Positions 1 through 55,428 of a stretch of DNA of 55,428 nt are shown here, one piece after another; position 1 is the stretch's first letter; the number at the start of each line of letters is the position of its first letter. This stretch comes from Eubacteriales bacterium (lineage in GTDB: Bacteria > Bacillota > Clostridia > Oscillospirales > CAG-272), in NCBI GenBank assembly GCA_045537015.1, contig JAZSOQ010000007.1, positions 1 to 55,428 of the forward strand, given 5' to 3'. The notes under the pieces are model-generated. The model ran no database searches. It worked only from the letters and a program-made list of their open reading frames with translations, and was not told the origin of the DNA. Both the position numbers and the translations under genes were made by a program.

Positions 1-9
1 TTGCTGCTT

Positions 10-68
10 CGTCAAGGTAGTATTGTAAACTTTTCTCAAGAGAAAACTTTACAATCTCCACCTTGACG
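10..68. repeat. Long imperfect inverted repeat (hairpin)
   Basis: cgtcaaggt...attgtaaa.ttttctc-aa-gagaaaa.tttacaat...accttgacg. Confidence 0.6.
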
Positions 69-149
69 AGGGCTTACCTACGATTCCTACTGGCTTACCT
101 ATCCCCTGACACAAATGACTTACCGATGCGCTGATTTTTCAGCATCTTT

Positions 150-219
150 CTGTTCACTGTCCACTGTCCACTGTCCACTCTGATCTGACCACTGTCCACT
201 AACCACTGTCCACTGTCCA
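150..219. repeat. Heptamer tandem repeat (CACTGTC)n, imperfect
   Basis: ttcactgtccactgtccactgtccact...ccactgtccactaaccactgtccactgtcca. Confidence 0.85.
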
Positions 220-291
220 TCGAATCCCTTAATATAAAAAATACATAAAATAAAAAAGTTAATAATTTTGTCAAAAAATTTCGCAAATGGG

Positions 292-320
292 TTGACAAAC
301 GGCTCGAAGGGTGGTAAAAT
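292..320 (+). promoter_or_regulatory. Sigma-A promoter of ABC transporter operon
   Basis: TTGACA-17 bp-TAAAAT with TGn extension. Confidence 0.7.
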
Positions 321-447
321 AAAGCAACTTCAAAAACCGTTCTCTGTCAACCTGCCGCCCGCAAGACATTTTATTTTATCATCTCCGTGCGCAAGCGGCC
401 TCCCGCCGGCTGAGAATGTTAGTGCCACACATTCCGCCGTAAAATTT

Positions 448-2706
448 ATGATGGACAAACTCCTTGTCAACTCCCTTCTGACCGAAGAAGAAATTGCAGA
501 ACTTAAGGGAAGGGAGACTCCGGGGCATCCCTGGATCTTTGCAATCGTTGGCGATATTTCGATCCTTTCGAACTATTGCCGAAGTGTGTTGCTTGTAAGC
601 GACATTGAAGTCACCACGCATGAGTTCAACACTCATCACGCAGGAAAAACCATTCGTATTGCGGATATCGAGAAGACTCATACCCGCCGTATGTACGGAA
701 ACGCAATGCTCTGCCTTGAGCTCAAAAACGGTCTTGAAGAAAAAATATTCCGCTACACCTTCAGCGTAAACACGCTTTGCGAGGGTGCTTCCACCTTTAT
801 CAACTCTGTCGTCAAGGGCGAGGATATCAAGGAAGCCACCGAATGTATGCAGGCGATCTACGAGAAGCAGCTTTCCGTCTGCCCCAAGTGCGGACGTACA
901 CTTGCTTCCCCCGGTGCGGAATGCCTTAACTGCGCGAGCAAGAAAAAGCTTATCGGAAAGCTCGGAAAGTACATAGTTCCCGAGTGGCCGAAGTTGATCG
1001 TTTCGGTCATCCTTTCGATCGCTTCCACGGCATTGGCTCTTGTTCCACCCATGCTGACAAGATCTTTGGTAGACGAGATTTTGCCAAACAAAGATGCCGC
1101 AATGCTGACGCAGGTGGTAATTGCACTGATCTCTTTGCAGATCGTAAGCCACTTGATAAGCGGTACGCGCGGATATGTCTTGCGACTGGTCGGCGACAGA
1201 ATAGTTTCAAATCTGCGAAACGACGTTTACGAAAAGGCGCAATACCTGCCGATGCGATTCTATGACAAGACCTCGACGGGTGCGGTCATCAACCGTATCT
1301 CGGGCGACAGCTCGACGATCCAGTCCTTTATGCTGCGTATCACGCAGGAAGTTGTCGTTCAGTTCTTCAAGATGATCGGTATCGTTGTCGTTATGCTCGT
1401 GCTGAATCCGAAGCTGACGTTGCTCTCGCTTGCTCCCGTTCCGCTTGTAGTTATCGGCTCCAGAATCTTCGGCAAGAAGATCCGTCCCTTCTATCTCCGC
1501 ATCTGGAGAAGATGGACAGCCGTTTCCTCTATACTTACCGATACAATCCCCGGTATTCGTGTCGTAAAGTCATTTACAAACGAAAAAAACACCACTGCCC
1601 GCTTCAAGGAAAAGAACGAGGAGTGGTATAAGACCGACACATCCGCGGCAAAGATACTTAATGCATTCCCCGCGATCGTCGGTACCTTCATCGGTCTCGG
1701 TTCGGTCGTTATCTGGGCGTTCGGCGGTACTATGGTTATCCAAGGAACAGGCAATCTGACCGTTGGTCTTCTTGTTTCCTTTATATCTTATGCATCGATG
1801 TTCTATGAGCCCGTAAACTTCTTTGCAAACCTCAACGACTCCTTCCAGCACTTCCTTGCATCCGCAGAAAGAATTCTTGATATTCTTGACGCAGAACCCG
1901 AGCACAACTTCGGCGAAGGCAAGAATATGACCGAGTTCAAGGGTAAGATCGAGTTCAAGAACGTAAACTTCTCCTTTGACCGTACCAAGAAGACGCTGAA
2001 GAACATCAACCTCGTTATCGAACCCGGCGACATCGTTGGTATCGTTGGTACCACCGGTTCGGGTAAATCGACGCTTATCAACCTCCTGCTCCGTTATTAC
2101 GACCATTATGACGGCGAGATCCTTGTTGATGACATCAATATCCGCGATATAGATATGTCGCACTTCCGCGGACAGATCGGCTTCGTTCAGCAGGAGCCGC
2201 TTATGTTCCACGACACCATTTTCAACAACATCGCATACGGCTGTCCCGACTGCCCCGTTGAGAAGGTTCTCGAGGCGGCAGACATCGCAAACGCGCATGA
2301 GTTCATAGTACGTCAGCCCGACGGTTACGATGCAGTTCTCGGCGAGCGCGGCGTAGGTCTTTCGGGCGGTGAGCGTCAGAGAGTTTCCATCGCGCGTGCA
2401 ATGCTCAAGAATCCCTCGATCCTTGTATTCGACGAGGCGACCGCTTCGGTCGACTCCGAGACCGAGCACCTGATCCAGGAGGCTATCGAGAGACTTATCG
2501 CGGGCAGAACCACCATTATGATCGCGCACAGACTTTCGACCCTTTCGAAAGCGAACAAGATCGTTGTTGTAGACAAGGGCGAGATCATCGAGTTCGGTTC
2601 TCCCGAGGAGCTGCTTGCGCTTAAGGGCAAGTATTACCGCCTTGTTGAGATCCAGTCAATGTCCGAAAAGGTCAAGGAAGCCAAGAAGGCTGACAATTTC
2701 GAATGA
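448..2706 (+). CDS. ABC transporter permease/ATP-binding fusion (exporter type) with N-terminal extension and Zn-ribbon
   Basis: Walker A GTTGSGKS, signature LSGGERQR, Walker B ILVFDEAT, TM domain, CPKCG..CLNC. Start moved to ATG 448 because a promoter lies at 292-320; exact start uncertain. Confidence 0.9.
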   Translation: MMDKLLVNSLLTEEEIAELKGRETPGHPWIFAIVGDISILSNYCRSVLLVSDIEVTTHEFNTHHAGKTIRIADIEKTHTRRMYGNAMLCLELKNGLEEKIFRYTFSVNTLCEGASTFINSVVKGEDIKEATECMQAIYEKQLSVCPKCGRTLASPGAECLNCASKKKLIGKLGKYIVPEWPKLIVSVILSIASTALALVPPMLTRSLVDEILPNKDAAMLTQVVIALISLQIVSHLISGTRGYVLRLVGDRIVSNLRNDVYEKAQYLPMRFYDKTSTGAVINRISGDSSTIQSFMLRITQEVVVQFFKMIGIVVVMLVLNPKLTLLSLAPVPLVVIGSRIFGKKIRPFYLRIWRRWTAVSSILTDTIPGIRVVKSFTNEKNTTARFKEKNEEWYKTDTSAAKILNAFPAIVGTFIGLGSVVIWAFGGTMVIQGTGNLTVGLLVSFISYASMFYEPVNFFANLNDSFQHFLASAERILDILDAEPEHNFGEGKNMTEFKGKIEFKNVNFSFDRTKKTLKNINLVIEPGDIVGIVGTTGSGKSTLINLLLRYYDHYDGEILVDDINIRDIDMSHFRGQIGFVQQEPLMFHDTIFNNIAYGCPDCPVEKVLEAADIANAHEFIVRQPDGYDAVLGERGVGLSGGERQRVSIARAMLKNPSILVFDEATASVDSETEHLIQEAIERLIAGRTTIMIAHRLSTLSKANKIVVVDKGEIIEFGSPEELLALKGKYYRLVEIQSMSEKVKEAKKADNFE

Positions 2707-2719
2707 GGAGGGAATAGCA

Positions 2720-3205
2720 ATGGCACTTAAATATCTTGATAAAAGCGCAAAGATCGAGATGACCGACGTTTACTACGTTCAGCTCACTCTCGGCGACGGT
2801 ACGGTTTACGAGAACGTTGAGCTCCGCCGACTTTTCCCGATCTCGGATAAGTTCAACTATATCTCGCTGCTCGATAAGGATGAGCACGAGATCGCAATGA
2901 TCAAATCGCTCGATGACATCACTCCCGACAGCGCGGCGGCGATCAAGGCTTGCTTCTACGATTACTACCGCATCCCGAAGATCACGAAGATCACGGAGTG
3001 TGACGATAAGACGGGAATGCTGAAGATGACCGTCGAGACCGACCACGGCCCCGCATCCTTCCGCATCCGCAACCGTCACAGCGATATGAAGACCTATCAC
3101 GGCGACCGCGTTATCATCCGCGACTCGAACGATAACCGTTACGAGATCGAAAATCTTAACAACCTCGACCGCAAGAGCTGGCTTCTTGTTGCAAGTTTTC
3201 TTTAA
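2720..3205 (+). CDS. DUF1854-like protein
   Basis: RRLFPIS..YISL..EIAMI..YY.IPKI..VETDHG..RD...NRYEI pattern; RBS GAGGAGG; adjacent to this ABC transporter type. Confidence 0.75.
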   Translation: MALKYLDKSAKIEMTDVYYVQLTLGDGTVYENVELRRLFPISDKFNYISLLDKDEHEIAMIKSLDDITPDSAAAIKACFYDYYRIPKITKITECDDKTGMLKMTVETDHGPASFRIRNRHSDMKTYHGDRVIIRDSNDNRYEIENLNNLDRKSWLLVASFL

Positions 3206-3212
3206 TAATATG

Positions 3213-3239
3213 ATCCCCCGAGGCGACGCCTCGGGGGAT
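3213..3239. terminator. Hairpin between convergent genes, likely bidirectional terminator
   Basis: atcccccgaggc-gac-gcctcgggggat. Confidence 0.7.
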
Positions 3240-3259
3240 ATTGTCTGTTTGCATATACT

Positions 3260-4156
3260 TTAGTTTATAATATTAACAAAGTCATCAATTGTAATCAAAC
3301 CGTAGTAATTATTGCCACCCCATGGACGAGTTACGCAATATTTGGTCGGTTGTATCACGCTCATCAATGCATCATAATATTCATCGAATACGACGCGGAG
3401 ATTTATTTCGTTTTTTTCACCGTCGGCATGTATAGCATACATTAAATGCGATATATAGTATTCATTATCATAATTGATGCAAGAGATCGTTACCACTTGA
3501 TGATAGAATACCGAAGTAGAGTGATATACTCTTTCCGCATTCGATGGATTTAAGTAAATGAATTCTTCTTCAAAGACAATGTGAGTGTTGGTGTTGACGC
3601 CTTCTTCAAAAATCGGCTCATACATTTGAAAATGCTCGACCCTCGGAATGATTGCTTTTTTGGAGGCTATATCCCTTACAAATAATGCTTTGTTGATCTG
3701 AAAAGCCACAACAATGTTTTTATCCTCGTGGATCTCTTTGATCTCATTCGTGTTTTCGAATCTTACCCAAGTAAAGTCATCGGCGTTACGATATTTGAAC
3801 AGTTCGTCCTCCGTGATCACGTTGTAATATCCACAAACGAAATAGAAATCTGTTGGATCAAAGTCAACGAGCAACGGCTGATGACCTTTTTTTATTTTAT
3901 CAATTTTAATCGAAAGTGATGTGTCGGGAATTTCATATTGCAAATGTAAGCCTTGCAAATAATCAACCAAAGAATCGATCAATTCGTCAGTCAGCGTATC
4001 GCTGTCCTCGACCGCAAAGCTCTGTTCATCGATATTATCTACGGAATTTGTACTGCTTATCTCGTCATTATTGTTTCCGGCGTTCATATCGCAACCGTAA
4101 AGAAGGGTCAGGCAAACAAATATAATAAATATGAAGCAAAGTCCTTTTTTATTCAT
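3260..4156 (-). CDS. Hypothetical lipoprotein (AT-rich)
   Basis: Signal peptide with LYGC lipobox, RBS AAGGAG. Confidence 0.75.
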   Translation of the reverse strand: MNKKGLCFIFIIFVCLTLLYGCDMNAGNNNDEISSTNSVDNIDEQSFAVEDSDTLTDELIDSLVDYLQGLHLQYEIPDTSLSIKIDKIKKGHQPLLVDFDPTDFYFVCGYYNVITEDELFKYRNADDFTWVRFENTNEIKEIHEDKNIVVAFQINKALFVRDIASKKAIIPRVEHFQMYEPIFEEGVNTNTHIVFEEEFIYLNPSNAERVYHSTSVFYHQVVTISCINYDNEYYISHLMYAIHADGEKNEINLRVVFDEYYDALMSVIQPTKYCVTRPWGGNNYYGLITIDDFVNIIN

Positions 4157-4165
4157 TGTAACTCC

Positions 4166-7144
4166 TTAAAACTGAGAGTAGAATTTGTCCTCGATCGCCT
4201 TTGCAATTTCAAGCATATCGTTTTTGTTGACCTTAACAACCTGTCTGTCGTAGGTGACAAGACCGTTGGTTTCGTCCTCGACGTCGCTGACCTGGGTGTA
4301 GACTGTGGCGCATAGGCCTCGTTCGATCATCGGGATTACCTCGTTCATGTATAGGTCGTTAAGTGCCTTGCCGAAGGACTCTGTGTCCTTAAAGAAGCTG
4401 TAGCCGTAGGTCTTGTCGAGGTTGAAGGAATGCCCCTCGATCTTGCAGGAATAGCCGCCGAACTCCGAGAGCACCATCGGGCGGTCGGGGGCGTTTTTGA
4501 GATCGAGCTTCTTGAAATATACGTGATCGCTCGTGACGTCGCTTTCCTTTTCGACGAACCAACCCGAGGTCGAGTCCCAGATACGGGTGGGATCAAGAAC
4601 TTTGAGCCTGCGGTAGTTTTCATCGGCGTCAAACTGCCCCCACCCCTCGTTGAAGATGGTGTAATATACGACCGAGGGGTGGTTGTAGAGGAGCTTGACA
4701 GTCATTGCGCTTTCTGCCTCAAAGTTGGCGCGGCGAATATCGCTCGCGCGGTGCGTGATGCCTTTTTTTAGACCGATAGTCGGCAGAGCAGTGTCAATGA
4801 GGAAACTGTATTTGCCGCTGTTGACCATATCCTGAAAGACGATCATACCGTATTTGTCGCAGTAGTAATAGAACAGCTCGGGCTCGATCTTGATATGCTT
4901 GCGGAGCATATTGAAGCCGAGTTCCTTCATTTTCAGTATATCATACTTATATCCATCTGGTGTCGCGGGGGTATAAATGCCGTCGCTGTAATAGCCCTGA
5001 TCGAGCAGACCGTGGAAAAAGTATGGCTTTTCGTTGAGGGTTATGAAGGACTTGCCGCCGATCTTTGCCGTGCCGACTGTGCGGAGTGCGAAATAGGATT
5101 CGATCTTATCCTCGCCCGATTCAAGAGTGAATTCGTAGAGATACGGGTCTTCGGGAGTCCAGAGATGGGGATCGTCAACTTTGAGTTCAAATTCATCGCC
5201 CCGGAAGCTGTACTGCTTGCCGTTCTTGAGGGTGATTAAATTTTCATCCGCACCACCCTTGATCTTGAACTTGACCGAGTTGAGCGTGGGCATCATTTTG
5301 ATATGCTTGATATAATTTTCGGGAACAGCCTCGAGCCACACAGCCTGCCAGATTCCGCTTATGGGAGTGTACCACATACCTCCGCGATCACGGCGCTGTT
5401 TGCCGTATGCGAGGTCGGTGTCGAGATCGTCGATCACGTCGACTTGAATCGTATTCTCGCCCTCGGTCAGATATTCGGTAATGTCAAATTCAACGGGAAG
5501 ATAGCCGCCCGCAAGAATATCGAGATTGTGCTCACCGATCTTGAGCATAAAGATCTGATCGACCGCGCCGAAGTGAAGAATGATGCGCCCGGCGCGCATT
5601 TCCTCGGGCAGGGTGAATTTTTTGGTGTATTTGTAGACTTCGTAGTTCTTTTTTTCGCGCTCGATGCCCGAAAGTCGTGATTCTGGCGGGAAGGGAACCT
5701 TGATCTTGCCGAGATCGATCTCCTCACCGCTTATAACCGAAAGCTCCCACTCCCCGCAAAGCGACATATAGGAATCGCGCTTCATCTGCGGGCGGGGGTA
5801 TTCGGTCCAGTCGCTTGAGTTGTCGTCCTCAAATGGAGTTTTCAGATTTTTGCAGAGGCGCGGCTTGTTGAAGTATTTGGATGCAATAAGGAGAAGTATT
5901 GCAAGGATCGCGATCGGAACAAGCGCGGCGAGGAAGATGTTTTCATTCGGTACGAAGGATTCCGTACCGTCGTTGTTTACGATCTTTTCGGCATTCGCGA
6001 GGACGGTCTTACCGATAAAGGGACCGATTATGCCGGGGAGGAGTACCTGTGAGAAGATACGAACGCCCTGCAGTCTGCCTGCCTTATCCTCGGGGGTGAG
6101 GTCGCGGATCTTCGCGCCGAAGACTGCCATTCCCGAAAGATAACCACACATCATCAAGAGCGAGCCGATGAAAACGGGGAGCTTGGGCTTGAAGATGAAG
6201 AGAATAACATATCCGACCGCGAGCCACGCAAGTGAGAAGGAAGAGGAGAATCCAAAGCCCTTTTTGTCATAGACCTTGCACCAGAAAGCTGTTGCGACCG
6301 ATGCAAGAATGATCGCGGGTGCCATTACGAGAACGTAATCCGCCATGCCGAGCGAGACCTCGTAATATATAATAAGGTAGGGCATAAAGATCTGGATCGA
6401 GATATTGAAGATGACGAACGCCGCGAGGTAGAAGTAGAATGCGGGATTCGACCTCACTGTCGAGGGCATAAAGCCGTAAAATACATTTTTTATGTACCCC
6501 GTTTCGGACGGCACGGGGCATTTGTCTTCGATGATGAAGATTCCGAGAATGCCAATCAGAAGTGTAGCGATACCGATGATGGCAAAGATGATAACCCAGC
6601 TTTGTGCTTCATTAAGGTCAAATGCCATAAATCCGCCAAAAACGGCAAGGATAGCGACAAGGGGCATCATCGAGTTGATACCCTCGGCAGAGCCGCGGTT
6701 GGTCGAGTCGGTCGAGTCGGTCAGCCACGCGTTATACGCCGCATCGTTAGCCGACGAGCCGAAGAAGGTCATCAGGCAGTCAAGGGCGATGGTCAGTGTT
6801 ACGCCGAGTGCCGCCGCGCTTGCCGCTGTGGGGAAGAGAGCCTCGATGAGATCGAGCTTCAAGAGCGCAAAGGCGAATATCGAGAGACCCCAAAGAATGT
6901 AACCGCCGCAGATAAAGACCTTTCTCTTACCGATGCGGTCGGAGAGCGCGCCGATGAAAACGGTGGTAAGCGTTGCCGCGATCGCGCTTGCGGCGACCAT
7001 CAGCGAAATATCCTCGGCAGAGGCGTTGAACATTTTATAGATAAAGACGTTGAGGTACATATTCTCAACGACCCACGCGATCTGTCCCATCAGTCCGAAA
7101 AGGACAAGCGCGAGCCAGAAGCGTCCCGAGAGTTTGTTTTTCAT
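4166..7144 (-). CDS. MFS transporter fused to GH2 glycoside hydrolase
   Basis: MFS motif A GALSDRIGKRK and about 12 hydrophobic segments, then GH2 motifs YPRPQ, LRKHIK, NHPS..FNEGWGQ, SEFGG; RBS GAAGGAG before ATG 7144. Confidence 0.9.
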   Translation of the reverse strand: MKNKLSGRFWLALVLFGLMGQIAWVVENMYLNVFIYKMFNASAEDISLMVAASAIAATLTTVFIGALSDRIGKRKVFICGGYILWGLSIFAFALLKLDLIEALFPTAASAAALGVTLTIALDCLMTFFGSSANDAAYNAWLTDSTDSTNRGSAEGINSMMPLVAILAVFGGFMAFDLNEAQSWVIIFAIIGIATLLIGILGIFIIEDKCPVPSETGYIKNVFYGFMPSTVRSNPAFYFYLAAFVIFNISIQIFMPYLIIYYEVSLGMADYVLVMAPAIILASVATAFWCKVYDKKGFGFSSSFSLAWLAVGYVILFIFKPKLPVFIGSLLMMCGYLSGMAVFGAKIRDLTPEDKAGRLQGVRIFSQVLLPGIIGPFIGKTVLANAEKIVNNDGTESFVPNENIFLAALVPIAILAILLLIASKYFNKPRLCKNLKTPFEDDNSSDWTEYPRPQMKRDSYMSLCGEWELSVISGEEIDLGKIKVPFPPESRLSGIEREKKNYEVYKYTKKFTLPEEMRAGRIILHFGAVDQIFMLKIGEHNLDILAGGYLPVEFDITEYLTEGENTIQVDVIDDLDTDLAYGKQRRDRGGMWYTPISGIWQAVWLEAVPENYIKHIKMMPTLNSVKFKIKGGADENLITLKNGKQYSFRGDEFELKVDDPHLWTPEDPYLYEFTLESGEDKIESYFALRTVGTAKIGGKSFITLNEKPYFFHGLLDQGYYSDGIYTPATPDGYKYDILKMKELGFNMLRKHIKIEPELFYYYCDKYGMIVFQDMVNSGKYSFLIDTALPTIGLKKGITHRASDIRRANFEAESAMTVKLLYNHPSVVYYTIFNEGWGQFDADENYRRLKVLDPTRIWDSTSGWFVEKESDVTSDHVYFKKLDLKNAPDRPMVLSEFGGYSCKIEGHSFNLDKTYGYSFFKDTESFGKALNDLYMNEVIPMIERGLCATVYTQVSDVEDETNGLVTYDRQVVKVNKNDMLEIAKAIEDKFYSQF

Positions 7145-7220
7145 TTTGAAAACTCCTTCAATTTGTTGCCTTAATTTTATCACAAAGCGCACCTTTTGTC
7201 AATGATGAAGCCGAAAATCA

Positions 7221-7249
7221 TTGACTTTTGAGAATAATAGTGCTATAAT
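7221..7249 (+). promoter_or_regulatory. Sigma-A promoter
   Basis: TTGACT-17-TATAAT with TGn. Confidence 0.65.
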
Positions 7250-7279
7250 AAATAAAAATCACCTTTATGGAGGTTTATG

Positions 7280-7999
7280 ATGGATTACGGTATTCAGCTT
7301 TACAGCATTCGCGATCTTGCAAAGGAAAATTTTGAAGAAGCAGTTGCGGCAGCCGCTCGTATCGGCTACGCATCGATAGAATTTGCGGGATTTTTCGGCA
7401 GAAGCGCAGAAGAGGTCAACCGCGCAATGGATGCGGCAGGCATTCGAATCTGCGGTACTCACAGCGGCTGGGGAGAGCTTGCAAACGATTACGAAAACAC
7501 CCTGCGTTTTCACAAGGAGATCGGCAACAAGCATTACACGATCCCCGGCGCAGATCTTTCCACTCCCGAAAAGCTCAAGGATTTTGTTGAATTTCTCAAC
7601 TATATGGCGCCCAAACTTGCGGCAGAGGGCATTGAGCTTGCATATCACAACCACTCGCGCGAGTTTATCGTCAACGGTTTCGGTGTTCGCACTCATGATG
7701 TGCTTGCGGCTGAAACAAAGATCAATTTCGAAATTGATACCTATTGGGCGTTCGTAGCGGGCGAAGATCCTGTTAAGACCCTTGAAAAATATGCGAACAG
7801 AATGTCGCTCATCCACCTCAAGGACGGCACACCCGAGGGCAAGGGCAAGTCGCTCGGTCTTGGTGCGGCACCGCTTGCGGAGGTTGTTGCGACAGCCAAG
7901 AAGCTCGGACTTTATATGATCGTTGAAAGCGAGGGACAGGAGCCCGACGGTCCCGCCGAGATCACTCGTTGTATTGATTGGCTCAAGGCAAACGGATAA
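7280..7999 (+). CDS. Sugar phosphate isomerase/epimerase (IolE/XylA-like TIM barrel)
   Basis: GIQLYSIRD, YHNH..EF, EIDTYW, HLKD motifs. Confidence 0.85.
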   Translation: MDYGIQLYSIRDLAKENFEEAVAAAARIGYASIEFAGFFGRSAEEVNRAMDAAGIRICGTHSGWGELANDYENTLRFHKEIGNKHYTIPGADLSTPEKLKDFVEFLNYMAPKLAAEGIELAYHNHSREFIVNGFGVRTHDVLAAETKINFEIDTYWAFVAGEDPVKTLEKYANRMSLIHLKDGTPEGKGKSLGLGAAPLAEVVATAKKLGLYMIVESEGQEPDGPAEITRCIDWLKANG

Positions 8000-9369
8000 T
8001 GGAAACCACGCTTAAGAAAAATCAAAAAAGCCGAAAGCCGCTCGGCACATCGACGGTTATGGCTCTCGGTTTTCTTGCGATAATTACTATAGGAACGCTG
8101 CTTTTGATGCTTCCGATATCAAGTGCGGCGGGTGAATTTACTTCACCGCTCACGGCATTGTTTACGGCGGTCAGCGCGACCTGTGTCACAGGGCTCGTCG
8201 TGGTCGAAAGCGGCATTTATTGGAGCCTTTTCGGAAAGGTGGTCATCATCGTTCTGATACAGATCGGCGGACTCGGATTTATGACCATGGCAGTCCTGCT
8301 TTCGATCATTGTGCGCCGCAGTCTTTCGCCGCGTGACCGCGTTCTTGTTGCGGCTTCATACGGTATCACCGATTTCGGCGGAATAAACGTGCTCGTCAAG
8401 CGAATTCTGCTTGGAACGTTGTGCATAGAAGGCGCCGGAGCGGCATTGCTTGCTTTGCGTTTTATTCCCGAATTTGGGTTCCCAAGGGGCATCGGCTACA
8501 GCGTATTTCATTCGATTTCCGCCTTTTGCAACGCGGGATTCGATATTCTCGGTAACGGGGATTCTGTCGGAGCCTATGCAAAGGACCCGCTTGTGAGCAT
8601 TACTCTGATGTTTTTGATCCTCCTCGGAGGTATCGGTTTTCCCGTTTGGAATGAATTCATCGGGCACAAAAAGGGAAGAAAATTCGGCGTTTATACTAAA
8701 TTTGTGCTGATGCTTACTGCCATATACGTTATCGGCGGAGCAATAGTTGTGGCTCTGCTTGAATGGAATAACCCCGAAACGATAGGCGGTATGGATTTCG
8801 GGTCAAAGATCTTGAATTCTTTCTTCCAATCGGTCACGTGGCGTACAGCGGGATTTGCCTCGGTCGATAATGCCGCGCTGAATGAAGGAACAAAGCTTTT
8901 CGGACTCTTTATGATGTTTTCCGGCGGTGCTTCCGCATCGACCGCGGGCGGTGTCAAGATAGCAACGATAGGCGTTATTATGCTTGCGGCGTATTCGGTT
9001 GCCATCGGAAGAAACGAGATCCGTTTTATGCGTCGCCGTATTCCCTTTGAGGCGATGATGCGCGCGCTTGCGCTTGTGGTAATTCAGCTGATCCTTACCA
9101 TTGCTGCAACCTTGATATGCACTGTTGCTTGCGGTAATATGGATATAGAAGGAATAGATATTCTATATGAAGTCGTTTCCGCGGGTGCGACCGTAGGCTT
9201 GACAGCCGGATTGACACCGACTCTGCCCGCCGCCGCGCTTGTTGTTTTGATTTTTATGATGTATTTCGGGCGAGTCGGAATACTGACTGTGACATTTTCG
9301 CTTCTCGGCAAGTCGGGAGGAAACAAATCCTCGATCAGTTATCCCGACGCAAATATTTTGATAGGATAG
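7999..9369 (+). CDS. trkH: Trk/Ktr potassium uptake membrane subunit
   Basis: Four pore motifs SATCVTGL, SAFCNAGF, TWRTAGF, SAGATVGL; MYFGRVG. Confidence 0.9.
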   Translation: METTLKKNQKSRKPLGTSTVMALGFLAIITIGTLLLMLPISSAAGEFTSPLTALFTAVSATCVTGLVVVESGIYWSLFGKVVIIVLIQIGGLGFMTMAVLLSIIVRRSLSPRDRVLVAASYGITDFGGINVLVKRILLGTLCIEGAGAALLALRFIPEFGFPRGIGYSVFHSISAFCNAGFDILGNGDSVGAYAKDPLVSITLMFLILLGGIGFPVWNEFIGHKKGRKFGVYTKFVLMLTAIYVIGGAIVVALLEWNNPETIGGMDFGSKILNSFFQSVTWRTAGFASVDNAALNEGTKLFGLFMMFSGGASASTAGGVKIATIGVIMLAAYSVAIGRNEIRFMRRRIPFEAMMRALALVVIQLILTIAATLICTVACGNMDIEGIDILYEVVSAGATVGLTAGLTPTLPAAALVVLIFMMYFGRVGILTVTFSLLGKSGGNKSSISYPDANILIG

Positions 9370-9379
9370 GAAGATCACA

Positions 9380-10033
9380 ATGAATAGTTTTTGCATTATA
9401 GGACTTGGAAAATTCGGCACTTCGCTTGCGAATGCACTCGTTAATGCGGGCAAGCAGGTAATGGTAATAGATACCGATTCCGAAAAAGTGACAGAGATCG
9501 CCGATCACGTGACGAATGCGGTCATAGGCGACGCGACCAACATAAATCTGCTGAAGGCATCCGGTGTTGCCGATTATGATTGTGCCGTTGTTTGTATGAC
9601 CGAGAACATCAGCGATATAATTCTTATCACCATACAGCTCAAGGAGCTCGGTGTAAAGCACGTTATCTCCCGCGCCGTCAACGACGGTCACAAAAAGGTG
9701 CTTGAGCATATAGGTGCGGATGAGATAACCTATCCGGAGCACGATATGGGCGAACGTATTGCGTTCAGACTTTCACATTCATCCATCACGGATTTTGTGC
9801 AGTTCAAGGGCTACAAGGTCGTTGAAATGGCAGTTCCCGAATCCTGGGTCGGCAAGGATCTCATCACGCTCAATCTTCGTAAAGCCTTCGGTGTGAACGT
9901 CATCGCCGTCAGATACTGCGATGGCAGACTTGACGTTTCCCCTTCTCCCACACGCGAGTTCAACGCGGGCGAGATCGTTTCTGTTGTCGGCGACGACCAC
10001 GACATTGAAAGCATGACAGCGAAGATCAAGTAA
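9380..10033 (+). CDS. trkA: Trk/Ktr regulatory RCK subunit
   Basis: IIGLGKFG Rossmann motif, RCK_C domain. Confidence 0.9.
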   Translation: MNSFCIIGLGKFGTSLANALVNAGKQVMVIDTDSEKVTEIADHVTNAVIGDATNINLLKASGVADYDCAVVCMTENISDIILITIQLKELGVKHVISRAVNDGHKKVLEHIGADEITYPEHDMGERIAFRLSHSSITDFVQFKGYKVVEMAVPESWVGKDLITLNLRKAFGVNVIAVRYCDGRLDVSPSPTREFNAGEIVSVVGDDHDIESMTAKIK

Positions 10034-10442
10034 TAAGTTTAGTAAGCAGACTGCGTTTTCCCGCGGTCTGCTTTTTTTCGCGCGCGCGAAGATATTCCCA
10101 CATATCGCGCGCCTTTTTGAGGCGGCGGTAGACAGTTCTGTCATCGCAATGCATCTCGTCGGCAAGTCTGCGGATGCGAAGAGTTATTTCATTGGAATGC
10201 AGCTTTGATCCTGCAGTTGCAAAATATATATCGCGCACGGCGCACAGGGCGATCATGTCGCCGAGAAATTCGAGCAAACGCAGGGTGTCGAAAACGGCAA
10301 GCATATCAAGCGCGGCAGAGTCGCTGCAGACGCCGCGTATTTTGCAGACTGTATCAATAGCCGACCGCGACCCCACAAGCCCCATCCTTGCGTAATTCCG
10401 AAAAGCCCGCGCAGCACTTTCTGTCATAATATCTTTTTTCAT
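10026..10442 (-). CDS. Hypothetical protein with C-terminal HTH
   Basis: RBS GGAGAGG, own promoter, LADEMHCDDRTVYRRLKKAR HTH-like segment. Confidence 0.7.
   Translation of the reverse strand: MKKDIMTESAARAFRNYARMGLVGSRSAIDTVCKIRGVCSDSAALDMLAVFDTLRLLEFLGDMIALCAVRDIYFATAGSKLHSNEITLRIRRLADEMHCDDRTVYRRLKKARDMWEYLRAREKKQTAGKRSLLTKLIT
10045..10078 (+). terminator. Rho-independent terminator after trkA
   Basis: agcagactgcg-ttttcc-cgcggtctgct followed by T-run. Confidence 0.65.
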
Positions 10443-10458
10443 TTACCTCTCCTATCAA

Positions 10459-10502
10459 GAACATTTGTTCTATATTATAACATAATTAATTGGAATTGTC
10501 AA
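10459..10502 (-). promoter_or_regulatory. Sigma-A promoter with LexA (SOS) box
   Basis: TTGACA-17-TATAAT on minus strand; GAAC-AAAT-GTTC at 10459-10470 just downstream of -10. Confidence 0.7.
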
Positions 10503-10513
10503 GTATATAAACT

Positions 10514-10552
10514 ATCAGCCTCCGACAAATGTTTGCTTGTCGGAGGCTGATG
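10514..10552. terminator. Terminator hairpin after XRE regulator
   Basis: atcagcctccgacaa...ttgtcggaggctgat. Confidence 0.6.
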
Positions 10553-10554
10553 CT

Positions 10555-11586
10555 TTATGATTCGATCTTTAATGCAATATCATCAAAAATCGGATTTGCC
10601 TTTAATGAAGCAATGATCGCTTCTTTTAGTTTCCCGTATGGATGTGCCAATTTTCCTGCTTGTGCAACACTATATCCATACTTTTTACAACCACATAAAA
10701 TAGATTCACAATGTGTACCGTAAGGAATTGCATCGTGCTTTTCTGCACATAACAAAGCTTTTTCGATATAAAGACGTGCTTCGTCCGCATTCCCGATGTT
10801 CATATAAATTTCTGCTATTTTGATATCTGTGTCTGCTTTTTCTTTCAGAGCAGATACGTTATCTTCACATTCATATACAATGTCATAAAACTCATTGCTT
10901 TTTTTCAAAAGTTCTATCTGTTCTTGTGAAGTATAATGGTCGAGTAGTTTCAATATTGAGGTTTTGAAACGATAGCAAGCCTTCGCCGTGTCCGTTTCTA
11001 AAATGTGTGATAGTTGCTTCTCGCCTGTCAGAAGATCTGATAAAACCGCTTGGCGTGTCTGTGCCATTGTGGGCAAACGGCTTGCCGACTCGATGCCGTC
11101 GTTCTGCCGACCGGCTTTATAATAAGCATAACAAAGCTCCGTTCTTGCCCAATTCAAGATGTGCGGGTTGCGGCAATTTGACATAAGATATTCACCGAGT
11201 TCTATACTTCTTTTGGGATTGATATTCTGTGCTCCGTATACTATCCATGCCATAATCAAATGGTTGTTCGGGTATTTGCGTAATCCTTCTTCGGCTTTCC
11301 TTACCAAAGTAGCTTCATCGCGCATTACATCGCACTTACGCAGTTCTTCTTGCAGAGTATCGACATATTCTTTTTCTTGATACTGATCGGCTCCCATTAA
11401 TGCGTCTAATGTGATGCCGAAAAAATTTGCAATTTGGGGCAGCATTTCAATATCAGGATAACATTCTCCTCGTTCCCATTTGCTTATTGTTTGGAAACTT
11501 ACGCCGAGTCGCTCGGCAAACGCCTCTTGTGAAAGATTGCTTTCACGTCTGTTTTTCTTAATATTTTCCGAAAGATAAAGTTTCAT
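10555..11586 (-). CDS. XRE-family HTH regulator with helical (TPR-like) C-terminus
   Basis: LSQEAFAERLGVSFQTISKWERGECYPD. Confidence 0.85.
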   Translation of the reverse strand: MKLYLSENIKKNRRESNLSQEAFAERLGVSFQTISKWERGECYPDIEMLPQIANFFGITLDALMGADQYQEKEYVDTLQEELRKCDVMRDEATLVRKAEEGLRKYPNNHLIMAWIVYGAQNINPKRSIELGEYLMSNCRNPHILNWARTELCYAYYKAGRQNDGIESASRLPTMAQTRQAVLSDLLTGEKQLSHILETDTAKACYRFKTSILKLLDHYTSQEQIELLKKSNEFYDIVYECEDNVSALKEKADTDIKIAEIYMNIGNADEARLYIEKALLCAEKHDAIPYGTHCESILCGCKKYGYSVAQAGKLAHPYGKLKEAIIASLKANPIFDDIALKIES

Positions 11587-11798
11587 AACAATCTCCTAAA
11601 TGAATATTCAGCGAGCTCTGCTGTGTATATATTTTATCATATAAACAAAACAAATTCAATAACGCATAGATAGAACTATATTCGCCCATTACGGGAATTT
11701 TTCTATTTTTTGATATATAGAGCAGCCTCGGCAAGATCATTGCTTACCGAGGCTTTCAACTATTTATAACTCTTCTTTAGACTTCCGGAGCTCTACTG

Positions 11799-13007
11799 TC
11801 ACGGAAGCAGGCTTCCGTCGGCAAGTTTATAGATGTTCCGTTCATTAAGGAATATTACGTGAATGGTGGGATATGCTTCCTTGATCACGTCTGCGTCAAA
11901 ATCAAGCGAATTGCGGTAGATAGCGGTACCGAATGTGTTGGAGAGATAATCGATCATAATGATTCGGTCCCAATCGCTTGAGAAGGAAAATTCTATGCGA
12001 GGGCGAGAGGGAAGATCATCTCTGTATTGCATTTTTGCAAATGCCATATCGTATTTGTCGTAGCTGAGAAGGATCTGATATTTCTGCACGAAGTCGGTTG
12101 AAAGCGAAACGGTCTTGTTTTTTATGACGTTTTCAAGCGACGCTACCCGGGCAAGGACCTTGCCGGCTCCCGAATGCTGAACAAGATCGTCATCTTTCAA
12201 GGTGACGGGAGTGATGACCTTTTTCACATCTGCGGGAAGCATTTCGATAACTGCGCGATATGCATAGTATGCCCCGCGGCTGTTGAGAGAGTCTTCGGTG
12301 TTATTGTAAAGCTCTCCGTATCCCTTGGAGTTTATCAGATGATCCGACAGATCGAGGTAGTTGTTGACACCTCGCTTTGAGAAATAATCGCTGATCGTTC
12401 GCAGTCTTGTATCCTCGCTCGGTTCACCCATAAATTCGGGCATCTTTTCGGAATAAACGGTCTGTGCGTTGGGGATAACGGCGATGTAGCAGGAGACGCC
12501 AAGCTTTTCATAAGCATCCGTGATGTTGCGCAGACCCTGATAGTAAAGCGCAAGCTTTGCTTCTTCGGGTTTTATCTCGCCGTAATAATCGGCAACGTAA
12601 TTGTAGTTGTTTGCTTCGTCGTAAGTTGGGAAAAGAAATTCATCATCGCCGAGGATGACCTCGTTTGTGGGAATTCTGCCGAAAAGATAATAATCGACGT
12701 AGGTGATGTTTTTTCTGATGGCACTTGAAAGATAGAAGGTATCGGCGAATTTTGATAGGACTATGTTATCGTGTTCCTCGCCGTCAAAATAACCTTCGAC
12801 TGTGTCGCCTGTTCCGAGATATGCCGAAAATCCGAAATTGAGCAGAAATGAAAGAAGTATTCCGACAAACAGAACTATTATTATTACGCCGAGTGCTCTT
12901 GAATGCTTGTTTGCAAGCAGAACGGCTTCGATATGGCAATCCGATCCCGTGTTCAGCTCTGTGCTGTTGTTTGGGGATTCGACGGATTCATAATTTTGCG
13001 AGTTCAT
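11799..13007 (-). CDS. AlgJ/AlgX (DHHW)-like membrane-anchored protein, catalytic motif degenerate
   Basis: VILGDDEFLF, AVIPN..TVYSEKMP, LY..T....N.RGAY.AY; downstream of MBOAT gene. Confidence 0.75.
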   Translation of the reverse strand: MNSQNYESVESPNNSTELNTGSDCHIEAVLLANKHSRALGVIIIVLFVGILLSFLLNFGFSAYLGTGDTVEGYFDGEEHDNIVLSKFADTFYLSSAIRKNITYVDYYLFGRIPTNEVILGDDEFLFPTYDEANNYNYVADYYGEIKPEEAKLALYYQGLRNITDAYEKLGVSCYIAVIPNAQTVYSEKMPEFMGEPSEDTRLRTISDYFSKRGVNNYLDLSDHLINSKGYGELYNNTEDSLNSRGAYYAYRAVIEMLPADVKKVITPVTLKDDDLVQHSGAGKVLARVASLENVIKNKTVSLSTDFVQKYQILLSYDKYDMAFAKMQYRDDLPSRPRIEFSFSSDWDRIIMIDYLSNTFGTAIYRNSLDFDADVIKEAYPTIHVIFLNERNIYKLADGSLLP

Positions 13008-13027
13008 GGGAACCTCCTTTCCTGGGT

Positions 13028-14473
13028 TTAGAAAATTATGTCACGGAATGGCATTGTTGCGAGCGCGGGGTATTGCGGGAGATAGTAGTATATGCACAAA
13101 ACGAAGATGACAAGTATCAAAAGCGACCATACCCAAAGGAACGCGCTGTTTTTTACGAACGGGGATTGATGTCTGCGAGAGGTTACACCGAAAATGACGG
13201 GTAACTGCACGATCGCCATAATTGCAAGTACTACCAGGATCTCAAGATTCAAAAGCGTGCTGCTCAACAGGAACGACTGCAGCGGCTTAAAGAGAGTGAT
13301 ATTTCCGAATATGATCTCAAGGCTCGAAAGGTCACGGGTCTTGATAAGCATCCAGAAGAGCGTTACGAAGGAAAATGTGAATATCCAACCGAGGGGGCGG
13401 AGCATTTTGTTTTGGCGGAGTGCTTTGTTGATGCCGAACAAACAGTCAAGCAAAGTGGGCACAAGAAGGAGTGCAATAGCGGGGAGAACGCTGATTCCTA
13501 TCTTGAACCACAAAAGCAAAACGAGTGCGCAGAAGAGCGAGATCGCCGTGTTCAGGATCGTTTTCGCCTTGTGATCCTTTTTCTCAAGCGCGCAGAGCGA
13601 GGAAAGCGGACTGCGGATATAGTCGTCGATCCACAAGCCGAGGCTCGAGAGGAAGTTGTTTGCGTAATCTGCGGGGGTAAACGAAAGAATGCAGGAGCCA
13701 AAATCAGGCGCAAGCGGGATTCCGAGCATTGCGGAAATTCCGCGACCCATATCCGAGTATCCCGAAAAAGAGTAATAGACCGATACAAGCAGGATTGCGG
13801 CGAGGATCACGGCAACCCCGATACTGATGGGTTCCTCCGTGTAATGAAGAAGTCTGTCGACGATAGAGTCGTATGATTCCTCAAGGAGGGCGGCGATCGC
13901 TATCCTCTTAATAAATCCGCGCGCGAAGAGGATGATTCCGGAGGCAACGCCCGCGGCTGTGAAGCGAAGGTTTTCAGGCTTGATGAGATTTTCGAAGTGC
14001 TTGTATTTAATGATGGGTCCCGCGATCATAACGGGGAAGTAGGTCACGTAGATAAGCACGTCTGCGAAGTTTCGCGGCATATGCGCGTCACCGCGTCGAA
14101 CGTCCATGATGCAGGAGAAGCAGGCAAGCAGATAGAAAGAAGCACCGATGGGGATGTATCTTGCTGCCGCTGAAACGTCCGCCCAGACTCCGAGGTATCG
14201 GAGAACGGCAAGAACACCAACCAGCACACAGACGACGAATACCATAACGTATTTCTTCCTGACGCTGAATACCGCAAAGGTGGCGCAATAGGTGAATATC
14301 GCGCAGAGCAGCAAAAAGAGCAACGATGCGGGATTTCCGAAATTGGCTATTCCATAGAAGGTAAGGCTGAAAATGCAGATGGCGCTCGGCTTAAGACGCG
14401 TGGGAACCAAGGTGTATATACCCAGCATCAAGGGTAAAAAAAGCAGCAGAAAAACAGGGGATGTAAACAGCAT
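13028..14473 (-). CDS. MBOAT family AlgI/DltB-like membrane protein, catalytic motif degenerate
   Basis: MLFTSPVFLLLFLP, PIGASFY, YFPVMIAGPI, FSGYSDMGRG. Confidence 0.85.
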   Translation of the reverse strand: MLFTSPVFLLLFLPLMLGIYTLVPTRLKPSAICIFSLTFYGIANFGNPASLLFLLLCAIFTYCATFAVFSVRKKYVMVFVVCVLVGVLAVLRYLGVWADVSAAARYIPIGASFYLLACFSCIMDVRRGDAHMPRNFADVLIYVTYFPVMIAGPIIKYKHFENLIKPENLRFTAAGVASGIILFARGFIKRIAIAALLEESYDSIVDRLLHYTEEPISIGVAVILAAILLVSVYYSFSGYSDMGRGISAMLGIPLAPDFGSCILSFTPADYANNFLSSLGLWIDDYIRSPLSSLCALEKKDHKAKTILNTAISLFCALVLLLWFKIGISVLPAIALLLVPTLLDCLFGINKALRQNKMLRPLGWIFTFSFVTLFWMLIKTRDLSSLEIIFGNITLFKPLQSFLLSSTLLNLEILVVLAIMAIVQLPVIFGVTSRRHQSPFVKNSAFLWVWSLLILVIFVLCIYYYLPQYPALATMPFRDIIF

Positions 14474-14611
14474 ATCATTTCCCTCCTTTTCTGCCTAAAT
14501 ATAATATAGTTTTTATAGTAATATAATAACATATTCCGCGTGATAATTCAAGTGGCAATATTATTTTGTCGGAAAATGTTAAAAAAATATATCAAATTTA
14601 TCAAAAAAGCA

Positions 14612-14640
14612 TTGACAAAGAGGAGGAAATATAGTACAAT
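14612..14640 (+). promoter_or_regulatory. Sigma-A promoter
   Basis: TTGACA-17-TACAAT. Confidence 0.65.
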
Positions 14641-14688
14641 TATGATAGTAGCTTTTGCTCAACAATAATACGAAAGGAAACATTATCA

Positions 14689-16281
14689 ATGAAAAAAGCT
14701 CTATCGATCCTTCTTTTCGCAACCATGATCATTTCGCTCTTCGCTTTCCCGACGAGCGCGGCATGGGACGGAACTTCTGCATCCTCTTCTCTTAAGGGAG
14801 AGGGAACACAGGATTCCCCCTATCTCGTAGAAACCGCAGAGGACCTCGCATTCCTCGCAAAGTCGGTCAACGAGGGTAATTCCTACGATGGCAAGTACAT
14901 CATCCAGACCGCTGATATCGACCTTGGCGGCAAGGAATGGACTCCTATCGGATTCCAGGACATTAACGACGCAAAGACCGACGGCAAGGCATCAGCTCCC
15001 TTCTCGGGCGTTTACAGCGGTCTCGGCCACAAGGTAACAGGTCTCAGCATCACAGAGGAGACCACCAACCATCTCGGTCTTTTCGGTTACGTACTTCCCG
15101 GATCAACCGAAGCAGGTATCGCAAACCTCACCGTTGAAGGTGGCATCATCATCGAAGGCGTTCTCGCAAAGAACTTTGGTGTAGGCGGTATCGTCGGTTC
15201 GCTTGGCAGAGATGCTGCTGATGCGACCACTAAGGTCTACCTTCTCAACTGCGTTTCCGACGTTGACGTCAACATCACCGTTTGCTACGGCGAGCCCAGA
15301 ATGGGTTCTGCTGCAGGTTATGTTTTCAACGGCACCGTTCAGAATTGCGTTGCAAACGGAGACGTAAGCGTATCCGGAACCACCACCTCGAGAGTCGGTG
15401 GATTCGTTGGTCAGACTAACCGTACACAGTATCTTAACTGTATTGCAAACGGTGACGTAACCTCCGACCTTGAGAGCGCTAAGGTTACTGCAAGAGCCGG
15501 CGGCTTCTGCGGAGTTGTTACCCGTGGCGGTATGGCAGGTGACGAGGCTGAGGCTCAGTACACCGTATTTGAAAACATTATCACAAACGGTAAGGTATTC
15601 GCTAAGAGCGGCTCGACCATTATGGCAGCAGGAATCGCAGCTGACTTCTATGTAAACGCAACTACTTGGCCCGGCAAGGACTGCAGAGTCAAGATGATCT
15701 ACTGTGTCAACAACGGTGACGTAACCGCTGAAAGCGTTGGCGACAGCGCATATCCTCACGCCGGCGGTCTTGCGGGATACCCCGGTAACAGTCAAACCGA
15801 TTTTGAATTCCTCAACTGTGCAAACGCAGGTACAATTCAGAGTATCGGCGGTAAGGAACAGCGTGTAAGCGGCCTTGTAGGAACTGTTTATGCAAAGGAA
15901 GCTGAATACAAGTTTGATCAGTGCATTACCGTAGGCGAGATGGCATCCAGCTGCTTCAGCATTGCAAATGCAGAAACAGCTCTTATGACTTGTACCGCGA
16001 ACGCAGATTCCGCAGCTCTCATTCTTGCAAACCTCAACGTTGAATCGATGATCAAGCCCTCCGAGCTTCAGATCGCAGGTTTCAACCCCGCAAAGGGCCT
16101 TGCAGATCCCGAGCCCGAGGTTACTGAGCCCGTAGTTACCGAGCCCGCAGAAACCACCAAGCCCGAAGATACCAAGCCCGCTGATCCCGTTCCCACCGGC
16201 GATGCTTCCATCATCTTCATCGTACTCGCAATCATCTCCCTCGGCGGCGTAGCAGCTGTTGCAAAGAGAAGAGAGAACTGA
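14689..16281 (+). CDS. Cell-surface protein with GLUG-type beta-helix repeats and sortase-like anchor
   Basis: Signal peptide, G.GT..SPYL, ADIDL..KEWTPIG, repeated GG.VG/NC...GDV units, Pro/Glu/Thr linker, VPTGD + TM + KRREN tail. Confidence 0.8.
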   Translation: MKKALSILLFATMIISLFAFPTSAAWDGTSASSSLKGEGTQDSPYLVETAEDLAFLAKSVNEGNSYDGKYIIQTADIDLGGKEWTPIGFQDINDAKTDGKASAPFSGVYSGLGHKVTGLSITEETTNHLGLFGYVLPGSTEAGIANLTVEGGIIIEGVLAKNFGVGGIVGSLGRDAADATTKVYLLNCVSDVDVNITVCYGEPRMGSAAGYVFNGTVQNCVANGDVSVSGTTTSRVGGFVGQTNRTQYLNCIANGDVTSDLESAKVTARAGGFCGVVTRGGMAGDEAEAQYTVFENIITNGKVFAKSGSTIMAAGIAADFYVNATTWPGKDCRVKMIYCVNNGDVTAESVGDSAYPHAGGLAGYPGNSQTDFEFLNCANAGTIQSIGGKEQRVSGLVGTVYAKEAEYKFDQCITVGEMASSCFSIANAETALMTCTANADSAALILANLNVESMIKPSELQIAGFNPAKGLADPEPEVTEPVVTEPAETTKPEDTKPADPVPTGDASIIFIVLAIISLGGVAAVAKRREN

Positions 16282-16323
16282 TCAAACCCAAAATACCGCG
16301 TTCAATAGCGGTTTGATATGAAG

Positions 16324-16363
16324 AAATCCCTTGCGGTTGTAATGGCCGCAAGGGATTCTTTTG
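16324..16363 (+). terminator. Rho-independent terminator
   Basis: aatcccttgcgg...ccgcaagggatt-cttttt. Confidence 0.65.
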
Positions 16364-16430
16364 TGGCGTGGTAAATGCTTCAATAAAACAGCACAGCCGA
16401 ATCAGTATCGGCTGTGCTTTTCTGTGTCAA

Positions 16431-16670
16431 TTACTTTACAATGTAGCTTTCGATCTCGGAGAAGAAGGGATCGTCATGGCTTGTGTGAGCGGTGAGCTCA
16501 AGCTCTTCTCTGAGGTCAAGGCAGAACATACCCATGATAGACTTGCCGTCAACGGTGTATCTGCCGGACTTGAGTTCGATGTCGAAGTCATACTTGCCTG
16601 CAACTGCTACGAAATTGTAGAGATCTGCGATCGTTACAAGGCGGATTTTTACGGTTGTGATGGTTTCCAT
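16431..16670 (-). CDS. HPr-family protein lacking His15
   Basis: VDGKSIMG (Ser46 motif) present, GLHARP motif absent. Confidence 0.85.
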   Translation of the reverse strand: METITTVKIRLVTIADLYNFVAVAGKYDFDIELKSGRYTVDGKSIMGMFCLDLREELELTAHTSHDDPFFSEIESYIVK

Positions 16671-16981
16671 TATATTACCTCCGTTTGATTGATTTACTGA
16701 TATTATTTTACCATTTCAGGTGCAAAAAGTCAATATGATTTTTATTAATTCGAGCGTAAATATAACCATATTTCGGGTAAATTAAAATTACATTTTTGGA
16801 TGCTTGAAAAATCATAGACAAATATACAATGCAAACGTTAGATAAATATCAAACTTAAATGAAAATCTAATAAATTATGTTTGAAATACATAAAATCAAA
16901 AAGGCAAATTTGGGTATTGCAAAATGGTTCAAAATGTAGTATAATAATATATATTAGGAATAATATTACAAGGATAATAAT

Positions 16982-19096
16982 ATGGCAGTAAAAAAGACTG
17001 AAACGAAAACTAAAAAAAGCGCCTCCGCAGAGTCCGAAAAAAAGGTGAAAGCGGCGGCTAAAAAAGCCCCCGCAGAGGTAAAGAAGGTTTCTCTTTCGGA
17101 TGATCCGGCAGCTTACAATAACGACAGTATAACCCTTCTCAAGGGCGCTGACAGAGTAAGAAAACGCCCCAGCGTCATTTTCGGATCCGACAATATCGAA
17201 GGTTGCAAGCATTGCTTTTTTGAGATCCTTGCAAATGCGATTGACGAATCGAATGCGGGCTACGGACGCGAGATCAGAGTTTCCGCATATAACGATCACT
17301 CGATGAAGGTCGAGGATTTCGGCCGCGGCGTGCCTCTGGGATACAATGAAAAAGAGGGCAGATATAACTGGGAGCTCGTTTTCTGCGAGCTTTTTGCGGG
17401 TGGTAAAATGGACAACAATACCGACGAGGCGGTCTATAAATCCTCGCTCGGAACCAACGGTCTCGGTGCCTGCGCAACGCAGTATGCATCCTCTTTTATG
17501 ACCGTCGATTCCTTTGACGGAAAGTTTGTCAGCTCGATCAGATTCGAAAAGGGCGAGCCCGTGACCGAGCTTGAACGCTTCGAGCTTGCGCCCTCCGACA
17601 GAAGAACGGGAACCGTCATCCATTGGCGCCCCGACCTTGAGGTCTTCACCGATATAAATATTCCTCCCGAATATTTCAAGGAAGTTCTTCACCGCCAAGC
17701 GGCGATCAACTATGGCGTAAAGTTCCTTCTCGAGATCGAAAACGACGAAGGTAAGTTCGAAAATTTTGAATATTTCTATTCCGCCGAGGACGGCCTTCGC
17801 GAGTATCTTTGCGAGCTTGCGGAGAATAAATTCCTCACCGAGCCCGTCTTCTGGCAGTCGAAGACACGCGGAAAAGACCGCGGCGACAGACAGGAATATC
17901 CGCTTGAAGCCGACTACGTTTTCTGCTTCACGCAGGCGATCGGCGTCCAGGAATATTACCACAATTCGAGCTATCTTGAGCACGGCGGTTCGCCCGACAA
18001 GGCGGTGCGCGCGGCTTTTGTGAGCGCGATCGATAAATACCTGCGCGACTCGGGTAAGTATAACAAGAACGAGACGAAGGTCAATTTCTCGGATATTGCA
18101 GACAGCCTCGTGCTCGTTATCTCGAGCCATTCAACGGTGGCATCCTACGAAAACCAGACCAAGAAGGCGATCACAAACTCCTTCATTCAGGAGTCGATGA
18201 CCGAGGTGCTCAAGGAAAAGCTTGCGACCTATTTCGTAGAAAAGCCGCAGGAAGCCGAGAAGATCGCGGCGCAGGTACTTCTCAATAAGCGAAGCCGCGA
18301 AAGCGCGGAGAAGAGCAGGATCGATATAAAGAAGAAGCTGACTGCAACAATGGACGTTTCCTACCGTGTTGAAAAATTCGTCGGTTGCCGTTCAAAGGAC
18401 CCCTCGATCCGCGAGCTTTATATCGTTGAGGGAGATTCCGCGCTGACATCCTGTAAGCTCGCCCGAGAGGCTGAATTCCAGGCGATCATCCCCGTCCGAG
18501 GAAAGACGCTCAACTGCATGAAGAGCGACTACAAGCAGATCTTCGCAAGCGAGATCATCGTCGATCTCTTGCGCGTTATCGGCTGCGGAGTCGAGCTTGA
18601 TTCAAAGGCAAAGAAGCACAGTGACATGAGCGACTTTGATCTGTCGGCACTCAAATGGTCGAAGATCATAATCTGTACCGATGCCGACGAGGACGGCTTC
18701 CAGATCAGAACCCTGCTTCTGACGATGTTCTACCGTCTGCTGCCCACCCTTATCGAGGAGGGCAAGATCTTCATCGCCGAAACTCCTCTTTACGAGATAA
18801 CGACCAAGGACGACACCTATTTCGCTTATGACGAAAAGGAAAAGGCCGAGATACTGGGGAAGATCGGCGACAAAAAGTATACCCTTCAGCGTTCCAAGGG
18901 ACTTGGTGAAAACGAGGCGGATATGATGTCGCGAACCACCATGAAGCCCGCAACGCGCAGGCTTATCGCCGTCAAGCCCGCTGATGCGGCGGCGACCGAG
19001 GAGATCTTCGACGTGCTTCTCGGCAACAACCTTGCGGGACGAAAGACCTTTATCGCGGAGCACGCGGGAGAATATATGAAAGACGTTGACGTCTGA
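16982..19096 (+). CDS. parE: Type IIA DNA topoisomerase B subunit (GyrB/ParE family, probably topo IV-like)
   Basis: EILANAIDE, EDFGRGVP, VEGDSA, PVRGK, TDADEDG, KGLGE. Confidence 0.8.
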   Translation: MAVKKTETKTKKSASAESEKKVKAAAKKAPAEVKKVSLSDDPAAYNNDSITLLKGADRVRKRPSVIFGSDNIEGCKHCFFEILANAIDESNAGYGREIRVSAYNDHSMKVEDFGRGVPLGYNEKEGRYNWELVFCELFAGGKMDNNTDEAVYKSSLGTNGLGACATQYASSFMTVDSFDGKFVSSIRFEKGEPVTELERFELAPSDRRTGTVIHWRPDLEVFTDINIPPEYFKEVLHRQAAINYGVKFLLEIENDEGKFENFEYFYSAEDGLREYLCELAENKFLTEPVFWQSKTRGKDRGDRQEYPLEADYVFCFTQAIGVQEYYHNSSYLEHGGSPDKAVRAAFVSAIDKYLRDSGKYNKNETKVNFSDIADSLVLVISSHSTVASYENQTKKAITNSFIQESMTEVLKEKLATYFVEKPQEAEKIAAQVLLNKRSRESAEKSRIDIKKKLTATMDVSYRVEKFVGCRSKDPSIRELYIVEGDSALTSCKLAREAEFQAIIPVRGKTLNCMKSDYKQIFASEIIVDLLRVIGCGVELDSKAKKHSDMSDFDLSALKWSKIIICTDADEDGFQIRTLLLTMFYRLLPTLIEEGKIFIAETPLYEITTKDDTYFAYDEKEKAEILGKIGDKKYTLQRSKGLGENEADMMSRTTMKPATRRLIAVKPADAAATEEIFDVLLGNNLAGRKTFIAEHAGEYMKDVDV

Positions 19097-19112
19097 TGAA
19101 AGGATCTGTACT

Positions 19113-20834
19113 ATGAAAAAAATAATATTACTTGTCACTCTGATTCTCGCCCTCGTTGTGATGATTCCCACAATGATCGCCTGCGACGGCGGAGAAGAAG
19201 CTGTAGAATCTACAGCTGAAACGACCGAAGCAATCATTGAGGCAACCGAGCCCCCCAAGCCCGAGCCCATCAAGCTCACCGACGGGAACAAGCCTCTTTA
19301 CACCATCGTTCGTCCCGACGAGTCGGAGGGGGTATTTGACCTTACCAAAAAGCTTGTCGAAGATCTTAAATCGGCTACCGGTGTTGATTTCAAAAACACC
19401 ACCGATTTCATCGGTTGGAACACCGTTCGTGATCCCGAGGCTTATGAGATCCTTCTCGGCTTCACCAATTACGACGAGACTGCCGAGGTTATGAAGGACC
19501 TCAAATACTTTGACTATGCCGTTGTTGTCCGCGGCCATAAGATCATCATCACCGCGTATACCGATGCAAGTCTTAAAAAAGCGGTCAACTATTTCCGCGA
19601 CGAAATCATTCCTCTTATAGCTAAGGGCGAGGATGGCAATTATTTCATCGAGGCATTTGCCGACGAGATCTATCGCGGCAAGTATAACGTTGAAACTGTT
19701 ACTCTTGACGGCAATCCTCTCCAGAATTATACGGTAGTTTACGGCAAGGATACCCCCGCGGGCGAAGCTGCGGCGCAGAAGGTCGTTGACGTTCTCGCTA
19801 CCGCAACGGGTATCTATCTTCCTATGAAGAGCGACAAGGAGACCGAGACCGAGTGCGAGATCCTTGTCGGCGCGACAAACCGTGCCGCAAGCGCGGGCTC
19901 GGACAGCGTCGCAAATATGTGCTATAACGTATCCCTGCAGTCGGGCAAGCTCGTTTTTGACTGCAGAAGTCTCCAGACAGCAGAGGCGGCGGTAAGAAAG
20001 CTCTATGCCTCGAAGATGTCGTCCGGCGCAAACATTGCGCTCACCTCGGGTCAGCTTTGCGAGGGCACTCTTCTCACCGAGACCGAGTTCCCGTTGACTG
20101 CGGGAAGCGACCTTCGTATCGTTACTTATAACGTCCTCACCGAAAAGTGGGGCGGAACCGAAACATCCGCAAGAGCAGAGGTCTTTGGTGCGTTCCTTGA
20201 TGTTTATAAGCCCGATGTTGTCGGTGTTCAGGAACTTTGCGAGCAGTGGAGAAAGTATCTCCCCGCACATCTCGGCGACTACAAGCTGATCGGCACCGTC
20301 CGCGAGGATAAGGGATACAGCTATTCCGCAATCGTTTATGATGCTTCTAAATACGAGGTCCTTGCGCAGGGCTGTGAGACCTACTCCTACCACGCAAGTG
20401 CAGAGTGCAGAAATATGTCCTGGGCTGTATTTATGGATTCCAAGACGGGTGTAAAGTTTGCCTTTATCTCGACTCACTGGGATTTCGGAAACGAGGAAAA
20501 TAAGCAGCAGATGCGTAAAGTTCAGGCTGAGGAGATGACCAAGAAGATCCAGTCTCTCAAGGCTGAGTACAACTGTCCCGTCATCATCACGGGCGACTTT
20601 AACTGTAATAATACCTCTGAATCATATAAGTACTTTATGAGCATCAATGGTATGGTCAACGCGTTGACAAATTCCGAGTCTTATTACAATGCCAAGGGTA
20701 CGTCTTCGATCGACTTTGTTATGATCACGAAGGAAGACGGCGTGTTCAAGGGTTACCGCAAACTTCTTGAAAACGGTCTTGAGCCTCTTTCCGACCACAA
20801 GGCAAACCTCGCCGATATTGACTTGATTCCTTAA
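19113..20834 (+). CDS. Lipoprotein with two N-terminal EIL.G.TN repeats and C-terminal endonuclease/exonuclease/phosphatase domain
   Basis: MIAC lipobox; TYNV, DVVGVQE, STHW, TGDFN, IDFV, SDH. Confidence 0.85.
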   Translation: MKKIILLVTLILALVVMIPTMIACDGGEEAVESTAETTEAIIEATEPPKPEPIKLTDGNKPLYTIVRPDESEGVFDLTKKLVEDLKSATGVDFKNTTDFIGWNTVRDPEAYEILLGFTNYDETAEVMKDLKYFDYAVVVRGHKIIITAYTDASLKKAVNYFRDEIIPLIAKGEDGNYFIEAFADEIYRGKYNVETVTLDGNPLQNYTVVYGKDTPAGEAAAQKVVDVLATATGIYLPMKSDKETETECEILVGATNRAASAGSDSVANMCYNVSLQSGKLVFDCRSLQTAEAAVRKLYASKMSSGANIALTSGQLCEGTLLTETEFPLTAGSDLRIVTYNVLTEKWGGTETSARAEVFGAFLDVYKPDVVGVQELCEQWRKYLPAHLGDYKLIGTVREDKGYSYSAIVYDASKYEVLAQGCETYSYHASAECRNMSWAVFMDSKTGVKFAFISTHWDFGNEENKQQMRKVQAEEMTKKIQSLKAEYNCPVIITGDFNCNNTSESYKYFMSINGMVNALTNSESYYNAKGTSSIDFVMITKEDGVFKGYRKLLENGLEPLSDHKANLADIDLIP

Positions 20835-20845
20835 TTATTAAAAAT

Positions 20846-20876
20846 GAAAACCGCAGTCCACAGGCTGCGGTTTTTC
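20846..20876 (+). terminator. Rho-independent terminator
   Basis: gaaaaccgcag-tccacagg-ctgcggttttt. Confidence 0.65.
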
Positions 20877-20892
20877 TCAAAAGGTGATAAAT

Positions 20893-22518
20893 ATGATTCT
20901 GATAAATAAAAATATGGCCCTTGAAGCTTTCCGAATACTCGAAAAAGCGGCGGCAAGGCTGATGGCTGTACGCTCTGTGACTATGGGAGAGGGTTTCGCC
21001 GTTTCGCTTGAGATCGATACCTCGCTTTCGGACGAGCGTTACGTAATTAAATCGGGAAACGTCGGATGTGAACTCCGCGCGGCGGACGGGCTTGGGCTAT
21101 TTGCCGCGTTCGGCAGATTCTTGCGCCTCTCGCGTTTTGACGGCAATGGTGGATTCCTTCCTTTTGAAGGTGAGATTGATTTCACGCCCGCAAAAAAGCT
21201 GCGCGGTATGTATTTTGCCACGCATTTTAATAATTTCTATCATTCCGCGCCGATCGAGAAGGTCTGCGAGGTAGTTGAAGACCTTGCGTTGCGCGGCTGC
21301 AACAGCCTGCTTGTTTGGTTCGATATGCACCATTTCGAGTCGATGGAAGATGCGGGCGCGCAGAGCCTTGTCAAGCGCCTGCGTGAGATTCTCGGATATG
21401 CAAATAAGATAGGTATCGGCGGATCGCTGACGATGCTTTCAAACGAGGCTTTTGCCAATTCTCCCGCCGAGCTCCGAGCCGAATGGCAGGTTCAGAACGG
21501 CTATCACGCTGAGCCCGACTCGCATTATCACGTCGAAATTTGCCCCTCGAAGGAGGGCGGAATTGAAGAGATCTTGCGCGCGCGCCGTGCAATGCTTGAA
21601 TCCTTTGCTGATCTCAAGATCGATTACGTCGTCTATTGGCCATACGATCAGGGTGGATGCACCTGCAAGGACTGCGCTCCGTGGGGAGCTAATGGCTTTT
21701 TGAAACTTTTGCCGCATTTCAAGGCGCTCATAAAAGAGATTATGCCGAAAACAGAGGTCATTGTTTCGGCGTGGTATTTCGACCGTTTCACAAGCGGTGA
21801 ATGGGAGAACTTCACGGAGAGGCTCGGCGACGAGATGTTCGCGGACGTGCCTTATATTCTTTCCTTCTTTGCAAACGGCGAGCTCCCGCCCGTCCTGCAA
21901 GAGAAGGGAATTCCCGAGGGCATCAAGTTCATCGAATTTCCCGAGATCAGCATGTGGAGCTGTTCGCCTTGGGGGGGCTACGGTGCGAGTCACTTGGCTG
22001 AATTTCTTGAGCGCAACCACGGCACAGGGAAGAGTATTTACAGCGGCGCGTATCCCTATTCCGAGGGTATCTTTGAGGATGCCAACAAGTTCATCGAGCT
22101 CGCGCTATATTCGGGCGAGCACGAAAACGCATTCGATGCTCTGCGCGATTACGTGCGGTTTGAGTTTTGCACCGATGACGAGGAGCTTTTTGAAGCGCTC
22201 AGACTTACCGAGCGTTCACTCTCCCGCAAGCGTTCGCGCCCGGGGGACTACATCAAGGTCACGATGAACGACACAAGCGAGGTCGAACACGTTCGCGAGG
22301 TGTTTGAAAAATACAACTCGATTTTGCCCGAAAATATTACGTCATCGCGCAACTTCAGACTCTTCTACCTCCGCGCGCTGATCGACTCCGAGATCGCGCG
22401 TAACGACGGTTTCTCCATCCGCTCCGAGCTTTGCCAAAAGGCAATGCGGGAGATCGATGAGATCTATTTTGCTAATGAAAAAACCTGTCCTTGGGTGCGT
22501 CCCGCGACAGGCAAGTAA
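20893..22518 (+). CDS. Hypothetical protein, possible glycoside-hydrolase-like barrel
   Basis: Long ORF with host-like codon use; RGMYFATHF..N.L..WFD, DQGGCTCKDC; family not identified. Confidence 0.6.
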   Translation: MILINKNMALEAFRILEKAAARLMAVRSVTMGEGFAVSLEIDTSLSDERYVIKSGNVGCELRAADGLGLFAAFGRFLRLSRFDGNGGFLPFEGEIDFTPAKKLRGMYFATHFNNFYHSAPIEKVCEVVEDLALRGCNSLLVWFDMHHFESMEDAGAQSLVKRLREILGYANKIGIGGSLTMLSNEAFANSPAELRAEWQVQNGYHAEPDSHYHVEICPSKEGGIEEILRARRAMLESFADLKIDYVVYWPYDQGGCTCKDCAPWGANGFLKLLPHFKALIKEIMPKTEVIVSAWYFDRFTSGEWENFTERLGDEMFADVPYILSFFANGELPPVLQEKGIPEGIKFIEFPEISMWSCSPWGGYGASHLAEFLERNHGTGKSIYSGAYPYSEGIFEDANKFIELALYSGEHENAFDALRDYVRFEFCTDDEELFEALRLTERSLSRKRSRPGDYIKVTMNDTSEVEHVREVFEKYNSILPENITSSRNFRLFYLRALIDSEIARNDGFSIRSELCQKAMREIDEIYFANEKTCPWVRPATGK

Positions 22519-22535
22519 GCAATTCTGCTTACTTG

Positions 22536-22670
22536 CAACGAAATATTTCTCCTTGGGGAGAAATGTGAAATTTTGCTGCGCAAAGTGAAATTCGCGCTTT
22601 GCGCGAGTGAAATATTCCGCCGAGGCGGAATGTGAAGGTAGAAATTTGCTGAAGCAAATTTCAATTTAAT
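22536..22670 (+). repeat. Hairpin-array element copy A (GTGAAAT linkers)
   Basis: Five short palindromes joined by GTGAAAT-type linkers; homologous to reverse complement of 39740-39874. Confidence 0.85.
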
Positions 22671-22698
22671 ATTAATTGCTGAGTAACGAGGTAAATGT

Positions 22699-23622
22699 AT
22701 GATACTGAATTTTGAACAGATCCAAAAGCTGACCGTCGGTGCGGTCGACATTGAGCAGACAGCGGACGGTATTCACTTTTACAAAATGCAAAAATGCCAG
22801 ATCGAGGCGTTCTATGCGCTCTCCGAAATTCTCGGATTCCGCGCAAAGACTACGACCGGCATCAGGCTCGATTTTGAGACCGACAGTAAGTTCCTTGCCT
22901 TTGAGGTTAAAAGCGGCGGAAGGTTCGAGTACCTTATAAACGGAGTTTATCAAGGCACTGTTCCGATAACGGATAATCACGTCAAGATCGATCTTGCCGC
23001 GCCTTGCCGTATCACTCTATGCTTTCCCTCGCACGATGTTGGTGTTATTGATCACGCAGAGCTTTCCGACGGTGCGAGCGCGGTTCGCCATACCTTTGAT
23101 AAAAAGGTGCTTTTCATCGGCGACAGTATAACGCAAGGCTGGAATTCGGGAGTCGATACGCTTTCCTACGCCTACCGCACGTCGTTCGCGCTTAATTACG
23201 ACAGCATAATTCAAGGAGTCGGCGGGGCGTATTACCACGCTTCGACCTTTGCCGACAGCGGGTTTGATCCCGACCTCGTGATCGTTGCATACGGCACAAA
23301 TGATGTGAATCATTTCAAGACTCAAGACGAGATGGTAGAGCAGCTGCGGTTATATCTTGGCAAAGTGAAGGAGACCTACGCATCAAGCAAGATCTATGCG
23401 ATCTCGCCGATCTGGGTCTCGGGCGGAAGTGAAGAGAAGCGCATGGGCAATCTTTGGGAGAGCTATGCGCTGATCGCCGACGAGATCGAAAAATGCGGCG
23501 TTGAACATATAAGAGGGCTTGACCTTGTGCCGCATGAGAGAAGGTACTTTGCCGATGACCTGCATCCGAATAAGGATGGGTTTGGGGAGTATGCGGGAGG
23601 AGTGATTGAATGGATTCGATAA
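22699..23622 (+). CDS. SGNH/GDSL hydrolase (esterase)
   Basis: FIGDSITQG, YGTND, DDLHP. Confidence 0.9.
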   Translation: MILNFEQIQKLTVGAVDIEQTADGIHFYKMQKCQIEAFYALSEILGFRAKTTTGIRLDFETDSKFLAFEVKSGGRFEYLINGVYQGTVPITDNHVKIDLAAPCRITLCFPSHDVGVIDHAELSDGASAVRHTFDKKVLFIGDSITQGWNSGVDTLSYAYRTSFALNYDSIIQGVGGAYYHASTFADSGFDPDLVIVAYGTNDVNHFKTQDEMVEQLRLYLGKVKETYASSKIYAISPIWVSGGSEEKRMGNLWESYALIADEIEKCGVEHIRGLDLVPHERRYFADDLHPNKDGFGEYAGGVIEWIR

Positions 23623-23683
23623 GAATAAACAACGGATAGCTTACGATCTATCCGTTGTTTATATAATGATCAATTTGAATAGA

Positions 23684-24595
23684 TTATTCAAAATAATCGT
23701 TATTAATTTTTTTTATTTCAATATTTTTTTCCACAGCTACACCAATGTTGTGTTCATACATTAAATCTACCAGTTTGGTACCGTTAATTAACACAATTGA
23801 TACAGTAGTACTATATGTAACTGCTTCTAAGGCTTCTTTGGTGAAATCTGATGTTGTAATTAATATGCCTTTTCGTGCACCTTTTAGTTGTAATGCTCCA
23901 ATGAATTGTTGAATTGTTGGTCTACCTACCAGATTGTCCGGCTTGTACCTTTTGGCTTGTATATATATGGTATCTAGTCCAAGCTTATCTTCTTTAATTA
24001 ATCCATCGATACCTTCATCACCGGACTTTTTAGTAGCTTTTCCAGCGTCTTCAACATTACCTCCGTATCCCATTGATACAAGCAAATCAACAACTAAATG
24101 CTCGAAAAAATATGGTGATTGTTCTAATATTTTGTTTAATAGATCATCACAGATTGATTTCTTAATAACAGAATTATATGATACAATTTTTTCATATGGA
24201 GTTTCGTCATCTTTTGATACATCAACAGCCTCTTTTGTGATAGCTTCGTGAGATGACTTTTGAAATGCTAAAAAAGATGGATATTTTCTTAAGTATTTTG
24301 TGTTTAAGTCGGTGATATTGTTTTCTACAAGCTTTTTTCCTTCGTCTGTAATAATATAACAAGCACGAGTAGGACTGTCAAGAAGCCCAGCTTTCTTCAT
24401 ATAAGATATGGCCCAGCCAACGCGGTTTATATAAGTTGGTTCAACTTGCGAAGGAATCTTTTCATCTATTTGCTCTTGGGTTAAATTGAATACTTCAATC
24501 ATTTTTTCGCATATTTCTTTTTTATGATGCAGTTTGGCATCATATAGGCTTTTCAGTATGGGAAACATAAACTCTTGATATCCAGGAACAGACAT
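23684..24595 (-). CDS. mrr: Mrr-type modification-dependent restriction endonuclease
   Basis: Mrr_N (NRVGWAISYMKKAGLL) and catalytic GDEGIDG..YIQAKRY..LITTSDFT; AT-rich. Confidence 0.92.
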   Translation of the reverse strand: MSVPGYQEFMFPILKSLYDAKLHHKKEICEKMIEVFNLTQEQIDEKIPSQVEPTYINRVGWAISYMKKAGLLDSPTRACYIITDEGKKLVENNITDLNTKYLRKYPSFLAFQKSSHEAITKEAVDVSKDDETPYEKIVSYNSVIKKSICDDLLNKILEQSPYFFEHLVVDLLVSMGYGGNVEDAGKATKKSGDEGIDGLIKEDKLGLDTIYIQAKRYKPDNLVGRPTIQQFIGALQLKGARKGILITTSDFTKEALEAVTYSTTVSIVLINGTKLVDLMYEHNIGVAVEKNIEIKKINNDYFE

Positions 24596-24813
24596 ATTGC
24601 CTCCTTATTGTCAAAATGGATTTATTTTGACGAATTTACGGTGATTTTATACATTTATAATGTAAAATTATTATATCATATTTTAACAAGTATTTCAAGT
24701 ATTATGATACAAAGGATATAACAAAATTTGTATTCCAATAATAGACTTCTCCGATCGGATAGAGAAAATTAAAACTCACGTTTCGAACTTAATGGTGATT
24801 ATCTTACAATTGC

Positions 24814-25308
24814 CTATCTGCTTTGGCTCAACTCATTCAACAGAAGCTCTTTTACATCAGAAATACGCTGTCTGAAATGATTTTTGTCGGCATTTTCGAC
24901 GGCAAGGATTCGGAAAAGTTTGCGCTCTAACTCGGCAATTAGATTAGGATTCTTGATTATAAAGTGCTTGTTATCAGCGCCTAAGTGTTCGCCGCTTATG
25001 TATTTATCGGTGATCGGAATGGCGTCGCTTATGAAAAATATCGATCGGTTAGTGGTTCTGCCGAGGTGATAAAAGCACGATCGTATATCATTGCTTGGCA
25101 AATCCAAATACTTTTGAAGACGGGCTTGTTGTTCCGGAGTTCGGTGTTTCCAATTGCCCATAGGTATTGCCCAATATAGGTTATCGTTTTCGGTTGATTT
25201 TATTAAACACACAATAGGCCGGTGCTTGGGATCGTTCCATTCCCCCTCTACCGATCTTATCAATTCAGCAAAATCTTTAGTTGCGTAATATAGTCCTCGT
25301 TCAATCAT
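24814..25308 (-). CDS. cptN: Type III toxin-antitoxin endoribonuclease toxin, CptN-like (164 aa)
   Basis: RP.....LYWAIPM and S.FFISDAIPITDKYI match CptN-type motifs; RBS GAGGA; preceded by repeats and terminator. Real start is ATG 25308, not 25458. Confidence 0.8.
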   Translation of the reverse strand: MIERGLYYATKDFAELIRSVEGEWNDPKHRPIVCLIKSTENDNLYWAIPMGNWKHRTPEQQARLQKYLDLPSNDIRSCFYHLGRTTNRSIFFISDAIPITDKYISGEHLGADNKHFIIKNPNLIAELERKLFRILAVENADKNHFRQRISDVKELLLNELSQSR

Positions 25309-25317
25309 AACATTCCT

Positions 25318-25351
25318 CAAAAAAGAAACCCTCGGTTTTGCACCGAGGGTT
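25318..25351 (-). terminator. Terminator between antitoxin repeats and toxin
   Basis: aaccctcggt-gcaaa-accgagggtt then tcttttt on minus strand. Confidence 0.85.
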
Positions 25352-25352
25352 G

Positions 25353-25448
25353 ATAAACAATGTTTCTTTGCCGCACATTGTGAAGCGTGCTTGTATAAAC
25401 AATGTTTCTTTGCCGTACATTGTGAAACGTGTTTGCAAAAACAGTGTT
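25353..25448 (-). ncRNA. cptI: Type III antitoxin RNA (CptI-like), 2.3 x 42-nt direct repeats
   Basis: Units start at 25353, 25395 and 25437 (partial): ataaacaatgtttctttgccgYacattgtgaaRcgtgYttgY. Confidence 0.8.
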
Positions 25449-25480
25449 GATGCAGCACACCGTAAAGCTGTTACAAGTAT

Positions 25481-25509
25481 ATTATACACTATAATTTTGT
25501 TTTTTTCAA
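25481..25509 (-). promoter_or_regulatory. Promoter of type III TA locus
   Basis: TTGAAA-17-TATAAT on minus strand, just upstream of the repeats. Confidence 0.7.
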
Positions 25510-25601
25510 TAGATTTTTGAAAAAATATAGATGGATTTTTAGTTTTACGGTTCGGTAATAGTATATGCAGAAGTGATTTGGTTGTGCGCGGTAATTAAAT
25601 C

Positions 25602-25976
25602 CGGGATTCTGAACCCACGGTTCGCGCATAATGATGTGCGATAGTTGAATTGGGCGGTAGCGCGAACCTATCGTGTTGCAGATGAATATGTACTTCTGTA
25701 CTCAGTTGGCATCTTCGCAACACGATGAGGGTTCGAATTATCCCGAACTCGACGGCATGAAAAAACCGAGCACCGCGAAGCGGTACTCGGTTTTTTCATG
25801 GCGGAGAGAGAGGGATTCTGAACCCGAAGTTCGCGCATTATGCAGTACGATAGTTTAATTGGGTGGTCGCGCGAACTCTATTATTGTTTCGCTTTGCGAA
25901 ACAATAAGGGGTTCATCATCAATATCGCTCCGGTATAAAGAAAAGGTTGTAACCGAAGGTTACAACCTTTTCTTTA
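25602..25976 (-). repeat. Two diverged tRNA-linked repeat units
   Basis: gggattctgaaccc..gttcgcgcat..cgatagtt.aattggg.ggt.gcgcgaac occurs twice; 20-bp copy of the tRNA 3' end at 25799-25818. Confidence 0.8.
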
Positions 25977-26068
25977 TGGCGGAGAGAGAGGGATTCGAAC
26001 CCTCGTTGGGGTATTAGCCCAAACACGATTTCCAGTCGTGCGCCTTAGACCAGCTCAGCCATCTCTCC
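25977..26068 (-). tRNA. tRNA-Ser(GGA)
   Basis: GGAGAGATGGCTGAGCTGGTCTAAGGCGCACGACT-GGA-AATCGTG, long variable arm, GGTTCGAATCCC...CGCCA. Confidence 0.97.
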
Positions 26069-26204
26069 ATGGCAGCTCGCGCTGACTAATATATTATATC
26101 ACAACCAAAAGAAAAAATCAAGACCTTTTTAGAATTTTTTTGAGATTTTTTAGAGTTTTTCTTGATTTTTTTGATATTATATGCTATAATAGGTTCAAAC
26201 AAAA

Positions 26205-26400
26205 GAATAAACACGGTTCATCTCGGGCGTTTTTGCCCGGTTGTCGGATGCTTTGCGTTCGGGGATAAGGAAACGGCGGTGAAAATCCGCGGCAACAGCC
26301 ATTACCGTTAAAGTCGGAATGCTTATCGGACTGTGACACGCGAAAAAACTCTTGGGCAATTTGGGAGAGTCGGGCGAATGTGAGATAGGGCAGGCTATCT
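26205..26400 (+). promoter_or_regulatory. Cobalamin riboswitch (variant); boundaries approximate
   Basis: AAGGAAA-CGGCGGTGAAAATCCGC-GGCAACAGCCATTACCGT core resembles the B12 element; terminator and B12-uptake-type genes follow. Confidence 0.7.
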
Positions 26401-26406
26401 CTTGTT

Positions 26407-26440
26407 TGGCACTCTCATTGGAGAGTGCTTTTTGCTTTAT
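26407..26440 (+). terminator. Attenuator terminator of riboswitch
   Basis: ggcactctc-attg-gagagtgc-ttttt. Confidence 0.7.
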
Positions 26441-26468
26441 CCTTTTGAGATAGAAAGGAAAAAGAAAA

Positions 26469-26942
26469 ATGAAAAGAACGATCAAATCAACTCTCGCGCT
26501 GTTTCTGGCGCTGCTTATGACCCTTTGCCTCTTTGCTTGCAAGCAGCAGGCGGAAACTCCCGAAACGAGTGCGGGCACGTCTGCTGAAGGTGCGATTGCT
26601 CCTGAAGGGCTTTGGAAGGATGCTACTTATCTTACCGATGCCGAATTCGGCGAGGGCGCGAAAACCGTGACTGTCAAGGTTATCGCGGAGGATAAATCCG
26701 TGACCTTCACCGTCAAGACCGATGCGGCGACCCTCGGTGAGGCGCTTCTCGCGCATAATCTTATTGCGGGGGATATGGGCGAATACGGCCTTTACATCAA
26801 GTATGTCAACGGCATCCGCGCCGATTACGATCTTGATAAAAGATACTGGAACTTTACCAAAGATGGCGAATATATGATGACGGGCGCCGATATGACCGAG
26901 ATCGCGGACGGCGATTGCTATGAGTTTACCTACGCAAAATAA
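26469..26942 (+). CDS. DUF4430 (transcobalamin C-terminal-like) lipoprotein, putative corrinoid binding
   Basis: LFAC lipobox; GLYIKYVNGIRAD....YWNF..DGE....GAD. Confidence 0.75.
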   Translation: MKRTIKSTLALFLALLMTLCLFACKQQAETPETSAGTSAEGAIAPEGLWKDATYLTDAEFGEGAKTVTVKVIAEDKSVTFTVKTDAATLGEALLAHNLIAGDMGEYGLYIKYVNGIRADYDLDKRYWNFTKDGEYMMTGADMTEIADGDCYEFTYAK

Positions 26943-27477
26943 AGGCAGAAGACGCCGCATATCGAACCGTATTTTTGAAATGGTGCTGTTTGCGATGTTT
27001 GCGGCGCTTATGTTCACCTCGAAGATCATAATGGAAGCTTTTCCAAACATCCACCTGCTCGGGATGTTGACGATGCTTATGACGGTCGTTTTTCGCCTGA
27101 AGGCACTGATACCGCTCTATCTTTACGTGATCGTGCAGGGAATATATGCCGGATTTGCCCCGTGGTGGGTGCCGTATACCTACGTTTGGACGATCCTTTG
27201 GGGAATGACTATGCTTCTGCCGAAGAATATGCCGCACCGTGTGGCGATGATAGTTTACCCCATTGTCTGCTCACTCCACGGCTTTGCTTTCGGCATTCTC
27301 TACGCGCCGGGGCAGGCTCTGTTGTATGGATTTACATTTGAGCAAACGCTCGCCTGGATCGCATCGGGCTTCCCATTCGACGTGATTCACGGTATTTCAA
27401 ATATCTTTACCGGAATGCTCGTTCTTCCTCTTTCCGAGCTGATCAAAAAGCTGTTCAGGCAATTCGGAAGAGATTAA
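26920..27477 (+). CDS. ECF transporter S-component (CbrT-like)
   Basis: Highly hydrophobic ~185 aa; A..AALM...K, PNI, G.PFD.IHG..N motifs; downstream of B12 riboswitch. Confidence 0.7.
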   Translation: MSLPTQNKGRRRRISNRIFEMVLFAMFAALMFTSKIIMEAFPNIHLLGMLTMLMTVVFRLKALIPLYLYVIVQGIYAGFAPWWVPYTYVWTILWGMTMLLPKNMPHRVAMIVYPIVCSLHGFAFGILYAPGQALLYGFTFEQTLAWIASGFPFDVIHGISNIFTGMLVLPLSELIKKLFRQFGRD

Positions 27478-27523
27478 TAAAAAGGTGGATTTTTGAGAAA
27501 TCAAAGATCCACCTTTTGAATTA
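27478..27523. terminator. Bidirectional terminator
   Basis: aaaaggtggat...atccacctttt between convergent genes. Confidence 0.65.
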
Positions 27524-28945
27524 TTACTTTGTAACTGCTGTTGCGGTCTGAACCGTTGTTGACGGAATGATAATGTTTTCCGCAATCGCCTTCATTATCT
27601 TGGCGCGGAGTACGTTTTCGGTCTCTCGTGCTTCCTCGGATGCGGCAAGGTTGAGCTGTTCTTCCTTATCGTTCTTGCGGTCGAAGAGCATATAGATCTC
27701 GCCCTTGTTGTTGACAAGCGCTTTCCATTCCTCGTCCATATACATGATCTCGCCCGAAAGCTCGCTGAGCACATAGTCGCGGGGCTTTTCGCAGCTTCCG
27801 TCAATGACCGAGCAGAGCGATTTGCCACACTGGGGATAATCGATCTCGCCGCCGCAAAGCTCGATGAGAGTGGGACCGACGTCGATGAGGCTGACAAGGG
27901 CATCGGTCTGAATTCCGCCTTTGGCGATAGTTTCGGGAGTGCGGATGACGAGCGGGATGTTGAGCGCACCGTCAAGGAATGTGCGCTTGTTGACGAATTC
28001 CTGGTCGCCGTTCATCTCGCCGTGGTCGGAGGTGAAGAGAACAACGGTGTTGTCCCATTCGCCGCGTGCCTTGATGACGTCAACGATCTTGCCGATCATT
28101 TCGTCGATAAGGGTGCAGTTTCCGCTGTAATTCACGCGGATCTCGGGGGCTTTATCGGGCGTGCAATGGATCTGCGGCTTGTGCATACGGAAGTCGGTTT
28201 CACCCTGCGGTCTGCCGGGATTTGCATTCTTCATTATGGGACGGGGCGCGGGCATATCTTCTTCCTTATACATCGAAGCATAGGGCTCGGGAACGTCCCA
28301 GGGCTCGTGAGGACCGCCGAAGCTGACGTGGCAGAACCAAGGCTTGTCGCCTTCGTAATTCTTCAAGTAATCAACGCCGCAGTTACCGACGTAAACGTCG
28401 TAGTATTCTTCAAGCGGCAGGGGAGAGGGCTTGGCGAAGGGAGTTTTTCCGCGCTCTTTGAGATCCTTTTTGAATGCCTCAAGCAGACCTTTTTTTGCCC
28501 AGCGCTCGGTCATATATGTTCTTGATTTGCAGCAAGCGTGGGGGCCTGTGATCTCGTCAACGGTATCAAAGCCGTAGAGGTTAAGCATAGGCTCGCGTGC
28601 GATAAAGTCGCCGCTACCGCCGTGGATATGTGTCTTTCCGAAAAGGGAGGTGGCATAGCCGAGGGCTCGGAGCTGCTTTGACCAGATATTTGCATCGGGT
28701 GAGAGGATGAACGCCTGATTATCCCAAGCGCCCGTTGTATGGGCATATTTACCGGAGAAAAGTCCTATTCTCGCGGGAACGCAGAGGGGCGCGCAGGTGG
28801 AGCACTGCGTGAAAACGACGCCCTCGCTTGCGATAGCGTCAAGATTTGGGGTCTTCGCGGGACCCCCGACACAGCTCATCCAGTCGCCGCGGAATTGGTC
28901 AGCCATTATGAAAAGTACGTTGGGTTGTCTTTTTTCGTTGCTCAT
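27524..28945 (-). CDS. Cys-type sulfatase (choline-sulfatase-like)
   Basis: PNVLFIMADQ, CVPAR (CxPxR), GKTH, FTSDHGE. Confidence 0.9.
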   Translation of the reverse strand: MSNEKRQPNVLFIMADQFRGDWMSCVGGPAKTPNLDAIASEGVVFTQCSTCAPLCVPARIGLFSGKYAHTTGAWDNQAFILSPDANIWSKQLRALGYATSLFGKTHIHGGSGDFIAREPMLNLYGFDTVDEITGPHACCKSRTYMTERWAKKGLLEAFKKDLKERGKTPFAKPSPLPLEEYYDVYVGNCGVDYLKNYEGDKPWFCHVSFGGPHEPWDVPEPYASMYKEEDMPAPRPIMKNANPGRPQGETDFRMHKPQIHCTPDKAPEIRVNYSGNCTLIDEMIGKIVDVIKARGEWDNTVVLFTSDHGEMNGDQEFVNKRTFLDGALNIPLVIRTPETIAKGGIQTDALVSLIDVGPTLIELCGGEIDYPQCGKSLCSVIDGSCEKPRDYVLSELSGEIMYMDEEWKALVNNKGEIYMLFDRKNDKEEQLNLAASEEARETENVLRAKIMKAIAENIIIPSTTVQTATAVTK

Positions 28946-29019
28946 TTTTGCCTCCGTGAGGTTTTCATTGGATATATTATACCATATTTTCCACGCAGAG
29001 TCAATGGTTGCGTACGCAA

Positions 29020-30495
29020 CTATTTCAAAATTCCCGTGATGATTTCGGGAATTGCCCGTGCGGTATCGGATGCGGTCATACTGATGGGATTGGTTTTTGA
29101 TTCGGCAAGCTCGCCTGCGGCACCGTTGACGTAAGCGGCGAGGGCGGTGGCTTCGAGGGCTGAGGGGACATATGCGGCGGTCGCGGCAAGGATGCCGGAA
29201 AGGACGTCACCGCTTCCCGCTGTCGCCATTCCCGCGCATCCGCGGTCGATGATGTAGACCGTTTCGCCGTCGGTGACGATCGTTGACGGACCTTTGAGAA
29301 GCAAAGTGCAGTTATATTCCTTGGCAAAAGCCTTGGCGTGATCGATAGGGGCGGAGAGAATTTCGCTGATCGACAGCCCGCTGATGCGGGAAAATTCCAT
29401 ATTGTGAGGGGTCAGAATGAGCTCACAAGCTGCGCTTTTGATCGCATCCGAGCCGAGGCGCGAGAGCGCGGTGAGTCCGTCCGCATCGACGATCAGTCTG
29501 CCCTTATAATTATTAAGAAGGTAGGAAAGTGCCTTTTCGGTCTCACCCGAAAGACCGATGCCCATTCCGAAGGCGATGGTCTTGACTCTCGAAGCAAGCG
29601 CTGAAAGCTCGGATTCATTGAAAACTATCTCGCCGCCATTGTCCGAGAGGGGATAGATCGTCGCTTCGAGGATGTTTGGAATGATGTAAGGTGAGATCGA
29701 ATCGGGGACGGCGAGCATAGCGACACCCGCGCCAGCGCGCATAGCGGCGTTTGCCATAGCGGCAAGGCGGATGGCTCCGCTGTATTTCTTCGAGCCGCCG
29801 ATGAGGGCGACGTAGCCGTAGGTCGATTTGTTTGAAAAATTCTTGCGTTCGGGCAGAGATGACGGCTCGTAGAGATAATAGGGCTCGTCGATAGGCTTGA
29901 TGCCGATGTCGAGGTTGATCTTATCCCCTATGACGTCCTTTGCCTTGTTCAGAAAATGTCCCGGTTTGAATGAGCCGATCGAGCAGGTGAGGTCGGAATT
30001 TGCAATAGTCTCGCCCATACCCGTGTCGCCGTTCATACCGCTGTTGATGTCCACGGAAACCTTGTAGGCGGAGGAAGAGTTATAGTTTTCGATAACCGTT
30101 TTCGCAAGTCCGCGCGCCTCGCCTTTGAATCCCGTGCCGAAGATGCAGTCAACGAGGGTGGAGAAGCGCGAAAGATCGGTGTTGTCCGTGCAAATCTCAT
30201 AAGGAATATTTTCCTCGGCACATTTATCAAAATAGAATCTGCCGTCGGGAGAGAATCGTTCCTCAAGGAGAAGGAGCGTGCATTCGATGCCTTGCTTTTG
30301 GAGTTCAAGCGCAATGACATAGCCGTCGCCCGCGTTGTTACCGACACCGCAAACGATGCCCACGGGCGCGCGCCATCCCACCGAATCGGCAACTGCCTTT
30401 CCCGCGCGGTACATAAGCTGGGGGCTCGGCACCTCGGTCGCGATAGTGTGCGCGTCGCTTTGACGCATATTTTCTACCGATAGGATCTTTTTCAT
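29020..30495 (-). CDS. nnr: Bifunctional NAD(P)HX epimerase/dehydratase
   Basis: GNNAGDG, DCIFGTG, VDADGL, LTPH, AGSGDVLSG. Confidence 0.92.
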   Translation of the reverse strand: MKKILSVENMRQSDAHTIATEVPSPQLMYRAGKAVADSVGWRAPVGIVCGVGNNAGDGYVIALELQKQGIECTLLLLEERFSPDGRFYFDKCAEENIPYEICTDNTDLSRFSTLVDCIFGTGFKGEARGLAKTVIENYNSSSAYKVSVDINSGMNGDTGMGETIANSDLTCSIGSFKPGHFLNKAKDVIGDKINLDIGIKPIDEPYYLYEPSSLPERKNFSNKSTYGYVALIGGSKKYSGAIRLAAMANAAMRAGAGVAMLAVPDSISPYIIPNILEATIYPLSDNGGEIVFNESELSALASRVKTIAFGMGIGLSGETEKALSYLLNNYKGRLIVDADGLTALSRLGSDAIKSAACELILTPHNMEFSRISGLSISEILSAPIDHAKAFAKEYNCTLLLKGPSTIVTDGETVYIIDRGCAGMATAGSGDVLSGILAATAAYVPSALEATALAAYVNGAAGELAESKTNPISMTASDTARAIPEIITGILK

Positions 30496-30694
30496 GTTTT
30501 CACCTTTTATAATACAGTATATTCCATATTATATCACATTTTTTGTATAATGTAAATAAAAATGGAGCCGTTGCTTTGTGAAAATGGCAGAAAATGTTAT
30601 TGTAGGATAAAAAGTGTTGACAAGATAATATTTTGTGTGATACAATAAAACCACGGGAATATTTTTCCGAATAAATGAAAAGGAGATCTCGAAA

Positions 30695-31861
30695 ATGAAG
30701 AAGATCAAAAAATATATGTTGACCTTGTTAGTTATGTGTGCGGTATTATTGGTTTATCCGCTTATGATCTCCTCATGCAGTACAATAATTGACGGTTCAG
30801 GAGTGGATTCCACAGAGACAGTAAGCGAAAATATTACTCACTTTCCCGAAACTGAGCCCATTCTTCCGGAAACAACAATAAACAGTAGTGTCAAACCGCA
30901 CATAAAAGTTCCCTTGGTGTATGAAGAAACTTCAAAAGGTATTCGCTTTAAGGTGGAATTCTCTTTTGAAGAATATGCCATTCCCGATGCCGAACCGCTA
31001 CGCATAAGGGTGGCGATCTACTATACTAATCTGTCAAATAAAACTATATATTTTGATGCCGGACGACCGTCTGCTTCGGGTGTTTTTGAAAGAAATGACG
31101 GAGTATGTGTATATCCAAAAGAGTCTGATATGCACGGTATATTTGAAAAGGATAAAGAATACGGCGTAACGATTTCTCCGCACGATAAGCATATCGATGA
31201 TGTTTATTTTTCCGTGCAAGATTTTTTTAATCTTGAAAACACCTACACGTTTTCGGTTGAAGTGGAAACGGATCAAGCAAAGACTTGCGGAGTTACAATA
31301 CCTATAGAAATTTTTGAAAAAGAGGTGAAACCAGATTTTTATCAAGGCGAGTGGTATCTTTCCGATTGGGGCTACAGATTGAAGTATCGCGAAGAAAACG
31401 ACGATATGTTTGTTAAACTTCCCGTTTTGTATGAGGAAGCCACAGAAGGTGCATACTTTAAGGTGGAATTTTTCCGCGAAACCTATGCTTTGAATTCGTA
31501 CATCCAATGCCGTGTAACAGTTACCAATAATACGGGAAGCGATGTTAATGTATATCGAAAAAGTATGTTTAATCACGGCGGATTCATAATGGATTCGCAG
31601 CGCGAGGTAATGCTCCCTTACAGTAATTGTAAAGATAGGCACGGCTTCTATGAATCTGTATCCGGCGGGTATATGAGTATTGCGAACGGAGACACTTATG
31701 TTATCGAATCCGTATTTCTTGCAACAGAAAGTTTTTTTGAGGAAGGACACGAGTTTTCTTTCCTTGTTGAATGCAGCCCGATGTTTGCAAACGGTGAACG
31801 GAAAACTTACAGTATAACGATTCCGGTTGAATTGTGCTCTTCAAAAGCTGAATCTACTTAA
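30695..31861 (+). CDS. Secreted/lipo-protein with internal duplicated domain (AT-rich)
   Basis: Signal peptide (ISSC); VPLVYEETSKGIRFKVEF / LPVLYEEATEGAYFKVEF; own promoter at 30617-30646. Confidence 0.75.
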   Translation: MKKIKKYMLTLLVMCAVLLVYPLMISSCSTIIDGSGVDSTETVSENITHFPETEPILPETTINSSVKPHIKVPLVYEETSKGIRFKVEFSFEEYAIPDAEPLRIRVAIYYTNLSNKTIYFDAGRPSASGVFERNDGVCVYPKESDMHGIFEKDKEYGVTISPHDKHIDDVYFSVQDFFNLENTYTFSVEVETDQAKTCGVTIPIEIFEKEVKPDFYQGEWYLSDWGYRLKYREENDDMFVKLPVLYEEATEGAYFKVEFFRETYALNSYIQCRVTVTNNTGSDVNVYRKSMFNHGGFIMDSQREVMLPYSNCKDRHGFYESVSGGYMSIANGDTYVIESVFLATESFFEEGHEFSFLVECSPMFANGERKTYSITIPVELCSSKAEST

Positions 31862-31869
31862 TTAAAGTA

Positions 31870-31902
31870 AATCGCCCCGCCGATTTTTCGGCGGGGCGAT
31901 TC
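31870..31902. terminator. Bidirectional terminator
   Basis: aatcgccccgccga-tttt-tcggcggggcgatt. Confidence 0.7.
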
Positions 31903-31909
31903 GTATAAA

Positions 31910-32704
31910 TTATTTCTCAAATCCCAACTGCTTGAACACGCTGGGGGTGACGTTGCTCTTTGCCTTGCCTGCGGCTACGAGTTCTTCGTAGTTATCGACG
32001 TGGTGGGGGCAATGGTCCTTGTATTCGTAGCCGGGGGTGATGGGTGCTGCCCAGTAAACGGCGTTGGTGATGATGCGCTGAACGTAAGGGTTATGGAAGG
32101 AGGGGCAGGTCTCGTGGCCGGGCTGGAAGTAGAAGATCTTGCCCGCGTCGCGGAGGTAGGTCATACCCGAACGGAAGATGTAGCCGTCCTCATACCAACC
32201 GCCGAAGATGAGCTCGTTCGGCTGAGGAACGAAGAAGGGCTCTGCATAAAGCTCCTCGGATTCGATGAAGAACTTGTCGGGGATTCCCGCTGCGATTGGA
32301 TGAGTGGGAAGCATATTCCACATGATCTCTCTTTGGTTGCGACCCCAGGTGAGGTTGCCCATTGTGCCGACGATCGCGCGGAAGGGTTTGGAGTGATGCG
32401 CGGAATGGAGCGCGATGAAGCCCATCTTGCCCATATATACGCGGCGCTGGATCTTGGTCACGAGGGCGTCGTTTACCTCTCCGTGAGCCATGTGACCCCA
32501 CCAGATGAGAACGTCGGTGTTGTTGAGCACCTCATCGGGCAGACCCTGATCGGGGTCGTCGAGCGCGGCAAGAGTTACCTCGATGTCATCGTTCTTTGAA
32601 AGAAATTCGCCAATGGTGGCGTGCAGACCGTTCGGATAGATAGCCTTGCAGGTCTCGTTGGTCTTTTCGTGTCTGAATTCATTCCAGATAGTTACTCTGA
32701 TCAT
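31910..32704 (-). CDS. thuA: ThuA-like (trehalose utilization) protein
   Basis: VTIWNEFRHE..IYPNG, DVLIWWGHMAH, LHSAHHSK, YFQPGHET. Confidence 0.88.
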   Translation of the reverse strand: MIRVTIWNEFRHEKTNETCKAIYPNGLHATIGEFLSKNDDIEVTLAALDDPDQGLPDEVLNNTDVLIWWGHMAHGEVNDALVTKIQRRVYMGKMGFIALHSAHHSKPFRAIVGTMGNLTWGRNQREIMWNMLPTHPIAAGIPDKFFIESEELYAEPFFVPQPNELIFGGWYEDGYIFRSGMTYLRDAGKIFYFQPGHETCPSFHNPYVQRIITNAVYWAAPITPGYEYKDHCPHHVDNYEELVAAGKAKSNVTPSVFKQLGFEK

Positions 32705-32902
32705 GGTATGTACTCCTTAAATTATATTTCATTGGCTCTGTCATTTAATATGACTGATTTTTAACACTTTTTGTAGAGGAGAGTATTTTCTCTCCTCTAC
32801 TCGACATATTGGAATTTATCGATTAGATAACTGCACAAAGCAATTATACCATAATTTTTCAAAAAGTAAATATAATAGCTCCATTATCAAATTGGAGTCC
32901 TA

Positions 32903-33601
32903 TTACCAATTGGTGCTCAAGTCATATTCAACGCAAACTTTGTCAAGCAAGGATGCAAACTCATCACTGCAAAGTAATAATTTTGATATATAAACATCAT
33001 CTTTTATTTCTATATAATACTTATCACCGTTCTTTAGAATGTTTGCAACAAAACTGAGGCTACTATATTCTTTCAATGTAAAATGCAAACTTAAATAATT
33101 TAATTCACTGTCATGCAAAAAAGGTTCACCATAGAAATCCCGATCAGCATAATTGGGCGAATCCGAAAGAATATCGTTTGCAAGTTGCTCTGCAATAGCA
33201 TAGTCTATCGGACACACTTCTTGAACAACTATGGTTTGTCCGTATGTAGTCCAAGCCTTATCGTCAGTATTGTCAATTCCTCTTTTGCTAATAATAAGCT
33301 TAGCGGATGATACATCAAACTCCCATTTTCCTTCATTATCTTTGTGTTGCAGAAGACGGGGATAAAAAGTGACGCCGATTCCGTTTTCCCTCCATTTGCA
33401 CGCAATATATTGATCGGTAGGGACACCTTCAATTTCATAATATATTATGCTGGGAAATTCCGAGTCTATTTTATGGGCTTCATTCCACACAATATTGCAA
33501 CTCATCGCATAATATTCAGATATATCAGGCTTTCCGCAAGAAGAAAAACACAATAATATGGTTATACAACATAGAAATACAACAAATAATTTATTTTTCA
33601 T
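32903..33601 (-). CDS. Hypothetical lipoprotein, IS passenger
   Basis: FSSC lipobox, RBS AGGAAGGAAG, lies inside the IS ends. Confidence 0.75.
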   Translation of the reverse strand: MKNKLFVVFLCCITILLCFSSCGKPDISEYYAMSCNIVWNEAHKIDSEFPSIIYYEIEGVPTDQYIACKWRENGIGVTFYPRLLQHKDNEGKWEFDVSSAKLIISKRGIDNTDDKAWTTYGQTIVVQEVCPIDYAIAEQLANDILSDSPNYADRDFYGEPFLHDSELNYLSLHFTLKEYSSLSFVANILKNGDKYYIEIKDDVYISKLLLCSDEFASLLDKVCVEYDLSTNW

Positions 33602-33633
33602 ATTGCTTCCTTCCTTGTTTTACAAATTCAAGT

Positions 33634-34671
33634 TTATGCAACTAACGGAAGAGCAGGACGATCTGACAAACTGCTGTTCCGATCAGTTTTTAATGTAGTT
33701 AACACATAGCTTAATAAGATAGCACGCTTCTCAACGTTACTTTCCTTGGCGTAGTTAACAAAGTTATGCCAAATAAGGTAGTTGTTCAGATACTTTGTAG
33801 ATACGCCGTTAAAACTCTTCATAAAGCGTTTGAGTTGGCTATGATAGCTATTTATGTGTTGAATATTATAAATGCCTTTCTTGGCTTTGCCCGTCTTTAA
33901 CTGCACTAACTCAATACCGTTTGCATTAGAAAAACGTACGTAAGAGTTCATTTTATCGGTTACAAGCGTTGCGGACGGATCTATGCGACCATCATAAATC
34001 TCGTGGAGATCCTTGGTCGATACTCTTCCCGTATTAGAAACTTTGGCAATTGACATACCGCTTCTATTTACCGCACAAGGTACGCAAACCTTCTCGCTCG
34101 ACAAACCACGTACATGCGTTGAATTGCCTCTTTTGTGCGGCTCGCGAGGCATTGTAAACTTCTTGCTCTTTTTATGGTTGCCTTTATAAGATATGGTGAA
34201 AAAGGTTTCATCAGCCTCGACAATGCCATCAAGGATTACATCGTTAGCCATGTTTTGAAGGGCATCCAAAATCTTGTGTCGCCAAGCAAATGCTGTATTT
34301 CTATGAATACCACATTCTTCTGCAGCTTTGCGAACGGAAAAGCCGTTCAGCATGCAATCAACGTACTTAATCCATACGTTAAGGTCTTTACGTGTTCCAG
34401 ACACGATGGAATTGGTTGTAATAACAAACGATTTGCCACAATCTTTACAGATATACTTTTGAGTACCGTCTTTTCTTTTGCCGTTGCGAACAACGTGAGT
34501 AGCACCACAAACAGGGCAAACGCTACCATTAGCAAACCTTTCTTTTGTAACAAACTCTTCGATACTTATGGATTTTGTAAAAGTTTTGCTAAAAAGGATT
34601 GTTTTAAGACGCTCTTGATCAGCGGGGCTTAACTTATCGATTTTATCTAAAATATCTTTAATAGCAGACAT
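33634..34671 (-). CDS. IS1595-family transposase
   Basis: Zn ribbon CPVCG..CKDCG, HTH, EADET, VTDK, QHINSYHSQLK, GVSTKYLNNY. Confidence 0.93.
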   Translation of the reverse strand: MSAIKDILDKIDKLSPADQERLKTILFSKTFTKSISIEEFVTKERFANGSVCPVCGATHVVRNGKRKDGTQKYICKDCGKSFVITTNSIVSGTRKDLNVWIKYVDCMLNGFSVRKAAEECGIHRNTAFAWRHKILDALQNMANDVILDGIVEADETFFTISYKGNHKKSKKFTMPREPHKRGNSTHVRGLSSEKVCVPCAVNRSGMSIAKVSNTGRVSTKDLHEIYDGRIDPSATLVTDKMNSYVRFSNANGIELVQLKTGKAKKGIYNIQHINSYHSQLKRFMKSFNGVSTKYLNNYLIWHNFVNYAKESNVEKRAILLSYVLTTLKTDRNSSLSDRPALPLVA

Positions 34672-34916
34672 TGAAATCAACTCCTATGTTTTTATCTACT
34701 ATTATTATAGCATATTTTTATGAAAAAAATCAACCATTTAGTGTGACATAGCCATTTCATTTAACAATTAATAATAATCGTTTTTTCGGGGGCTTTGCCT
34801 CCGAAAAAACACCTTATAGACGAGCCGGGCGAGTCCGCGCGCCGAGGGGAGCTGCCAAAATCTTCGATTTTGGCAAGCGGCGATAAGCGCGCGTAAATCA
34901 AGTGTAAAACGAAGTT

Positions 34917-35702
34917 TTACACTTGGATCTTCAGCCCGTCATAAGCGGGAGTGACTCCGAAGGGAGCAAGACGCTCGGCGGTGTCCTCGTGAGTGGTGTG
35001 GAGGGTGCGCGCCATGTGAGTCGCGTAGTATTTGCAATCCTCGGCGGTAGCCTTTTGCGCGACGATCGACTCCATCATAATGCCGATCATTGCGATGTTG
35101 GTGTGACCGAAGATGCGTTCGTCGCCGGGAGCATAGCCCGTGGTGCACTCGAATATCATGGCGTTCGGCTTTGCTTTTTTGATCTTTTTGTAGGTCTCAT
35201 ACATCAGCCAGCCCGAATCCGAGCCGTAGAAGAAGGATCGCTCACCCTGCTTTACGATGTAATTGAGCGGGATCTCGCCCTCGGGCAGATCGCCGTGGTT
35301 GGCGTAGCAGGGAAGGATTTCGTATTCGCCGACGGTCTCGGGCTTTCCGGGAGTCATAAAATGGAAGGCGGGGAGAGTGTCGTCGGGTCTTGCCGCGGCA
35401 AGGAGCTTGTCATAAGCAGCCGGCTGTGCCCAAAAGCAGATGCCGCCATTCGATTCCTTGTTGAGCCTGATAAGCGTTTGTGCGTTGAAATGGTCCCCGT
35501 GCGAGTGCGTGAGGATGACGTTTTTCACGTTTTTGAAGAGATCGGGATTGCCGCGATCTTCGGCAAAATCATAGATGCAGGGACCCGGATCGATGAGAAG
35601 ATCGTCGTTTACGAGAGCCGAGGAGAGGCGGCGGTAGAGCGCCCCGCCCTTGTGCTTGGGCGACCAGTCAGCCGCGCCCGTGCCGAGAAAGAGAAGTTCC
35701 AT
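34917..35702 (-). CDS. Metallo-beta-lactamase-fold hydrolase (PhnP-like)
   Basis: FLGTGAAD, THSHGDH. Confidence 0.85.
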   Translation of the reverse strand: MELLFLGTGAADWSPKHKGGALYRRLSSALVNDDLLIDPGPCIYDFAEDRGNPDLFKNVKNVILTHSHGDHFNAQTLIRLNKESNGGICFWAQPAAYDKLLAAARPDDTLPAFHFMTPGKPETVGEYEILPCYANHGDLPEGEIPLNYIVKQGERSFFYGSDSGWLMYETYKKIKKAKPNAMIFECTTGYAPGDERIFGHTNIAMIGIMMESIVAQKATAEDCKYYATHMARTLHTTHEDTAERLAPFGVTPAYDGLKIQV

Positions 35703-35715
35703 ATGATAAACCTCC

Positions 35716-36414
35716 TTATTGCGGTTTGTCGTTATCCTGGATCATCTCAAAATTGCCCGAGCGGAGAATTTCGAGAAGCTGTTCGTTCGATGTGATGGGC
35801 TCGTCGGTCAGGATGCCGCCCGCGAAAGCTCCCTCAACGATCTTATGGAAGTCGCTTCCCGAGGTGCCGATCAGCCCGAAACGCTCTGCCCAGATGCGGG
35901 CGATGTCGTTGCGGCTGTCCTGCGAGGGGTTGCCGTTGAAGACCTCGATGCCGTCAAGCAGGGAGGGATTGACCATCTGCATAAAGTCGCGGAATGGGTG
36001 CGCCTGCAAAAAGAGGAATCCCGCCTCGCGTATCCTTGCCGAGACCTCGGCGGTGGGAACGTCGTAAAGATCATCATTGCGGCGAAGAAAATCCTCGTCA
36101 AGACCGTAGATGAGGTAGTCGTTTTCATCAAGATTCGAGCGGAGCTCGCAGCCGAAGATGATGTTGATCTTGTCGCCCGCCGCTTCCTTGAGCGCGTGGT
36201 AGCCCTTCATATAGTAGTCGACCTTTTCCTGCCAGGGAAGGGCGGAGAGGTCGCCCATGCGCTTGTTTTTGAATGTGAAGCGCGAAAAATGGTTGGTCAG
36301 CACGATGGTGTGGTAGCCGTGCTCGAGGTAAGCCTGCACTATCTCCTCGGGATAAGCCTTAGCACACGCCGATACGGGTGCAGAGTGACAGTGCAGTTCG
36401 GTTTTGAATTTCAT
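35716..36414 (-). CDS. PHP-domain phosphoesterase
   Basis: ELHCHS, LTNH, AHPFR, GSDFH. Confidence 0.88.
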   Translation of the reverse strand: MKFKTELHCHSAPVSACAKAYPEEIVQAYLEHGYHTIVLTNHFSRFTFKNKRMGDLSALPWQEKVDYYMKGYHALKEAAGDKINIIFGCELRSNLDENDYLIYGLDEDFLRRNDDLYDVPTAEVSARIREAGFLFLQAHPFRDFMQMVNPSLLDGIEVFNGNPSQDSRNDIARIWAERFGLIGTSGSDFHKIVEGAFAGGILTDEPITSNEQLLEILRSGNFEMIQDNDKPQ

Positions 36415-36589
36415 AGCGATGCCTTTCGATGTAGATAGTTTTACTTATATAATAATACTACATTTTCACGTTTTTTTCAAGTCTTTGAGTAATTTTTTGC
36501 AAAAACTTTTTTCAGTTATGAAATTTACTTGAATTTGGCTTAAATGTGTGATATAATAACATCAAATAAAACCTTACACGAGGTGAATT

Positions 36590-37426
36590 ATGGAAAAATT
36601 CAAGCTTTGTGCATTTGCCGACGAAGCTGACAAGATGATTTCGGGTCAGATCGCGGCTTTGCAGGGAAATTCAATGGATCTGATCGAGCTTCGCGGCATT
36701 GACGGCAAGAACGTTGCCGATATTACCGCCGACGAGGCGAAGGCACTCAGAAAAAGGCTCGACGGCGAGGGCATCGCGGTCTGGTCGATCGGCTCGCCCA
36801 TCGGAAAGGTCGATATAACCTCTCCCGCGCAGGATGAGCTCGACCGCTTCAAGAGAGTTCTTGAGACCGCCACTATCTGCGGCGCGGAAAATATTCGAAT
36901 GTTCAGCTTTTACAAGACCGATTCCTCGGCCGCTTGCTTCGACGAGATCTGCCGCCGTCTTGACGATATGATCAGCGCGGCGAAGGGCTCGGGCGTCGAT
37001 CTTTGCCACGAAAACGAAAAGGGGATCTATGGCGACATCGCTGAGCGTTGCTATAAGCTCCACGCGGCTCTGCCCGCTTTCAAGGGCGTTTTCGATCCCG
37101 CGAACTTCGTTCAGTGCGGCGAGGACACTCTTGTTGCTTGGGAGCTTTTGAAGCCTTACATCAAATACGCTCACATCAAGGATGCGGGCGAGGACGGCAA
37201 GGTCGTGCCTCCCGGCGCGGGAATCGGACATCTGCCCGAGCTTTTGCCGAGATTTTACGAGTCGGGCATCGAGGTTCTGACCCTTGAGCCGCATCTCAAA
37301 TCCTTTGTCGGACTTGCGGCGCTTGAGGGCGGAGATACGCACAACGTGGGCTCGTCCTTCAAGGATAACCGCGAAGCGTTCGACTTTGCGGTGAATACAC
37401 TTAAGAATCTTATTGAAAAGATATAA
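36590..37426 (+). CDS. Sugar phosphate isomerase/epimerase (TIM barrel)
   Basis: AFADE, GSPIGK, HENEKGIYG, FDPANF, HIKD, LEPHL. Confidence 0.85.
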   Translation: MEKFKLCAFADEADKMISGQIAALQGNSMDLIELRGIDGKNVADITADEAKALRKRLDGEGIAVWSIGSPIGKVDITSPAQDELDRFKRVLETATICGAENIRMFSFYKTDSSAACFDEICRRLDDMISAAKGSGVDLCHENEKGIYGDIAERCYKLHAALPAFKGVFDPANFVQCGEDTLVAWELLKPYIKYAHIKDAGEDGKVVPPGAGIGHLPELLPRFYESGIEVLTLEPHLKSFVGLAALEGGDTHNVGSSFKDNREAFDFAVNTLKNLIEKI

Positions 37427-37441
37427 ACGGAGGAAAGAAAA

Positions 37442-38218
37442 ATGATTGCAGGTGCACAGCTTTACACTCTGAGAGATTTTTGCAAGACAACCGAGGATCT
37501 TGAAAACACCATTCGCCGTATGGCAGAGATCGGCTACAAGGCGGTCCAGCTTTCGGGCGTTTGCGACTTTGACGCCGCTTGGATGCGTGATCTTCTGAAG
37601 GATTGCGGCCTCGTTGCTCCCCTTACCCACACTGCGTATAAGCGCATCGTCGAGGAGACCGATAAGGTCATCGAGGAGCACATCACCTACGGCGCGGGCT
37701 ACGTCGGACTCGGTTCTATGCCCAACTTCAAAAAGGCAAACTGCGACCTCGAGGTTTATGACAACTATTGCAAGGAGATCACTCCCGCAGTTGAAAAGAT
37801 CGCGGCAGCAGGTCTGAAATTCATGTACCACAACCACAATATGGAGTTCATCAAGCTCCCGAGCGGCAAGGTGCTTCTTGAGGATATGGCTGACCGCTTC
37901 GATACTCCCGCTTATGGCTTTACCGTTGATACATACTGGGTTCAGGCAGGCGGCGGAGACCCCGCACAGTGGCTCGAAAAGCTCGCGGGACGCATTGATA
38001 CCATTCACTTCAAGGATATGGTCTACGATCCGACCGATAACGCGGTACGCATGGCACCCGTCGGATGGGGCAACATCAACCACGTGGCTGCTGCAAAAGC
38101 GGCAGAGGCGGGCGGAACAAAATACGTTTTCGTCGAGCAGGACCGCTGCTATGACGAGGATCCCTTCGTTTGCATGAAGAAGAGCTATGATTATCTGAAA
38201 GGAATCGGACTTGAATGA
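37442..38218 (+). CDS. Sugar phosphate isomerase/epimerase (TIM barrel)
   Basis: GAQLYTLRD, YHNH..EF, DTYW, HFKD, VEQD. Confidence 0.85.
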   Translation: MIAGAQLYTLRDFCKTTEDLENTIRRMAEIGYKAVQLSGVCDFDAAWMRDLLKDCGLVAPLTHTAYKRIVEETDKVIEEHITYGAGYVGLGSMPNFKKANCDLEVYDNYCKEITPAVEKIAAAGLKFMYHNHNMEFIKLPSGKVLLEDMADRFDTPAYGFTVDTYWVQAGGGDPAQWLEKLAGRIDTIHFKDMVYDPTDNAVRMAPVGWGNINHVAAAKAAEAGGTKYVFVEQDRCYDEDPFVCMKKSYDYLKGIGLE

Positions 38219-39399
38219 GAAAACTTAAATTAGGTATTATCGGAGTCGGCAACATCGGCTCGACGCATTTCAAGAATATTGTTGGCGGCAAGTGCCCCGA
38301 TATCGTTATCACAGCCGTAGCTGACCGCCGTGAGGTTCGCCGCGAGTGGGTGGTTGAAAACTTCCCCAAGGTAAAGGCTGAAACTTATGAGGCAGATATT
38401 CCCGTGATCTTCAATGAAGGTGACGAGCTGATCGCATCGGGACTTGTTGATGCGATACTCATTGCTGTTCCTCACTACTACCACCCCTATTTTGCTATCG
38501 AGGCGTTCAAGCACGGCATTCACGTTATGTGTGAAAAGCCCGCGGGCGTTTATACACTTCAGGTACGCGAGATGATCGCGGAGGCTGATAAGCATCCCGA
38601 GCTCGTTTTCGGCATGATGTTCAATCAGCGCACCAACCCCGTTTACCGCAAGATGCACGATATTATCGCATCGGGCGAGCTCGGTCAGATCAGAAGAACA
38701 ACCTGGCTGATCACCGAGTGGTACCGTTCGCAGTATTACTATGATTCGGGCGACTGGCGCGCGACCTGGAGCGGAGAGGGCGGAGGCGTTCTTCTCAACC
38801 AGTGCCCGCATCAGCTCGACCTCTGGCAGTGGATCTGCGGTCTGCCCGTGAAGATCCACGCAAAGATGAAGTACGGCAAGTGGCACGACATCGAGGTTGA
38901 GGACGACGTAAGCTGCTGGTGCGAATATGCGAACGGCGCAACGGGTACCTTCATCACCTCGACAGGCGACTGCCCCGGCACGAACCGCTTCGAGATCGTT
39001 TGCGACGGCGGTACTCTCGTCTGCGACAAGACCTCGCTCAAGCTTTACAGACTTGATCTGTGGGAGCCCGAGTATTCAAGAACAACGCAGAAGGTCTTCG
39101 GTAAGCCCACGGTCATCGAGGAGATCCCCGAGCTTGAGGGCGAGAACACACAGCACGTCGGCGTGCTCAATGCTTTTGCCGATGCAATCCTGAACGGCGG
39201 CAAGCTCGTTGCCGACGGACGCGAGGGCATAAACGGACTTATGCTTTCGAACGCTATGCACCTCTCGGATTGGCTTAACAAGGAAGTCGAGCTTCCCATC
39301 GACGAGGAGCTTTACCACAATCTTCTCAAAGAAAAGATCGCATCCTCCAAGTCAAAGACCGCCGAGTCGGTTGACGGCGACACGGAAGGAAGCTATTGA
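38215..39399 (+). CDS. Gfo/Idh/MocA NAD-dependent oxidoreductase
   Basis: GIIGVGNIG, CEKP, GGGVLLNQCPHQLD. Confidence 0.92.
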   Translation: MRKLKLGIIGVGNIGSTHFKNIVGGKCPDIVITAVADRREVRREWVVENFPKVKAETYEADIPVIFNEGDELIASGLVDAILIAVPHYYHPYFAIEAFKHGIHVMCEKPAGVYTLQVREMIAEADKHPELVFGMMFNQRTNPVYRKMHDIIASGELGQIRRTTWLITEWYRSQYYYDSGDWRATWSGEGGGVLLNQCPHQLDLWQWICGLPVKIHAKMKYGKWHDIEVEDDVSCWCEYANGATGTFITSTGDCPGTNRFEIVCDGGTLVCDKTSLKLYRLDLWEPEYSRTTQKVFGKPTVIEEIPELEGENTQHVGVLNAFADAILNGGKLVADGREGINGLMLSNAMHLSDWLNKEVELPIDEELYHNLLKEKIASSKSKTAESVDGDTEGSY

Positions 39400-39409
39400 T
39401 CGCTCCCTT

Positions 39410-39548
39410 TGGTCGCAGTGATATTCGCGCGATGCGCGAGTGATATTTCACCTTCGGTGAAGTGATATATCCGCTTTGCGTATGTGATATATTTCGCTGA
39501 AGGCGAAATGTTAAGGTGAATTTCCGCCCCGACCGGGCGGAAATTTTC
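39410..39548 (+). repeat. Hairpin-array element copy B (GTGATAT linkers)
   Basis: Four GTGATAT linkers each followed by a short palindrome, then GTTAAGGT and a closing hairpin. Confidence 0.8.
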
Positions 39549-39597
39549 TTTTTTATTTTGATATTACTTTTCTTCCGGTTTATTCGGGTGAAAAATA

Positions 39598-39626
39598 TTG
39601 ACATTGCTATTTTTTTATGGTAAAAT
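39598..39626 (+). promoter_or_regulatory. Sigma-A promoter upstream of ECF sigma gene
   Basis: TTGACA-17-TAAAAT with TGn. Confidence 0.65.
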
Positions 39627-39739
39627 CAAGTTATATTGCACAAAAGCGGTGGTCTCTTTTTGTGCAATCATACAAAAACGAAAAAAGCCTGCGATGAAAC
39701 GGAAGATTTTTGGTACTTAATAGGTGAAAGGCAATTTTA

Positions 39740-39874
39740 ATTAAATGAAATTTGCCTTGGCGAATTTCTACCTTAACATTCCGCTTCAGCGGAATATTTC
39801 ACTCGCGCGAAGCGCGAATTTCACTTTTGCGAAGCAAAAATTTCACATTTCGCCATCGGCGAAATATTTCGTTG
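39740..39874 (-). repeat. Hairpin-array element copy C (GTGAAAT linkers)
   Basis: Reverse complement aligns unit for unit with 22536-22670. Confidence 0.85.
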
Positions 39875-39893
39875 GCGAAGCCCGAAGGGAGGT

Positions 39894-40460
39894 TTGAAAC
39901 TCTTGAAAGACGAAAGAATAGTAGAATTGATCTATAACAATGACGAAAAGGGTCTGCACGAGGCGGAGGCGAAGTATCGAGGTCTTTGCCGATCGGTGGC
40001 GGACAGCATCCTTGATTCCGATGAGGACAGGGAAGAATGCGTCAACGATGCATTCCTTGCCGTGTGGAGGAACATTCCACCCGAAAAGCCGAAGAACTTC
40101 CGCGCCTACATAGCAAGGCTTGTGAAGAATATCGCGCTGAAACGCTCGCGCGATAATATGGCTTGGAAGCGGCGCGCGAATTACAACGCGGCGGGAGACG
40201 AATTACTCGAGATCATCGAGGACGGAAGAACGATAGCCGAGGAATACGAATCGAAGCGGATAGGCGAGATCATCAACGCCTTTCTCGCGGGACTGCCAAA
40301 GCGCGACCGCGACATTTTCGTGCTCCGCTTCTGGTACGGCGACACGGTGCCGTCCATCAGCAAAAGCATGGGAGTTTCGGAAAGCCTGATAAGATCGCTG
40401 ATCCCGAGGCTCAAGAAAAAGCTCGCCGAAGAACTTGCAAAGGAGGGAATAATGGTATGA
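39894..40460 (+). CDS. ECF RNA polymerase sigma factor
   Basis: DREECVNDAFLAVW (region 2), LPKRDRDIFVLRFWYG..I (region 4); TTG start with GGGAGG. Confidence 0.9.
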   Translation: MKLLKDERIVELIYNNDEKGLHEAEAKYRGLCRSVADSILDSDEDREECVNDAFLAVWRNIPPEKPKNFRAYIARLVKNIALKRSRDNMAWKRRANYNAAGDELLEIIEDGRTIAEEYESKRIGEIINAFLAGLPKRDRDIFVLRFWYGDTVPSISKSMGVSESLIRSLIPRLKKKLAEELAKEGIMV

Positions 40461-41431
40461 ACCGAGCGATCATAATGAAAGACAGACGCCTTATCGAAGC
40501 GCTTGACTATATTGACGATGAATATATCGCAAGCGCCGCGCTCTACAAAATGCGGGCATACGCAGAGAACTCCCGCCCCCTCGCGCAGACGGCGGGGCAG
40601 TCGATCAAAAAGCATTGGAAGCACTACCTCGGCTTTGTAGCCTGCCTTCTGGTGTTGGCACTTGCAACACCGCTGTTTGGCTATTTGCCCGAAATAATCA
40701 ACTCCTTCGCCGCAGGTTGGGGGGAAGTGACGGAAGAGTCTACTAACCGTTTGAATGAAACTACGGCAAGCCCGGAAACTGTTTTGCCGGAAACAAATAA
40801 TGACATTATTGAAACAGAAAAAAGCACTGATAAAACGACCGAAGTAAAAGAGGTTCTGGATGTCTATCCCGTTTATTGGCATTTTATTCCGGAGCTTGAA
40901 ACAATCTCTACTGAAGAAATGATTGCCGTGCAGAAAGCTTGGGAAACCTTTGACTGTGAATATTGGTCCGATTATTATTACAGATCATATACTAGTAACT
41001 ACGGCAATAAAGAAGGCTACACCGAAGAGAAAATATTGGAAATGGTTAATGAAAGTGTAGAAAGTTATTACCAAAAAACATTTGTAAGAGAACAAATGAA
41101 TTATTTTCATTCTCGGCGCTTTAGAAGCAAGGGTTATCTTGGAAAATTCGGTGAATGTATAGTATTATATGATATTACTAAAAGCGGCGATGTCTTGCAT
41201 AGGCAACCTCAAATAATTGGACCGTTTGACATTAATTATGATGTTTATTATGTGTATAAAGACGGAAAGATTTATACTCTGCAAGAAGCTTATACTTTGG
41301 GATATATTACAGATGAACATATGCCGAAGATAATGGAGAGAAAAGAGATTTATAAGCCCTTGGCGTTAAATTATGCCCCGAGTGATTATGAGTCGATCAA
41401 GGATATGAATAAATCAAATGTAACAGAATAA
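40457..41431 (+). CDS. Putative anti-sigma factor (single TM)
   Basis: ATGA overlap with sigma gene; EALDYIDDEYI N-terminus, TM (FVACLLVLAL), extracytoplasmic C-terminus. Confidence 0.75.
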   Translation: MNRAIIMKDRRLIEALDYIDDEYIASAALYKMRAYAENSRPLAQTAGQSIKKHWKHYLGFVACLLVLALATPLFGYLPEIINSFAAGWGEVTEESTNRLNETTASPETVLPETNNDIIETEKSTDKTTEVKEVLDVYPVYWHFIPELETISTEEMIAVQKAWETFDCEYWSDYYYRSYTSNYGNKEGYTEEKILEMVNESVESYYQKTFVREQMNYFHSRRFRSKGYLGKFGECIVLYDITKSGDVLHRQPQIIGPFDINYDVYYVYKDGKIYTLQEAYTLGYITDEHMPKIMERKEIYKPLALNYAPSDYESIKDMNKSNVTE

Positions 41432-41471
41432 GAAAGATGAATTTGTAACCGAATAACCTCTTTCAAAACCC

Positions 41472-41500
41472 TGCCCCTCGGCATTCGCCGAGGGGCATTT
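41472..41500 (+). terminator. Terminator hairpin
   Basis: tgcccctcggc-attc-gccgaggggca-ttt. Confidence 0.7.
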
Positions 41501-41585
41501 CATTATTCTATTAATAATATAAATCTTGACAACTATGCTATAATATGATACAATAAAAATGTAATAACGAAAGGAGACATACAAA

Positions 41586-42578
41586 ATGAGACGATCCAAA
41601 CTGTTTGTTTTTGCAATCATCATACTTTTCGCGTGCCTTCTTGTTGCTTGCGGAGTACGGGATGCTCAAAATGAAGAAGCCATCGAGCTTTGTCTTGCAA
41701 ACGCAGATTACAGCATATTTACACCGGAGTTTATTGACGAGATCAATGTGGCATGGAAAGAGTATCGCGGTGATGATGACGTAATGTTTGAGAATCTTGA
41801 AGCCCTCAAATATCAGAGTCACTCACGGTATCTCGGTACTTACAACGAGTATTTGATTTTTACTTACGATCTGACCAAAAACATTCACGGATACGAAAGT
41901 TTTTGCTATGTAGCTGATCTCGGTTTGCGAACCGTTGAAGCGTTTGCTTACAAGGACGCGAAGTTCGTTACTTTGGGTGAACTCTACGAAAGCGGAAATA
42001 TATCCTATCTTGATCTGTGCAAAATTTTTGACAAATCATACGAGATGCTCGATTATTACCAAATAACCCGCGATACAGATGAAAGGATCACACTTACAGT
42101 ACCGCAAATGCAGGAGTTGAAGTTGAGTGAAAGAGCCGAGAAAAAGATACTTGAAGCTCTTAAATCGTATCTGCCGGGTATTCACAACACCGATTTTACC
42201 AACTATGAAGCATATATCACCGATTATTACGGATGTTACAACGGTGCATACGTTTTCAAATACAAATCCCCTGAGGTTACGTACAAATTTGATTATGATG
42301 ATTATTATTATGAAACCGTAGAAGACATCAATTTCCTTTACCGATACAGCCCGATAAACCGTCCGTATTCTTTTGATAAAGTCGGCTCCGGCACGCGCAT
42401 ATTCGTTTATTATAAAGGTGAAATTCTCTCACTTTCCTATGCTTATACAAAAGGTGTTCTGTCTTATGACGACATCAAAACGATCAAGAATTATCACACG
42501 ATGTATTTTCCTTATATGATCGATGAATTCCTCGAGGAAGAAGAATACAAAAGGTTGACAATAACGAAATTGAACTGA
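41586..42578 (+). CDS. Lipoprotein with two copies of an uncharacterised repeat domain
   Basis: LVAC lipobox; YLGTYN..YKDAKFVTLGELYESGNIS / YYGCYN..YKGEILSLSYAYTKGVLS. Confidence 0.75.
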   Translation: MRRSKLFVFAIIILFACLLVACGVRDAQNEEAIELCLANADYSIFTPEFIDEINVAWKEYRGDDDVMFENLEALKYQSHSRYLGTYNEYLIFTYDLTKNIHGYESFCYVADLGLRTVEAFAYKDAKFVTLGELYESGNISYLDLCKIFDKSYEMLDYYQITRDTDERITLTVPQMQELKLSERAEKKILEALKSYLPGIHNTDFTNYEAYITDYYGCYNGAYVFKYKSPEVTYKFDYDDYYYETVEDINFLYRYSPINRPYSFDKVGSGTRIFVYYKGEILSLSYAYTKGVLSYDDIKTIKNYHTMYFPYMIDEFLEEEEYKRLTITKLN

Positions 42579-42585
42579 ACTACCC

Positions 42586-42615
42586 CTGCCCCTCGGCGCG
42601 TGCGCCGAGGGGCAG
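42586..42615 (+). terminator. Hairpin with the same stem as 41472-41500
   Basis: ctgcccctcggcgc-gt-gcgccgaggggcag. Confidence 0.65.
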
Positions 42616-42638
42616 ATTGCTATATTCAGGTTTGAAAA

Positions 42639-42742
42639 CATTATTCATTATTCATCAGCGAAGCGGCTTCATTATTCATTATTCATCAATAATCAAAATT
42701 GGTCAAATGAATAATGAATGATGAATAATGAATAATGAATAA
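42639..42742. repeat. Inverted heptamer tandem repeats (TTCATTA)n ... (AATGAAT)n
   Basis: cattattcattattcatc twice, then aatgaataatgaatgatgaataatgaataatgaataa. Confidence 0.85.
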
Positions 42743-42788
42743 TTATGGGACAGAGACGCCGAACATGCGGTGTTTCTGTCCCATAATT

Positions 42789-44756
42789 TTAATTAAAGTA
42801 ATCCTTAATATTAACGATCTCCGTGCCGGAGTAATAGGCGCGGACGATCTGTTCGTAGGTCGCGCCGGCTTTGGCGAGGTGGAGGACGCCGTATTGGCTC
42901 GCTCCGACGCCGTGGCCGTAGCCCATTCCCGCGATGACGTAGTTGTTCTTGTTCGACGCCTTGATCGTTTCGGTGATGTCGCGCACCTCGGAAACTACAA
43001 GGAAGTCGCCGAAGTTTGACACGATCGTGTAATATCCCTCCGCGTCGGGCATAGTGGAAACGGGGATCTCGCCTGCCTCGACGGGTGTAAGCGTTGCAAC
43101 GCCCTCGCCCGTTTTGACGAAGAGAGCCTTCGAGGCGTCGCTGAGCGCTTGTCCGAGGTCGGTCATGAAGGAGAGAAGAGAGATGTCGGTTTCCTTGACT
43201 CCTTCGCCCGTATAAACGTTGATCTTGCCGCTCATTGAGCCCGCAAGGTTGATGATTCGGTTTGCGAGAACGTCGGTGTAGGTGTATGTAAGCTCGCCCT
43301 TGGCTATCGTGAAGTTAGCCGATTTGACGGCAGAGCCGAAGAGGGATTTGACCTTCGCCGCGCGGGTTGCCGTGGCGCTGTTGCCCTTTTCGTCGATGCC
43401 CGTGAAGGTGTAAAGATATGGCGAATCGTCGCTCGTCTGATAGGTGAAATCAACGATCCTGCTGCCCTTTATCGCGGAATATCCTGCGTTTTTGAAAGCG
43501 GTGGCAAGTTCCTTTTCGGTCATTTCCGCCGTCCAGAGTCCGTTTTTGACGTCGCCGTAGTCCTCCCAGGGGGTGGGCTGATTGACGAGGTAGGGGAGTG
43601 AGCCGCCCCAGACGTACTGCGAGCCGACCGTGTATCCGCCCTGCGAGGATGAATACGCCGATTCGACGATCGTATCGCCGCAAACGAGTATCTCGCCGCG
43701 TGTCGATCTGACGGCTTCTATGACGGTGTCGTTGACCTGCTTTCTGCCTTGATATACCTGACAGCAGGAGGAGGAGCAGACGTCGAATCCGTAGGCGCTG
43801 TAATGGCGGTTGATGTTTGCAATGGCGAAGGAGCGGACCATCAGGGCAAATGCGCGGAGGCATTCGATGGGCCAGGTGTTCGAGATCTCGTTGGGGATAA
43901 CGCCCTCAACGTATTCCTGCATTCGGACAAGGTTTATCATCGAAAGACCTTCCCCTTCGGAATCCGAGAGGTATCTTTTGAAGCAGAAAACGCCGTCATA
44001 TAGAGATGAGTTTCTTGAATAATAAAGGTAAGAATATTCCGCGCCCGCTATCTGCCGCGCGCATACGCCGCCGCAAAAGCCTTCCTCGCCCGAATATTCA
44101 AAGAGGATGGTATCAAAATCCGAATTGAGGTAGCAAACGCCCTCGGACGAGGGGGATGCGACCGAAATGGTGAAATCGTCAAGGGTCGCGCCGACTGCCG
44201 CAGCGGCTGCGGAAGCCGAGGAATAGTTCGGATAGGAGCCTATGCGGATCGTCTTCTGCCCGTTGATGTAAGCGGGAAAAACGTGATCGTACTGCGCGCC
44301 GAAGATGACCCGAAGGTCTTCAAGGTTGTTCCAAACGTTTTTCGACGCATTCGAGATCTCAACGTGATAGCCGCCGATGTCGGTGTTCTTTTCGCTTGTT
44401 GCGATCTCGCAGGACTGATAGCCGATGGTCAGGTTGGTGTCGACCACCGCGGCAATATCCGATTCTTCAATTGTATAAAGTGGGGTGAAATTATGCTCGG
44501 TGCGCGAGATCTCCGCCTCGCCGAAAACAAAGCCGTAGGGCGATGTCATCGCGTGCAGGGGGTATGCACTTGAACCGTATCGTACTCCGACCGCAACGCG
44601 GAATTCATCCTCCGTTTTTATCGTATCGAAAGCGTATGAGCTCATTGGCAGAGCTTTGACTTCGGTGAAAAAGGAGGTCGGTGAGAAGATGAAGAGTGCC
44701 GCCAGAAGGGCGGAGAGGGCACGAATGAGCTTCACCGCGGGTTTACGGTTCGACAA
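42789..44756 (-). CDS. SpoIID/LytB-domain peptidoglycan lytic enzyme
   Basis: EYVEGVIPNE, ALMVRSFA, CQVYQG, GYGHGVGASQYG; probable TTG start 44756 after GGGAGGTG. Confidence 0.88.
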   Translation of the reverse strand: MSNRKPAVKLIRALSALLAALFIFSPTSFFTEVKALPMSSYAFDTIKTEDEFRVAVGVRYGSSAYPLHAMTSPYGFVFGEAEISRTEHNFTPLYTIEESDIAAVVDTNLTIGYQSCEIATSEKNTDIGGYHVEISNASKNVWNNLEDLRVIFGAQYDHVFPAYINGQKTIRIGSYPNYSSASAAAAAVGATLDDFTISVASPSSEGVCYLNSDFDTILFEYSGEEGFCGGVCARQIAGAEYSYLYYSRNSSLYDGVFCFKRYLSDSEGEGLSMINLVRMQEYVEGVIPNEISNTWPIECLRAFALMVRSFAIANINRHYSAYGFDVCSSSCCQVYQGRKQVNDTVIEAVRSTRGEILVCGDTIVESAYSSSQGGYTVGSQYVWGGSLPYLVNQPTPWEDYGDVKNGLWTAEMTEKELATAFKNAGYSAIKGSRIVDFTYQTSDDSPYLYTFTGIDEKGNSATATRAAKVKSLFGSAVKSANFTIAKGELTYTYTDVLANRIINLAGSMSGKINVYTGEGVKETDISLLSFMTDLGQALSDASKALFVKTGEGVATLTPVEAGEIPVSTMPDAEGYYTIVSNFGDFLVVSEVRDITETIKASNKNNYVIAGMGYGHGVGASQYGVLHLAKAGATYEQIVRAYYSGTEIVNIKDYFN

Positions 44757-45711
44757 TCGTGTAGTCACCTCCCAACAGGATGTATGCACCGTCAAGCGAC
44801 GTTACCTTCACGCCCCTGCCGTCGTCCCCGCCGCGCGGGATCATAATGCTGTGGTAAAGGGGAATTGCCTCGCCATTGCAGATATCGGTGCCGTTTGTTG
44901 TGTCATTGAGCCCCTGAATGGAGCCGACCTGAGTATATGGCGATACCGCAACCGCAGAGCCCGTGCGGAGAATGAGAATTACCACGTCGTCTGCATCCTT
45001 GCCGTAAATGGTTGCGCCGTAGGGCACGAAAACGGTGTCATAGACCTTGCCAAGCTCGGCAAAGATATTGTCAAGCTCTGTTTGAAGCTCCGCAACCTGG
45101 TTTTTCAGCACTGTGATGTCACCCGTGTTTGAAGTCAGATTGTTGACCTTATATGTTACTGTTTCAAGCTTTGTCGAAATATCCGAGATCTGCTTGAAGT
45201 TCTTGTTCAGGGTCGAAAGATCGTTCTTTGCCGTTTTTACGTCGCTTTTGAGATTCGTGATCGAGGTTGAAAGCTCGGAGAGCGAGTCTTCAAGCGTATT
45301 CAGCTCCGCCGTCAGCTCGTCTATCAGCGAACGAAGCTCATTTTTGGTGTTTACAAGCTCTGTTCGGAGAGAGGAATTGTCTTTTTCAAGGTCATCAACC
45401 TTCTTTTCGAGCGATTCGATGCGGTCAAGCAGATCCTTGAGCATTCCGCTGCTTACCGTTCCGCCCGTGGACGTGCCCGGAGTGTAACCGCCTGCCTCAA
45501 GAAGGGTCATACGCAGATCAAGCTCCTTGATGGAGGATCTGATGCCTTCAAGAATGTCGTTGACGTATGCCACCATTCCCGAAAAGGAAACGACGGGGTC
45601 ATTTGCGCTGTTGTAGTTGACGGCGGCATATACTGCGAAGGAGGATACCGACGCCAGAATCAGCGCGAGTATGAGGATCGCTCCTCTTTTGATATTGTTT
45701 TTGAATTTCAT
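44743..45711 (-). CDS. Secreted coiled-coil hypothetical protein
   Basis: Signal peptide, heptad region, C-terminal beta domain (LILRTGSA..DTTNG..IPR.DGRG). Confidence 0.75.
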   Translation of the reverse strand: MKFKNNIKRGAILILALILASVSSFAVYAAVNYNSANDPVVSFSGMVAYVNDILEGIRSSIKELDLRMTLLEAGGYTPGTSTGGTVSSGMLKDLLDRIESLEKKVDDLEKDNSSLRTELVNTKNELRSLIDELTAELNTLEDSLSELSTSITNLKSDVKTAKNDLSTLNKNFKQISDISTKLETVTYKVNNLTSNTGDITVLKNQVAELQTELDNIFAELGKVYDTVFVPYGATIYGKDADDVVILILRTGSAVAVSPYTQVGSIQGLNDTTNGTDICNGEAIPLYHSIMIPRGGDDGRGVKVTSLDGAYILLGGDYTIVEP

Positions 45712-45732
45712 ATTAAAACCTCAAAAGGGGTA

Positions 45733-47970
45733 TCAGATATCGAGTTTCAGCTGCATCTTATCGATGTCCTTTTCGACAAGAAGAACGGGCGTTGCGGGGA
45801 TCTTTGTCTTTTTGTAACCCTTTGTGGATTCAAATTTATCCCCGAAATCCTTGAGCACCGTGGCAACGGTCGCGCCCTTCTTAAGAAGCAGAAGCTGCGA
45901 TCCCGCTGCGGTTCTTGTGGTCTTGAGAGGAATAAGGTTGGTCGAGAGGACAATGGCGCGGTCGGCGGTCGAGATGATAAGAAGCTCAAAGGGAGTCTTG
46001 TATTCCTCGAAGATGCCGACGATGGGCGATGCGGAAGAGTAGGCTCCCGTCATCTTGCGGCGCGTACCTTTGACGGCATAAGCCGAGAGAGGCACCTTGA
46101 CGCCCTTGCCGTTTTCAAAGACGAAGACCATATTGCGCTTGTCGTCCCAATCCTTGTCGAGGCGGATGTATATCGGTTTTTCGTCATCGTCAAATTTTAG
46201 CTTGGCGGGAAGGAATTCACCCATTTCGCTTGCCTTGCAGGGGGCGATATCCGAAGCTTTGAAGCGGTAGAGCTGTGCTTTATTGGTGAAGACGGCGAGC
46301 TCGGTGATGTTTTCACCGTCGAATTCGGCGATCAGGCGGTCGCCCTCCTTGAATCTTTGCTCGTCGTTGCCGCGCAGGGATTTATCCGTGATCTTCTTGA
46401 AGTAGCCGTCCGCGGTGAGGAAGAAGTGCGCGGGGTAGTTCTCCACGTGCTCCTCGGGGCGGTAGATCTCGATGTTCTCGGCACTTGTGATGGTCGAGCG
46501 GCGGGGCTGAGCGTACTTTTTCTTGATCTCGCCGAGCTGTTTTGCGATGAGGCGCTTCAGCTTGATCTCATCGGCAAGAGTAGCCTCGAGCTCTTCGATC
46601 TCCTTGCGGAGAGAATCGATCTCGTTTATACGGTTGATGAGGTATTCGCGGTTGAGGTAGCGGAGCTTTATTTCGGCGATGAATTCCGCCTGGCGCTCGT
46701 CGATAGAGAAGCCGGTGCAGAGGTTCTTGATGACCTCGCTTTCCTTCTGCGTGTTGCGGATGATCTTGATCGCCTTGTCGATGTCAAGAAGGATCTTTCC
46801 GAGGCCGAGAAGGAGATGGAGCTTGTCCTTTTTCTTTTCGAGCTCAAATGTCAGCTCGCGCGAAAGGCAGGCTTTTCGGAAGGTGATCCATTCGCGCAGA
46901 AGCGGGAGAACGCCGAGGGTCATGGGCGTCGAATTTATGATTACGTTGAAGTTGCAGGAGAAATTGTCCTCGAGCGCGGTGGTTTTGAAGAGCTTGAGCA
47001 TCAGCGCGTCGGGATCTGCGCCGCGGCGCAGGTCGAGCGTGAGCTTGAAGCCCGAAATGTCGATCTCGTCGCGGAAGTCGGTGACGTCGCGGAGCTGTCC
47101 CGCCTTCATCATATCCGCGATCTTCTTCATAATGATCTCGATCGAGGTCGAGTAGGGGATCTCGAGAATGTCGATGCAGTTGGCTTCCTTGTCGTAGCGG
47201 TATTTCGCGCGGATCTTGACGGGACCTTCGCCGGTCTCGTAGACCTTTCTCATCGTTTCGCGGTCGTAAATGATCTCGCCGCCGCCGGGGAAGTCGGGCG
47301 CAGGCATAATGTCAAGAAGCTCGTCCACCGTCAGCTTTGGCGATCGGAGAAGGGCGATAGTCGCGTCGCAGACCTCCTCAAGGTTGAAGGAACAAATTCT
47401 CGATGCCATACCAACCGCGATACCCATATTGGGTGTGACGAGGATGTTCGGGAAGGTGGTGGGAAGGAGAGCGGGCTCCTTTGTTGTGCTGTCGTAGTTG
47501 TCGATCATATCGACTGCGTTCTTGTCGATTCCGACAAAGAGCTCGGTCGCGAACTTTTCAAGCTTTACTTCGGTGTAACGCGAAGCCGAGGGAGCCATGT
47601 TCGAGCTGTACTGCTTACCGAAAGCACCCTTGGAGTCGATGAAGGGGTGGAGAAGGGCGGCGTTTCCGCGAGTCAGACGGACAAGGGTGTCGTAGATCGC
47701 GGCGTCGCCGTGGGGGTTGAGGCGCATCGTCTGACCGACGACGTTCGCACTCTTGATCCTTCCGCCCGAAAGCAAGCCCATTTTATACATTGTGTAGAGC
47801 AGTTTTCTGTGCGAGGGCTTGAAGCCGTCGATCTCGGGGATCGCGCGCGACACGATAACGCTCATTACGTAGGGCATATAGTTCTTTTCTATTGTTTCTG
47901 TTATAGGCTGATCCGTGGCGGGCGCGGGAGGAAGCACCTCAACCACTTCCGCTTTTTTCTTTCTTGCCAT
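45733..47970 (-). CDS. parC: Type IIA DNA topoisomerase A subunit (GyrA/ParC family, no GyrA-box seen)
   Basis: DGFKPSHR, PHGD, SRYTE active-site Tyr, GIAVGMA, PDFP. Confidence 0.8.
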   Translation of the reverse strand: MARKKKAEVVEVLPPAPATDQPITETIEKNYMPYVMSVIVSRAIPEIDGFKPSHRKLLYTMYKMGLLSGGRIKSANVVGQTMRLNPHGDAAIYDTLVRLTRGNAALLHPFIDSKGAFGKQYSSNMAPSASRYTEVKLEKFATELFVGIDKNAVDMIDNYDSTTKEPALLPTTFPNILVTPNMGIAVGMASRICSFNLEEVCDATIALLRSPKLTVDELLDIMPAPDFPGGGEIIYDRETMRKVYETGEGPVKIRAKYRYDKEANCIDILEIPYSTSIEIIMKKIADMMKAGQLRDVTDFRDEIDISGFKLTLDLRRGADPDALMLKLFKTTALEDNFSCNFNVIINSTPMTLGVLPLLREWITFRKACLSRELTFELEKKKDKLHLLLGLGKILLDIDKAIKIIRNTQKESEVIKNLCTGFSIDERQAEFIAEIKLRYLNREYLINRINEIDSLRKEIEELEATLADEIKLKRLIAKQLGEIKKKYAQPRRSTITSAENIEIYRPEEHVENYPAHFFLTADGYFKKITDKSLRGNDEQRFKEGDRLIAEFDGENITELAVFTNKAQLYRFKASDIAPCKASEMGEFLPAKLKFDDDEKPIYIRLDKDWDDKRNMVFVFENGKGVKVPLSAYAVKGTRRKMTGAYSSASPIVGIFEEYKTPFELLIISTADRAIVLSTNLIPLKTTRTAAGSQLLLLKKGATVATVLKDFGDKFESTKGYKKTKIPATPVLLVEKDIDKMQLKLDI

Positions 47971-48007
47971 TTGTTACCTCAAAAATCTATAATAAGTCTG
48001 ATCATAT

Positions 48008-49051
48008 TCAAAGTTCATCGGGATAAACGACGGTGTGCGCCGCCGCGCGGATAAGGCGGTTGTAGAGCGCAAGACCGAAGCCGTCGGTTGAAGGAAGATT
48101 TGCATAAACACATTTTCCTTCGAGAGAGTTGCATTCGCGCAAAGCGGCGAAGAGGCGGTGACCTTGCTGTTCAAGGTCGTCTTTCTTGCCGATGGTGATG
48201 ACCTGATCTGCAGAGAGATGTTCTGCCTGCTCGTCATAGCAAATGATGACCGCGCCTTCCTTTTGCTTTTCTGCAAAGAAGGCTACACGCGCCGCGTCAC
48301 TTCCGCCGACCAAAGTCAGCGGCTTGTCGGGGGCGTAGTGACGGTATTTTGAACCGGGGCAGATGGGGCGTTCGTTTTCCTTTAATTGATTCATCACGTT
48401 GTCCGAAACCGTAACGTTGGAGCAAACGCAGCAAAGCGCGTCGTAAGTAACCGCGCCGGGGCGCAGGAGGATAAGGGAATCCTCGCCCGTGATCTTGACG
48501 ATGGTGGATTCGACACCGAAAGTGCATTCGCCGCCGTCGATGATGCAATCGACTCTGCCGTCAAGGTCCTCGATAACGTGCTCGGCGCAGGTGGGGGAGG
48601 GCTTGCCCGAAATGTTTGCCGAAGGAGCGGCAACGGGAAGTCCCGTAAGCTCAAGGAGTTTCAGTGCAACGGGATGGGCGGGACAGCGCACAGCGACGCT
48701 GTCAAGTCCGCCCGTGACCGTAGTTGGGATCGTGTCCTTTTTCGGAAGGATAACAGTCAAGGGACCCGGCATAAAATGACGCGCAAGGCGGTACCAAAGC
48801 TTGCTTGTTACCGCATAAGGCTCGACGTCGTCGGGGTCTGAAATATGAATGATGAGAGGGTTATCCGAGGGGCGCCCTTTTGCGGCGTATATCTTTTCCG
48901 CGCTTTCGCTGTGGGTCGCATCTCCGCCGAGACCGTAGACGGTTTCGGTGGGGAAAACGACTGTACCGCCCTTTTTCAGTATTTCCACGGCGGGAATAAG
49001 AGCATCTGTGCTCGGATGTGCTGGGTCAACCTTGATCAGTAATGTCTTCAT
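48008..49051 (-). CDS. tsaC: Threonylcarbamoyl-AMP synthase (Sua5/TsaC2)
   Basis: FPTETVYGL, KGRPSDNPLIIH, APSAN.SG, PG.KYRHYAP. Confidence 0.93.
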   Translation of the reverse strand: MKTLLIKVDPAHPSTDALIPAVEILKKGGTVVFPTETVYGLGGDATHSESAEKIYAAKGRPSDNPLIIHISDPDDVEPYAVTSKLWYRLARHFMPGPLTVILPKKDTIPTTVTGGLDSVAVRCPAHPVALKLLELTGLPVAAPSANISGKPSPTCAEHVIEDLDGRVDCIIDGGECTFGVESTIVKITGEDSLILLRPGAVTYDALCCVCSNVTVSDNVMNQLKENERPICPGSKYRHYAPDKPLTLVGGSDAARVAFFAEKQKEGAVIICYDEQAEHLSADQVITIGKKDDLEQQGHRLFAALRECNSLEGKCVYANLPSTDGFGLALYNRLIRAAAHTVVYPDEL

Positions 49052-49066
49052 AAAATACTTCCGTAA

Positions 49067-50137
49067 TTATTGATTTTCTCCGCGGAGTCTTTCCGCGGTG
49101 TCGGCGGCGATCAGAGCGTCGATCATCTCGCCGATGTTGCCGTTGACGTATGTGTCAAGGCTGTGGAGTGTCAAGCCGATGCGGTGATCGGTGACGCGGT
49201 TCTGGGGGTAGTTGTAGGTTCGTATCTTTTCGCTTCTGTCGCCGCTTCCGACCATCGAGCGGCGCGCGCCCGCAATGGCGTTTTCCTGCTCGGTGCGCTT
49301 GATGTCATAGAGCTTGGCGCGGAGCATAGCGAGAGCTTTGTCCTTGTTCTGGAACTGCGAGCGCTCCTGCTGGCACTCGATGACGATGCCGGTGGGTTTG
49401 TGTGTCAGACGAACAGCGGATTCGGTCTTGTTGATGTGCTGACCGCCCGCGCCGCTTGATTTGCAGGATTCGAAAATGAGGTCTGCGGGGAGGATCTCGA
49501 CTTCAACGGCGTCCGCTTCGGGAAGGACCGCAACGGTTGCCGCAGAGGTGTGGATGCGTCCCTGCGATTCGGTTTCGGGCACGCGCTGAACGCGGTGAAC
49601 GCCCGACTCGAATTTGAAGCGCGAGTATGCGCCGTCACCCTCGATCGAGAAGGTGATCTCCTTGAAGCCGCCGCGGTCGGTCTCGTTGGCGTTTGCAACC
49701 GAGATCTTGAAGCCGCAGGAGTCGCAGTACATTGAGTACATTCTGAAGAGAACAGCAGCAAAGAGAGCGGCCTCGTCGCCTCCCGTGCCCGCGCGGATCT
49801 CAACGATGACGTTCTTGTCGTCATTCGGGTCGCGGGGGAGGAGAAGGATCTTCAGCTTCTGAATAGAATCCTCAATGGTAGCCTTTGCCTCGACGAATTC
49901 CTCTTGCGCGAGCTCGTGGAGCTCGGAGGCGGAACTGTCGTCAAGGATCGCTCTTGCCTCACTCTCCGACTCCACCGCCGCAAGATAGCGGCGGTATTCT
50001 TCGATGATGGGAGTGAGATTTTTATACTCTTTGAGTAATTTTGTATAGGTCTCGATATCCGAGATCACCGCGGGATCCTCGAGGGATGCGGAGATATCGG
50101 AATACTTTTCGTTCAGTTTGGCGAGTCGCTCGAGCAT
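49067..50137 (-). CDS. prfA: Peptide chain release factor 1
   Basis: RVPETE (PxT), GAGGQ, RTYNYPQNRVTDHR. Confidence 0.96.
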   Translation of the reverse strand: MLERLAKLNEKYSDISASLEDPAVISDIETYTKLLKEYKNLTPIIEEYRRYLAAVESESEARAILDDSSASELHELAQEEFVEAKATIEDSIQKLKILLLPRDPNDDKNVIVEIRAGTGGDEAALFAAVLFRMYSMYCDSCGFKISVANANETDRGGFKEITFSIEGDGAYSRFKFESGVHRVQRVPETESQGRIHTSAATVAVLPEADAVEVEILPADLIFESCKSSGAGGQHINKTESAVRLTHKPTGIVIECQQERSQFQNKDKALAMLRAKLYDIKRTEQENAIAGARRSMVGSGDRSEKIRTYNYPQNRVTDHRIGLTLHSLDTYVNGNIGEMIDALIAADTAERLRGENQ

Positions 50138-50140
50138 ATC

Positions 50141-51541
50141 TTAATAGCGGTTGAATGCCGAGAAGCCGCGGTGAGCCTCGTAGAGGTCAACCTTCGAGAT
50201 GACCTCGTAGGGCGCGTGCATAGCGATTACGGGAACGCCAAGGTCAACGACCTCGATGTTGTGCTTGGAGATGAACTTTGCAACGGTTCCGCCGCCGCCG
50301 AAATCGACCTTACCGAGCTCGCCTGCCTGCCATACAACGTCGTCCTTTGCCATCATAGCGCGGAGTCTGCCGATGAATTCAGCAGATGCATCATTCGTTC
50401 CGCCCTTGCCGCGCGAGCCTGTGTACTTGGTAAGAACTACGCCGCAGGAAAGGAGGGAAGAATTGCGCTTCTCGAATGCTTCGCCGAAGTTGGGGTCGAA
50501 AGCTGCGGAAACGTCTGCGGAGAGGCAGATGGATGCCGCGCGAACTGCCGCGGGGGAAGCATTTCCTGCTTCTGCGATAGCGTCGATGAGGTCGAGGATG
50601 AGATCACACTGCATACCCGAGTTGCCGTCGCTTCCGGTCTCTTCCTTGTCGGCGAGGATGCACATCATGGTGTGGGGCGTTCCTGCCTTGAGCGCCTCGA
50701 ACATAGCTGTCATTGCGGGATAAGCGCAAACGCGGTCGTCATGGCCGTAAGCGCAGATCATGGAGCGGTCAAGTCCGACGTCACGTGCGTTTCCTACGGG
50801 AACTGCGGAAAGCTCTGCGGAGAGGAAGTCTTCCTCACAGATGCCGTATTTCTCGTTGAGAATGCGGAGAACGTTGAGCTTGATGCCGTCAGCTTCGTTG
50901 ACAAGAGGACGGCTGCCGACGAGGAGGTTGAGCTTTTCGCCGGGAATAGCCTCGCCGAGAGGCTTGCGGTCGTCGTTGTGACCGAGGTGGGGGAGAAGGT
51001 CGTTGATATAAAGTACGGGATCTGCAGGGTCTTCGCCGATGGATACCCAAACGCTCTCGCCGTCAGCCTTGATGACAACGCCGTGGAGCGCGAGGGGAGT
51101 GGCTACCCACTGGTACTTTCTGATACCGCCGTAGTAGTGTGTCTTGAGGAATGCCATTCCGCTGTCCTCGTAGAGGGGAACCTGCTTGAGGTCGATGCGG
51201 GGGGAGTCGATATGAGCCGCGGAGATGCGGATGCCCTCGGTGAGAGCCTCTTCGCCGACAGAGAAGAGGAAGAGGTTCTTACCGCGGTTGTTGTAATAAT
51301 ACTTACCGCCAACCTTGATCTCGTCGCCGAAGGAGTAGGGAACGAAGCCCTCAGCTTCTGCGAGCTTGATGGAAGCCCATACAGCCTCGCGCTCGGTCTT
51401 GGCGTCGTCAAGGTACTTTGCGTAGCCCTTGGCGTATTCGTAAGCCGCCTCGATGGCAGCCTCGTCGCGGCGCTCGTAAACGCTCTTTTTCTTGTAAAGA
51501 AGCTCGCGTGCGGCTTCTGCGGGAGTTTTGTTTTCGCTCAT
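50141..51541 (-). CDS. M18 family aminopeptidase
   Basis: AHIDSPR, YYGGI.KYQW, GHDDR, DKEE, MHAP. Confidence 0.92.
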   Translation of the reverse strand: MSENKTPAEAARELLYKKKSVYERRDEAAIEAAYEYAKGYAKYLDDAKTEREAVWASIKLAEAEGFVPYSFGDEIKVGGKYYYNNRGKNLFLFSVGEEALTEGIRISAAHIDSPRIDLKQVPLYEDSGMAFLKTHYYGGIRKYQWVATPLALHGVVIKADGESVWVSIGEDPADPVLYINDLLPHLGHNDDRKPLGEAIPGEKLNLLVGSRPLVNEADGIKLNVLRILNEKYGICEEDFLSAELSAVPVGNARDVGLDRSMICAYGHDDRVCAYPAMTAMFEALKAGTPHTMMCILADKEETGSDGNSGMQCDLILDLIDAIAEAGNASPAAVRAASICLSADVSAAFDPNFGEAFEKRNSSLLSCGVVLTKYTGSRGKGGTNDASAEFIGRLRAMMAKDDVVWQAGELGKVDFGGGGTVAKFISKHNIEVVDLGVPVIAMHAPYEVISKVDLYEAHRGFSAFNRY

Positions 51542-51559
51542 GGTGTTTATTTTCCTTTC

Positions 51560-52129
51560 TTAATTTGCAGATTCATATAATTCGCGGTATATCTCTACCG
51601 TTTTTTCAAATTCTTTGACAAATTCTTCGGTATCCTCGTCGGGGATGGTTTCAAGAGTGCCGTCCGCGGCGAGATTTGCCTCGTCGATAAGCCATTCGTC
51701 AACAGTGTCCTCTCCGACATAGATCGCGGCGTAGACGGCGCGCCAGCTTTGGTATTTGGTGAAGAGCTTCGAGAGCTTGTAAGCTCCGATCTCTATGTTC
51801 GTTTTCGGGTCGAAGAGCAGTCCCGAATCTATCCTGCGCCCGAGCTCGGAGGAAAGCAGATCGTATTCCTCGCGTGTGAGCTGCATAAGTCCGATCCGAT
51901 CACCGTCAACGTGCCCCGAGTCATAATCGCTTTGCATTTTTATGGTTCCGTAGATCACCGAAACGGGCACGGAATAGTCGTAATAGCAGGCGATGACTGT
52001 GTCGTTATACTGCCTCGGGTATTCCTTCAGGCGGTACTGGGTGAAGAGGATGTCGTAAAGAAATCCGCAGCCCACCGAAAGGATCAGGATGAGGGTTATC
52101 GCCAGAGTGTTCAAAAATTTTTTGCTCAT
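51560..52129 (-). CDS. Soluble lytic transglycosylase-like protein (degenerate active site)
   Basis: GLMQL, L.DP..NIE.G; downstream of coaE; catalytic ES appears as QS. Confidence 0.75.
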   Translation of the reverse strand: MSKKFLNTLAITLILILSVGCGFLYDILFTQYRLKEYPRQYNDTVIACYYDYSVPVSVIYGTIKMQSDYDSGHVDGDRIGLMQLTREEYDLLSSELGRRIDSGLLFDPKTNIEIGAYKLSKLFTKYQSWRAVYAAIYVGEDTVDEWLIDEANLAADGTLETIPDEDTEEFVKEFEKTVEIYRELYESAN

Positions 52130-52713
52130 TTTGCTTTGCCTAAAATATCATTTGCGGCAGCGCGGAGCTTGTCCGCGTCGCCGTCGTTGATAACGGTATA
52201 GGTTGCTCTCGAAGAATAGAATTCATCCGCGGGAGCGGCATTCATACGAGCGCGGAGTGCCTCTGCCGTGCGATTGTCGCGCAAAGTAAGTCTTGAAAGC
52301 CGAAGCTCGGGCGAGGCGAGAAGCGCGACGGTGAAGTTACACTCCTTCTCAAAATTTGCCTCGAAGAGAAGAGGAGCGTCGATGACGGCGCAAGTTTTGT
52401 CGGTCTGTGCAATAGCTTTGCGTACCTCCGCAAGAACAAATGCGTGGGTGATCTCATTGAGTTTCACGCGAAGTTTGTCCGCACCGGGAGCGAAGACGAT
52501 AGAGCCGAGTACGATGCGGTCAAGACTTCCGTCGGGCTTGATAACAGTTGAGCCAAATTCCGCCTCAAGCGCGCGTGTGCATTCGGAGGGAGAATCGACG
52601 AGATCGTGGTAGATTTTATCGCAGTCGAGATGCAGACAACCGAGCTCTTCAAGATAAGAACAGAAAAGCGATTTCCCCGCCCCGCTGGGACCCGTTACGC
52701 CGATAACAGTCAT
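52126..52713 (-). CDS. coaE: Dephospho-CoA kinase
   Basis: IGVTGPSGAGKS, LDR..LG..VF, IDAPLLFE. Confidence 0.93.
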   Translation of the reverse strand: MTVIGVTGPSGAGKSLFCSYLEELGCLHLDCDKIYHDLVDSPSECTRALEAEFGSTVIKPDGSLDRIVLGSIVFAPGADKLRVKLNEITHAFVLAEVRKAIAQTDKTCAVIDAPLLFEANFEKECNFTVALLASPELRLSRLTLRDNRTAEALRARMNAAPADEFYSSRATYTVINDGDADKLRAAANDILGKAK

Positions 52714-52910
52714 AATTTACCTCTCCTTCCTAAATTAAACAATATTTCTGCATTATATTATTATACATAGTACATTATAGCACATTTGAGAGGAAAATGC
52801 AAGTCTTTTTTGCACCCGCGCGCATACAGTAAATATTTTTGTGTAGAACTGTTGCAAAAATCCAAATTATGTTGTATAATATATCTTGAGAAAGTATGGA
52901 GGTACGTAAA

Positions 52911-53600
52911 ATGTCCTTGAAATATAAATGGCTGCTTTTTGATGCCGACGATACTTTGCTTGATTTCAAGCTCGGTGAAAAGAGGGCGATCACTGCGACT
53001 TTTGAGTCGGTGGGATTGCCGACGGATGACGAGGTCATCGAAACCTATAGCCGCATAAACGACAATCTCTGGAAGATGCTCGAGCGCGGCGAGGTGACTA
53101 AGGATCGCCTAAAAGTTCTCCGTTTCGAGCAATTCTGTGAGCATTACGGCTTTGATCTTGACGGAGCGGCGCTTGCGGATGCTTACGTAGAGAATCTGAA
53201 AAAGCAGACCGTGCTGCTTGACGGCGCAGAGGACGTTTGCCGCGCGCTTTACGGGAAATACAAGATGTATATCATCACAAACGGCATTGAGGCGGTGCAG
53301 ACCGCGCGCTTCGGCGGCTGTGCGATCAAGGATTATTTTGAAAAGTGCTACATTTCGGACGCCATCGGCGTTGCAAAGCCGAAAAAGGGATTTTTTGACG
53401 CTGTCGCGGCGGATATTCCCGATTTTGATCAGTCGCAGGCGCTCATCATCGGCGACTCGCTGACCTCGGATATCAAGGGCGGAGTCGAATACGGAATCGA
53501 CACCTGCTGGCTCAACCCGAATGGCAAGGAAGTCCCCGAGGGAATGAACATCACTTATGTTATCAAGGACATCCGCGACGTTCTTGAAATTTTGGAGTAA
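52911..53600 (+). CDS. YjjG-family HAD pyrimidine nucleotidase
   Basis: FDADDTLLDF, ITNG, KP, IGDSLTSDI.G. Confidence 0.9.
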   Translation: MSLKYKWLLFDADDTLLDFKLGEKRAITATFESVGLPTDDEVIETYSRINDNLWKMLERGEVTKDRLKVLRFEQFCEHYGFDLDGAALADAYVENLKKQTVLLDGAEDVCRALYGKYKMYIITNGIEAVQTARFGGCAIKDYFEKCYISDAIGVAKPKKGFFDAVAADIPDFDQSQALIIGDSLTSDIKGGVEYGIDTCWLNPNGKEVPEGMNITYVIKDIRDVLEILE

Positions 53601-53602
53601 TT

Positions 53603-54532
53603 ATGGACAGAGATCTTGTTTTGTTGTCGCTTATGCGAAAATATGAAATAGAGGGTATAGAATGCCAAAATGCGCTACCTCTTTCCTCAAAATCGAGCTT
53701 CAAGATAGGCGGAAAAGCCGATCTTGCGGTCTTCCCGAAGAATGCCGCGGAGCTTGAATATGTCGTTGCATATCTTAATGATCGCGAGATCCCCTACATA
53801 GTCGTCGGAAACGGCTCGAACATTCTTTTTGAGGACGAAGGATACCGCGGATGCGTTATCTTTACCGAGAAAATGAACGAGGTCACGGTTGACGGAAACC
53901 GTGTTACGGCGGGCGCGGGCGTGTCATTCACCGCGCTTGCGGTAACGGCTAAAAACGCATCGCTGACGGGTCTTGAATTTGCTTACGGCATCCCCGGAAG
54001 CACGGGCGGCGCGGTCGTTATGAATGCGGGTGCTTATGGCGGCGAGGTGTCGCAGGTGCTTGAATCCTGCACTCTTTATGATGCCGAAAAATGCGAGCTC
54101 CGCACCCTACGCAAGGACGAAATGGATCTTTCATACAGACACAGCATTTTTTCGGAAAACAAGAATTATATCTGCATTTCCGCGACCTTTACCCTCAAAG
54201 AGGGTAACAAGGACGATATCGACGCCGTTATGCGCGATCTGATGCAGAGAAGAAAATCCAAACAGCCGCTTGAATACCCCAGCGCGGGAAGCGTTTTCAA
54301 GCGCCCCGCACCCGACCTTTTTGTCGGCAAGATGATCGAAGATTCGGGGCTCAAGGGTTACACCGTCGGCGGCGCACAGGTCTCCGAGAAACACGCGGGA
54401 TTCATCATCAATATCGGCAATGCGACCGCGAGCGACGTTCTCGGTCTTGTTGAGCATATCAAGGGAGTTATCCGCGCAAACTACGGCGTGGAGCTCGAAT
54501 GTGAGATCAGAAGAGTGGGCTGCGGAGAATGA
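53603..54532 (+). CDS. murB: UDP-N-acetylenolpyruvoylglucosamine reductase
   Basis: GNGSNIL, GIPGSTGGAVVMNAGAYG, QPLEYPSAGSVFK, SEKHAGFIIN. Confidence 0.96.
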   Translation: MDRDLVLLSLMRKYEIEGIECQNALPLSSKSSFKIGGKADLAVFPKNAAELEYVVAYLNDREIPYIVVGNGSNILFEDEGYRGCVIFTEKMNEVTVDGNRVTAGAGVSFTALAVTAKNASLTGLEFAYGIPGSTGGAVVMNAGAYGGEVSQVLESCTLYDAEKCELRTLRKDEMDLSYRHSIFSENKNYICISATFTLKEGNKDDIDAVMRDLMQRRKSKQPLEYPSAGSVFKRPAPDLFVGKMIEDSGLKGYTVGGAQVSEKHAGFIINIGNATASDVLGLVEHIKGVIRANYGVELECEIRRVGCGE

Positions 54533-55407
54533 AGAATTTTACCGAACGGGTAAGGGAAGAGATCTCGGGCAATCTGCCGTCGGCGCAGTGTTGCCGCCGC
54601 TCGATGCTCTGCGGTATCCTTATCAACGCCGATTGCTCGCCCGACGGCGGAATTTACGCAAAGCTTTCGGGCAAAATATCAACAGAGCTGATGCTTAAGC
54701 TCCTGCGCGATACATTCGGCAGAGAGGCTGAAGCCGAATATTCAAACAGCTACGGCAGAATTTCCGCGGAGGTGTCGTTTTCCTCGGATAAGCTTGCCGC
54801 GAAACTCCGCGAGATGTCCTCGGGCGGGGAGATCACGCTATTTAAGTGCAAAAATTGCCGCGCGGCGTTCCTTTCGGGCGTTCTGCTTTCCTCGGCGAAT
54901 TTTTCCGATCCCGAGCGCGAATCGCGCCTTGAAATACGTATAAACGACCCCGCCCGTGCCGAATCGGTCCTCGGCTTTTTCGCCGATCTCGGTCACTCGC
55001 CCACGCTTTCGGGCAGGGACGGAATATCGTCGTTGATATTCAAACGCTCCGAGGACGTCGAGGACATACTGACGATCGCGGGAGCGGTATCGTCGGTCAT
55101 GGAGCTGATGCAGGGCAAGCTGATGCGCGAGCTGCGCGGACAGATCAACAGAAATTCAAACTGCGAGATACGAAACATCGGGCGTGTCGCTGTTGCGTCG
55201 CAAGTACAGGTCGACGCCATTGCCGAAATACGCGCAAGCGGAAGATTTGCCGCGCTCCCCGATGAACTCAAGGAAACCGCTACGCTTCGCGAGGATTTCC
55301 CCGAGCTGTCGCTTGCCGATCTTGCGGCAAAACATTCGCCTGCGATAACCAAATCGGGGCTTAATCACAGACTAAAAAAACTTCTTGCGATTGCAGGGAA
55401 AGAGTAA
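54529..55407 (+). CDS. whiA: DNA-binding protein WhiA (divergent)
   Basis: AFLSG....FSDP, NR.SNCE..N, LR..PELSL, TKSGLNHRL. Confidence 0.85.
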   Translation: MKNFTERVREEISGNLPSAQCCRRSMLCGILINADCSPDGGIYAKLSGKISTELMLKLLRDTFGREAEAEYSNSYGRISAEVSFSSDKLAAKLREMSSGGEITLFKCKNCRAAFLSGVLLSSANFSDPERESRLEIRINDPARAESVLGFFADLGHSPTLSGRDGISSLIFKRSEDVEDILTIAGAVSSVMELMQGKLMRELRGQINRNSNCEIRNIGRVAVASQVQVDAIAEIRASGRFAALPDELKETATLREDFPELSLADLAAKHSPAITKSGLNHRLKKLLAIAGKE

Positions 55408-55428
55408 GCACTTGTAAAACTGCGTTTT

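Follow-up and report, generated by a model that had tools for sequence, protein, structure and literature searches.

Gut-1 hairpin arrays of a gut Clostridia genome as a high-copy, insertion-polymorphic repeat linked to PF05635 four-helix-bundle genes

The hairpin arrays in the window, the 55,428-nt stretch of contig JAZSOQ010000007.1 analysed here, are members of the known Gut-1 family and not of a new one. In the source genome (G000; other G numbers denote relatives or congeners, and C numbers denote contigs), Gut-1 behaves as a high-copy, insertion-polymorphic intergenic DNA repeat rather than as a single sRNA gene. Among the families tested, PF05635, a family of four-helix-bundle proteins, alone tracks the arrays. 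Judging from sequence comparison, we think it rather probable that the copies in the window are gene-less arms of a PF05635 cassette family, in which the heptamers joining the hairpins would serve as protein-binding words.

Anatomy and family identity of the window arrays

As read from the sequence, copies A, B and C each consist of small perfect hairpins in an array, with one constant heptamer as the joint. Copy A (22536..22677, + strand) begins with CAACGAAAT, followed by four hairpins (22545-22564, 22572-22584, 22592-22606 and 22614-22631, + strand) with three GTGAAAT linkers between them (starting at 22565, 22585 and 22607, + strand), then GTGAAGGTA, a terminal 9-bp hairpin (22641-22662, + strand) and an AT-rich tail. 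Three of the 9 pairs of this terminal hairpin are G-C, and together with its tail AATTTAATAT it passes a loose terminator scan only. Copy C (39733..39878, - strand), likewise a GTGAAAT variant, shows the identical hairpin order as a reverse complement and also begins with CAACGAAAT. The letters of A and C quoted in the sequence-only reading match the window exactly, and its observation that the two copies differ in loops or by compensatory changes holds save for one C-A mismatch in the last hairpin of C. Copy B (39410..39563, + strand) is a GTGATAT-linker variant that starts about 6 nt past the stop codon of an upstream ORF that Pfam identifies as a GFO/IDH/MocA oxidoreductase gene and ends in a 12-bp hairpin with a T-run (39518-39546; 12 pairs plus TCTTTTTTAT), which is terminator-like by scan. 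The heptamer alone is not enriched, bare GTGAAAT giving 13 matches in the window against 10.1 expected; the spaced GTGAAAT triple occurs 14 times in the G000 genome, compared with 0 for the reversed pattern.

A cmscan search against Rfam 15 identified copies A, C and B as Gut-1 (RF01706) with 64.2, 60.6 and 54.2 bits, respectively, over the full model (1-77); the match in A covers 22536-22618, and an nhmmer profile of the whole element gave this copy 118 bits over 22529-22680. All three lie above the RF01706 gathering score of 50 bits. The sequence-only reading had called the element undescribed and had named a match to an Rfam family beforehand as refuting, so this claim falls. Gut-1 was rated in Weinberg 2010 (PMC2864571, Genome Biol 11:R31) as a confident RNA that is not cis-regulatory, occurs in "human gut only" and is likely non-coding, and the seed alignment in the supplement of that paper displays hairpins with GUGAAAU/GUGAUAU joints, the same build as here. 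The Rfam entry, of gut metagenome origin, likewise has three hairpins joined by GUGAAAU/GUGAUAU. Its 77-position model comprises the first three hairpins only, and the element described here, of about 145 nt, adds a fourth hairpin, the GTTAAGGT word, the terminal hairpin and the tail beyond it. Full-text searches of the open literature found Gut-1 named only in Weinberg 2010 and in one methods paper. Rfam files the family as Gene; sRNA, whereas we find a repeat of 56-160 copies that is insertion-polymorphic and tied to PF05635 genes; in our reading, the type label is wrong for the Gut-1 copies of the window.

The window also holds features that are unrelated to the arrays. These are a Fusobacteriales-1 RNA (25357-25474, - strand; Rfam, 84 bits), a tRNA (25980-26068, - strand; Rfam) and an AdoCbl-II riboswitch (26256-26332, + strand; Rfam). 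Near them (25357-26332) we noticed a 65-nt direct repeat (25603/25812) and two 37-nt inverted repeats.

Stem conservation and the structured-RNA alternative

Folded as single-stranded DNA, copy A reaches -34.6 kcal/mol, compared with -18.65 +/- 3.14 kcal/mol for shuffles (z = -5.08). RNAalifold, applied to 20 G000 copies, predicted four of the five hairpins and found two-sided changes in 20/31 pairs. In the same 20 copies, 97.6% of 613 cells were paired compared with 80.8% in shuffles, and sliding the partners by 1-3 columns reduced pairing to 32-51%. Two-sided changes occurred in 103 cells compared with 29.1 in shuffles, a value that 0/500 shuffles reached, while one-sided changes numbered only 2. 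The proposed covariation between copies is therefore supported for the hairpins on the G000 set.

Strong covariation would also suit a structured RNA, either an sRNA or 3'-UTR module that gives the upstream mRNA stability or a terminator, or one whose repeated single-stranded GUGAAAU titrates an RNA-binding protein. Such an explanation is in line with the rating of Gut-1 as a confident, not cis-regulatory RNA (PMC2864571), with the terminator-like hairpin and T-run of copy B and with the position of tandem-sense copies, whose 5' end lies at a median of 20 nt past the upstream stop. The stems themselves argue against it. Among 572 stem pairs from 92 hairpins of three subfamilies, 552 were Watson-Crick, 2 were G-T, 6 were A-C and 12 were other, a count from which the GAATGAT and CGATAT families (103/118 and 47/90 spacers failing the hairpin filter, linkers poorly defined) and 9 further spacers of the three families used (dropped by the same filter) were excluded. 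An RNA under selection would tolerate G-U on its sense strand, and wobble is here as rare as its mirror A-C. The near-absence of wobble fits palindromes that are maintained or generated as DNA, or that are needed on both strands, better than RNA.

The genomic position of the copies points in the same direction. With gene calls that were crude (longest ORFs of at least 110 aa, elements masked, so that small genes were missed and some contexts mislabelled), 58 copies had both flanks called, 21 of them tandem-sense, 13 tandem-antisense, 17 divergent and 7 convergent; 37/58 thus lie outside the simple sense-after-gene position, and these calls revealed no rule for the transcription strand. For comparison, the intergenic spaces of G000 comprise 1111 tandem, 281 divergent and 278 convergent cases.

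Copy C is antisense in a leader: it faces away from the downstream gene for an ECF-type sigma factor (start 39894; Pfam Sigma70_r2/r4) and lies directly 5' of the GGGAGG ribosome-binding site of this gene. A promoter-like site between B and C (39598..39626, + strand; TTGACA, 17 nt, TAAAAT, with TG; 11/12 consensus matches) would, to go by its position, direct transcription across the reverse complement of C and on into the sigma-factor gene. The B-C spacer with this site is kept in G049, a genome without B and C, although the site is a predicted one and its retention no proof of function. No promoter-like site was found 5' of copy A on its own strand. Together with 56-160 copies per genome and their absence from close relatives, these findings lead us to regard a structured RNA as unlikely.

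Copy number and insertion polymorphism

The G000 assembly (2.34 Mb in 156 contigs, 77% complete, G+C 0.497) contains 56 covariance-model matches to RF01706 at E <= 0.001, 25 of which are above the cut-off. The nhmmer profile of the whole element (~145 nt) returned 98, then 149 and then 160 matches, 77 on the + and 83 on the - strand, which amount to 17.3 kb. Further copies beyond A, B and C, for which the sequence-only reading had suggested a scan, are many, in G000 as well as in relatives: a Gut-1 match was present in 28/41 relatives searched, and the number per genome ranged from 0 to 73 among 24 congeners. Copies are mostly intergenic by the crude ORF calls in G000 and sometimes alternate in orientation, as at C3:12844-13238. 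Their linkers define GTGAAAT, GTGATAT, GCTAAAT and ATGAT-type subfamilies. The linker word is nearly always uniform within a copy; one copy on C53 mixes two types along its length. Heptamer arrays of at least three exact units, counted irrespective of family, number 297 in G000 (221 intergenic) compared with 5 in a shuffle. A pattern scan of species-representative genomes found at least 123 stretches; among the matches listed, 60/80 rows were labelled Clostridia, mostly gut MAGs, and the other 20/80 (Bacteroidales, Akkermansia, cyanobacteria, archaea and others) may be due to chance. Many copies are located no more than 300 nt from a contig end. Repeats of this kind break assemblies, and they will be mis-annotated as sRNA genes.

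Empty orthologous sites, which had been suggested as a check, were found for copies A, C113 and C28 and for others; these three are exact insertions that are missing in all or most of the relatives examined at the respective site. Locus A is occupied in G000, G017 and G005 and empty in G045, G043, G049, G001, G047, G048 and G009, including the two relatives with the closest flanks (91% and 89%). At the empty locus about 170 nt are missing, and the ribosome-binding site of the following gene, which encodes a GDSL-family hydrolase (Pfam), overlaps the stop codon of the preceding one. Insertion into such tight operon junctions changes stop codons and the spacing of ribosome-binding sites. Comparison with the empty sites places the inserted DNA at ~22517 to ~22687, so that the span of 22536-22670 originally given for A described a real array but was too short. 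For the C113 copy, 4/4 relatives are empty, and for the C28 copy, which lies within the T-run of a terminator, 4/4 resolved junctions are empty with flanks up to 95% identical. Of the relatives compared, only G043 also has the C108 copy. G043 has both B and C, G049 and G042 have neither, and copy C is also absent in G001, G047, G048, G021 and G004.

A further 11-bp stem, hairpin 0 (22511..22536, + strand; sequence reading), precedes copy A. The end of the upstream ORF, with its last codons and the TAA stop (22516-22518), forms the 5' arm, whereas the 3' arm is part of the inserted DNA. The hairpin is absent at the seven empty orthologous sites, and G017 and G005 retain it with compensatory changes. 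We considered whether this hairpin is built from target sequence. At A and C113, 6-7 nt of the gene end are reused; elsewhere, the hairpin is repeat-internal, and we rejected the idea. The overlap with the gene end is microhomology at best.

At five junctions (A, C, C113, C28 and C108) we found no target-site duplication, no terminal inverted repeat and no common target word; possible target duplications at C28 (TTTT) and at C (TTC) are of insufficient length to be counted. No known transposition chemistry is therefore indicated. We also discarded an identity as a MITE, which is defined by terminal inverted repeats together with a target-site duplication of fixed length, since none of the five junctions has these features. 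As a separate observation, copies of the GCTAAAT subfamily (C87, C53, C155, C23, C147, C107, C131 and C92) are bordered on either side by conserved flanks of about 50 nt, which are inverted repeats of one another; from their sequence, GCTAAAT copies may be carried in a larger MITE-like unit. Two further places on C10 (4180-4391 and 6451-6664, 2.27 kb apart) have GAATGAT-type and ATATCGT-type arrays tail to tail round one terminal hairpin. The words differ, so these pairs are not two arms of one cassette. Their arrangement suggests that hairpins or terminators already in place serve as landing sites for new copies.

Parts of this pattern could also arise if the arrays were functionless palindromic filler, in which slippage expands heptamers, template switching perfects quasi-palindromes, recombination spreads the copies and the link with PF05635 comes down to shared landing spots. 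The number of units varies at the C locus, with four hairpins in G000 and G043 compared with one in G017, and the place of B is taken in six congeners by a terminator, tandem heptamers of other words and then a B-like terminal hairpin. Two-sided changes appear without intermediates, a copy with two linker types exists (C53), and mismatches build up in older orthologous copies. The A copies of G017 and G005 have accumulated single stem mismatches, and old copies may therefore be under no constraint. What this explanation leaves unaccounted for are clean insertions of 150-170 nt at new sites with ~90% identity between copies, as well as the relation to PF05635 genes described below.

PF05635 genes as the candidate partner

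The proteins in question are TIGR02436 four-helix bundles (95 bits) and belong to PF05635, an Avd-like family named "23S rRNA intervening-sequence protein"; their closest solved structure is 2RLD (E 2.9e-30), an entry with five chains. G000 has eight PF05635 genes, and all eight are flanked by heptamer chains of at least three units. The arrays of the C50 and C85 genes are tandem AGTGGAC, inverted on both sides, whereas those of the C57 (AATGAAT) and C34 (AAGTGAA) genes are tandem, as are the AGTGAAA arrays of the C139 gene, located 3' of a tRNA gene. Arrays with hairpins accompany the genes on C46 (GCTAAAT, 3' of a tRNA gene), C155 (GYGATAT / ATATCGT) and C59 (AATGATG, both sides).

Across the genus, the family is present in 26/38 genomes. 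We surveyed the flanks of 76 PF05635 ORFs from 75 loci, with about 25 more matches left out. A chain of at least three units was found at 74/76 of these ORFs compared with 132/400 random G000 ORFs, and at least four units upstream at 62/76 compared with 57/400. Gut-1 and PF05635 counts correlate over 25 congeners (Spearman 0.85), a value that overstates the link because the genomes counted are related MAGs and thus not independent of one another. The association weakens outside the genus: 14/24 PF05635 genes had at least four units in the flank compared with 9/43 neighbouring ORFs, a control that is contaminated by the same arrays.

Protein and array also correspond in type. All 44 hairpin-type arrays accompany proteins of a single clade in the protein tree (support 98/89), and the remaining 32 are all tandem, although the hairpin-type clade is one evolutionary event, which limits this match as evidence. 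GTGAAAT/ATGAAAT arrays go with one protein clade of six (support 100/99), and Rfam-scored Gut-1 matches lie 170-250 nt upstream of PF05635 genes of the GTGAAAT clade. The full form, seen at G006:C2 and G024:C31, consists of a tRNA, a terminator, CAACGAAAT or a close variant (C/AAACGAAAT-type start), three hairpins joined by GTGAAAT, an ATTTCAC arm in inverted orientation, a promoter-like site (TTGAAA...TATAAT) and the gene. Copies A and C share the 5' start, the linker word and the unit build of this gene-bearing arm, and the same CAACGAAAT start leads us to interpret them as gene-less left arms. In G002:C7 (73553-74588), three equal-scoring Gut-1 matches with a 250-nt period stand directly 5' of an ATGAAAT-clade PF05635 gene, as if the whole arm had been duplicated in tandem.

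Both findings, the match between protein clade and heptamer or array type and the excess of chains at PF05635 genes, are left unexplained by functionless filler, an account that we consider fairly unlikely on balance. Arrays and cassettes may nevertheless share no more than landing places, namely gene ends, terminators and tRNA genes. The sequence-only reading had found no cognate enzyme in the window; this was borne out, and a gene of the matching clade was not found in the 77% complete G000 assembly either, where the best match is 61% identical and lies on C46, with GCTAAAT arrays. The copies of the window are consequently without a demonstrated partner in G000. Similarly, no clade gene was found in G022 (83% complete), which has 48 GTGAAAT triples.

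Other heptamer arrays belong to the surroundings of this system. Tandem GTCCACT-type heptamers at the contig start (149..219, + strand) are part of the wider heptamer-array system and have no Gut-1 match; the same words make up the arm located downstream of the PF05635 genes on C50 and C85, and any gene would lie past the contig end. An inverted tandem ATTATTC / AATGAAT pair (42639..42743, + strand), located just 3' of a terminator with no gene between or after, is a gene-less relative of the arrays 5' of the C57 PF05635 gene, and many such pairs exist genome-wide. The C50 gene (C50:18379-18900, L200) lies with its inverted AGTGGAC arrays between two ORFs whose ends resemble, by eye, peptide deformylase and methionyl-tRNA formyltransferase; on that by-eye identity, the cassette would have inserted into a conserved operon.

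REP/BIME elements, and REPINs with their RAYTs, are high-copy intergenic palindromes that occur in both orientations and in clusters, with copy numbers varying between relatives. The Gut-1 arrays resemble them as high-copy extragenic palindromes (160 nhmmer matches in both orientations), and the suggestion of a REP/BIME-like dispersed intergenic repeat that keeps structure rather than sequence is upheld by copy number, orientation and two-sided changes. The unit differs, as a REP is one imperfect palindrome and Gut-1 combines several different small palindromes with a constant heptamer. Dispersal, palindromes and occasional alternation could further suggest a single-stranded-DNA hairpin substrate moved by a RAYT or an IS200-like HUH (Y1) transposase, and one Y1_Tnp gene is indeed present in G000. 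However, Gut-1 repeats flank no cognate Y1 transposase: this sole gene, on C109, has its own, different hairpins and no adjoining heptamer arrays. No PF01797 match exists in 7/11 genomes with at least 29 Gut-1 matches, G034 has five PF01797 matches but one Gut-1 match, and Gut-1 and Y1 counts give a Spearman coefficient of 0.31. The proposed role as HUH/RAYT substrate is thus not supported, and we hold movement by such an enzyme to be very improbable. The C109 gene (560-1260, L031) is itself a low-G+C IS200-like Y1 transposase gene, which has its own flanking hairpins and is unrelated to the arrays, and it is inserted 3' of what resembles the ATP synthase epsilon gene. BOX of Streptococcus pneumoniae is an intergenic repeat built of modules, with internal units that vary in number and strong predicted folding but without a transposase of its own; compared by description, the Gut-1 arrays are like BOX in these respects. 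Neither a constant 7-nt linker nor a partner gene is known from BOX.

Avd is a nucleic-acid-handling accessory protein of diversity-generating retroelements. The arrays might also be imagined as a retro-mobile element copied by a reverse transcriptase together with an Avd-like protein, as in those retroelements. An RVT_1 gene adjoins a weak PF05635 match in G013, and PF05635 resembles Avd (PDB 4DWL), which has a related four-helix-bundle fold and family (PMC10053308). In contrast to Avd systems, which possess a reverse transcriptase, an RVT_1 search detected none that accompanies the arrays: the many-copy genomes G000, G024, G022 and G006 have no RVT_1 match, and Gut-1 and reverse transcriptase counts correlate negatively (Spearman -0.29). 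We give this explanation hardly any credence. Of the candidate genes near which the sequence-only reading had suggested looking for copies, the four-helix-bundle genes stand, whereas HUH transposases and reverse transcriptases drop out. The REP-like intuition was right and the RAYT idea wrong, and the four-helix-bundle partner is the best lead. The idea of multivalent protein binding likewise survives, with the PF05635 protein, on sequence grounds, as its candidate.

The closest parallel to the cassettes is found in 23S rRNA intervening sequences, in which an S23p/PF05635 ORF lies between complementary terminal inverted repeats and which are excised by RNase III (PMC4990558). Protein family and plan are shared, the ORF being enclosed by complementary arms that are able to form a stem: the PF05635 genes on C50, C85, C34 and C59 of G000 have inverted arrays on both sides, as intervening-sequence arms do. 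In contrast to those sequences, which lie in rRNA, the cassettes lie between protein or tRNA genes and their arms are repeated heptamers with or without hairpins. The window copies lack an ORF, unlike the ORF-bearing intervening sequences.

Each element repeats one heptamer about five times, separated by small perfect palindromes and closed by a longer hairpin, and the arrays flanking PF05635 genes are built in this way too. If the copies in the window are gene-less arms of PF05635 cassettes, as we favour, the palindromes would fold out on a single strand, either of DNA in replication or transfer or of RNA. The heptamers would thereby become neighbours, as they are in the tandem arrays that other clades have without interruption. 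Hairpin length varies from ~13 to 20 nt, and the linkers are thus out of helical phase on duplex DNA. A cognate four-helix-bundle protein would read the heptamers, each protein clade having its own word, and one shared reader protein per word would explain the uniform linkers within an array. This protein is probably pentameric, to go by the chain count of a single PDB entry (2RLD) and by Avd, and about five words per arm would suit a pentamer. Binding of the heptamers by the protein, a dependence of gene-less arms on it and the means by which copies spread are what the model would add to the observed distribution.

Put in its most specific form, each PF05635 clade would have a 7-nt word of its own, which the protein as a pentamer would read in groups of five on single-stranded nucleic acid with the palindromes folded out, and Gut-1 arrays would be gene-less satellites that depend on the protein in trans. 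We advance this version tentatively and lean towards doubting it. If true, it would describe a class of mobile or selfish elements without any known transposase and would provide a first function for two orphans at once, an RNA motif and a protein family. Rfam has carried Gut-1 since 2010 as an sRNA with no assigned role, and PF05635/TIGR02436 proteins are common and unexplained; no paper linking the two was found in the full-text literature, with subscription journals outside its coverage. If the arrays are binding words, Gut-1, the rRNA intervening-sequence protein and the heptamer repeats of gut Clostridia would become one testable system.
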